Assembly (NCBI GenBank): GCA_964016885.1
Contig: OZ024752.1
Span: forward strand, 35,030,001-35,094,000
DNA: 64,000 nt
Source of the DNA: Eledone cirrhosa
Lineage: Eukaryota
Direction: 5' to 3'
Made by a program: the position numbers and the translations under genes. Numbering within the stretch: the stretch's first letter is position 1; each line of letters starts with the position of its first letter. The notes beneath the pieces are model-generated. The model was not told the origin of the DNA, ran no database searches, and was given only the letters and a program-made list of their open reading frames with translations. Shown in pieces: positions 1 through 64,000 of this stretch.

Positions 1-31
1 TTAATGCTCCAAATATGAAAGCAATGGAAAA
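1..31 (+). CDS. SMC1: SMC1 cohesin subunit, internal exon (5' end cut off by window): ..NAPNMKAMEK
   Basis: Translates NAPNMKAME-K, matching SMC1A 'APNMKAMEKLESVR'; GT donor (gtaagt) at 32; phase 2 joins AA|G to the next exon. Confidence 0.93.
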
Positions 32-419
32 GTAAGTTTTTGGAAATTTACATGCATCTATCTGTCCACACACTCTCCCTATTCTTCTCTCCCATGCCTC
101 TCTCTCTCCCAATTAACTTATGTTTTACTTTGCTACTTTCTTGTTCTCAGTTGAAGGGATGTAGGCATTATATATATCTGTATTTGATTTAGAATAGGTA
201 CCTCGGGTCCCTGCGGTATGTCATAAATAAGTTTTAGCGTTAGAGAGGACATCATCATCATCATCATCATCATCATCATTTTACGTCCACTTTTCCCTGC
301 TTGCAAGGGTGGGACGGGAACTGATTCTGGCTTGATTTTTACAGTGAGTGCTGGGTGCTTTTTTTTCCATGGCACCTCCACGTCCACTTTGCAGTGGAAT
401 GATAGGGACCCCAGTCCTT

Positions 420-567
420 ATCATCTCATTTCTACAGCTGAGTAAACTGGAGCAATGTGAAATAAAGTGTCTTGCTCAAGGAAACAACACATCACCCGGT
501 CTGAGAATTGAACTCACAACCTTTTGATTACAAGGTCAATGCTCTAACCACTAAGCCATGTGCCTCC
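420..567 (-). mobile_element. tRNA-derived SINE (intronic)
   Basis: Minus strand has an A-box-like TGGCTTAGTGG, a B-box-like GTTCAATTC and the 'ccttgagcaagacactttatttcac' core seen in other copies in the window. Confidence 0.75.
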
Positions 568-729
568 ATGACATCCAAATATAAAACATTGCCTTGAAAA
601 GTCCTATGCTGGCATGGAAAATTTGGCATAAAAACGATGATGTTGATGATTGGAAATAAATAGCCCATATGGAGTCTGGAAGGAGCTAAACATTATATAA
701 TTTTGTGGGTTGTTGTGGAACACTACCAC

Positions 730-755
<26 letters not shown>

Positions 756-760
<5 letters not shown>

Positions 761-1555
761 GGAGTGTAATGCGGAGTTACTGTAGGTTCACCCAGGTGAG
801 CACTCGATGTTTAGGTTCACAACTGTATCGAGGTGTAGAGCTAGACAGAGTGTAATATATATATATATGAAAGACGTAAAATAAGAAAATTTTAAAAATT
901 AAAAATCAACTTACTTACTAAAATTTTCACTCCAACTAATTAGTTTCTGTATGGGGATAAATATAGTTACATAATATAACTATAGAGAATTCCATGCGTC
1001 ATCAGGGAGACTATTCTCAGCTAAGTTCCCAGGCGATGCGTGGACACTAGGAACTCATATAAAAATAATAATTCAGTGGATGGAATAAAGCTAGCGTGGA
1101 CTAAATTCCGGAGCACTGAAAAAGTTCACTGCCTCTGGTCAGTGGCAGATTCTAAAGAATCAATCACGTGACACTGAGGTTAATCAGTTAGGAGCGGGGT
1201 GGTATTATGACAAGAGCCTACTACTACCATGAATCAGCAGTAAATTTTGGCAAGTTTTGCTCAACAAATAATTTGGAGATAAATATAGAGAATTAGTACA
1301 TTTACCAACATATGTGTACAGATGTTCACCTATGCTAGCAAATATATATGTTATGTCTTAGTACCTTTGTGGTTCTATGCAGGGGGATGCAGAACAATTA
1401 TATGAAAGACGTAAAAATTTTCTTATTTTACGTCTTTCATATAATTCTTCTGCATCCCCCTGCATAGAACCACAAAGGTACTAAGACATAACATATATAT
1501 TTCCTAGCATAGGTGAACATCTGTACACATATGTTGGTAAATGTACTAATTCTCT
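756..1555 (-). mobile_element. Non-coding Penelope-like/retrozyme-like element with hammerhead ribozyme and fold-back
   Basis: Begins in (TA)n; hammerhead at 930-1009; 867-1170 homologous to 56320-56611; long hairpin at 1287-1555. Confidence 0.65.
930..1009 (-). ncRNA. Type I hammerhead ribozyme (long stem II, palindromic stem III)
   Basis: Minus strand: ctcc-CTGATGA-cgcatgg...ccataca-GAAAC-taatta-GTT-ggag. Confidence 0.75.
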
Positions 1556-1683
1556 CTCTCTCTCTCTCTCTCTCTCTATAATGAAAAATTGAACAGGGAC
1601 AGAACAGAGAGGCAGTACGATAAATGTTTATTAAATTCACGCTCAGGAGAGGAGGGGGGTAGGGGGGGGGGGGCGTTTCGGGC

Positions 1684-1750
<67 letters not shown>

Positions 1751-2729
1751 TTTAAGTGAGAAAACCTATTTGTGAGTATAAGCCAGATTGACGAAAAAAT
1801 ATTCTATCTATATTTGCTTGTATAAAGATCTCCCCACCATGGTTGGTTTCGTTTGCAGAAGAACCTGAGATGTTTAAGTATTAGAGACTAATTAACTGTT
1901 AATTAATATATATACAGTAAAGATAGGCGAACACAGATATGTAATTAGATGTGTTCAAATCACAAGGGACAGAAACTGCCAGGGTGAAGAAAATACTGAC
2001 TAAAATCGTATGGTTTACAGAACTCATTCAAAAGGATAAATTGGGATATACGAACCTACCATGACAACTATCATGTAGAACTGTTTCACAAAATTTCTGT
2101 GAAGAGAATTGTGGGGGGGGTGCTTTTCAACGGATACCCACGACAAGTATTCTCCTCACTACTAAGTTTCTTAGAAGACTAAATAGCACATGTGTTAAGA
2201 GAGAAAGCACATTGTTATAGTGTGCCAGGGAAATCGAATAGAACGTAAGGTTACTAAGCAGCCAGAACCATCCGATATATTAAAATATACACCCCCATCC
2301 CACTACCCCCCCATCAACACTACCCCTTTCTCTGTAAAGTTATGTAGGTACCACAACATCCAGTCCTAAATAAATGAGGTCGTGTACGTGTCGCAACAAA
2401 AAACACACACAGTCCACGCTGTAATGTGGCCGTGTAGGTATGACGGTAAAAACCTCCCAGTCCACACTGTAAACGTGGTTGGTGTTAGGGAGGGTATCCA
2501 GACAGTCATATACGAGCGAGACGACCAATCTTGCCTCAAGTGGGACAATTCCCATCTAAACCCATGCTAGCGTGGAAGATAGACGTTAAACGATGATGAT
2601 GATGATGAACCCTGAGCTGTTATGTTTAATAATAATTTCTCTACTGAGTTACTTTTGTTTTTTTTTTTGTCTTTTTTTTTTTGTTGTTTTTTTAGTATTT
2701 ATTGATTGATTGTTTTTTTTTTTTTTTAG

Positions 2730-2898
2730 GCTTGATGGAGTTAGAGAAAGATTCCAGGAGACCTCCGAAGAGTTTGAAAATGCTCGTAAGAGAGCCAAAA
2801 GAGCAAAGACTAATTTTGAAAAAATACGCAAGGAAAGGTATGACAGGTTTATGCTGTGCTTTGATCACGTGGCCACAAGGATTGACGAAGTCTACAAG
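2730..2898 (+). CDS. SMC1: SMC1 exon (C-terminal coiled coil): [56 protein letters not shown]
   Basis: Poly-T tract plus AG at 2728-2729, GT at 2899; close match to the SMC1A coiled coil. Confidence 0.96.
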
Positions 2899-3838
2899 GT
2901 AAAGTACTACCTCTAGTTATCTTCTATGACTCCTATTTATTAGCTACAATCTCTAGTTACCTTCTACCACTCCTAGTTGTGAAGGAATTTACTTTGTTTT
3001 GCTAGAAAACTTCTCTGTCAACGTTTTACATGATAATTTCAAAAGGAAAATTTACAGCTCACACCTCTGCAGGTTTAGCTATAATCCCATGAGGTTTCTC
3101 AGGTGTTTTAGTGATAGGGGTCTCAGTTCTATTATGAAAACCAACATGAAATGAAGTATCTTGCCCTAAAACATAACATGCTGCGCTGTCCAGGAATCAC
3201 ACCCAAGCACCTTCACCGTTATTAACTCTTTCATTATCATGTTTCTTACGAAAGATACTGCCTATGGTTTTGAAATCATTTTAGAAGTAATGAAGAACTT
3301 GGAGTGATTTAGAAATATAACTAATTTTATCATTACTTAGTTGACGTTTGGAATATAACAGAACAAAGAATCTTATGTAGAATAGAGCTGACGGGTTTTT
3401 AGATAAATGTATGTGTGGACCAATAACATAACTCCTGGTGGAGTAGTAGAGGTGACGTACAGCATTTCTTGGACATTTTAAAAACCTGATGGAGCCCGTC
3501 TCGTCTCCAGGTGTAGATGAATATATACACTTTAAAATAGAGTTTAGAGTTTTGTATCGTAGAATCATGGGTAATTTAATATGGTTTGAATAGGTATGTG
3601 ATTGTGTGTGGATGATACTTCAGTGTTTGGTTTCATACTAGTCTCACCAACAAAGATGTTAACTGTCATATAACCCACATTATGTTGGCGTTGCTGTTTT
3701 CTTTATGGGGCAGGGTGATGGGTGAATAAAATAATTAGATGAAATTCTTGAAGGATATTGTATATTCCTTGTTTTTAGTCAATAATTTATTTTAATTTAA
3801 AATTCTGAAATATATTTATTTGTACTTTTATTTTCTAG

Positions 3839-4615
<777 letters not shown>

Positions 4616-4708
4616 ACAAAGTCTCTAACTTTAATTTAATCATTTGGATTAACAAAACTTTTTTTTTTAGATATTTTCAGTTAAATTATTACAGTATATT
4701 AAGAATTA

Positions 4709-4819
4709 AGGGTGTCCCCCAAAAATGTATACATACTTCAACAGCGTTCTAATAAATATTGCTTGTACAAGTAATGAAAGTGTGTATACATTTTTTTTTT
4801 TTTTTTTGGGGACATCCTG
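4709..4819. mobile_element. Short Tc1/mariner-type MITE
   Basis: Inverted termini agggtgtccccc-aaaaatgtatacatacttc / gaaagtgtgtatacattttt...ggggacatcctg. Confidence 0.6.
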
Positions 4820-5107
4820 CAGTTAGTTAAAGTCTTGTCTTGAGCCTACAAGCTCATCAGGTCTGAGCATATTCTGGTTTCTGGTTTCATTGGCATTAGT
4901 GTAGAAAAGTTAAAAAAGTATTTATTTGTGATAATAACAATAAATTATATTTTCTTTTTTGATTATATTTGTTTAAAGTTCCTACACTCTGTAGCGTTCA
5001 GTTCTATTTTTATTTAGAATTTCTCTTTGTAGACATGCAATATCAATATTTTTTCCTTCATTTAACCTAGAAGTATTTAAAGTCTTACATATATTTTCTG
5101 ATTTCAG

Positions 5108-5177
5108 CTTCCAGCCAGCACCATTCTTTGTCCTTGATGAGATAGATGCTGCATTAGACAACACCAATATTGGAAAA
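5108..5177 (+). CDS. SMC1: SMC1 exon with Walker B/D-loop: [23 protein letters not shown]
   Basis: tttcag acceptor, gtaaat donor; phase matches the previous exon (AG|C = Ser). Confidence 0.98.
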
Positions 5178-5336
5178 GTAAATATTTCACATTTGTTCAT
5201 TTTTCTAATTATTTCATTCAGTTTGTAAAGTTTGATGTGCACAAATCTTCGACATTAACTTATATATGAGATTTTATCCACTAAAATCAATCAATCACTT
5301 AATCTACATCCTCCAATATTTAATGCACTATTACTA

Positions 5337-6198
5337 GGTGGTGGATTGACAGAATTGGTAGAGCATTAGACAAAATGTTTTGGGGTGTTTAGTTATGGCC
5401 CTGTATGTTCTGTGTTCACATCCTGCCATGATCAACTTTGCCTTTCATCCTTCAGTTGATAAGATAAAGTACTAGTTAAGTACTGGGGTTGATAAACTAA
5501 AATATCTGTTATGTACTGGAGGTTGATATAATATAGTACCTGTTATGAACTGAAAGTTGATAAAATCAAATATCAGTTACATATTGGAGGTTGATAAAAT
5601 ATAGTACCTGTTATGAACTGAAAGTCGATAAAATCAAATACCAGTTATGAACTGAAAGTCGATAAAATCAAATACCAGTTATGTACTGGAGGTTGATAAA
5701 ATATAGTACCTGTTATGAACTGAAAGTTGATAAAATCAAATACCTGTTATGAACTGAAAGTTGATAAAATCAAATACCACTTACATATTGGAGGTTGATA
5801 AAATATAGTACCTGTTATGAACTGAAAGTCGATAAAATCAAATACCAGTTATGAACTGAAAGTCGATAAAATCAAATACCAGTTATGTACTGGAGGTTGA
5901 TATAATATAGTACCTGTTATGAACTGAAAGTTGATAAAATCAAATACCAGTTATGTACTGAAGGTTGATAAAATATAGTACCTGTTATGAACTGAAAGTT
6001 GATAAAATCAAATACCAGTTATGTACTGAAGGTTGATAAAATCAAGTACCAGTCAAATACTGAAGGTTCATAAAATAAAGTACCATTTATATACTGGAGG
6101 TTGATAAAATAAAGTACCAGTCAAGTACTGGGGTAAATTTAATCAACTTTCCTCTCCCCTTAAAGCTGATGGCCTTATGCCTTAATTAGAAACTATTA
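5337..6198 (+). mobile_element. Deu/Nin-type SINE whose 3' segment expanded into a minisatellite (about 5480-6130)
   Basis: SINE head and 'ctttgcctttcatcctt' core, about 20 copies of a ~32-bp unit 'gttgataaaatcaaataccagttatgaactgaaa', then the SINE tail 'ggccttatgccttaattagaaac'. Confidence 0.8.
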
Positions 6199-6397
6199 TA
6201 CTGAGTTCTCTCATCCTTCCATAAAGATAAATATAATTTAGTTTTTTCCAATAATAATAGCTTAAAAACAATAACATTATGTTACATTCTACTGTTCCCT
6301 GTGGTCTCTTTTTACCTATATAAGCTCTATCTTCTTCTACAGCAAGATGTCTTAATTACAGTAACTAGTTTTAAGAAATATTAATTCATTTTTTCAG

Positions 6398-6508
6398 GTG
6401 GCATCATATATTGAAGAACAAGCTGAAATAAATTTCCAGTGTGTTGTTATCTCTTTGAAAGAAGAATTCTACAACAGAGCTGAAGCTCTCATTGGTATTT
6501 ATCCTGAG
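6398..6508 (+). CDS. SMC1: SMC1 exon: [37 protein letters not shown]
   Basis: ttttcag acceptor, gtatgt donor; matches SMC1A '[24 protein letters not shown]'. Confidence 0.97.
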
Positions 6509-6519
6509 GTATGTCTCTC

Positions 6520-6587
<68 letters not shown>

Positions 6588-6727
6588 TCTCTCTCTCTGT
6601 TATTTTCTATTGTTTTAGAAGATGATTTAATAAGTTTCAGAATAAATGAAGCACATGGCTTAGTGGCTAGAATTGTATTTGCAATCATCACTCAGATGAA
6701 TGTTACCACAACTTTAACCCCTCTGAA

Positions 6728-6975
6728 TTTCTTTAGGTTCCTCTTTGTTGCCAGCATTTGCGTCATGTCGCTGGTTTGCGAATAACTTTCTATCGCCAGT
6801 TTTGGAGGGCTTTCTAAAAGGTCATGAGCACTGCCTTTCCTCCTATGTCTCCTTAACCCATGGATTTCTTTAGGGTCCACTTTGTTGCCAGCATTTGGGC
6901 CAACTCACTGGTTTGTGAGTAACTTTCTCTCACCTATTTTGGAGGGTTTTTCAAAAAGGTCATGACCTCTGTGCT
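6728..6975. repeat. Two diverged direct repeats (period about 136 bp) in the last SMC1 intron
   Basis: 'tttctttagg..c.ctttgttgccagcattt...ctggtttg...taactttct...ttttggaggg..tt...aaaaggtcatga' occurs twice. Confidence 0.75.
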
Positions 6976-7119
6976 TCCTCAATTGACTTGGTGGTGATGA
7001 TTATGGTGGTGAGGGGTGGGGGTGATGATCCTGTTGATGAATGTTTTTTTTTTTTTTTCCATTGACACTTTCAGGTGCAAATATTACAGTAAAATATTTC
7101 TTTTCTGATTCCATTACAG

Positions 7120-7224
7120 GTTGGTGACTGTGTCATCAGCAATGTCCTTACCTGTGACTTAACTGAATACGTTGATGTGCCTCGTAATGAAGACAATGAA
7201 CTAGCAATTCGTTTGACTCGCTGA
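7120..7224 (+). CDS. SMC1: SMC1 terminal coding exon: VGDCVISNVLTCDLTEYVDVPRNEDNELAIRLTR*
   Basis: ttacag acceptor; matches SMC1A 'GDCVISKVLTFDLTKY'; TGA at 7222-7224. Confidence 0.95.
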   Translation, partial: VGDCVISNVLTCDLTEYVDVPRNEDNELAIRLTR

Positions 7225-7633
7225 TAGTCCTGCACAGAAAATAGTTTTAACTTATTATTAACAGTGCAACAAGGAAAATACAGCAGCATTGATTCCGGGA
7301 AGTTAAACAATGCCGAGTTTTAATGGTAATGATCTAAATATTGGCAACTACAACCATCATTAACAAATATACCCCTTTGTTGCTAATGTTACGGTCTTCC
7401 AGTCAAACTGGTAGCATTGATTACTAAACTGAAGAGGAAAACACCATTATACCATTACATGCTGCTGTCATTCAGGAAGGAGAGCGGTCACCTTTAATTT
7501 CCTCTAAACTGCTCTTCACATCACTGGAACTTCTCCGTTCTTTATTCCACACACATACACACACACACACACTCATTCTTCTGAACAGTGAACTTGTAAT
7601 ATATTACTACAACTCTATTGTAAAGTTTGAGAG

Positions 7634-7639
7634 AATAAA
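7634..7639 (+). promoter_or_regulatory. Candidate proximal polyadenylation signal of SMC1
   Basis: AATAAA about 410 nt after the stop codon. Confidence 0.35.
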
Positions 7640-7709
7640 ATTCATATTTGGATACTTATATACTTATAATAGCTGAAATAGTCTAACAAAGGTTGAAATA
7701 TTCTTTTGC

Positions 7710-7875
7710 TGGGGTATCTAAATTAAATATAATTACTGTAATGATAAAAGGGGTATCAAAATTAGATATATAATTACTGTAATGATAAAAGGGGTATTTA
7801 AATTAAATATATAATTACTGTAATGATAAAAGGGGTATCTAAATTATATATATGATTGCTGTAATGATAAAAAAT
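7710..7875. repeat. ~40-bp tandem repeat, about 4 copies
   Basis: aattaaatatataattactgtaatgataaaaggggtat repeated. Confidence 0.85.
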
Positions 7876-8638
7876 TAATGAGAGAAAATAAGTAATGGTG
7901 ACTAGTTGTTTAGATATATATTTTGAATGAATAGCGTAGCTGAATTGTGTAATTGATGCGGGAATGGGCAACCGCTGCATGGGTTGTTATACAACAATTG
8001 ACGTAGTGATAGATACGTGACTTTAATATTGCAACATACTACGCTATCATCTCACTTGGGTACACTTCAGATTTAAAGATACTTAGTTTGTATCCCTGCA
8101 GTATGTCTGTGTTTTCTCTTTCTTTCATAGCATTGTTATCCAGACCAATGCCTTGTCTGTATTTTTAGGGTTCCTGTGGAAATCTTTCTAATCAAGAAGG
8201 AAGTCCCTTAAAATATTTGAAGAAAATTAATACAAGAACATAACAATACACTGTCAACAGCAAAATAATGTAGTTGACAGATTATTATTATCATTATTAT
8301 TATTTCTTGGACATCATTAATGAGCTGAAAGGACATATTAGTGGCTGTTCTAACTCCTTAAATACCATTTTGTTTTTGTATATAGCTGCATTCACACACA
8401 GCACACACACATTAAATCATGCAACCACATACTTTATGTGAGAGTGTATTTTACACTCTAATCATAGTACATACAGTATTGATTTCACTATAAAAATGAC
8501 CTAATATTTCAAGTATTACATGCAGAACACAAACACCAAGCCTTATTTAAAACCATTTAAAAGTTCATAATTTTTTTTCCAATCCCATCCAAAATTCTGA
8601 TGTTTCCTTTTAAATTCCCAATCTTTCCAATAGTATCA

Positions 8639-8687
<49 letters not shown>

Positions 8688-10140
8688 TATGTGTGTGTGT
8701 ATATATGTATGTCTTCATGCAATATCAACTATCAACTTCAACTTTATTTTTCTCTCTTGAAACACACTACTTGTTTATTGTTTTGTCTAGCTCCATTCAT
8801 TGCAAATCCTCCAATCATTTATTTTCAGTAGTTTTTACAGTACCAATTTATCCCCCCCCCCCCCACACACACACATCCCAGCCATTTACATAAATTAGTC
8901 AACCTCAACTTATCTCTAAATCTAGATTTGTTTTTTTTTCTTTACCTTTGCTTAAATCTTGCATTTTAAGTAAATTACTAAATGTTTAATTACTCAATTC
9001 TATTTTTGTCCTGACTAAAGTTGAGAGTGGCAGGGAAATTTTCTGACGCTTGGCTACAAAATTCCTGTATAAAATTTCATTATTTGTATTACAAAGGTCA
9101 TGTTTAGATTGAGTTGCATCACAAACACATAGATTCTGCTGAGATAAATTTTATTTCGTTGTGAAATTTATTTAAATGATTCATTTCTGCTTCTGTTATC
9201 CAAGTTCTTTTACTGATCATATATCTCTCTTTTAAACTAGTCTAAACAGTTCTCATCATCTTTGAACTTTCTGTATTTCTTTCATGGACTCAGTGTAGCT
9301 GTATCTTCATAGTTTCAATAGTGAAACATGTTTGAATCTAAAACTGTATATGTTTGCTTTTATACCTCCTTTGCCTTAAACACACGCACATACTCATCCA
9401 CGGTTTGAGGAGATTACATATAATATTTCCTTAGTATTTCCTCTGGTTGTTCCTTTCAGAAGCTTTTTTTTTTTTTCATTTTCTTCAGTTGATTATTTTT
9501 TTTTATTTTCCATGTTTTGTAAACGTAAAGATACTTTTCTGATTTGGGGTCCAATCACATTATTGAAAGTATGGGGATGAGTTATCATTAATTACAACAT
9601 ATATATATATATATATATGTAGTTTATTTAGGGTTAACCTAAGTTTATGTGGTCACTACATGAAACATGCATAGAAAGAGTAGATATTTCTGAGAGGATA
9701 CCTACTCTGTATATTTGCATGTTCCACTATGTTTGAAATGGAATATATACATATATATATATATATATAGGAGTTGCGACAAGTGGGTAGTATCAGCAAC
9801 AGAATGACCAATGGAAGCTTTGTTCTCTTGGTTCAATTTGATGAGTTCCACTCCATTCGATAAGCAAGTGAAGTCTGGAATCTTGTGAATCGATATATAT
9901 ACCTTTAACATAGTGTATATCATGTAACCACCTTATCCTTATTAAAATTATATGGTAATGTATGTTGCCATGTGCATTGCCAAAAGGATAGTTTTGATTT
10001 GAAAATAATTGTGCCAAATCTTTATCTTTCGGAATGAGAAATGTACTGGCTGGTTTCATGTTGAGATCTGCCATGAGATGTAGAATTTTGATTTCATATT
10101 TAAAAAATCACCCATTAAATACCAAAGCTTATATAAATAT

Positions 10141-10650
10141 TTGGATTCTAGTAAGTACTTGGTACAGGAGGGTTCCTCGTTAGATTCTAGTTGGTACTTG
10201 GTACAGGAGGGTTCCTCGTTGGATTCTAGTTGGTACTTGGTACAGGAGGGTTCCTCGTTGGATTCTAGTTGGTACTTGGTACAGGAGGGTTCCTCGTTGG
10301 ATTCTAGTTGGTACTTGGTACAGGAGGGTTCCTCGTTGGATTCTAGTTGGTACTTGGTACAGGAGGGTTCCTCGTTGGATTCTAGTTGGTACTTGGTACA
10401 GGAGGGTTCCTCGTTGGATTCTAGTTGGTACTTGGTACAGGAGGGTTCCTCGTTGGATTCTAGTTGGTACTTGGTACAGGAGGGTTCCTCGTTGGATTCT
10501 AGTTGGTACTTGGTACAGGAGGGTTCCTCGTTGGATTCTAGTTGGTACTTGGTACAGGAGGGTTCCTCGTTGGATTCTAGTTGGTACTTGGTACAGGAGG
10601 GTTCCTCGTTGGATTCTAGTTGGTACTTAGTACCGGAAGGGGTTCCTAAT
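10141..10650. repeat. 39-bp minisatellite, 13 near-identical copies
   Basis: Unit ttggattctagttggtacttggtacaggagggttcctcg; no spacers. Confidence 0.97.
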
Positions 10651-10857
10651 TGATGTTTTACTATATTTAAAGTTTAATTTTGGACCATTCTACATTTATC
10701 TGTTTTACATTTTTGCTTCTTTTTGCTTCTTTTTGGGGGTTTGGAAAATTGGGAATTGGTGTGGGTCTGGGTGCATGTGTGAGTATGTCTGTCTGTGTAC
10801 ATAGATATTAAAGTTCAACATATATAAATATATCATTTTAAATATATAAATATATAT

Positions 10858-10898
<41 letters not shown>

Positions 10899-11600
10899 AC
10901 TTAATACACATGTGGGTGTATATATATACCATTGCATGTAACCAATAACTCAGACTGTTAATTGAGTAAATTACACCCTTTCCATGGTTTGTTCAGCTTG
11001 AACAAACTTAGTCTTGTTGAAAAAAAAAAATTGTCTGTTTATCATCTAAAGATTTTCTCATTTCCAGTTTTGGTTGTATTCTTTATTTTGGGGAAAATAT
11101 ATTACAGTCTTGGTGTTAGATTCACTCTGATTTACCCATCTCAGATTCTGACCAAACAAGTAGTTTCCCTATGCCGTTATTAAATTCCACCTCAATGTAT
11201 TACGTCTATAAGCCTACAATGTTGGCGGCTGACTACATTAAATTATGTAGGGATTGTGTATTTTTGTCAGTTTTCATTGAACTAATCGCAAGACCAGTGC
11301 TTCTTGGTTAGTCAGATTTATTTTTACTAAAATGTATTTTATCCTTTTTTTCTTCTTTTTTTTTTCTAGCAATTAATTTTTGATTTTCAATTTTTTTAAT
11401 TTTTTTTTTATTAGCTTTATTTTTTAAAAACAAATCCCTTGTGAGTTTGTGAAAAGATTTCTACTTAAAAAGTTAATAATAATTATGATTGAATCTTATT
11501 ACAAATGTCTTTGATTGGGTTTGATCCACTGTTGGCTATTTGAAACTGGGTTTGAAAGTCTGAAGAAAAGATAGATTTAAAGCAGAAATTGTAATACTGT

Positions 11601-11757
11601 GTGATGTAGCTCAATTAGCACGAGTGGTGTGGCTCAACTAGCACGAGTGATGTGGCTCAGCTGCCACGGGTGATGTAGCTCAACTGCCACGAGTGATGTA
11701 GCTCAACTGCCACGAGTGATGTGGCTCAACTGCCACGAGTGATGTGGCTCAACTACC
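11601..11757. repeat. 23-bp minisatellite, about 6.5 copies
   Basis: Unit cacgagtgatgtggctcaactgc. Confidence 0.9.
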
Positions 11758-12410
11758 AGTAGCTACTCCAACAATATAACATTTCATTGACACAGCTTAT
11801 CTACAAAGATATTCTATATCTTTGTTACTATAGTGAATTAAAACAGATGTTAGAACAAAGATATATATTTATATATATATATATATCTTCAATGACAACG
11901 TATGTTTATATCAGTTGCTGAATTATGCCTTAGAATTGCATGTATTGAGCAATATTGTTCAGAATATTTTCTTTATAATCATTATTATTCAAATCTTACT
12001 TGAACCTCCTTCTCCCTATCTCTTTCTCTCTGTATTTCATATGATATTTGTGTCTAACTTGAGAATCAGTTCACTGTTTCTATCTTTGTTACATACTAAT
12101 ACTCAATATTTTTATTGCCTCTTTCTTAATTCCTGGCCTATTTACTATGTCGTTTATTCACTGGGAATTTCTCTCTTAATCTGCAGTTCTGTTAGCAGTA
12201 TTCAGCTACATAATGATCCTGATACTGATGATGTCCAAAGATTCCAAATCAATGAGACAACTGGGATGTTTTAGTCATGTTAGGGAGACTAATCTCCTTT
12301 GAAACTGCTAGAGAGTCATTGAGTAGCTTCTGTCTGAAGTTGAACTGCTTGTTAAAATGTTGCCACACTTATATATGATCATGAAATATATTGTAACTCT
12401 GCTACTTTAA

Positions 12411-12615
12411 CCCTTTAGCATTTACATTACTCTATATTTGCTATTATATTTTCATGGTAAAGGCTTTACCTCACATAATATCAAATCTATGAGATTTTGA
12501 TATTTATTTTGAGAACAATACCTTAACATCTGTATGAGTGGCTGGTTATAGCTGGTTTGAACAGAAAGAGGTGAGGGAATTCTGGCCAGATATGGTCGGT
12601 TTAAATGCTAATGAG
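12411..12615. mobile_element. piggyBac-type MITE (~205 bp)
   Basis: TTAA on both sides; TIRs CCCTTTAGCATTTA / TAAATGCTAATGAG; internal sequence shared with 22485-22687. Confidence 0.75.
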
Positions 12616-12762
12616 TTAACTATAAGTTAGGTTGACTTGTAGTTATACATCCCTGGAGCAGATCATTTATTAATGTCTTTCGTGGAATGTAACTATATAC
12701 ATTGCTGGAATGAGGCAGTGGGAGTAAACAGCTTATTGGCAGTATTTCATCTTATAATTTGT

Positions 12763-13020
12763 GGAAGGTGCATGTCTTAGAGGTTAGAGAATTGGATTCA
12801 CAATCATGAGGTTGCCAGTTCGATTTCCAGACTGGGCGATGCATTATGTCCTTGAGCAAGACATTTTATTTCATGTTACTCTTTCTGCCAAGAGTTGCAA
12901 CCAGTAGATTAGTATCAGCAATTGCAAAGACCAATGGAAACATTATTTCCTTGGTCCGATTTGACGAGCTCCACTCCACTCTGTAAGTGAATAAGATCTG
13001 GGATCTTGTCGATTGATATT
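12763..13020 (+). mobile_element. tRNA-derived SINE with extended 3' domain
   Basis: Head 'ggttagagaattggattcacaa...cagttcgatttcc', core 'gtccttgagcaagaca', then 'gaccaatggaaac...ggtccgatttgacga' shared with 9770-9895, 16740-16925 and 46925-47128. Confidence 0.75.
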
Positions 13021-14020
13021 TTGGAACTTGGTGAGACATTTGACAATCGAGTGCATCCTATATGGGGTATAATTACAGCATGGTGTGTAAATTTCCCTGG
13101 TTAGAGAGATTGCTCCAGTTTCTTTTATTAAGGGTTCATTAAGCTGAATAACAATTTCTTGTGAAAGATTAAGAGTAGGTGGAAAGTTGAGACAGGGGGA
13201 CCTTAAGAGGAACTCCCTCCATCAAGCAAATGTTTTGGTCCTTAATTCCTAACACTAAAGGAGCCAGGTCCACCTAGGTTATGAATCCTAGGTGTCTTCC
13301 AGCAGTTGCTAAAATATCTGCAGGATCTTAATCACTTTTAGGATTTTCTTCTCTATTACCCTAACCCCTAGGTACACTTATAATGTTGGGGTGTAGAAGC
13401 CATGTTGATAAGTCTGTTAATCTGTTTACCTGTATTTCTGTGTAGTATCTGTTTTTTTGTAACCTACCAAACAGAAATAGAACAACTTATTTGGATAATG
13501 TAGTTCTAGACAAGCAAATGTCCGAGGAACGGACAGGGTGGTCATGGTTGGAACACCTTTGATCATGGGTGTGTCCAGACAGGACAGACCTGAGGCTAAA
13601 CAACAACAGTTAACCTATAAATCATAAAGCTATTGCTCATCTGAAAACTGAATGCGTGACCCAACTTTCATTATTTGAATAATTATATATATATATAACA
13701 AAAATATCACTATTTCATTATATGAAGAAATATATATATATATAAATAAACATAATTATCGTTATTTCATTAATGGTCACCACATTAAAGTAATTTTTTT
13801 TTTTTTTTTGTTTAATTTATTCTCCATATATTTTTTTCTTCAGTTTGTTAACTGTTTTATTTCATCATTATTATTATTATTATTATTATTATTGTAAATT
13901 GGTTGTGGCCACTACTTTTCATTCCACAAACACATTTTTTGCCACAACTATTATTATTATTATTATTATTATTATAGTGTTTTTCCCATATATCATCCAT
14001 AGATTTAAGTCTACTCTTTG

Positions 14021-14054
<34 letters not shown>

Positions 14055-14241
14055 TAATTGTATATATATATTTGTATATATATATATATTGTATATATAT
14101 ATATTTTAATTTGTTTTCAAACCAAACCAAACCAACCAACCAAATTATTATTATAGTTAACGTAACAGATTCCTGTTCTTGGCCCACATCATATAGATAG
14201 TATGGTGTAGGCAACATATCACATAGTTTATGTTTTTGACA

Positions 14242-14247
14242 AATAAA
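14242..14247 (+). promoter_or_regulatory. Candidate distal polyadenylation signal
   Basis: AATAAA followed about 25 nt later by a strong GT/T-rich tract (14270-14310). Confidence 0.4.
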
Positions 14248-15217
14248 TGTTCATTTCATTTTTACAACTTTTCTGTTGTTTTTTTTGTTTTTGTTTTTTT
14301 TTTTTTCGTTTTGGAGGGGGCTGGGTGCCTTTGGTGTGTTTGATATGGTCATTGTTTTCTTTCCTTCCCATGATACAGGCATGGGTTGAATGGGTCTTTG
14401 GGTCCAATTTTGAGGTATCATTTTAATGTTTAATGTCCTGCCTCTTTAGTTAGCCATTCAGCCAATGTCAGGAGATGGTGTAGCTATTCTAACACATTGT
14501 ATGGTTTATGTAGACCCGTTATGTCAACCATTGCTAACCGGGAAAAGCAAGCATTAAAGGGGGTAGCAAGATGAAATAATTAAGTTCGGTTTGCAATCAT
14601 GGGGTTCTGGACTAGATCCCACTGTGTAACATCTAGGGGAAGTTTCTTTTACTCCTGACCTCATGATAACCCAAACTTTGTGGCTTAAATTTGGGTGAAT
14701 TGGAAATAGATGGATTATACTTGAAATTCAAAGGTCCGGATCAGCTTTATCATAATATCACGTTGATTCCTGCCTGAGGAATACTTTTGGGTATTGGAGG
14801 TGTGTGGCCTAGTGGTTAGAGTATTGGGTTTACGATCATAATGCCGTGGGTTTGATTCCTTGACTGGATAGAACATGATTGTACATAAGCGAGATGCAGG
14901 TCCCTAGCCAGTCAGGGAAGTCAGTAGCCCCACTCCAGTACTGAATTGGTCTATGTAGACCCATCCAACCCTTACTAGCAGGGGAAAGCCGACGTTAAAA
15001 CGATAATTGTTTCTATTTTAAGCACAAGGCCAGCAATAACCAGTGCATTACTGGTACTTTATTTTATCGACCCTGTAAGGATGAAAAGCAAAGTAAATGA
15101 CTCAATATATTAGCAAATGAGTGAAACTCCCCAAATACAATATTTTACTCATAATTTAGGGATGTAATATTTTTAAATCCCCCCCCCCCTCTCTCTCTCT
15201 CACACACACTTATCTTT

Positions 15218-15394
15218 CTCTTTCCACAGGATGACTGGAGTTTTAAAAAGTAATTCATCTTTTAGTTCTCTCTCTCACACTCTTACCTTCTATAAAGACA
15301 TGAGATTAATAATTTCACATATATGTGCCTGTGTTAATATATATATGTGTGTGTTAAAAATATATATATATATATTTGTGTGTCTCTTTGTGTT

Positions 15395-15431
<37 letters not shown>

Positions 15432-15812
15432 GTAATAATAATAAAATTGAAGACTAAAATCCAAAGAGGGCTCGATAAGGAAAATATATATCAAATATAT
15501 AAGAACCGTAGAGTAAATATTTATTAAAATAACAGATTAAAGTTTAAGCAAAGAATCGCTGCTTTCACCCTTAACGGGATCTTCTGAAACACACATATAT
15601 ATATTAACACAGACACATATATGTGAAATTATTAATCTCATGTCTTTATAGAAGGTAAGAGTGTGAGTGAGAGAGAGAGAACTAAAAGATGAATTACTTT
15701 TTAAAACTCCAGTCATCCTGTGGAAAGAGTAAATTATGAGTTTCAGAAGATCCCGTTAAGGGTGAAAGCAGCGATTCTTTGCTTAAACTTTAATCTGTTA
15801 TTTTAATAAATA
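15218..15812. mobile_element. Interleaved inverted duplication (A-P-A'-P') around a TA-embedded element
   Basis: 15218-15345 inverted at about 15598-15729; 15517-15590 inverted at 15740-15813; P segment recurs at 46420-46487. Confidence 0.8.
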
Positions 15813-15822
15813 TATATATATA

Positions 15823-16084
15823 TAAAATAAAGTTAAATAAAAAGTCAAATGTTTAAAATTTAGCTTCGTTTATTACTGCTATATATATTTCAGTGACAGC
15901 CATCTTTGGCTGTCACTGAAATATATATAGCAGTAATAAACGAAGCTAAATTTTAAACATTTGACTTTTTATTTAACTTTATTTTACATTACTCCGGAGT
16001 AACCAAACCTACCTGCGCACTTCGTCGAGTGCTCCAGCCTGCATACTGAGGTGTTGGTATACAACCAACATATACTCAAAATCT
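15823..16084 (+). mobile_element. Fold-back palindrome (about 80-bp arms, TCTT loop) plus ~97-bp tail, TA-flanked
   Basis: Palindrome 15823-15986 centred on agtgacagcca-tctt-tggctgtcact, followed by GAAA-tatata-TA (hammerhead 3' half). Confidence 0.75.
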
Positions 16085-16739
16085 ATATATATATATATAT
16101 ATATATATATGTCTGTGTGTGTTAAAAAAAAAAAAATATGTCTCCCTGTGTTAAAAAAATATATATTTATATATGTCTCTCTGTGTTAGAGACATATTTA
16201 TGTGTCTATGTGTGTGATATATTGTGAAATATATTGGCTAACTGAGAAATCTATTAAGAAGGGCTGTTTAGCTTTTGACGCCCCATATTGCAATAAATAT
16301 CAAACAAAAACCACAACAGTTTCATTGTGGTCTTAAGTGTTTGAGTAACTCTTAAGAGCAGTTCTTAATGGTTCATTTTAGTTTCCACATATTACTAAAG
16401 TAGAACAGGGCTGACTGGGAGCAGACAACAGTTTCTCACAGAATTCTTGCTACTATATTCACCTGTATAGACTGGGAGAGAAAGAAATTCTTTTCTTGAC
16501 CAACATTAAACTGTTTCATTGTTTATATATCATAAATTAGAAACAAAAGAAAAAAATGCCGATAGAAATGAGTAACAGAAAACAATATCTAGTCTAGAAA
16601 AATTAATGTGTAGTAAGTTTCTTCTTGGGAACTAAAATATCGGCACTAAGAGTGGGTGGGCAGCACATACAGCATGTAGGGTCCTGGTTCTCCTGTGGCA
16701 GTCGTATGGGTGCTGTATTAACATACGCTGTTTCTAGTG

Positions 16740-16925
16740 AAGGTGAGTGGTTAGAGAATTGGATTCGCAAGCGTGAGGTTGTCAGTCCGATTCCCGAACC
16801 GGGCGATGCGTTGTGTCCTTAGGCAAGACACTTTATTTCACGTTGCTCCTTCTACCTGGAGTTGCGACCGATAGATAGTACTAGCAATGGAAACATTGTT
16901 TCCTCGGTCCGATTTGACGAAAGTC
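16740..16925 (+). mobile_element. tRNA-derived SINE (same family as 12763)
   Basis: Shared head, core and 3' domain. Confidence 0.75.
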
Positions 16926-18129
16926 GATCGACTGTTGTGTTGTGTTTCTAGGGTATTTTTAAACCTTTCTAGTTACAATGGTAACTAGACTATCGTGCCA
17001 TTCTTGTGTGTGGCTTATTGCAATTCTCAATTCTTCTGCCTTCTGTTGCCAGTACCTAGATTTAACCGGGTGGGCTGGGAGACAAAATGCCCTGGGCACT
17101 CTTTGTCAGGGCGCTCCTCTAAGAACAGTCCACCCACCCACAAGAAGAAAACTGATCTGCCCTGGACCCCTCAAGATCTAAATATGGCCCTGCCTGTTGC
17201 TACTATTATAATTATGTTCTCGTGAGATTTTGTAGTTTGTGTCAGTCTGGAAGTAATTCTAGGTTTTCATTGTCAATATAGTAACTTCTAATTTTTATCA
17301 CTGTTGGGCCTAATTTCTTTTCTATAACAGTATTTTAAATTTCCTGAATTTAGAGTCAAACCAATCTGTATTTTCAGTCGGATTTGCTTGAAGTAGTTTT
17401 AAATCTGTCATACGCAATGTTTCAGATATGCCCACTTCAAGTCAGTTGTCAGCTCTTCTTACAAGTCTCATTAGATAAGTACCTTGTTCAAATTTCATTT
17501 TGTAAATCGTGGTACAAAGTTTGTTGGGGTTTTTTTTTATTCTGTATTTAGCAGGCCAATGGTTGTACTTCTGGCATGTGTCGAAAGATACTTTAGATCT
17601 TAATAACAGACGCATTTTAGCAGTTTACTCCAAACATAACTTAAGTGTTGTGGATATTTATCTCTTTTGTTCTTTGCCACTGTATAATGATAAAAAGCAA
17701 TCATGTAAATGTTTGAGCAAGGGTTGCTGCCATGTTTACCTGGTTTTGGTTAGTTATTTTATCTAAATTTAAATTAAGTTATTTGTCACTACTGGTTCAA
17801 ATTTATTACATAGAACTAGCAGAAGCCTTATGGTCAAGTTGCAGCCACCAACATGATTACCCATAGCTATGGTCTAATTTCTAGAATTCCATATCCTGGT
17901 GTTAAAGTCTTTTATTAGTAAACAGCTTGACCATATGAAGTATGTTGCATTCATTGGGGTTAATCATTGTTGGAGTATGGTATGGTTCTGTAACTCCTGG
18001 GGGAGTCGTAGAGGTGCCGTAGTAGCATTTTTGGGACATTTTAAGCCTGGCGGAGCCCACCCATCCCTCTCTAGGGATGAATACAGCAGATTTCTTCTGG
18101 AGAAGGATAGAAAGTTAGTAAGAAATATA

Positions 18130-18607
18130 GAAGGAAGAATTGACCCTAGTATTTGTCTGGTACTTTTATTTTATCGACCTCGAATAGATAAAAGGCAAAG
18201 ATGACCTCGGCGGTATTTGAACAGGAGAAAAATACTGCAAAGCATGCAAGCAGAAATAATTGTTTCTACTTTTGGCACAAGGCCAGCAATTATATCAGTG
18301 TATCACTGGTACTTTATTTTATCGACCTCGAATAGATAAAAGGCAAAGATGACCTCGGCAGTATTTGAACAGGAGAAAAATACTGCAAAGTATGCAAGCA
18401 GAAATAATTGTTTCTACTTTTGGCACAAGGCCAGCAATTATATCAGTGCATTACTGGTACTTTATTTTATCGACCCCCCCCCCCCCCCCCCCCCGTAAGG
18501 ATGAAAGGCAAAGTTAACCTCGGCGGGATTTGAACTCAGACCATAAAGGACCGTAACTCTTTGCTGCAAAGCATGGCGTCCGACCTTCTTCCGATACTGC
18601 CAATCCA
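18130..18607 (-). mobile_element. Deu/Nin-type SINE preceded by tandemly duplicated SINE fragments
   Basis: 'ctggtactttattttatcgacc...aaaggcaaag' occurs three times; the last copy is full length. Confidence 0.8.
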
Positions 18608-19029
18608 AATAATGATTAAATAAAAAAGAAGATAGAATAAACTGTTTTGTTGTTCTACTTGTGTTATGTCACACTCCAGAAATGGCATTTCTTTTTTATG
18701 ACAACAGTTTACGAACTACACCGCGGTACAGAAAACCATTTTGCTGTATTTTTTTTTCCTCGTAATATCTTCGAGAATAATTAGTAGCTTATAAAATAGG
18801 GTGAAGGTCCTTTAAAGACGGCGAAAAGAAAGATGTTGCCATCGGCTGCTATAAAGAATCGAACTACACATCACTCAGATACGATAAGAGTTATCAGGGA
18901 CTATGTAACCAAAAGACCGTGACAAGTCTTACCATCTTAAATTATTCAGCTATCTCAATAACTGGTGTGTGTGTCTATATATATATATATGTATATATAT
19001 ATGATTATATATGTATATATATATATATA

Positions 19030-19812
19030 TAGTAGAATAATCGAGTATCGAAAAATCGGCGCACGAGTTCACGATAAACAAAATTCGACATGAGTGGCAG
19101 AGGGCTCAATAATTCAGAGAAATCAGAGCTATAACTATCGTTAAAATACCAACACACATAGATTATGTCTAAAATCAACCATACGACCGAAAAATTACGA
19201 TCAGGAAGATTCGGGTCACTCAGATAAAATATCAATAAATCAATAAATCATGTGAATGTAAAAAGCTTACCCGGACCCACTAGAAAGATGGTAAATCTAG
19301 CTTCTTGGGTTTCTGTAAATCCTTAAACCGCCCACTATCAGCCCACATAAAAATATATAAGACTTCTAGAGAGCGGCGGACAGGAAATACTTTATCAACG
19401 AGCTTTGTCCAGACGAATAAAAAAGCCAACCCTAGCTGAAAACGCACATGGAATCCAGCAAGGGAGATAACCTCTATATCCGCGAAAAATATTCGGGAAT
19501 GTGGAAAATCACATATCGAATAAGAGTGCTCAATAGACATGTTAAAATAAACAGGAGCTATTCATCATTTAATAGAATCGACAAAAAATGAACAATAAAA
19601 TTAACTGGTCAATAGCTAAGTCTAGAGCTAAATATAGTAGAATAATCGAGTATCGAAAAATCGGCGCACGAGTTCACGATAAACAAAATTCGACATGAGT
19701 GGCAGAGGGCTCAATAATTCAGAGAAATCAGAGCTATAACTATCGTTAAAATACCAACACACATAGATTATGTCTAAAATCAACCATACGACCGAAAAAC
19801 TACGATCAGGAA
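19030..19812. mobile_element. TA-embedded element with ~180-bp direct terminal repeats
   Basis: 19030-19207 repeated almost exactly at 19635-19812; (TA)n on both sides; no ORF. Confidence 0.65.
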
Positions 19813-20027
19813 ATGTATATATATATATATGTATATACATATATATGTGTATATACATATATATGTATATATACATATATATATGTGTATATACATATAT
19901 ATGTATATATACATATATATATGTATATATACATATATATGTACATATATATATATATATATGTACATATATATATATGTACATATATATATGTACATAT
20001 ATATATATATATGTACATATATATATA

Positions 20028-20114
<87 letters not shown>

Positions 20115-20437
20115 GTACGTATATATATGTACGTATATATATATATATATATGTACGTATATATATATATATATATGTACGTATATATATATATATATAT
20201 GTACGTATGTACGTATATATATATGTACGTATGTACGTATATATATATGTACGTATGTACGTATATATATATGTACGTATGTACATATATATACATATAT
20301 GTACCTATGTACATATATATACATATATGTACGTATATACATATATATACAGTTATGTGTGCATATATATATATATATATATATACAGTGATGTACGTAT
20401 ATATATATATATACATGTATGTACATATATACGTATT
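19813..20437. repeat. Compound (TA)n/(TACG/TATG)n microsatellite
   Basis: Direct reading. Confidence 0.95.
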
Positions 20438-20439
20438 AT

Positions 20440-20964
20440 GTCAGGTCACCAGTTGGTGTTACTAGTAACATGTATCCCAGTACAACCTGTCTCATGGTCG
20501 GGTCGTTGGCGACTAAACTGGCAACCCCACCAAGGTTTCTTGATGAGGAGGGTCGGGAGAGATGACCCCTTAGCCTTTGTCAAGGCAGAATTCTAGGAGA
20601 AGGAAAACTCTGATATAACACCTGCAACCCTGATGGTATCCAATGATGTTGACTTGTTCTTCTTTTTGGTAAATATCATCTTGGTTAAGAGAGTGGGACT
20701 GGCTTTGTGCAGTGCCTTTGCTCACTATAAAAGCTTCACAGCACAGGCATTGCTTTATATCTGGAGATCTCTCTGCACTTGTCATCACATGGTACCATGG
20801 GCCCAGCACTATGTGTCAATAATTGTCACAAGTGTAGTGTTTGTATCAGAGTTTTCAAGTCGCTGGCTGGACTAAAAAGTCACACTCGTTCAGCGCATCA
20901 GTAGGGGTTCTCCTACAGGGATATAAAGTAGTGGCCGTACTCGAAAACGAGTTGGCAGCCACCA
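20440..20964 (+). mobile_element. Non-autonomous RTE (BovB-like) derivative: 5' UTR joined to 3' end
   Basis: RTE-like 5' motif 'ctaggagaaggaaaactctga'; 3' part encodes C2H2 finger [25 protein letters not shown]; terminal hairpin ctcg-aaaa-cgag; inverted copy at 36288-36898. Confidence 0.7.
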
Positions 20965-20998
20965 TATACATATATATATACATGTATGTACATATATA

Positions 20999-21053
<55 letters not shown>

Positions 21054-21762
21054 GTATATATATATGTGTGTGTGTACATATATATGTTCATATATACGTA
21101 TATATAATATATATATATTTAATTCTAAGAAGCCACACTCCCTATGCTGGCACAACCTTTACGCTATCTAAACTAGTATTTTTTTTCTTAAATTCTAAGA
21201 ATCCACCCCCACCCTGTCGCTTACATACAACTATAAGTATGATGGTGACATTACTTTGAAGTTTAGTTTGTTATATAGCGTTATTGGCTTTAACCGATTA
21301 GATATTTCCCTTATCTCTATATCCAACGATTAAACATCCGACTAACGTGTGAAAAAATGTTGAATATGTACAGGAAATGTAAATATATACCCAACTAGAT
21401 GTTTCATTTGTTTGTTGATTTTTGGTTTTTCAAAATCCATTTGAAAATATTTGTGAAAAATGAGATAAATGAGAGGAATGTTTGAAGCATTGCTTTAACT
21501 ACTACTACCCCACCCTAAACAATTTCATCACAGCTAACATGGAACAATGGACGCAAAGTGTATTGCAATTAGTTAGGAATGAAAACTGGAACATAATAAT
21601 TTCTTTATACTTCCGTTCGTTAATGTTTTCATTGCGGAATATTTTCAATGTGTTTTTGTTATAGGCCTTAACCCTTTAACATTTACAGTATCGGTAGAGG
21701 GTCGAACGCCATGCTTTGTAGCACAGTTACGGCCCTTTACGGGGTCGATAAAATAAAGTAGA

Positions 21763-22196
21763 AGTAATAATAATAATAATAATAATGAAATTATTGTGTA
21801 CAGTGCTCAGGTGCACTACAACTCATCAAAGGTGCATGTATAGTACATAGAATAATAAAGTGTCAGGAAAATGAACAGTGTATGAGTCATGATATAATAA
21901 CAATAACAATAATGAAATATTGTGTACAGTGCCCAGGTGCACCACAACTCATCAAAAAAGTGCATGTACAGTACATAGGGCAATGCACAAACATCAGTAA
22001 AATGAACAGTGCACGAGTCATGATACACACATGTGTGCATGTGTATGGAAGGGGTACATCAGGTGTAGTTTTGGCGTATTTCGGGAAGCATGAGTGTCTT
22101 AAAGGATGCAGTGTCTCGGCAGCTAACAACTGATGCAGGCAGTTTGTTCCATGCTTCAGCAACTCTGAGCGTGAAAAAATGTCTACGAAAGTCATG
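21763..22196 (-). pseudogene. CR1/L2-group LINE 3' end
   Basis: Minus strand encodes HDFRRHFFTLRVAEAWNKLPASVVSCRDTASFKTL (typical CR1 ORF2 C-terminus), then a partly duplicated 3'UTR and (TTA)n tail. Confidence 0.8.
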
Positions 22197-22294
22197 TTTA
22201 TAAACGGTTTAGACATTATATTTGTAATGTTTAGACATTATATTTGTAAAGTCATGTTTATAAACGGTTTAGACATTATATTTGTAATGTCTTA

Positions 22295-22488
22295 GGGCGG
22301 TGGATTGGCAGTATCGGTAGAGGGTCGGACACCATGCTTTATAGCATAGAGTTACGCCCCTTTACGGTCTGAGTTCAAATCCCGCCGAAGTTAACTTTGC
22401 CTTTCATCCTTGCGGGGTCGATAAAATAAAGTACCAGTAATGCACTGAGATAATTGCTGGCCATGTGCCAAAAGTAGAAACAATTATT
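22295..22488 (+). mobile_element. Deu/Nin-type tRNA SINE, full length
   Basis: ggcggtggattggcagtatcggtaga...GAGTTCAAATCCC...gcctttcatcctt.cggggtcgataaaataaagtaccag...gtagaaacaatta. Confidence 0.85.
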
Positions 22489-23111
22489 CTATATTTACTA
22501 TTGTATTTTTGTGGTAAAGGCTTTAACTGACATACTTATCTCACATAATATCGAATCCATGAGATTTTGCTATTATTCATTTTGAGAACAATACCTTAAA
22601 AAGGGATGAGCAGCGGGTTACGGCCGGGTTGAACAGATAGAGGTGAGATAATTCTAACCGAATACGAACGGTTTAAATACTAAAGGGTTAAGCATAAACT
22701 CAGAATTCTTTTCACAATGCCTTTCAATTTCATGTTGTTTTTTTTAATGATCGATAGACACATTTTATTAGAAAAATCCACATTTTTAATCACATAAAAA
22801 TAATAATAAAGAATTTAATATTTACATTCGAGAGAACATAGGAGCTTTAAACGAGCAGTGTATGCGATAACGTATTCATTGGGTCACCATGACTGGTTTA
22901 AAGCAACTAGGGGACTCTAAACTAGAAAACCATTTGGATCTTCGGTGTCTGTTTGCAAGGGACTTAAAGATAGCATAATATTTTATTACAATTGTATAAC
23001 TTTGCAGTAGAATAATATTGCAAATGTGTTTTAAATATATACATAAATAACATTACGAATGCGTAAACAACATTATAAATTGCTCGCTGTTCAGAAAGAC
23101 ATTACAAATAT

Positions 23112-23303
23112 AATTGTTTCTACTTTTGGCACAATGCTAGCAATTATCCCAGTGCATTACTGGTACTTTATTTTATCGACCCCGCAAGGATGAAAGGCAA
23201 AGTTAACTTCGGCAGGATTTGAACTCAGACCGTAAAGGGGCGTAACTCTATGCTATAAAGCATGATGTCCGACCCTCTACCGATACCCCCATTCCACCGC
23301 CCT
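23112..23303 (-). mobile_element. Deu/Nin-type SINE, full length, with probable TSD
   Basis: Reverse copy flanked by aagacattacaaatataat / aagacgttacaaatataat. Confidence 0.85.
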
Positions 23304-23581
23304 AAGACGTTACAAATATAATGTCTAAACCGTTTATAAACATACATATAGATTGATGCTGAGATTCCAGCATTGATCCGTGCCGACCTCTAAAACAGAG
23401 ATGAGACTCAAATGATGAGAAATATATTTAATAACAATTATAATATTCTAAATTTTATAAATATATTTAAAATAGGACTATGAAGCCTTGGACCGTAGCT
23501 TACCTAGCCCAAAGGTAAATCTGGTGTTATACGTTACATTGGGAAAGATAAAGATATTTGAACTTGCTATTTTATTCTATT

Positions 23582-23760
23582 ATTGTGGGAACACATTGAC
23601 GGGAGACGCAGTAGAGGAAGACCTGTTCGAACATTCATTGATCAATTCTCAGACGATACAAACCTCAGTAAGGAGCAGTTGCCAGGAGCAATGGAAAATC
23701 GTGAATTGTGGAGAGACCTTGTCAGCAATGTTCGACTGTGGTCGCAATGATGATGATGAT
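23582..23760 (+). pseudogene. RTE/RTEX LINE 3'-terminal fragment (copy 1 of 4; others 24444-24622, 24711-24885, 26419-26605)
   Basis: Copies encode LWEP..G.R.RGRP...FIDQL.DDT.L..EQLPG.MENRELWR..V; (GAT)n tail in some copies. Confidence 0.75.
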
Positions 23761-24054
23761 CCAACTATCTATATGTCTATCTATCTATCTGTAGGTTGAG
23801 GAAGATAAAAAGAGGGAAGACAGGGAACCCCTACAAAACATGCTCCTGGTGTTGAGGGTTGTTCAGTCTACGGGGTGTAAAACAACCACGCAGTAACGTT
23901 CCCCCCTATTAGGGATTTCAACTGTTATTTTATTTTATATATAGTTTATTTATTAATGTTATTTATTAATGTTAAAGTTGTATAATTTTTATGTAAAATC
24001 CCCGCCGTAATATCCCATTTTTTTTGTACGCCCTTGTGGCAAATAAAGAAAGAT

Positions 24055-24445
24055 ATCTATTCTTTTTTTCAAATACCACTTTGGAAGAAGAATCAGGATG
24101 GAGAGAGAGGTGCTGTACCCCAGCAAGTTTTATGAAAGGTGGGTGAAAGTGGCGAGAATGGCCCGAGTGAATGGGCCTTCTCTCTATATCAGCCTGTAGG
24201 TTGAGGAAAAGGAGGAGGAGAGGAAAGGAGTACAAGCTCTTCGTACTCCTGGAGATGAGGGTTGCACATTTTTTTTCGGGGGTATGTGTTACCCATATAA
24301 ACTGTCTCCCTCTATTGGGGAAAATCGACTAACTTTTAAATTCCCTCTGTGATAACATTTTACACGTTTTTATTGTATGTAAACTTCCCCCTTTGTATTT
24401 GTCCCCTTCTTTTGTGCCCCTGTGGCTAATAAAGAAATATATCTA
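24055..24445 (+). mobile_element. Tx1/L1-clade LINE 3' fragment
   Basis: Near-identical to the 3' half of the 39843-42300 units; ends gtggctAATAAAgaaata-tatcta. Confidence 0.75.
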
Positions 24446-24642
24446 TTGTGGTAACCACCCTCGAGAGACGCAGTGGAGGAAGCTCTGCTCGAACTTTTTT
24501 CGATCAACTTCCAGACGATATAAAACTCAGTAGAAAACAGTTAACAGGAGTAATGGAAAATCGTGAGTTGTGGAGGAACTGTGTTATGAATGTTCGACTG
24601 TGGTCGCAATGGCGATGATGATACAACCATCCATCCAACCAG

Positions 24643-24714
<72 letters not shown>

Positions 24715-25464
24715 TGTGGGACCCACCCTCGGGTGACACAGTAGAGGAAGTTCTGCTCGAACTTTCTTCGATCAACTCCCAGGCGATACAAACCTCAGTA
24801 GAAAACAGTTGCCGGGAACTATAGAAAATCGTGAATTTTGGAGAGACTTTGTCAGAAAATATTTGACTGTGTTTGCAATGGTAATTTTTCTCTCATTCTA
24901 AAAAAAAAAAACACGAATCCGATTTGAGGTCATTTTAGAAATCATTTAACCCGGCATTAGATAAGCTCAAGAGATAAACTCTTTGTGAAACCATTTATAT
25001 TCAGCTGTGCCGTTATTACTCTTTCAAAATACATGTCACAACTTCTAATTTCCTCCCTCTTAAAGAGAAATCTCAAATTTCATGTCAAGTATTATGATGG
25101 TTGCCATGATACCCTAAACGAAATGATTTACAATAGTGTGTGTGTGAGGAGGTCTGTGAGTACATGTGTGGGTGGGGGTGGGGTGGGTGGGTGTATGCGT
25201 TGTTTCTTTATATGGAGGTTGTCCGAAAACTGTTTCGGCGAAACAAAGTGTGTTTAATGAGAAATGATTTTTCGTTTCTTTGATTTATATCTTGAGTTAC
25301 AAAGGAGGAAGGGGGTGACTGATAGAATGGCTTGTCGGGTAGAGTGCCTTGTGTTATTTGTTTAGGTTCTCTGCGATCGGAGTTCAAACCCCTTGCCGAG
25401 GCCTACTTTACACATTCAACGTTTCCTGGTGAATAAGTAAAGTACCAATCCAGTATTGAGTTGG

Positions 25465-25546
<82 letters not shown>

Positions 25547-25562
25547 GACACATATATACATA

Positions 25563-25867
25563 CATGATGGCTGCAAACTCTGTTAAGAGTATTGCAATCG
25601 CTTGTCAGATTATAGAGTTTGGTGCACCTTTAGGCTACGGTCAGCCACACGAACCTGTAACATATCCTGAACAAGCAATGCCTGTGCTTTGAAGGTTTTT
25701 TTAAGTGGAAAAAGGCCTTGTACTCGACCAATCCCACTCTCTGGGCATCGAAAACACTACCCGAAAAGGAGAACTGGTCAGCATCATCGGAGTTTTTTTT
25801 TTCCAGAGCTTCCCTCTCCTAGAAAGATGTTGTGACAACAACTGGGGGCCTTACACTCCCAGGTGGG

Positions 25868-25868
<1 letters not shown>
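25563..25868 (-). mobile_element. Second non-autonomous RTE-like family (inverted copy at 43785-44160)
   Basis: Strong similarity to 43845-44160; 3' end 'gagtttgcagccatca' and 'acaggcattgctt' resemble the 20440 family. Confidence 0.6.
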
Positions 25869-26381
<513 letters not shown>

Positions 26382-27670
26382 CAAATGAATTTATATTTAT
26401 ATAGAAATATCTATCCATCTATTGTGGGAACCAACTCAGGGTAGACACAGGCACAGTAGAGGAAGACCTTCTCGAATATTCATCAATCAACTCTCAGACG
26501 ATACAAGCCTTGGTAGAGAGCAGTTGCCAGGAACAATGGAAAATCGTGAACTGTGGAGAGACTTTGTCAGAAAATGTTCGACTTTGGTCGTAATGGTGAT
26601 TATTAACTCGTCCCAGACAGACATTTAAGGAAGGTTACGTTTAAATTTGTCCATGTTTAAAGCTACAAAATAGCAAATTAATTTAGCTTCAGAAATTTGA
26701 AGGGAAGGAGAAGTTTATTCTGTTTATATTCTTATAATAATACGAAAGTAGTTATGAAAACAAGAGTGAAATCTTCTAATCCTTATAACAAAAATATTGG
26801 AGTTGGTTTTAACATACGATGTTTGAGGGTAGAATTAAAATATACAGAAAACATGTGAATGGCAAGATGGTAGGAAATGAAAATTAAAGTATAAGTGGGA
26901 GAGAGAGAGAGAGAGAGAGAGAGGTGAGGAACATAGAAGAAAGAGGGGGTGAGATGAGAGAAAGAAAGAGAGAGAGAGAGAAAGGGGTGGGGAGAAAGAA
27001 GAGAGAGAGAGAGAGAAAGGGGTGGCGAGAAAGAAGAAAGAAACAGAGAGATGGGAAAGAAAGAATGAGAGATGTGAGTGAAAGAAGAGAGAGAAAGGGG
27101 TTTATTAAATTAAAAGATGCCATCAAGTAAAATGAGATAAAAAAGAAACTGAACACATTGAAAGAAGCTAAAGCAATAAAAATATCTAATGTAAGATTTT
27201 TTACAAAATGGCGACGACAAAAGTAAACAAACGTGAGACAAGATGACGGCGGTGGAGAAGCGGGGAAAATAAAACATGAATTATTCAAAGTAAGCATTTT
27301 TACAACATTTACTGTGACAGAAGATAAGTTTCTGGGGAGCAGAGAATAGCTACACAGGTTCGATTCTTCTTCTTCTTCTTCTTCTTCTTCTTCTTCTTCT
27401 TCTTTTCTTCTTCTTCTTCTGCACCCTCTTATTCCTGAGTAAAGAGGCCGTGGGGGTAGAGTCCTCAAGTATTTCTTCCCCCGGGTCCAGTCAGAAGCAA
27501 GATATGATGCTTATTCACAAAATTTCAGCAAATTTCAATAATATTAAGACACCCTAATGGGGGTTAAACCCCCTATAGTGAAAATTTTGGAAGCCCATAA
27601 CTTGAGTATTGGAACTTTGAATTTCTAATTTGAAAATAATACTTTACACAAAAATGCAATGATCAAGTTT

Positions 27671-27853
27671 TGGATTGGCAGTATCGGTAGAGGGTCGGAC
27701 GCCATGCTGTCCAGCATAGTTACGTCCCTTTACGATCTGAGTTCAAGTCCCGCCGAGGTTGACTTTGCCTTTCATCCTTACGGGGTCGATAAAATAAAGT
27801 ACCAGTAATGCACTGGGTATTTGCTGGCCTTGTGCCTAAAGTAGAAACAATTA
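27671..27853 (+). mobile_element. Deu/Nin-type SINE
   Basis: Same consensus as 22295. Confidence 0.85.
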
Positions 27854-29343
27854 TTTACAAGAAACAAAGTAAGAATAAATATAATATATTACAAAAAATA
27901 ATGTTTTCCAATTTTTCATGCATTATATTTTACATTGAGTAATATTGAAATGCAGAGTTTTTCTCTATAACTTATATCACTGATTTAAAATCAATCATCA
28001 TTTTCTTATATATATATATATATACAAACGAAATTATCTGACAGTATGCAGACGATGCATTTCCACAGTTTCCACCCGATTTTGTTTAAATTTGATACAT
28101 AGATTATTTAGCTCCCGGAGCATGTAAACATAGCTTCATCTCTTAACATCCTGTACCATATAAAACTCCCACAGAGAGACATTGTTGGAAAGTAAAAAAA
28201 AAAAAAAAAACCCAGCTCCATAACTGCTTCACATTAAAAATTAATGGCTTTACTCTAATACTGCAAATTTTCACAATGATCTGTCTACTAGTAAAGATAC
28301 TGTAAACATTTGTTTTAACAAATCCACACTGTATATGTCAACATATAGTTGAAATCATGCTTGCCTCTAAAATAGCAGAGTTCTGGGGCTATTTAAAGAC
28401 GGCCAAGTTTTTCATGAGAAATCAAGAAAACCTGAAACCCACGACCAAGAAATAAATCTAAATCAAATTTAAACATCTCTAAGAAAGACAATAACGTAAT
28501 AAAAACCAACCTACTATCCTGGTACTCTGAGGACCACCAAGGTCGTCAGGCCTCAATCTCTCTTAATATCTGGTTTTTGTGAAAGGTTGTAGCTACCATT
28601 AGTACCACATATTCTGCAGAGCATGCATGCATATATTGGCCCCGTAACTCCTGAATGTGTTGTAAGGGGCGTCGTATTCATATACAGCGTTTCTAGGGCT
28701 TTTTAAAAGCTGGCGGACCCCATCTCCAACATCTCCCAGCTATATGAAATTTGAGGCGTTTCTCTTAAGATATTTCGAGTAAAAAAATTTTTAAATAATT
28801 ATACATAATCAATTTTTATGAATGATTACAAAATTAAATTACTTATAAAATGTTCCTTTTAACTAATTAATTGATTTATTTTATTTGCCGCATAGAAAAA
28901 TAAGAATATATCTTTTAAAAAAATGAGATCCCCGCCGAAGGTGTGTGACCCTAACCTATAGGTAAATTCAGCACTGGTCTAGGGGGTTTCGTTTTGTTTT
29001 AAATATATATTAAAATGTAGCTATGAAACACTACATTTTTTATGAGGGAGCCCCATGAGATGGGGGTGGATTATACAGCGGGTGTCTCTGGCCACTCTCT
29101 GATATGAAACTTCAATTGCTAGTAAGTGTTTTGCGAGTAGGTGCTGGGGGTGGAACCCAAGGCCTCAAGCTTGCAGTGATCCATCCCTGGATACAGAATG
29201 AGAAAAAGTATTTATTACAAATAAATCAATCAATAAATAAAAAGGTTCGTAAAGGGGCCTTAACTCTTGATGGAATCGTAGGGGCGTCGTCCTGACACAC
29301 GGCATGTGTTGGGTATTTTATAACCTAGAAAAGCCAATCCCTC

Positions 29344-29391
<48 letters not shown>

Positions 29392-29515
29392 GGGGTCCCA
29401 CGCGCTGGCCGTCCCATGGCCCCGGCAGACAGAAATTTAATTGTCTTAATAGCTGTATATGACAGAGACAGAAGTTATGTTCATGTCTTGTAATGTGAGT
29501 AAATATTTTTGTTGG

Positions 29516-29920
29516 AGGAGGCGGGGCTTTGTGGTTAAGGTATTCGGCTCACAATGGTAAGGTCATGGGTTCGATTCCCGGCGGCGCGGTGTGTCCTTGA
29601 GGAAGACACTTTATTTCATGTTACTCCAGTCCACTCAGCTGCCCACCCCCACCCCCACCCCCCCAAAATGAGTTGTACATGTAATTCGAAGGGCCAGATT
29701 TGTCACATTCTGTGGTGTCACGCTGAATCTCCCTGAGAACCACATTAAGGGTACGCGTGTCTGTGGAATGTTCAGCCGCTCTCTGTGTCACGCCGAATCT
29801 CCCCGAGAAGTACGCTGATGCTCAGCCACTTGCACGTACATTTCACGAGAGCAGGCTGTTCCTGTTCCGTTGATCGGATCAACTGGAAACACTCGTCGTC
29901 GTAACCGACGGAGTGTCAGT
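29516..29920 (+). mobile_element. tRNA-derived SINE, long form
   Basis: A-box-like 'gctttgtggttaagg', B-box GGTTCGATTCCC, core 'gtgtccttgag.aagacactttatttca', 3' end 'gatcggatcaactgg...cgtcgtaaccgacgg'. Confidence 0.8.
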
Positions 29921-30350
29921 TAATTAGTTAATGTTTTGTTGAAGGAGGGAGAGTAGAAGGGGGGGGGGGGGGCTGGCTTTCGGTGATGTTTATTTTGGCA
30001 CAAAGGAACTCCCACTATTTAATAATCAAATAGTATGAATTGCCTTTGTTGTGGAGTAAAAATAATAATAAAACAATAAACCTTTATAACAAGTAATTTG
30101 GGGACATGTGACGCTGAAGTTCAGATCAGACTGATGGTGTGTGTGGGGGGGGGGGATTCACACACACACATGAGATATAGAGGGGGGGGGGGGAGAAAGA
30201 CAATAGAAGAGATATAGAAGGAGAGGAAAGGAAAGTAGTGAGGAAGTGAAAGGGCTGTAAAAAGAAGGGCTTCTTTTTTCTTTTTTACAGCCAACTGATA
30301 AAGGTATGATTTTCCTGGGTGCGTCTCTATTTATAAAAAAACAAACTTTG

Positions 30351-30413
30351 TATTTTATCTGAAGAAAGCGTACCAAAGTCTTTTGGTACCCTTGAAATAT
30401 ATATAATAAAATA
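30351..30413 (+). ncRNA. Type I hammerhead ribozyme
   Basis: tattttat-CTGAAGA-aagcgtaccaaa-gtct-tttggtaccctt-GAAA-tatata-TA-ataaaata: 8-bp stem I, ~11-bp stem II, palindromic stem III. Confidence 0.85.
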
Positions 30414-30452
30414 AATATGGTTTTATAAATATAGTTTCCATTTATTTAATAT

Positions 30453-30498
<46 letters not shown>

Positions 30499-30538
30499 TA
30501 TGTAACCCATGTGCAACCACGCAGCACGCCATTTTTCC

Positions 30539-30596
<58 letters not shown>

Positions 30597-31901
30597 AGAA
30601 TAGATACTACAGATGGGGGTAAATAGGGCTTATTATATATAGAGTTACGGACCTTTATTGTCTGAGTTCAAATCCCGCCGAGGTTAACTTTGCCTTTTGT
30701 CCTTACGGGGTCGATAAAATAAAGTACCAGTAATACACTGGAATAATTGCTGGCCTTGTGTCAAAAGTAGAAACAATTATATATATAGAGAGAGAGGTAG
30801 AAAGAGAAGGAAAAAGAGATATAGAGAAGGGGACAGAGAGAGAGAGAGAAAGCAGCATCCATCTCTACTACACTTTCCCTCTCTGGTGGTGACCGACATA
30901 ATATTATGTGGATTGATTGGTTAGTTAAAAACCATAATATACTAGTTTAGCGTTAAAAACCATAATATACTAGTTTAGCGTTAAAAACCATAATATACTA
31001 GTTTAGCGTTAAAAACATGTATTTATTTTCAATTTTATATTATCTCCGCTTCTATCACTAGAGATACATACACTGACACACACACACATACATACACACA
31101 TACACTGACACACGGACATACACACGTACATACATACACACATACACTGACACACGGACATACACACATCCATACATACGCGGACACAGACACAGACGGA
31201 CGTACATACACACACACACTCATACTCACACACTCACTCACTCACATACACACTCCCGTACACACATTCACATTTCACACACGGACATACACACTCTCAC
31301 ACACACATGTACATTCACATACGGACGCACACTTGCACTCACACAACACACACGCACGCACTCACTCCCACACGTTTACACACACGCACACACACACACA
31401 CACACACCCGGATACACATCCACACACTCGCACTTGCACGGCCGCACAGTCTTACTCACCCTCAGCCGCACACGCTCACTCACACAAACATTAACAACCA
31501 CGCACACGCATGCGTTTATTGGCAGAAGTATGTGACAAAAAACCCAACACCAACACAATTGAATTTCAGTTGTAGAGTAGTTGTTAAGCAACAACACTTC
31601 ACCACACCACACTAGATCACAAAAGACCACGCCAGATCACACACATCACACCAGACCACACCACACCATACCAAACCATACTATACCAGACCAGATTTTT
31701 CCCATGTCTCAGTCCGGACGTCTGGATCGGATCGGAACTTACTCATACCCGATAAACATGCAAGGACTCAAACAACAAAAACAAGACAAGCGACAACTGC
31801 CTTTTAGACCTATTTACTTGGGATAATTACTAAAAACATACCAAGTTTATTACTTTTTCGGAATAATAATCTGGATATTAACAACAACGAGAAATTTCAC
31901 T

Positions 31902-31948
<47 letters not shown>

Positions 31949-32929
31949 CTTGTGTTAAATAAAGCGGTGTTCTCCACGTGAGTTACTGTTATTTCTAAAA
32001 TTAAATTCGCTTCGTAACTTTTCATTGTTATACAGTATATATATCTTCCATTCAAATTCTTCTCTCACTTCCCGCACCTATTTCGTTTCATCATCATCCT
32101 CTTCCTAATCATCATCATCATCATCATCATCATCGTTATCCCGTGGCTTATTTGTGGGTTTTCTCTACAAATGACCCTCGGAGGTGTTCCCCGTTGTTGG
32201 GAGCAATTTGTTGTTTCTCTCATACACTACCCCCCCCCCCCCTTACACTCTATAGTCCTGTACCTTCCTTATTGTCCTCCTAATGTAAGCCCTGTGCAGC
32301 TAATAAAGAAACTAGGCCCTTGCCATTCTGAGTTCAAATCCCGCCGAGGTTGACTTTGCCTTTCATCCTTACGGGGGTCGATAACATAAAGTACCAGTAA
32401 TGTACTGGGTAATTGCTGGCCTTGTGCCAAAAGTAGAAACAATTATTATTATTACCTTTACGTTCTGAGTTCAAATCCCACTGAGGTTAGTTTTGCCTTT
32501 CATCCTTACGGGGTTGATAAAATAAAGCACCAGTAACGTACTGGTGTCGATTTAATCGACCCCCTCCCCTCTCTCACCCAAAATTGCTGGCCTTGTGTCT
32601 AAATCACAAACCATTATTTTATAGCTACCCAACGGCTTTTAAATATCCTACATGATATAACAAATGTTTTTGTTTTTACATATGTAGGAGTAAAGTTGGA
32701 ATTTAAACATTCAAATCTATCTATATCTATCCAATTAATATACTTCTATCGACCCGCCCAATAACGGCGAGTGTATATTATCCGTCTGTATGTGTGTGTG
32801 TGTTTGTGTGAGTATATGTGTGTGTTTGTGTATGTCTGCCTACCTCGTCCTCTTTATCAATCTATTTATCCATCTCAATCTCTCTCTCTCTCCCTCTCTA
32901 TTTTATTTTTATACTTTTATATCCTCTTA

Positions 32930-33022
32930 TTGCCTCCTCCATATTGAGGACGCCTTTGCATGTAAACTCCCCCCTTTGTACTTGTCCCACTTTTGATGCC
33001 CTGGTGGCAAATAAAAAGAAAG

Positions 33023-33060
<38 letters not shown>

Positions 33061-33333
33061 GAAAAAAAAAAAAAAAAAGAGGAAGGAACGAGGGAGCACC
33101 CCCTCTCTGTGCTCCTGAGGAAAAGGGTTGCACACTTTTTTCGGGGGTGTGTGCGACCCCCCAAGGCGCCTCCTCTCTATTGAGGATTTTGTTAAAAATT
33201 TTATTTTTTGTTATATCTTATTTTATTTTTATATTTTGTTATTGCCTCCTCCTTATTGAGGACGCCTTTTTGTGTAAACTCCCCCCTTTGTACTTGTCCC
33301 ACTTTTGATGCCCTAGTGGCAAATAAAAGAAAC

Positions 33334-33382
<49 letters not shown>

Positions 33383-33753
33383 CCTTCTTTAAGTATCACT
33401 TTAGAAGGAGAATCAGGGTGGAGAGAGAGGCACTGCACCCCAGTAAATTTACTGAAAGGTGGGTGAATGAAGCGAAAATGGCCCGAGTGATTGGGCCTTC
33501 TCTGTTTATAAGCCTGTAGGTTGAGGAAGAGAGCAAAAGGAAGAAAGGAGCACTTGCACAACACGCTCCTCGAGTTGAGGGTTGTTCTATCGACGGGGTA
33601 TTAAACAACCCATTTATGACGCCTCCCCCCTATTGGGGATTTCGATTGTTGTAATTGTTTGTTTTTATATTTTTTTACACGACTGTATGTAAAATCCCCG
33701 GCATGTCTTTGTATTGTCCCCTTTTCTTGTGCGCCCTTGTGGCTAATAAAGAA

Positions 33754-33815
<62 letters not shown>

Positions 33816-33940
33816 GTATTTGTCCCCTTCTTTTGTGCCCCTGTGGCTAATAAAGAAATATATCTATCTATCTTTGTATGTAAACTTCCCCCTTTGTATT
33901 TGTCCCCTTCTTTTGTGCCCCTGTGGCTAATAAAGAAATA

Positions 33941-34000
<60 letters not shown>

Positions 34001-34155
34001 CAACACGCCCCCTCCCTTTTGAGGACTTTTTATTGTTATATTATTATTGTTATTCCTTTTTTCTTTACTCGATTTATGTAAACTCCCCCACTGTGTAAAT
34101 GTCCCCTTCTTTTGTGCCCTCGTGGCAAATAAATAGAAATTTATCTATCTATCTG
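32930..34155 (+). mobile_element. Cluster of Tx1/L1-clade LINE 3' ends separated by (TCTA)n
   Basis: At least six 3' termini 'tgtcccc..ttttg.gccc..gtggc.AATAAA', each followed by (TCTA)n; 33378-33519 encodes FFKYHFRRRIRVEREALHPSKFTERWV. Confidence 0.75.
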
Positions 34156-34242
34156 AGTGTATGTATTTAACCGAAAAGAGTAACTAAACCGGTTCACGGG
34201 TCGTGCATTCTTGGGTGGCCTTTAACTGTTGTTCTTAACTAG

Positions 34243-34825
34243 TTGGCTAAATGGTTGGTTGACTGGTTGATTGGTTGACTGGATGGTTGGTTGACTGGAT
34301 GGTTGGTTGGCTGGATGGTTGGTTGGCTGGATGGTTGGTTGGTTGGCTGGATGGCTGGCTTACTGGATGGTTGGTTGACTGGATGGTTGGTTGACTGGAT
34401 GGTTGGCTGACTGGATGGTTGGCTGGTTGGCTGGCTTACTGGATGGTTGGTTGGCTGGATGGTTGGTTGACTGGATGGTTGGCTGACTGGATGGTTGGTT
34501 GGTTGGCTGGTTGGCTGGCTTATTGGATGGTTGGTTGGCTGGATGGTTGGTTGACTGGATGGTTGGTTGGTTGGCTGGTTGGCTGGCTTACTGGATGGTT
34601 GGTTGGCTGGTTGGTTGGCTGGCTTACTGGATGGTTGGTTGGCTGGATGGTTGGTTGGCTGGTTGGCTGGCTTACTGGATGGTTGGTTGGCTGGCTTACT
34701 GGATGGTTGGTTGGCTGGATGGTTGGTTGGCTGGTTGGTTGGCTGGTTGGTTGGATGGATGGTTGGTTGGTTGGTTAGCTGGCTGTCTGGTTGGCTGGCT
34801 GGCTCGTTGGCTGGCTGGTTGGTTC
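34243..34825. repeat. (TGGY)n tetranucleotide satellite
   Basis: Direct reading. Confidence 0.95.
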
Positions 34826-35320
34826 ATAAAATATCGGTTTTAACTTAACAATACTCATAATTCACACACAAACACTCAATAAACATGTATATACACACAC
34901 AACACAACACACACACATACACATATATACACAACACAACATACACGAACGCAATAAACATACACACACACAACCAAGGGCCTTGTTACAGGGGGTACCA
35001 GGGGACGAGTGCCCCCCCCACTCCCCACAACTGACTGAGGACACACACACACACACACATGAAAGAAACAGGTGACACACACACACACGAAAAAAACCGA
35101 GGACACACACACACACACACGAAAACACCGGGGACACACACACACACGAAAACACCTGACACACACACACACACACGAAAACACCGGGGAAAACAAATTT
35201 TTTCCACTGAAATCGATGGCGGGGAAGGGGGGGGGAACTGTTCTATAAATTTACTCAAATTTCATTCACAAAGCTTGGGTCGACCTAAAAGTGTAGTAAA
35301 AATAGAAATTAAAAGAAAAC

Positions 35321-36101
35321 CCACTCAGAGGGATTCGAGACCCCAGAACCCAACCAGTGGGATTCGAGACCCCAGAACCAAACCAGAGGGATTCGAGACC
35401 CCAGAACCCAGCCAGAGGGATTCGAGGCCCCAGAACCAAACCAGAGGGATTCGAGACCCCAGAACCCAACCAGAGGGATTCGAGACCCCAGAACCCAGCC
35501 AGAGGGATTCGAGACCCCAGAACCCAGCCAGAGGGATTCGAGACCCCAGAACCCAGCCAGAGGAGTTCGAGACCCCAGAACCCAGCCAGAGGGATTCGAG
35601 ATCCCAGAACCCAACCAGAGGAGTTCGAGACCCCAGAACCCAACCAGAGGGATTCGAGACCCCAGAACCCAGCCAGAGGGATTCGAGACCCCAGAACCCA
35701 GCCAGAGGGATTCGAGACCCCAGAACCCAGCCAGAGGGATTCGAGATCCCAGAACCCAACCAGAGGGATTCGAGACCCCAGAACCCAGCCAGAGGGATTC
35801 GAGACCCCAGAACCAAACCAGAGGGATTCGAGATCCCAGAACCAAACCAGAGGGATTCGAGACCCCAGAACCCAACCAGAGGGATTCGAGATCCCAGAAC
35901 CCAACCAGAGGGATTCGAGATCCCAGAACCCAGCCAGAGGGATTCGAGACCCCAGAACCCAACCAGAGGGATTCGAGACCCCAGAACCCAACCAGAGGGA
36001 TTCGAGACCCCAGAACCCAACCAGAGGGATTCGAGGCCCCAGAACCAAACCAGAGGAATTCGAGACCCCAGAACCCATCCAGAGGGATTCGAGACCCCAG
36101 A
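35321..36101. repeat. 29-bp minisatellite, about 27 copies
   Basis: Unit ccagagggattcgagaccccagaaccca(a/g). Confidence 0.97.
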
Positions 36102-36287
36102 TTACTTAATTAAGAAACGAACTTTTTAAACGACTTTGGATCTGCCCTCGTCTATTCTATTTTTTTTGCGTTTGTTTCTTTCATGGACACATACATACAT
36201 ACGTACACACATACATACGTACACACATACATACGTACACACATACATACGTACACACATACATACGTACACACATACATACGTACA

Positions 36288-36898
36288 TGGTGGCTGCCAA
36301 CTCGTTTTCGAGTACGGCCACTACTTTATATCCATGTAGGAGAACCCCTACCGATGCGCTGAACGAATGTGACTTTTTAGTCCAGCCAGCGACTTGAAAA
36401 CTCTGGTACAAAGACTACATTTGTGACCATTATTGACACATAGTGCAGGGCCCATGGTACCATGTGATGACAAGTGCAGAGAGATCTCCAGATATAAAGC
36501 AATGCCTGTGCTGTGAAGCTTTTATAGTGAGCAAAGGTACTGCACAAAGCCAGTCCCACTCTCTTAACCAAGATGATATTTACCAAAAAGAAGAACAAGT
36601 CAACATCATTGGATACCATCAGGGTTGCAGGTGTTATATCAGAGTTTTCCTTCTCCTAGAATTCTGCCTTGACAAAGGCTAAGGGGTCATCTCCCCCGGT
36701 GATTTTGGATGGCTATTGAGTCTTAAGAGCTCCCTTGCCCTTTGACAGGTTTTGTTTTTAGTCCTGCAGGATGTCCAAAGTCACCCTCCTCACCAAGAAA
36801 CCTTGGTGGGGTTGCCAGTTTAGTCGCCAACGACCCGACCATGAGACAGGTTGTACTGGGATACATGTTACCAGTAGCACCAACTGGTGACCTGACAT
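36288..36898 (-). mobile_element. Non-autonomous RTE (BovB-like) derivative
   Basis: Reverse complement of 20440-20964 with an extra ~85-90 bp near 36697-36785; embedded in (TACA/TACG)n. Confidence 0.75.
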
Positions 36899-38030
36899 AC
36901 GTACATACATACATACGTACACACATACATACGTACACACATACATACGTACATACATACATACGTACACACATACATACGTACACACATACATACGTAC
37001 ACACATACATACGTACACACATACATACGTACATACATACATACGTACATACACACGCACATACATACGCACATACACACGTCCGTACACACATACATAC
37101 ACACGTACGTACACACATACATACACACGCCCGTACACACGTACGTACATACACACGTCCGTGCACACATACATACATACGTACATACACACGTCCGTGC
37201 ACACATACATACATACGTACATACACACGTCCGTGCACACATACATACATACGTACATACACACGTCCGTGCACACATACATACATACGTACATACACAC
37301 GTCCGTGCACACATACATACATACGTACATACACACGTCCGTGCACACATACATACATACGTACATACACACGTCCGGACATACGTACATACACACGTCC
37401 GTACACACATACATACATACGTACATACACACGCCCGTACATACACACACACACACACATACATACGTCCGTACACACGTACATACACACGTCCGTCTGT
37501 CTGTCTGTTTGCGTCTGAGTGTGTGTGTGTGTGTGTTTGTGTGTGTGAGTGTGTTTGTGTGTGTGTGTATGTGTGTGTTTCTGTGTGTGTTTGTGTGTGT
37601 TTGTGTGTGTGTGTATGTTTGTGTCTGTGTGTTTGTGTGTCTGTGTTTGTGTGTGTGTGTGTGTGTTTGTGTATGTGTTTATGTGTGTGTGTTTATGTTT
37701 GTGTGTGTGTGTGTGTGTATGTGTTTGTGTGTGTTTTCGTCTGTGTGTGTGTGTGTGTGTGTAACAGATGTTGTGTGTACTCAAGTGATTCACTAAAATA
37801 CCCAACACGCCCCACCCTATCTCTTTTATACTCCGGCTCTCACACAGTTCTTTTTCACTTTTTCCCTGTTATTGTACTGCCGCTGGATGAATCATTAGCA
37901 TTACTTACTGTTCACAGCAGACACAATCAAAGACACAGACATAGGTGAATTGTTGATAAGAAGTGTGCTTTGTCACGGTCATAAGGTGGCTGGTGATAGG
38001 GCAGGACTTACATCTGATGAGGATCTAAGC

Positions 38031-39204
38031 CAGGGGTTCTCAACTCTTTTTTCGCTGTGGACCACCAAAATAAGTAATCTTTTCCTGTGGACCACCTAAA
38101 CTTTTAAATCTTTTGTAATAGAACTGCTACAGTAGATGTTTTGTAATAGAACTGCTACAGTAGATGTTTTTTTACAATGAATTAGAAAATGCTATTATCA
38201 TGAATTAGAAAATGCTATTATCATGTTTTTTTACAATGAATTAGAAAATGCTATTATCATGAATTAGAAAATGCTATTATCATGTCGCAGTGCCTAAATT
38301 TTTTCCTGTGGACCACCTAAACTTTTAAATCTTTTGTAATAGAACTGCTACAGTAGATGTTTTGTAATAGAACTGCTACAGTAGATGTTTTGTAATAGAA
38401 CTGCTACAGTAGATGTTTTGTAATAGAACTGCATCAGTAGATGTTTTTTTACAATGAATTAGAAAATGCTATTATCATGTCGCAGTGCCTAAAAATCTAC
38501 GCAAATAAACAGCTGAAGTCGTAATTATGCAAAGAATAAGAACAGCGCTTTAAGTCAAATCAGACTCAGAGGCTCCCGCGTCTTGCGACACATGAGGCAA
38601 TCATAGTGTTCCACCGCGTTCGGTCAGCAGCCAGTTGCACAGCGTCCCGCCATTGTCTGTTTGTCGCTCGCAGGTCCCTCTCAACTGTCTGGCGCCAGTT
38701 CATTTTGGGTCGCCCTCTCCGTCTGCTTCCCCGCGGGCTCCATTTAAGTACTTGGTTCGCCACTCTCTCCGGGGGAAGTCTCAAAGCGTGCCCAAACCAG
38801 CCCAGGCGTCGCTTGCAGATGGCAGAAGAGACTAGCTGCTGGTTGGTGCGGTTCCTGACTTCCTCGTTTGTTACATGGTCACTCCATTTAATCCCCAGGA
38901 TCTTTCGCAGACACCTGGAATCGAATGCGTCCAACTTCTTCTCTTGGTTGGTCTTAAGGTGCCGTGTTTCACTTCCGTACAAGAGTATGGACAGCACGTT
39001 GTTGTAGAATCTCATCTTTGTTTTGAGGGTGAACTTCCCGCTCTTCCAGATCTTGACAAGCTGGTTAAATGCTGCCGAAGCCGTTCCCATTAAGTCAAAT
39101 GCATGGATCAAAAAAGAATTTGCTATTGAAAATTTTCTGTGGACCACCTGAATTTTCCTGTGGACCACTAGTGGTCCACATGGACCAGAGGTTCAGAACC
39201 TCTG
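38031..39204. mobile_element. hAT (Charlie-like) non-autonomous DNA transposon with nested RTE
   Basis: 8-bp TSD ATCTAAGC at 38023-38030 and 39205-39212; TIRs CAGGGGTTCTCAAC / GTTCAGAACCTCTG; subterminal gtggaccac repeats. Confidence 0.88.
38561..39089 (-). pseudogene. 5'-truncated RTE-clade LINE (ORF C-terminus)
   Basis: Open frame ...KTKMRFYNNVLSILLYGSET...RCLRKILGIKWSDHVTNEEV...RRLGWFGHALR...RRRGRPKMNW...AADRTRW; 11-bp TSD ttaagtcaaat at 38550-38560 and 39090-39100. Confidence 0.9.
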
Positions 39205-39469
39205 ATCTAAGCTATATGATGTTTGAGCAGCGGTTTGCAGAGCTCTGGTGATGTCCGGAGGGGAGCAAATCTTGATTGTATGTCCTCACCACCCAAAGAC
39301 TCATGTATACTGAGAAATATTATGAGAAAGGAAAACATTTTGAATAATAAACACAGATGAAACATGAAATATAAATCAATTAAATTTATCAAGTTCTTTC
39401 CCCAAATGATGCCCCTATCCAAAGGATGCCCGGGGCCAAAGCACCGCCACCCCCCACCCCCCTCCTGTA

Positions 39470-39702
39470 CATACTTGATACTTGATACTTGAGGTAGTAG
39501 AGTGAGTTATATAAAAAATTCGGGCCCCCTACGGCTGAGCTCCTGCCGTAGGGGGCCCGTAGGGATCTAGCTGTTGAATTGTTCATATATTACATACATA
39601 TATATATGTATGTATATATGAACAATTCAACAGCCGTAGGGGGCCCGAATTTTTGATATAACTCACTCTACTACCTCAAGTATCAAGTATCAAGTATCAA
39701 GT
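39470..39702. mobile_element. Fold-back remnant related to the 44211 family
   Basis: Inverted arms tacttgaggtagtagagtgagttata...ttcgggccccctacggctg / cagccgtagggggcccgaa...tataactcactctactacctcaagta. Confidence 0.65.
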
Positions 39703-39744
39703 TACTCTAGTGAGGAATGATCTAACTAGATTTTACTCATTTTG

Positions 39745-42420
<2,676 letters not shown>

Positions 42421-42624
42421 ATACTTGGGGAGGGTCATATTTGCGTAATATTGCCAGAATTAATAACAGAACACACTCACTGTTTGGTTGGTTTTCGCTT
42501 CTCGCTGTCTTTTATATCTGCGATCTAACTTACTCGGTCCTCAATGTTGCCATTGACTGACCGACGGTCAAAAATAATACAGATACAATATAGACACAAA
42601 CACATATATATAGTTTACATAATT

Positions 42625-42666
42625 TACATAAATCTTTCGTTGCACATCTGCAACATCGTCAGTGGT
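42625..42666 (-). ncRNA. Minimal hammerhead motif, stems I/III degenerate
   Basis: Minus strand: ca-CTGACGA-t-gttgca-gatg-tgcaac-GAAA-gatt-TA-tg. Confidence 0.55.
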
Positions 42667-42799
42667 GTTATATTTTTTCCTCCTGCTGTGTTGTATGTCT
42701 ACGCCATCTATATATATATCTATATACATTATGAAGAGAGAAGAAACATTTAGATATAATTAGTAATAAAATGTATCATACCTAAACTGTTCCTAAATT

Positions 42800-42885
42800 C
42801 CTCGACTACGTAGTTTCGTGGCATAAACAAAAACAATATATCAAAGATATAGAGTCCTTGCGAGGTCTGCCGACTTATCAAGAGG
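42800..42885 (-). ncRNA. Decayed hammerhead ribozyme (core TTGATAA)
   Basis: Minus strand: cctc-TTGATAA-gtcggca...tgccac-GAAAC-tacgta-GTC-gagg; palindromic stem III. Confidence 0.55.
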
Positions 42886-43784
42886 ATACCTCATTTTACT
42901 AGTCTCAAGAACGCGTCTACACGACGTGAGAAAGAATCCCAAAAGGCGGAGGGGGAGACAGTCACGCGATATAACGGTCGAGAAACAGAGCTAAGCCTCT
43001 TATAACCACGAAGAAAATACCACGGAGGCGGAGGGGGTATTCATATCGAGGCCGTAGAAGAGGTAGTGAAGAAGGCGAGAAGTATGAGTAATGGAAGCTT
43101 TCCAGTTGTCCCCACACTTCAAAGATTGCTCGACCAGAGGGAGTTATTAATATATTTAGAAACGCACAGATACATGCGGACACACACATATATACATGAA
43201 TGCATCCGCACCCAACTGTGAGTTAAGGGTGCCAACTTCACCGATGTTGCTCAATGAATGACTGGGACAGACCAATATATATATATAATTTATTTATTCT
43301 ATATCATTAACATTAATATAAAAATTGATAATCATGCATAATTATTTTAATTTTTTTTTAGAGAAGGGCCTTAAATTTCATATAGCTTGAGACCTCAACA
43401 GATGAAAGTTTGGCTCTGTCCACCACAGACACATGTACCCTTATCCAAACTCTCACACTGATTCTACTTGATTGATGATTACATTAAATCTACAAAAATG
43501 TCTGTGGAATGTTCAGTCACTTACCACTTCCGCCACGAATGGTGGCAATTCAGTTTATCCAAAAACTGGAATACATACTCCTCATCGAAACCGACGGAGA
43601 TCCATCTACTTTGTTTTTATATTACTATAAATATATCAGTTATTCTTCATACTTCGTTCTTTGGAAATATTTTCTATTTTTGTTTTGTTTCTCTATTCTG
43701 ACAGGTTTACTAAAAACATGTGCCTATGTTAGTAATTGATGTATGCATGTATGTATGTTTGTATGTTTATAATATATACATATA

Positions 43785-44153
43785 GGGCGGAGGAACTCAC
43801 CGGGGTCAACGGCCATCCAAATAGTACTTTTTTTTTTTTTCACGTGGGAGTGAAAGGCCCCTCTCAGTTGTTGTCACAACACCTTTCTAACAGAGGGAAA
43901 CTCTGAAAAAATGTCCTGCGGCTTCGGAAGCAACCGATGATGTTGACCAGTTCTCCTTTTCGGGTAGTGTTTTCGATGCCCAGAGAGTGGGATTGGTCGA
44001 GTACAAGGCCTTTCCCCACTTAAAAAAACCTTCAAAGTACAGGCATTGCTTGTTCAGGATATGTTACAGGTTCGTGTGGCTGGCCGTTGCCTAAAAGTGC
44101 ACCAAACTCTGTAATCTGACAAGCGATTGCAATACTCTTAGCAGAGTTTGCAA

Positions 44154-44160
<7 letters not shown>
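43785..44160 (+). mobile_element. Non-autonomous RTE-like element
   Basis: 'gagggaaactctg' 5' motif; matches 25563-25868 in reverse. Confidence 0.6.
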
Positions 44161-44210
<50 letters not shown>

Positions 44211-44212
<2 letters not shown>

Positions 44213-44416
44213 CGAAGGAAATGTGGTAAGGAACCAGGTGGACCATAACGCACCAAAGTACTCAATACTTAGGGTAGTAGAGTGGGTAATAGGAACAAGT
44301 AAGACCCCGACGGCTGAGCTCAAGCCGTTTCGACGGCTAATTCTGTACTGAAATCATTTCAGTACAGAATTAGCCGTCGAAACGGCTTGAGCTCAGCCGT
44401 CAGGGTCTTACTTGTT

Positions 44417-44476
<60 letters not shown>

Positions 44477-44660
44477 AACGAGTAGGACCCCGACGGCTGA
44501 GTTCAAGCCGTTTCGACGGCTAATTCCGTCCAGAATTAGCCGTCGCAACGGCTTGAACTCAGCCGTCGGGGTCCTACTCGTTCCTATTACCCACTCTACT
44601 ACCCTAAGTATTGAGTACTTTGGTGCGTTATGGTCCATCTGGTTCCTTACCACATTTCCT
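44211..44660. mobile_element. Two TA-embedded fold-back elements with hammerhead 3' half and ~75-nt tail
   Basis: Palindromes 44289-44421 and 44472-44588 contain GAAAC-ggct-tgagctc-agcc-GTC-ggggtc; tail attacccactctac...ccttcgtt. Confidence 0.75.
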
Positions 44661-44831
44661 AGTATCGGTAGAGGATCGGACGCCATGCTTTCCAGCATAG
44701 TTACGTCCCTTTACGATCTGAGTTCAAATCCCGCCGAGGTTGACTTTGCCTTTCATTCTTACGGGGTCGATAAAATAAAGTACCAGTAATGCACTGGGTA
44801 ATTGCTGGTCTTGTGCCTAAAGTAGAAACAG

Positions 44832-44833
<2 letters not shown>
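44661..44833 (+). mobile_element. Deu/Nin-type SINE (5' truncated)
   Basis: Consensus match. Confidence 0.85.
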
Positions 44834-44916
<83 letters not shown>

Positions 44917-45132
44917 TCAATTTCAAAATGTATATCCAAAACTTAACTGCTTCATCTGATAAATGGGCTGGACGGTTCTGTAAGGAATGTCCAGGTTCTT
45001 GAAACCTTTGGTGATGGAATAATTATATTGTGTTGTTTATTATGTAATTAAATAGCTCTGTACAATACATAGAGCACTCTTCATTCTATGGAAACACTTA
45101 ATACCCCCCTCCCCCACACACACACCTCGCCC

Positions 45133-45185
<53 letters not shown>

Positions 45186-45487
45186 ACACATTTGTATGCG
45201 TGTGTGTGTTTATGCTTATGTGCTCGCATAGTTTATCCTGACATGCAACTGTTAAATAAACAATTACCATATTCAATAAAGCAGTTACTAAATATTGCTG
45301 TGACGTAATCTACTTTTGTCGGTCATGTCCCCATTAAAATGAAATTTACAGGACATTTTTTACTTTAAAATTGTTTCAATATTATATCCGCATATTCAGA
45401 TATCAGTAATACAATATTTTAATATCGAAACAATTGTAAAGCAATTTCCTGGAAATTCCATTCTATCAAATTCTTTTGTTACGTCAA

Positions 45488-45535
<48 letters not shown>

Positions 45536-45537
<2 letters not shown>

Positions 45538-45861
45538 AGGTGAGTTTTATTGTAGTACAATAAAGAATGCAGATATCGGATAAGAAGCACTCTACAGTTT
45601 GTAGGACTGGAGTATACATAATATAATATATAAGATCAAAAGATGGTTAAATGAGTTCCATGTATTTTATTATGCGCATTTCAAAAACAAATATCATCAT
45701 GCAATAACATTTGTGTTTTCATCAGATAAAATAGGAGGACATGATATGAAGGTTAAAAACACTTGTGGATAGTGCAGTTTTAAATCAACATATATATGAT
45801 GATATTTGTTTTTGAAATGCGCATAATAAAATACATAGAACTCATTTAACCATCTTTTGAT

Positions 45862-45870
<9 letters not shown>
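45536..45870 (-). mobile_element. TA-embedded Penelope-like element with hammerhead and inverted terminal copy
   Basis: 45625-45700 inverted at 45797-45870; tail at 45536-45620. Confidence 0.75.
45663..45733 (-). ncRNA. Type I hammerhead ribozyme
   Basis: Minus strand: tattttat-CTGATGA-aaacacaaatgttatt...gatgatatttgttttt-GAAA-tgcgca-TA-ataaaata. Confidence 0.85.
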
Positions 45871-45906
<36 letters not shown>

Positions 45907-45957
45907 GAAATAAAATAAAAGGAGGTTGGACTGGTGTAAATCCTTGAAAGGTTTATT

Positions 45958-46015
45958 ATACTATGATCATTTCAATGACCGGGTTCCATATGAATCCGGT
46001 GATATCATCAGGTAT
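45958..46015 (-). ncRNA. Type I hammerhead ribozyme
   Basis: Minus strand: atac-CTGATGA-tatcaccggattc-atatg-gaacccggtcatt-GAAA-tgatca-TA-gtat. Confidence 0.8.
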
Positions 46016-46325
46016 TGGAATATAACAAAGGAATATGTAATAAACGATGGGTCCAGTGGTGAACCAACAAACCTACAGATATATACATATATATATATAT
46101 TATCATTTATTTTTTATCATTTGTTTTGTTTTGACCTGTTTAGCTTGATTTGGTTTTTGGCTTGGGTGGTTAATGACTTCTTGACCACCTTTTCAGTTTT
46201 GTATGGCTTCTTAACACATTGTTTAGCTCTGGTTTTTAACTATTGAGCACTTTGCCAGTATCATTTCTGATTTTTGCGTTTCGCTTCGCTTTTCCTGCCT
46301 GCCGAAATGCGATTCTCGCTGGATC

Positions 46326-46370
<45 letters not shown>

Positions 46371-46560
46371 ATAATAATAAATTTGAAATATTCACTTCCG
46401 CGTTCACAGATTGACTTTGTTAGTTTCAGAAGATCCCGTTAAGGGTGAAAGCAGCGATTCTTTGCTTAAACTTTAATCTGTTATTTTACCCACTCTCAAG
46501 AGCGTGAAACTAATAAACCTTTGTTCGTACTGCCTCTCTGTTTTGTTCCCGTTCAATTTT

Positions 46561-46636
<76 letters not shown>

Positions 46637-46924
46637 TAAAAAGGAAAAGAAAATGCTGACAAATTTTTCCCAGTGAAATGTGTGTGTGTGTGTGTGTGTG
46701 TATATAGTTGAAAATGAACGAAGAAAACACAGGAGGCAATTGTACACAGTTATATTAGGTTCACGCTTATATATATATATATGAGTCCTGGGTAACCATA
46801 ATTAGTAAAGTACTCAATACATTGGTAGAGTGTAAACATCAAGTTTAGATAGTAATGTCTTCTACAGAATTAGAACTGTTTCATTCAAAAGAATATATAT
46901 ATATATATATAAAGGAACGATCGA

Positions 46925-47128
46925 CTTTCGTCAAATCGGACCGAGGGAACAATGTTTCCGTTGGTCTTTCCAATCGCTAATACTATCTATCGGTCGCAAC
47001 TCCAGGTAGAAAGAGCAACGTGAAATAAAGTGTCTTGCTCAAGGACATAACGCATCGCCTGGTCCAGGAATCGAACTCACAACCTTACGATTGCGAATCC
47101 AATTCCCTAACCACTCCGCCACACGCCT
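46925..47128 (-). mobile_element. tRNA-derived SINE (12763 family)
   Basis: Minus strand: ggcgtgtggcggagtggttagggaattggattcgcaatcgtaaggttgtGAGTTCGATTCC...gtccttgagcaagacac. Confidence 0.85.
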
Positions 47129-47146
47129 TATATATATATATGTGTG

Positions 47147-47180
<34 letters not shown>

Positions 47181-47214
47181 ATTATATATATATATAATTA
47201 TATATATATATACA

Positions 47215-47218
47215 CCTG

Positions 47219-47256
<38 letters not shown>

Positions 47257-47380
47257 GATATATAACGAAGGAAGTGTGGTAAGGAACCAGGTGGACCACA
47301 ACGCACCAGAGTACTCAATACTATGGGTAGTAGAGTGGGTAATAGGAAAAATGTCAGGACCCTGAACATTTCAGAAATAG

Positions 47381-47417
<37 letters not shown>

Positions 47418-47586
47418 AAAAGAGTCAGGACCCCAACGGCTGAGCTCCGGCCGTTTCGGCAGCTATTTCTGAAATGTTCAGGGTCCTGACATTTTTCCTA
47501 TTACCCACTCTACTACCCATAGTATTGAGTACTCTGGTGCGTTGTGGTCCACCTGGTTCCTTACCACACTTCCTTCGTTATATATC

Positions 47587-47615
<29 letters not shown>
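47215..47615. mobile_element. Inverted pair of 44211-family elements including mirrored (CA)n/(TG)n flanks
   Basis: 47264-47381 inverted at 47462-47579; hammerhead 3' half GAAAC-ggc...gcc-GTT on the minus strand. Confidence 0.75.
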
Positions 47616-47618
<3 letters not shown>

Positions 47619-48374
47619 AGTGTGTGTGTAAACAGACACAGGTGTATACAAATGACATGCATCCTTAACTATTTAAACAACTGCTCTCTCATAAAACAGA
47701 ACTACTCCATACTTTTGATAGTCTCTGTTGATAGAGTACGCCATTACAGCATTACAGCACAAACCTAACGGTTTTCTTAAATTATAATACCCCCTATCTA
47801 ATAAGGGAATCAGTTATTAGTATACTTATTGCCCCTTTCCACCCCGCTCTCTCCCTCTTCTCCCCCCACTCTCTCATTTCCCTATTTTACTTGATTTGGG
47901 CTAGCTACTAGGTCGTTTATTTATCTGGGCTCTGCCACACCTTATTTCTTCTTATCCCTTATACCCTACGTAAGATGATGCTTTCAGACGAAAGGAAGTA
48001 AGTAATATGAGGTGTATTTTTTTTTGCCTGCAAGTCGAAGTATGTGCTTCACACCCTCGTAATATTTTGCTTTCAGCAGGGTTGTGTAAGGACTAAGTAA
48101 AAATAGTTTACCTGGTTTATATTTACTCTATTCTAGTTTTGTTTTACACACCCTTTCTCTCTTCACCAGCCCTGCCTGCTACTATTTTATTTCCTTTCAT
48201 TATCACCCTTTGCTGACATTTAAAAATAAAAGAAAGCAGATCATTTTGATACTAAAGTGTTTCTCTTTCTACGATCAAAAACGTTTTTAATGGATAAATA
48301 TTTATCTTAAAATAGATTATATCATAATCTTACGTAAAATCCTTTGTTAAATTTTGTTCCAAAGACCAGCATAA

Positions 48375-49046
48375 TAATGGGTTCTTATATAGGTACAAGG
48401 CCAACAATTTTGGGGGAGGGGAAAGTCGATTTAATCGACCCCAGTGCGAGACTGGTACTTTATTTTATCTACCCCGTAAGGACCATAATAATGTTTCTAC
48501 TTTTAGCACAAGGCCAGCAATTACCCCAGTGCATTACTGGTACTTTATTTTATCGACCCCCGTAAGGATGAAAGGCAAAGTTAACTTCGGCGGGATTTGA
48601 ACTCAGAACGAAAAGGGCCGTAACTCTATACTCCAAAGCATGTCGTCCGACCCTCTACCGACACTGCCATAGTAATTGTTTCTACTTTTGGCTCAAGGCC
48701 AGCAATTAATCAGTACATTACTGGTACTTTATTTTATCGACCCCGTAAGGATGAAAGGCAAAGTTAACCTCGGCGGGATTTGAACTCAGATCATAAAGGG
48801 CCGTAACTCGATGCTGCAAAGCATGCTGTCCGACTCTCTACCGATACTGCCAATTTAAATAATTGTTTCTACTTTAGGCACAAGGCCAGCAATTACCCAG
48901 TGCATTACTGGTACTTTATTTTATCGACCCCGTAAGGATGAAAGGCAAAGTCAACCTCGGCGGGATTTGAATTCAGATCGTAAAGGGACGTAACTATGCT
49001 GGAAAGCATGGCGTCCGACCCTCTACCGATACTGCCAATCCACTGC
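48375..49046 (-). mobile_element. Head-to-tail Deu/Nin SINE array (3 full + 1 partial)
   Basis: Repeated consensus. Confidence 0.85.
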
Positions 49047-49375
49047 CAATTTAAGTAATGAAAATAAGCGATCTACCCTATTCCTTACTATTACGGAACC
49101 GATCTTTAATTACATTGTTATACATGACTGAGTCAAATATTCCCCGTTAATGTGAATCTCAGATGTGGAACAGAGATAAAAGTTTGGATCTGACCAATAA
49201 GTAAAAATAACGCTCACAGAGGTGCGAAAGTATAAAAATGCGAAGAATTAACCTGAAGAATTTTGATTAAGAGAAACTAACAGAACTAACAAACTTTCTC
49301 AAATTTCACGTAAGATATCATAGCACACCAAACCTAAGTCCATTTCGTTTTTAGGAATTGCTATAAATAAAATGG

Positions 49376-49660
49376 TGGAGGCACGTGGCCTAGTGGTAAG
49401 GGTGTTAGACTTACGATCATAATGTCGTTGGCTCGATTCCTGGGTTACGTGTTGTGTTCTTGAGCAAAACACTTCATTTCACGTTGCTCCAGTATACTCA
49501 GCTGTAAATGAGTACCAGCAATAGCTGGAGGTATAACCCTGCGATGGACTGGCGTCCTGTCCAGGGGGGGGGGGGGGGGGAGTCTTGTACTCTCAGTCGC
49601 TTCACGCCATGAAACCGGGATAAGAACCGGCCAAATGAGCCTTCTGGCGGTGAGAAAGAA
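49376..49660 (+). mobile_element. tRNA-derived SINE
   Basis: ggaggcacgTGGCCTAGTGG...gctcgattcc...cttgagcaaaacact...ccctgcgatggactggcgtcctgtccaggg; related copy at 63155-63410. Confidence 0.8.
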
Positions 49661-50199
49661 GTGAGAGTGGCCATGTTTGTAAATAAGCTGTTTGTAAATA
49701 ATGGGTTTTAATTTAGGCACAATACCAGCAATTTGAGGTGGGAAGGATGGCGAGCTGATCATATCGACCCCAGTTCTTGACTGGTATTTTATTTTAACGA
49801 CTTCAGAATAGTTACAAATTTATACACGAGATCAGCATTTTGACGTGGTGGTGGTGGTGGGGAGCTGATCATATCGACCCCAGTTCTTGACTGGTACTTT
49901 ATTTTAACGACCTTGAAATAGTTACTAATTTAGGCACAAGGTCAGCAATTTGAAGTAGGTGTGTGAGTGGGGGGGGGGGGCGCGATTCAGCTAATATCAA
50001 CTCCTGCCAACACTAACTAAATAATATGGACATTTAATCTTATCTTTTGATTTTGGCCATGCTGGGGCACAGCTTCAAAAGGAGGTTTAGTTAGTCGATC
50101 ATATAGAGCCTAGTGCTTCCTTTATCAATCTCTGTTTGTTGAACTGCTCAGTTATAGAGCACCAACGGTTGTTTTTATTTAGGTGGTGGGGAACGGTGG

Positions 50200-50570
50200 A
50201 TTATATCGACTCCAGTACTTGACTAGTACTTTATTTTATCGACCTCAGTATAGTTACTAATTTAGACACAAGACCAACAATGTATTTGTGTGTGGCAGGG
50301 GAAGGATTATATTGATTCCAGTACTTGACTGGTACTTTATTTTATCGACCTCAGTATAATTACTAATTTAGACACAAGACCAACAATGTATTTGTGTGTG
50401 GCAGGGGAAGGATTATATTGATTCCAGTACTTGACTAGTACTTTATTTTATCGACCTCAGTATAGTTACTAATTTAGACACAAGACCAACAATGTATTTG
50501 TGTGTGGCAGGGGAAGGATTATATTGATTCCAGTACTTGACTGGTACTTCATTTTTTCGACCTCGGAATA
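50200..50570 (-). repeat. 106-bp tandem repeat derived from the SINE 3' half
   Basis: gacctc recurs at 50241, 50347, 50453 and 50559. Confidence 0.85.
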
Positions 50571-50704
50571 ACGGAAAGGCAAAGATGACCTCAGCAGGGT
50601 TTGAACTCTGACTGTAAAGAGTCAAAACAAATACAAATACTGTAATGGCATTTTATCCGATGCTGTACTGTTTCTGTCAATTCACCACTGTAATTTGTAA
50701 ATGC

Positions 50705-51165
50705 TATGGCCCCGTAACTCCTGATGGAATCGTAGGGGCGCCGTAGTGGTATAACGGCATTTCTTGGGCATTTTGTTTAAACTTGGGGAAGCCCATCTCC
50801 TCTCTAGGTCTGAATACGGCCGCCATATAAAAAGATCAACTCATGGTGTGAGTAGGTTATGTCTGGAAGGAAGGTTGGCTGGTAAGAGAAGAAGCAGAGG
50901 CCGGCAGCAAAAAAACGAAGAAGAAGAAGAAGAAGACAGATTGCTTCCAGAGAAGGATAGAAAGTGAGAGAGAGAGGAAATGAGAAAGACATATAGAGGA
51001 AGAATCGATCCCAGTATTAGACTGGTACTTTTTCTATCGACCTCGAATGGATGAAGGACAAAGATGACCTCGGCGAGATTTGAACCCAGAGAGTAGAGAG
51101 CCGGAACGAATATCGCAAAATATTCTGTTTAACGTTCTAACGACTCTGCCAATTCGTCGCCTCAA
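50705..51165. mobile_element. Dispersed repeat family 'taactcctgatggaatcgtaggggcg...ggagccca' joined to a SINE fragment
   Basis: Similar segments at about 3425, 17985, 28640, 29255, 54430 and 62845. Confidence 0.6.
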
Positions 51166-51254
51166 TTTGTAAACAACCATATAAAAATACTGGTGTACAC
51201 ACACGCCGCACATACATATGTGGTCTAGTGGTGAAGGATTTGGTATTAGCTATA

Positions 51255-51665
51255 ATAATTGTTTCTACTTTAGGCACATGGGCAGCAATTCACCAGTGCA
51301 TTACTGGTACTTTATTTTATCGACCCCCCCCCCCCCCCGCGTAAGGATGAAAGGCAAAGTCAACCTCGGCGGGATTTGAACTCAGATCGTAAAGGGACGT
51401 AACTATGCTGGAAAGCATGGCGTCCGACCCTCTACCGATACTGCCAATCCAATTGTTTCTTATATAGGCACAAGGCCAGTAATTTGAGGGAAGGGGAATG
51501 TCGATTAAATCGACCCCAGTATGTTACTGGTGCTTTATTTTATCGACCCCGTAAGGATGAAAGGCAAAGTTAACCTCGGCGGGATTTTAACTCAGACTGT
51601 AAAGCGGCGTAACTCTATGCTGCAAAGCATGGTGTCCGATCCTCTGCCGATACTGCCAATCCACC
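51255..51665 (-). mobile_element. Two tandem Deu/Nin SINEs
   Basis: Consensus match. Confidence 0.85.
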
Positions 51666-52251
51666 TCCCTGGCATTAGTCATAATAATCAAACACAGATC
51701 ATGCATTTAAAGAAGTTTTTTTTTTTCAATCTCCGACGATAGCTTATCTAACTTTAATAGAAAGTACACCTAGTCCAAATGGTGCCCATGGCACGCCATG
51801 GCACAGCCATGCTTGACATAACCTAGTTATGTTTCTACTTCAAGCAGACAGGACGTTCAAGTCAAGACTTGAATAACTTTGATCATAGCGTCGCTCGGTC
51901 AAGGCCAAAATAAGATCAATATTTGAGCTTCATTCATATGTTGATAACCTTGAAGCGTGTTAAGCCGGTTTGGTGTTAAGGCGGTCTAAGTACTTTACAC
52001 ACAGAAGTGCAGTCTAAAAACAATCGGATTATAGGAATCTAAACAATTTTCATTACAAATATTTTCTAATTAAATAAATAAACTCTTTTCGTTTCTGAAT
52101 TTGTTTAGCAAGATTCTTTATCTATTTATGACACAATTTATTATTCAATCGTTATCGATCGATTGAAGGTATTTCACATGGTATATTATTGTTTGATCAT
52201 CTACACGATTTTTTTTTCTTGCATCCATCCTTGGATTAGGATCGATTTAAT

Positions 52252-52400
52252 CCCTAACCTTTAACCCTATCGCTAACATTAACCCCTAACCCTAAACCCT
52301 AACCCTAAACCCCAACCCTTAACCCTAACCTCTAACCCTACCATTAACCCTAACCCAAACCCTAACCCTCACCCAAATCCAAACACTCACCCTAACCCTT
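52252..52400. repeat. Degenerate (CCCTAA)n telomere-like tract
   Basis: ccctaaccctaaaccctaacc... over about 150 bp. Confidence 0.8.
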
Positions 52401-53350
52401 ATTTCAAATGATATGTTATTGTTTGTTGGTAATGATGGTGGTGGTGGTGGTGGTGGTGGTGGTGGTGGTAAACTGGGCGACAGATTAGGTCTACTACCGA
52501 TTTGGACCACGGCGGAATTTGAACTCAGAATACAGTGAGCCGGATCAAATATCGACGCTCTAACGATTCAACCTGCCCTATACTAATATCACATTTATAC
52601 CCCCTCCCTCATCCCCGAAAGATGAAAGGCTAAGTTGACCTGAGCGGAATTTGAACTCAAAACGCAAAGAAAGAACATTTTTGTCCGACGCTCTCACGAC
52701 TTTGCCAATTCGCATCCTCTGACCTGTTATCGGAGTTTATTAATCTGCACAAATCTGGCAGATGTGTTGAATACACATACATAAGTTACTAAACTGTTTG
52801 AAATGATGTCATGTATGAGAAAGAGTAAAATATAAGTCAGGCGATCAGTAATATCAGATGGGAGAAGTGGGAAGTCTGTAAAGGTTATTTAAAATAGAGT
52901 TTCAGTTTCAGGGTTTATCTGGGTGGAGTGAAAGTTATGAAGTTTGTAGACAATTGAAATTCAACGAATAATGATTTCTATTATAGGCACAAGGCCAGCA
53001 ATTTAGGGGAAGGAGTGATTATATTGACTCTAGTGCATTATTGGTGCTTTATTTTATCTTATCGATCCCGTAAGGGTGAAAGGCAAAGCTAACCTCGGCA
53101 GGATTTGAACTCGGATCAGAAAGGGCCGTAATAATGGTTTCTTATATAGGCACAAGGCCAGCAATTTTGGGAGGATAGGAAAGTCGATTAAATCGACCCC
53201 AGTGCGTGACTGGTACTTTATTTTATTGACCCCGTAAGGATGAAAGGCAAAGTTAACCTCGGCAAGATTTGAACTCAGAACGTAAAGGGCCGTAATAATA
53301 ATCACCCTGTGTGCAATTGGGGAGTTCGGAGAACCATAAGAAGTATAGTA

Positions 53351-53518
53351 CCGTATTTCCCGACGCTGAAGATGCTTCGTCCTCGAGGACGCACCCTAAT
53401 TTTGACAATCAAAAATAAAAAAAAAAATATTAAACAACCCTCGGCCTCCAGAACGCATGGTAGATTTTTGAGACTTATTTTAGGGAAAAAATAGCGTCTT
53501 CGACGCCGGGAAATACGG
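53351..53518. mobile_element. Tc1/mariner (Tc2/pogo-like) MITE
   Basis: TA|CCGTATTTCCCGACGCTGAAGATGC ... GCGTCTTCGACGCCGGGAAATACGG|TA. Confidence 0.85.
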
Positions 53519-53638
53519 TAAGTTTGATGAGCAGCGAAGGGAGGAACTTAACTTATTAGTTAAGAAAGTTGAGAATAAGAAATAGACTAAAGTAAATTTT
53601 GGGTTTAGGCCGGGGATTCTCAGACTTTTTAACTCTTA

Positions 53639-53669
<31 letters not shown>

Positions 53670-54734
53670 AAATTATTTTTAACTTTACTTTAATTATTTG
53701 AAAATTTACTATGACATTATTAGTATTTTCACTGAAGATAGGACTTACTAATTGGCGTTTTACGTTACATATCTTCAATAATGAGGAACACGATACTCCC
53801 CCACTCCGCCCCACAGCCTATACGATAAACATTCATTTAAAAACGAAACCTACGGTATAGTATCATAGCTTGTTATCCTAGAGGCAACTGTATATCATAA
53901 GCATACTTAAAAACAGTACAGAAAAAAGCTTGAATTTATCTTCTAAAATAAAAACGACTCAACCATAGAAACGCCATCAGCAATAGATATTCTGTAATTA
54001 TATAAACCAGAAACCTCAACGATATTATTAATCACTAAAGCCCCATTAATCGAGATATTGACCCTGTTTTCTATCCTTATTACAATAGATCCTGCTTTGC
54101 AGAATTCTGTCTCCGGCGTAATCCCCAATTATAATGATATAATAGTTCGTTACCCAATTAATAAATGGCCTATTCCACCCTTGCACCGGTAACAGACTAG
54201 CTACACTTTGCATATGTGCAGTTTGTGCAGCTGTTACTTTTGTTACACATGGCTCTATTACCGCTCTGCAAAGATAAATTATAAACTAAATAGGATATAT
54301 GTTTCTCATATTTATACCTTATTTATGTCATAAACTTTATTTCTAATTCGGAAAGCATGTTATTGAGCAGGCTTATTTTAGGTTACTCTACTAGGAATCT
54401 GCCTATAGCTAAATTTGTATGTTTGATGGTCGCTTAACTCCTGAGGGAATCGTAGGGTACTGTATTGACATACGGCATTTCTGGGCTATGCTTAAACCTG
54501 ACAGAGCCCAACCCTCTCCTGGTCTGATTTCAACAGATTTGTATAAGATACATTGTATAAGTTATTCTATATATGTTTACATAATTCTCCAATTGAAAAT
54601 ATTTTAGCTATCATTTATTAAGATTTTCTGTATATCAGTGACAAATAATTTTGTCTTATATGTATATATAAGACATATATACAGTATATTGTTATTAATA
54701 ATTTAGCGTTGAAAAGCATGAAAAAATATATATT

Positions 54735-54915
54735 TGTTTCTACTTTAGGCACAAGGCCAGCAATAACCCAGTTCATTACTGGTACTTTATTTTATCGACC
54801 CCGTAAGGATGAAAGGCAAAGTCAACCTCGGCGGGATTTGAACTCAGATCGTAAAGGGACGTAAGTATGCTGGAAAGCATGGCGTCCGACCCTCTACCGA
54901 TACTGCCAATCCACC
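54735..54915 (-). mobile_element. Deu/Nin-type SINE
   Basis: Consensus match. Confidence 0.85.
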
Positions 54916-55356
54916 ATGAAAAAATATATATTGCCACGGAAATAGCCATAAAAAATCGCGAAAGATTTTTACGTTTTCGTGAATATGCAGTGGTTTCAAC
55001 GAACAATTGTTAGTTAGATTACCGGGACCACGAATGCCGGGGGGGGGGGGGGGTACACCGTATATATGTCAGTTTAAGTTATTGTCTTTCTAATTAGACA
55101 ACTATCGCAACAATGTAATATAAAATCCTGTAGTGGAACGAGGCAAACTAAACGTGATACCACGGTTTACAACCAACCAAGTTCTCTTGTCTGCTGGCAA
55201 CACCCATATTTGTTTTTCATTTATAACAATTATCATTCAAAAATGGCATACTTAATGATTGTGTAATTATCACTAATGACAATGTCAAGGGCCACTTATA
55301 TCATGAAGCATGTTCATGTTTAGTCATCATTCTTTCCACCACCATCCAGCGAATGA

Positions 55357-55390
<34 letters not shown>

Positions 55391-55575
55391 TTGTGTGTAT
55401 ATATATATATATGTATGTATGTATGTATATATATATATATATGTATGTATGTATGTATATATATGTGTATATATATATATATATGTATGTATGTATATAT
55501 ATGTGTGTGTGTGTGTGTGTGTATAATAGGTAGTGAAGCAACAAGGATGTTTATTTACATGAATATTTATTATTA

Positions 55576-55635
<60 letters not shown>

Positions 55636-55723
55636 GGAAAAATTTGAACAGGAACAAAACAGAGAGGCAGTACAACGAATGTTTATTAATTTCACGCTCT
55701 GGAGAGTGGGGTGGTGGTGGAGA

Positions 55724-55755
55724 ACGACGTTTCGGGCTAAGCCCTTCCTCAGATG
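55724..55755 (-). ncRNA. Minimal hammerhead motif (weak stem I)
   Basis: Minus strand: at-CTGAGGA-a-gggc-tta-gccc-GAAAC-GTC-gt; element family also at 1578-1684 and 46495-46563. Confidence 0.65.
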
Positions 55756-55974
55756 AGAAGTGTGTGGGAACAGAGTTCAAAGGGTGTGTAGGGGAAAACA
55801 ATGAGTTATATGGTTTGTTGATTATTCAATAAAGTTAATTTTACAACAGATTAGAAGCACTCTACAAGTTTTATCTGGAGTATCATTAATATTAAGAATA
55901 TCAATAAATGGAAAATATCTTTATAAAATAAATATGGTTTTATAAAGATATTTTCCATTTATTAATATTCTTAA

Positions 55975-56015
<41 letters not shown>

Positions 56016-56030
56016 GTATATATATACACA

Positions 56031-56300
<270 letters not shown>

Positions 56301-56372
56301 ATATATATATATATATATATGAGAGACGTAAAATAAGAAAATTATAAAATTAACTTACTTGCTAAAATATCA

Positions 56373-56452
56373 CTTCCAACTAATTAGTTTCTGGAATGGA
56401 ATAAATATATTTTCCGAAGAAAATACAGAGAATCATTCCGTCGTCAGGGAAG
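56373..56452 (-). ncRNA. Type I hammerhead ribozyme (homolog of 930-1009)
   Basis: Minus strand: cttcc-CTGACGA-c-ggaatg...gtattttc-TTCG-gaaaatat...cattcc-a-GAAAC-taatta-GTT-ggaag. Confidence 0.85.
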
Positions 56453-56614
56453 ACTATTCTCATCTAAGTATCCAGGCAAAGCGTGGACTCTGGAAACTTA
56501 TTAAAAAATAATTCAGTGGATAGAAAATAGCAAAGCGTGGACTGAATTCCTAGCCATTGAGAAAATCACTGCCTCTGCGTCGGTGGCAAATTCAAAAAGA
56601 ATCAATCACGTATA

Positions 56615-56650
<36 letters not shown>

Positions 56651-56755
56651 TGTATGTATGTATGTATATATGTATGTATGTAAAAGGTAAACAGAAATAA
56701 CAACACAATCGGTAAGGAATATATTATTTTAACGCTTGAAATAGCAGGAAGAGGG

Positions 56756-56791
56756 CCTTAACGTTTCGGACGCTAGTCCTTCATCAGAAGA
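56756..56791 (-). ncRNA. Minimal type I hammerhead ribozyme
   Basis: Minus strand: tctt-CTGATGA-a-ggac-tagc-gtcc-GAAAC-GTT-aagg. Confidence 0.8.
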
Positions 56792-57063
56792 AAGAATGAG
56801 AGATAGGATAGATTGAAGAGACGGGCGGGGTGGAATTGGAAAAAATGTTTTTAGAGAAAAATATCAGGTCCGTTCATGTTGACATCACTTGGAAAACTGT
56901 TAATGCTGGCGTTTTGTACATGTAGATATATGCATTCGAAAGGGCCGGAGCTCACCCATCGGGGACCTGACTCTTTTCCTATTACCCACTCTACTACCCT
57001 AAGTATTGAGTACTCTAGTGCGTTATGGTCCACATGGTATCTTAGCACTCCGTCTTTGTATAT

Positions 57064-57192
<129 letters not shown>

Positions 57193-57232
57193 TATATACA
57201 TATAGATATACATATATATATATATGTATATC

Positions 57233-57279
<47 letters not shown>

Positions 57280-57300
57280 ATATACAAAGACGGAGTGCTA

Positions 57301-57391
<91 letters not shown>

Positions 57392-57463
57392 CATATATAT
57401 ATACATACATACATATATATACATATATATATATATACAAATATACACAAACAGTTGTAAGAT

Positions 57464-58480
57464 AATGGTTTCTGATTTAGGCACAATTGGGGGGGGGGGT
57501 GATTAAATCGACCCCAGTATGTTACTGGTACTTTATTTTATCGAACCCCGTAATGATGAAAGGCAAAGCTAGCCTCGGCGGCATTTGAACTCAGAATTTG
57601 AACTCAGAACGTAAATGTCCCTAACTCTATGCCGCTAAGCATAATATCCTGCACTCTACCGATTCTGCCAATTTGTAAGATAATTGTTTCTACTTTTGGC
57701 ACAAAGCCAGCAATAACCCCCCCCCCACACACACACACACACACACCTCAGTGCATTACTGGTATTTTATTTTATCGAACCCCGTAAGGATGAAAGGCAA
57801 AGTTAAACTCGGCGGCATTTGAACTCAGACTGTAAAGGGACGTAACTATGCTGGAAAGCATGGCGTCTGACTCTCTGCCGATACTGCCAATCCACCGCCC
57901 TTTGTAAGATAATTGTTTCTACTTTTTGACACAAGGCCAGCAATTATCCCAGTACATTACTGGTACTTTATTTTATCGACCCCGTAAGGATTAAAGGCAA
58001 AGTTAAGCTCGGCGGCATTTAAACTCAGACTGTAAAGGGCCGTAACTCTGTGCTGCAAAGCATGGCGTCCGACCCTCTACCGATACTGCCAATAAGATAA
58101 TTGTTTCTACTTTTGGCACAAGGCCAGCAATTAATCCTCCAGTGCATTACTGGTATTTTATTTTATTGACCCCGTAAGGATTAAAGGCAAAGTTAACCTC
58201 GGCGGGATTTGAACTCAGACTGTAAAGGGCCGTAACTCTGTGCTGCAAAGCATGGCGTCCGACCCTCTACCGATACTGCCAATCCAGATCCAGATAATTG
58301 TTTCTACTATTGGCACAAGGCCAGAAATTACCCAGTACATTACTGGTACTTTATTTTATCGACCCCGTAAGGATGAAAGGCAAAGTTAACCTCGGCGGGA
58401 TTTGAACTCAGAATGGCAAGGGCCGTAACTCTATGCGTCAAAGCATGGCGTCCGACCCTCTACCGATACTGCCAATCCTG
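57464..58480 (-). mobile_element. Head-to-tail array of five Deu/Nin SINEs
   Basis: Five consecutive units, mostly joined by '(a)agataattgtttctac'. Confidence 0.88.
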
Positions 58481-58647
58481 ATCCAGATAATGACAGTTAT
58501 TCATTTCTCTGAAAAATTTCTCTCTTTTTAAACAATAATCGTAAATATCGTTCGCCATGTTTGATTGGGCGTCGATGAATTGTGTTGCTTCGTAGTAAAC
58601 AAAGATCTCCTTCTCTTATAGCTACTACATAACAGACATTGATCAAT

Positions 58648-58838
58648 AATTGTTTCTACTTTAGGCACAAGGCCAGCAATTATCCCAGTGCGTTACTGGT
58701 ACTTTATTTTATCGACCCCGTAAGGATGAAAGGCAAAGTCAACCTCGGCGGGATTTGAACTCAGATCGTAAAGGGACGTAACTATGCTGGAAAGCATGGC
58801 GTCCGACCCTCTACCGATACTGCCAATCCACCGCCCTT
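58648..58838 (-). mobile_element. Deu/Nin-type SINE
   Basis: Consensus match. Confidence 0.85.
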
Positions 58839-58879
58839 TGAATGGTTTCGATTTAGCACCAATTATTCTAACACAAATA

Positions 58880-59052
58880 ATCAGGCATTCCTATAGAGAT
58901 ATCATAGCCGGAAGAAGCTGACCATCGATTCCATTCTCTTGCAGATTCTTCCACAGCTGGTCCCGAAGAACGGGGTCATATGCCTTTTCAAGGTAGACAC
59001 AACAAGAATATACTTTGGCAATACTCCCACATTTTCTGTTCATCAACTAGCT
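58880..59052 (-). pseudogene. RTE-clade reverse transcriptase fragment
   Basis: Minus strand encodes AKVYSCCVYLEKAYDPVLRDQLWKNLQENGIDGQLLPAMISL*, resembling the RT 'FVDLEKAYDRV.R..LW..L..YG' region; frameshift and stop present. Confidence 0.7.
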
Positions 59053-59610
59053 TGGTTTCGACAATCTCCCATCATCTCTTAGCCAGGCAGCCAAACAAAA
59101 ACAACAACACCGCGAGCTTTGCCTTCCATCTTTATGTGGTCGATAAAATAAAGTACCAGTAATGTACTGGATAATTGCTGGCCTTATGACAAAAGTAGAA
59201 ACAAGTATTAATGCTTAGCAGCATAGAGTTACGGTCTTTTACGGTCTGAGTTCAAATCCCGCTGACGTGTACTTTGCCTTTCATCCTTTTGGGTTCGATA
59301 AAATAAAGCACCAGTAACATACTGGGGTCGATTTAATCGACTTCCTCCTCTTCCACCCAAATTACTGGCCTTGTGCCTATACTAGAAATCGTTATTAATG
59401 CTTAGCAGACATTGATCAATAATGTTTGGTATTATCAGTATGTTCTGAACCATAGCCAAATCTTGCCTAAACGTTTCTCTATATTTCATTACTCTTCCGT
59501 AGTTCCTTTACATCAGTCATATAAACATTTCCACAACAACCCACATGATATATTCATGTATCTGACACTTAATATCCTTCCGAATATCTGAATATCTGAG
59601 GAACGACAAG

Positions 59611-59693
<83 letters not shown>

Positions 59694-59736
59694 TTCCTGC
59701 TCTCCCTCTCTCATTATATGTATATTTATATGTATG

Positions 59737-59782
<46 letters not shown>

Positions 59783-59809
59783 CATATATATATATGCATA
59801 CATATATAC

Positions 59810-59847
<38 letters not shown>

Positions 59848-59886
59848 TTCCTGCTCTCCCTCTCTCATTATATGTATATTTATATG

Positions 59887-59962
<76 letters not shown>

Positions 59963-59997
59963 CATACATACATATATATATATGCATACATATATAC

Positions 59998-60074
<77 letters not shown>

Positions 60075-60137
60075 TGTATATATATGTATATATATGGTAT
60101 ATATATGTATATATATATTTGTTATATGCGTCTATAT

Positions 60138-60193
<56 letters not shown>

Positions 60194-60452
60194 ATACAGT
60201 ATATATACACACAAGCCACATTACTCATGAAATATTGAAATATAAACAAAAGAACAGCAATAGTCACAGAGTGATAAACACGATAGAATTTCCTTGAAAA
60301 CCTTAAAACTTTGTCGACTTACAATATATTATATTGTATAAGTTGGTGTTAGAGAGCGAATGGGGGGGGGGGGGAGATACCGATAGAGAGATAGGGGGAG
60401 AAAGATGGAGAGAGGGTGAGATAGATAGATAGATAAAGAGAGAGAGAGAGAA

Positions 60453-60486
<34 letters not shown>

Positions 60487-60664
60487 GATTCCCTGGATTT
60501 TACTAAATTCTGTGGATGAATTTATATCCTGATTCTCTTTTGAGATGAGTTTGAGTTATTTTTCCTAAATCTCTTGTTAACTACTTTTCCCATCTTGACG
60601 TTATAGTCGCATATATGTTATAGAATGCCGTTAGCTTCTTGCTAAAACAATCTCTATACCTCTC

Positions 60665-60707
<43 letters not shown>

Positions 60708-60758
60708 AACCAGTAAGACCCCGACGGCTGAGCTCAAGCCGTTTCGGCGGCTAATTCT

Positions 60759-60947
60759 AGGGCGGTGAATTGGCAGTATCGGTAGAGGGTTGGGCGCCAT
60801 ACTTTCTAGCATAGTTACGTCCCTTTACAGTCTGAGTTCAAATCCCGCCGAGGTTAACTTTGCCTTTCATCCTTACGGGGTCGATAAACTAAAGTACCAG
60901 TAATGTACTGGGTAATTGCTGGCCTGGTGCCTAAAGTAGAAACAATT
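60759..60947 (+). mobile_element. Deu/Nin SINE directly after a 44211-family fragment (60705-60758)
   Basis: aggaaccagtaagaccccgacggctgagctcaagccgtttcggcggctaattct followed by the SINE head. Confidence 0.8.
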
Positions 60948-60969
60948 ATATATATATATATATATACAT

Positions 60970-61000
<31 letters not shown>

Positions 61001-61077
61001 TATATATATATATATATATATATATACATTATATATATACATATATATATACATTATATATACATATATATACATTA

Positions 61078-61233
<156 letters not shown>

Positions 61234-61466
61234 TATATATACATTATATATATACATTATATATATATATATACATTATATATATATATATATATATACA
61301 TTATATATATATACATTATATATATATATATATATACATTATATATATATATATATATATACATTATATATATATATATATACATTATATATATATATAC
61401 ACATTATATATATATACATTATATATATATAAATGCATATATATATATATATATATATATACATAC

Positions 61467-61499
<33 letters not shown>

Positions 61500-61565
61500 T
61501 ATTTAGGGTTGTTTTGTTCTACATTTGTCTTGTTTCAAGGTCTATCAGAACTTGGCCAGATAATA

Positions 61566-61752
61566 TAATTGTTTCTACGTTTGGCACAAGGCCAGCAATT
61601 ATCAGTACATTACTGGTACTTTATTTTATCGACCCCGTAAGGATGAAAGGCAAAGTTAACCTCGGCGGAATTTGAACTCAGAATGGCAAGGGTCGTAACT
61701 CTATACGTCAAATATGGCGTCCGACCCTCTACCAATACTGCCAATCCACCGG
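61566..61752 (-). mobile_element. Deu/Nin-type SINE
   Basis: Consensus match. Confidence 0.85.
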
Positions 61753-62257
61753 CCAGATGATATAATGCTGACTGTTCTTTAAGCTAGAAATTATTTAGGA
61801 AAACAACCAGCTACTGACAATACTAACAACAGCAAATATTATCGGAACATTTTATTAAACTAATAATCAATAGGTTCTTTTGGCATTTTTTCCATTCCCC
61901 ACAAATTTCTGTCTCTTTGTTAATATTTACCATATTGATTTCTTAAAGACTCTCCAAACCTTAGATTTATACGAGAGAGAGAGAGTGTGTGTGCGTGTGA
62001 GAGAGAGTGTGTGTGTGTGTGTGTGTGAAAGAGAGAGAGTGTGTGTATGTGTGTGAGAGAGAGAGAGTGTGTGTGTGTGAGAGAGTGTGTGTGTATGTGT
62101 GAAAGAGAGAGAGAGAGAGAGTGTGTGTGAGAGAGAGAGAGAGTGAGAGAGGTGTGAGTGAGAGAGAGGAGGAATGAGTGAGAAGGGGGGGTGAGAGAGG
62201 GGGGTGAAGTTCTGTGATGTTTTTGTGCCTTGTTCCAAAGTAATAGTAGCAGCGTAT

Positions 62258-62845
62258 AGTATGGTATGGCATGGTATGGTATGGTAGGGTATGGTATGGT
62301 AGGGTATGGTATGGTGTGGTAGGGTATGGTATGGTGTGGTAGGGTATGGTATGGTGTGGTAGGGTATGGTATGGTGTGGTAGGGTATGGTGTGGTATGGC
62401 ATGCTATGGTGTGGTGTGGTATGCTATGGTATGGTATGGCATGGCATGGTATGATATGGTATGGTATGACATAGTATGCTATAGTATGGTATGCTATGGT
62501 ATGGTGTGGTATGATATGGTATGACATAGTATGCTATGGTATGACATAGTATGGCATGGTATGGTATGGTAGGGTATGGTATGGTATGGCATGGTGTGGT
62601 ATGGTATGGCATGCTATGCTATGCTATGGTGTGGTATGGTATGGTATGGTATGGCATGGTATGGTATGACATAGTATGCTATGGTATGGTATGGTATGGT
62701 ATGCTATGGTATGGTGTGGTATGATGTGGTATGGTATGGTATGGTATGGCATGGCATGGTATGGTATGACATAGTATGCTATGGTATGGTATGGTATGGT
62801 ATGCTATGGTATGGTGTGGTATGGTATGGTATGGTGTGGTATGGT
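62258..62845. repeat. (ATGGT)n pentanucleotide satellite
   Basis: Direct reading. Confidence 0.95.
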
Positions 62846-64000
62846 CCCGTATCTCTTTGTGGAGTCGTAGGGGCGTTGTACTGACATACGGTTTTTCTAG
62901 GGCATTTAAAAAAAAACCTGGTGGAGCCCATCTTTGGCCATCTTCTGGCCTGGATATAGCAGATTTTTTCCAGAGAAGGATAGAAAGTGAGAAAAATATA
63001 TAAAGAATCGACCCCAGTACTATACTGGTACATTTTTTATCGACAAGTTGACCTCAGTGGCATTTGTGAGTGTTATTTGCGAATGTATTTCTGAATAGAT
63101 TCGTTCCCCTCGTTTCCGTTCCCATTTGCAACTATTTTACTTAATTTGTGTGCCTTCTCGCATGACCCAATAGTTAGTACACTTGATGTACGATCGTAAT
63201 ATCGTCTGTTCGATTCCTGGACAGAGTGCTGCGTTGTCTTCTTGAGCAAAACACTTTAACTAACGTAGCCCCAGCACAATCAGTGAGTACCAACAGAAGC
63301 TGGGGCTGTTTAACCCTGCGACGGTCTAGCTGTCCTGACCAGGGAGAGTCTTGTACTCTCAGTTGCTTAACGTCAAGGAAATCGAGGATAAGAATCGGCT
63401 TTAACTATTGACATTAAACCATCACTGTTAGTAGTGTTAAACGTCGCACCCTGGGTAAAATTACTGCAAAAGTAAGATACCAAGTGATCCACTTATAGCT
63501 AGATCATGTAAATTTAATTCCCATAAACATTGTAATCCATCCTATTTGAAAATGACCTTTCTTTCTTTCTCCTTTTTCCTGTTTTGGATATTTAAAGTGG
63601 ATTGTGTAGTATGACCCACCCATCCTTGACAGGACATATTCTGTTTTAATCACGATTACTTTCAGTTCGGAATTTAAACAAATTGATTTCGAAATATATC
63701 ATTGTTCTTAATGGTTATTTTTGTTTTATCCTCGATTCAAATTTCATTACTTCCTGTTTGAACGAAAAGCACCTACATGGTTATAAATGTTAACTAGATT
63801 TATAACACGCACACGACTTCTACATCGACTTTTCAGCCCACTTGGTAAACAACGAATGAGGTGAGGTCTGGGATCTTGTCGATTCAGATCAAAATATTAT
63901 GTAACATCGTTACTAAAAAAAAAAAGTGTAAATACCTTTTTTTTTTTTAATGAGTCAACAACAGTGATATTTAAACACTGTCACCGAACTAAATATTATT

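What the first reader, a model, noticed from the sequence alone, without database searches (positions are those of the whole stretch)
56373..56452. Covariation between two hammerhead homologs 55 kb apart, with an atypical extended stem II
Seen: 867-1170 and 56320-56611 are diverged homologs that keep the fold through compensatory change. Stem I is ctcc/ggag vs cttcc/ggaag. The stem II base is gcatgg/ccatac vs ggaatg/cattcc. The distal hairpin is tatagttat/gtaactata vs gtattttc-TTCG-gaaaatat (a cUUCGg tetraloop). Both have a C.A mismatch where the canonical G10.1-C11.1 pair sits, an internal loop in stem II, and a GUU cleavage triplet. Inference: selection on RNA structure in the parent elements, possibly an undescribed hammerhead variant.
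Basis: partly seen in the sequence, partly recalled or inferred. Interest (0 to 1): 0.75.

Follow-up and report, generated by a model that had tools for sequence, protein, structure and literature searches.

The report
Knotted hammerhead in Penelope-type jumping repeat
Both sites are copies of a 510-570-base non-coding jumping repeat whose hammerhead (a predicted self-cutting RNA, over 10,000 copies in this genome) keeps its base pairing across subfamilies; the odd C-A mismatch already appears in a published table, but the long second arm likely pairs with an upstream strand in a knot shared with sister families, and cutting is untested.

Summary
Both motifs are type I hammerheads in a non-coding tandem repeat (unit 508-571 nt) inserted into (TA)n. 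The genome has 10,762 matches and 0 control matches. Covariation survives a larger test. On internal branches, 31 of 36 helix changes keep pairing, against 39 of 102 on terminal branches (p=6e-7). The C.A is a family trait (9,950 copies), but it is not new. The same C.A followed by G-C is listed for PLE-X1_cBra in Craig 2021, File S2, and an invariant G-C pair sits one step out. The leader GAGAAU (56461-56456) is complementary to the 5' strand of the helix II internal loop, and this pairing co-varies across sister families (67 of 77 Watson-Crick pairs against 55 shuffled). That points to a pseudoknot holding helices I and II together. Insertions have two fixed 3' ends and head-to-head arms, which is the Penelope-like 'tail' signature. 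No RNA run, cleavage assay or autonomous partner was found. Verdict: a new variant of a known kind (non-LTR retrozyme hammerhead).

The parts
56317..56611 (-). 5'-truncated single-arm copy of the repeat (young subfamily B, unit about 522 nt), 3' end about 60 nt after the predicted cut, in (TA)n
56373..56452 (-). type I hammerhead: stem I, CUGACGA, extended helix II, GAAAC, helix III, GUU; predicted cut 56378/56377
56456..56461 (-). leader GAGAAU, 5' strand of the inferred pseudoknot
56428..56433 (-). AUUCUC, 5' strand of the helix II internal loop, partner of the leader
56392..56440 (-). extended helix II: C(56440).A(56392), 6-bp IIa starting with an invariant G-C, internal loop, distal hairpin 56427-56406
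56399..56405 (-). conserved unpaired 3' loop strand UUUAUUC (U, U, A and C in at least 184 of 186 copies at four positions); possible third strand, untested
56378..56389 (-). 12-nt palindrome AACUAAUUAGUU (helix III); unstable as a hairpin, stable as a two-copy duplex
864..1416 (-). first arm of a two-armed insertion of subfamily A (about one full unit), 3' end about 70 nt after the cut
1414..1555 (+). second, inverted arm, 3' end about 178 nt after the cut
930..1018 (-). hammerhead of copy 1 with its leader (1018-1013); predicted cut 934/933; private U-to-C change in helix IIa

Best explanation
The two sites are copies of a high-copy non-coding tandem repeat, likely a non-LTR retrozyme moved by Penelope-like proteins, whose type I hammerhead has a long helix II under selection for pairing and is predicted to be braced by a pseudoknot between the upstream leader and the helix II internal loop. 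Shown from sequence: the motif, copy number, 508-571-nt units, two fixed 3' ends, head-to-head arms, pair-keeping change in parent lineages and leader-loop complementarity across families. Inferred: multimeric RNA is transcribed; two neighbouring copies pair their palindromic helix III and cut after GUU; the pseudoknot holds helices I and II side by side and offsets the weak C.A or A.A at the base of helix II; unit-length or circular RNA is then bound by a Penelope-like RT/GIY-YIG protein that nicks (TA)n and starts copying at two internal sites.
For: Copy number and control. Tandem periods, and 75 of 93 terminal copies ending 50-79 or 160-199 nt after the cut at a microsatellite. 34 of 49 head-to-head insertions pair one end of each class, as for the two RT start sites of a Penelope element (PMC11167929). 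Covariation (covariation score 0.297 against 0.134 shuffled and at most 0.089 slid). Pseudoknot: 88 of the first 100 listed GAAAA-leader copies have TTTTC (counted by eye), whereas only 294 GAGAA-leader copies in a family of about 10,000 do. The same switch recurs in sister families, and four of seven columns change on both sides. The leader-loop duplex beats the other two partners tested in 12 of 13 representatives and ties in 1. Spacing is near constant (6-8 nt on each side). Helix III hairpin +1.5 against self-duplex -9.0 kcal/mol. Penelope-like RT plus GIY-YIG elements are abundant in the genome.
Against: No cleavage or RNA data. Within the focal family the pseudoknot has one double change on the tree and is not significant alone (E=46); on internal branches its five core pairs show 1 keeping and 2 breaking changes. 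The inner pair of the pseudoknot is unpaired in 12 of 24 representatives. The cross-family test uses representatives I chose and motif anchors, so the rows are not independent. RNAfold places the leader-loop helix in a non-hammerhead fold for copy 1. Enrichment of 5' ends at the cut is weak (10 against 5.2 expected of 52, p=0.03, and other windows are as high). No coding element with this hammerhead at its end was found in 299 loci. In PMC11167929, hammerhead mutants did not affect insertion in vitro.
Confidence: 0.68

Rival explanations
1. The leader-loop helix is an alternative, inhibitory fold (a switch) that keeps a single copy from cutting until a partner copy or a protein refolds it.
For: The minimum-energy fold of copy 1 forms the leader-loop helix instead of helices I and IIa. 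The Anolis Penelope hammerhead cuts only with protein (PMC11167929). Many arms are longer than one unit, so uncut or circular templates are used.
Against: The helix is compatible with helices I and II, the spacing from the core is near constant across families, and helices between stems I and II speed up cleavage in other hammerheads (PMC3088659).
Confidence: 0.14
2. These are pLTR remnants of an autonomous Penelope-like element rather than a non-autonomous retrozyme.
For: The 3' ends, inversions and (TA)n targets are those of Penelope-like elements. Hydra-clade hammerheads have a similar ACU...AGU helix III and a mismatched base of helix II.
Against: The units are head-to-tail repeats of 508-571 nt. 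In 299 loci no Penelope-like ORF leads into this hammerhead, although only about 50 GIY-YIG loci were examined.
Confidence: 0.08
3. The fold is kept for binding by the Penelope protein or for circle stability, and cleavage is negligible.
For: Mismatches at 10.1/11.1 lower activity in the mutational work cited by Perreault. Cleavage was dispensable in vitro for one element. The cut-site signal in 5' ends is weak.
Against: The catalytic core and GUU are intact in most copies chosen by similarity alone, across subfamilies about 20% apart.
Confidence: 0.08
4. The compensations reflect a few inherited changes or DNA hairpin repair, not selection on RNA.
For: There are few independent events, and only one column passes E<0.05.
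Against: All four Watson-Crick pairs occur at one position. The internal against terminal contrast has p=6e-7. The circular sense strand folds better than the antisense (-121 against -99 kcal/mol; z=-3.9 against 30 shuffles). G.U intermediates occur.
Confidence: 0.02

Closest known systems
Metazoan non-LTR retrozymes (Cervera and de la Pena 2020, PMC7229834, passages and section 14 read; bioRxiv 10.64898/2026.07.22.740005, part 1 of 5 read)
   Same: Non-coding tandem units, one type I hammerhead per unit, short palindromic helix III, co-occurrence with Penelope-like elements; axolotl HHR_Amex2 has a U.U at the base of helix II.
   Different: Unit 508-571 nt against about 170-400 nt; helix II about 50 nt with an internal loop and distal hairpin; expression and circles not shown here.
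PLE hammerheads of Craig et al. 2021, File S2 (PMC8557442, supplement part 2 read): PLE-X1_cBra and the Hydra clade
   Same: PLE-X1_cBra has the same core ending in C, then G-C, a 6-bp stem II and A before GAA. The Hydra clade has U.U or U.C at that place, an ACU...AGU helix III and (TA)n targets.
   Different: Their helix II ends in a 3-10-nt loop, without an internal loop or leader pairing in the table, and they are coding elements.
[quoted passage not shown]
   Same: A long helix with an internal loop capped by an extra hairpin, whose 5' strand pairs Watson-Crick with the other arm.
   Different: Mirror image: there the internal loop is in helix I and pairs with loop 2 (type III); here it is in helix II and pairs with the 5' leader of helix I (type I).
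Pseudoknot-braced hammerheads (Perreault et al. 2011, PMC3088659, passages and section 8 read)
   Same: A helix between stems I and II replaces the loop-loop contact (about 40% of their examples); a weak helix II and a U10.1.U11.1 start are tolerated.
   Different: The passages read describe a terminal loop pairing with a tail; Figure 2B was not seen.
PK hammerhead (PMC11300833) and type-SGC hammerheads (PMC10085705), passages read
   Same: Hammerhead core with pseudoknots.
   Different: In the PK form the pseudoknot replaces helix II, and SGC has a scrambled strand order. Here the order is ordinary type I and helix II is kept.

Membership tests
Type I hammerhead ribozyme | CUGANGA, GAAA and NUH core in type I order | tested here: met
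Type I hammerhead ribozyme | helices I, II and III with pair-keeping variation | tested here: met
   helix III is invariant and so uninformative
Type I hammerhead ribozyme | G10.1-C11.1 directly next to the core | tested here: not met
   C.A (9,950 copies) or A.A intervenes and G-C follows; a tolerated, published deviation
Type I hammerhead ribozyme | tertiary contact between helices I and II | tested here: inconclusive
   leader-loop helix supported across families, not significant within the family
Type I hammerhead ribozyme | site-specific self-cleavage | not testable with these tools
   only an indirect, weak signal from 5' ends
Type I hammerhead ribozyme | match to an Rfam hammerhead model | tested here: not met
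   none among the hits listed
Non-LTR retrozyme | head-to-tail units, each with a type I hammerhead | tested here: met
   53 of 238 copies are followed by the next unit at 508-571 nt
Non-LTR retrozyme | non-coding | tested here: met
   no stop-free frame of 90 aa or more lies within either window copy apart from microsatellite-driven frames that touch the ends
Non-LTR retrozyme | unit of about 170-400 nt | tested here: not met
   508-571 nt; a described range, not a mechanistic criterion
Non-LTR retrozyme | expressed as linear and circular unit-length RNA | not testable with these tools
   no RNA holder listed
Penelope-like mobilisation | two alternative 3' ends (tail), 5' truncation, inverted arm, microsatellite target | tested here: met
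   the tail is about 117 nt against the usual 30-40
Penelope-like mobilisation | sequence shared with an autonomous partner | tested here: inconclusive
   none in 50 GIY-YIG loci out of 10,597 candidates
ENE-type triple helix | pyrimidine-rich internal loop between two stems plus a purine tract; third strand co-varies | tested here: inconclusive
   the layout is present and the 3' strand conserved, but no third-strand covariation

The most novel reading that the evidence does not exclude
A superfamily of animal retrozyme hammerheads replaces the usual loop-loop contact with an ENE-like triple helix. The purine leader (GARAA) pairs with one strand of the helix II internal loop and is clamped by the conserved U-rich other strand. 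This brace frees the normally invariant 10.1-11.1 pair, which is G-C, A-U, G.U, U.U, A.G, C.A or A.A in different families.
Probability: 0.2. Interest if true: 0.75.

Novelty: new variant of a known kind. Interest (0 to 1): 0.48.

Why it matters
If the pseudoknot is real, it is a hammerhead tertiary design that I did not find in the papers I could read. It comes as a natural mutational series: one genome, several families, seven different states at the 10.1/11.1 position. That makes it directly testable how a peripheral brace relaxes a core constraint. More than 10,000 copies were not matched by Rfam in the stretches tested, so retrozyme counts from standard descriptors may be too low. The two fixed 3' ends extend the Penelope internal-priming model to a non-coding passenger.

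Tried and rejected
Rfam scans gave no hammerhead hit among those listed. A C.A to A.C 'swap' seen in 3 copies was rejected: they are decayed members of an A.A subfamily (66 of the first 100 of 455 listed, counted by eye). Pairing of the leader with the 3' loop strand or with the downstream stem I extension was weaker in nearly all representatives. The first anchoring of the loop mis-registered the poly-U subfamilies and was replaced (174 of 195 kept, and the anchors favour intact motifs). The first arm map had false ends at library borders and was redone. A short-helix A.A hammerhead near Penelope ORFs (L244, L245) lies outside their pLTRs. The hits upstream of hammerheads were mostly to non-Penelope query frames, or lay far off or beyond a TA run, and were not followed further. 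No RNA holder was listed. Runs X1-X3 are contigs of unknown library and showed no splice-type joint, which is no evidence on expression. Lunse et al. on small Penelope hammerhead variants (title seen only) and the supplement of PMC7229834 could not be read, and either may show this architecture. Literature searches.

Full report
Observation. The regions 867-1170 and 56320-56611 align at 79%. Rfam gave no hammerhead among the hits listed, and folding energy alone is not unusual. The case therefore rests on comparison.

What the element is. Each region is one copy of a repeat: 1,926 and 4,203 first-look candidates, with the best 40 scored at 98-100% and 95-97% identity. A pattern for the core with this helix III finds 10,762 matches and 0 for the reversed control. 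Units run head to tail with periods of 508-571 nt (53 of 238 copies are followed by the next unit). Among 120 pattern-chosen copies, 27 run on into the next unit. Of the other 93, 75 end at a microsatellite either 50-79 or 160-199 nt after the predicted cut. Of 49 head-to-head insertions in 112 loci, 34 join one arm of each class. The window's 864-1555 insertion is of this kind, and 56317-56611 is a single truncated arm. Inverted 5' copies, a tail and microsatellite targets are described for Penelope-like elements (PMC8557442, passages), and the tail matches two internal RT start sites (PMC11167929, parts 1-2 of 4). The genome holds many RT plus GIY-YIG elements, but I found none ending in this hammerhead.

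Covariation. From 326 matches in the loci, 195 unique copies had an intact upstream flank and 174 could be anchored (21 dropped). On a tree of these, changes at paired columns of stem I, IIa and IIb kept pairing in 31 of 36 cases on internal branches (3 or more tips), but in 39 of 102 on branches with 1 or 2 tips (Fisher p=6e-7; helix IIa alone 7 of 7 against 8 of 28, p=0.001). Parent lineages therefore kept the fold, and inserted copies decay. A home-made R-scape-like test over 1,275 column pairs gave E=0.003 for IIa pair 2, which shows all four Watson-Crick pairs, and E=0.06 for pair 5. No other pair was significant. On 24 hand-picked representatives, 94% of cells pair and 11 of 24 pairs change on both sides; slid controls give 38-50%.

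The C.A. 9,950 of 10,762 matches have C-G...C-A. 455 have another base in place of C; about two thirds of the first 100 listed are an A.A subfamily and the rest mostly T. Only 3 differ on both sides. The next pair is G-C in 24 of 24 representatives. It can be read as a mismatched 10.1.11.1 or as one extra base on each side of a kept G-C, and sequence cannot decide between these. An extra base after A9 is usual in Penelope hammerheads (PMC4209133, parts 1-2 of 4). U.U is described (PMC3088659 section 8; PMC7229834 passage). File S2 of PMC8557442 lists the same C.A then G-C for PLE-X1_cBra, and U.U or U.C for Hydra-clade elements. In this genome, sister families show G-C, A-U, G.U, A.G and U.U there, and a coding Penelope-like family has U.U in a U3-A8 core. 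The mismatch is a known, tolerated state.

The internal loop. Its 5' strand (AUUCUC, 56433-56428) is complementary to the leader GAGAAU (56461-56456). 88 of the first 100 of 787 copies with a GAAAA leader have UUUUC (counted by eye), against 294 copies in all with GAGAA and UUUUC, a G.U state. Within the family this is one event on the tree and is not significant (E=46). A looser pattern (3,267 matches, 499 control) exposed sister families with different sequences but the same layout. In 13 representatives (1 of 14 dropped, no leader anchor), giving 11 distinct leader-loop pairs, 67 of 77 positions are Watson-Crick, against 55.1 +/- 2.8 with shuffled partners (p=1e-5). Four of seven columns change on both sides, and the distances to the core are 6-8 nt. 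The rows are related and were chosen by me, so the p-value overstates the evidence. One rarer family (L257) shows no such pairing. With helices I and II side by side, the two strands would be antiparallel (inference from the known fold). Helices between stems I and II are known (PMC3088659), and a mirror-image design occurs in type III hammerheads of HDV-like RNAs (PMC7936874). I did not find this type I form in searches or 81, but could not read one key paper or one supplement. The other loop strand is conserved and U-rich, which recalls ENE triple helices (search listing only). It shows no covariation, so this is speculation.

Mechanism. Helix III is a 12-nt palindrome, unstable alone (+1.5) and stable between two copies (-9.0 kcal/mol), which fits the dimer cleavage described for such motifs. 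The circular unit folds well on the sense strand (z=-3.9 against 30 shuffles). 5' ends of second arms fall in the 30 nt after the cut 10 times against 5.2 expected (p=0.03), but other windows are as enriched, so this is weak. I commit to transcription of multimers, dimer-dependent and pseudoknot-assisted cleavage, then copying by a Penelope-like protein from two internal sites into (TA)n. Every RNA-level step is inferred.

Verdict. A real, selected structure in a new, large member of a known class. The mismatch is not new; the leader-to-loop brace probably is a new variant. Interest 0.48.

Noticed in passing
window 55752 (-) and 56787 (-): Two short hammerhead-like motifs with an extra A after A9 and a 4-bp helix II, in other (TA)n-flanked repeats next to the finding.
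   Followed up: partly
window 44210-44540, 47377-47470, 56183-56300, 60665-60757: Another (TA)n-inserted repeat with inverted arms and a GAAAC...GUC segment; strand order of any hammerhead not analysed.
   Followed up: no
window 42662 (-) and 46011 (-): Further CUGANGA...GAAA motifs: a recurrent family with an extra U and GAAAG, and a possible long helix II starting with U.U.
   Followed up: no
L027, L252, L256, L269, L282, L225:5700-6250: Sister retrozyme-like families (units about 460-485 nt where tandem) with extended helix II and leader-loop complementarity; L292 and neighbouring places on C1 hold arrays of up to 9 units.
   Followed up: partly
L158, L244:3858, L245-L249: Separate non-coding family with a short helix II flanked by A.A and a 3-bp helix III; several copies duplicate the GAAAC-helix III segment.
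   Followed up: partly
L195, L205, L239, L240; L224, L225, L233, L235: Coding Penelope-like elements (RT, Cys motif, C-terminal GIY-YIG) carry U3-A8 core hammerhead-like motifs downstream, one family with U.U at the base of helix II.
   Followed up: partly
window 56350-56368 (-), just after the cut: AGUAAGUAAGU resembles splice donors and is kept in sister families; no spliced form could be tested.
   Followed up: no
window 38566-39192 (-): Fragment resembling the C-terminal part of a LINE reverse transcriptase (by eye).
   Followed up: no
window 48483-49037, 57749-58491 and dispersed: Abundant SINE-like repeat of about 190 nt, in tandem arrays and dispersed copies.
   Followed up: no
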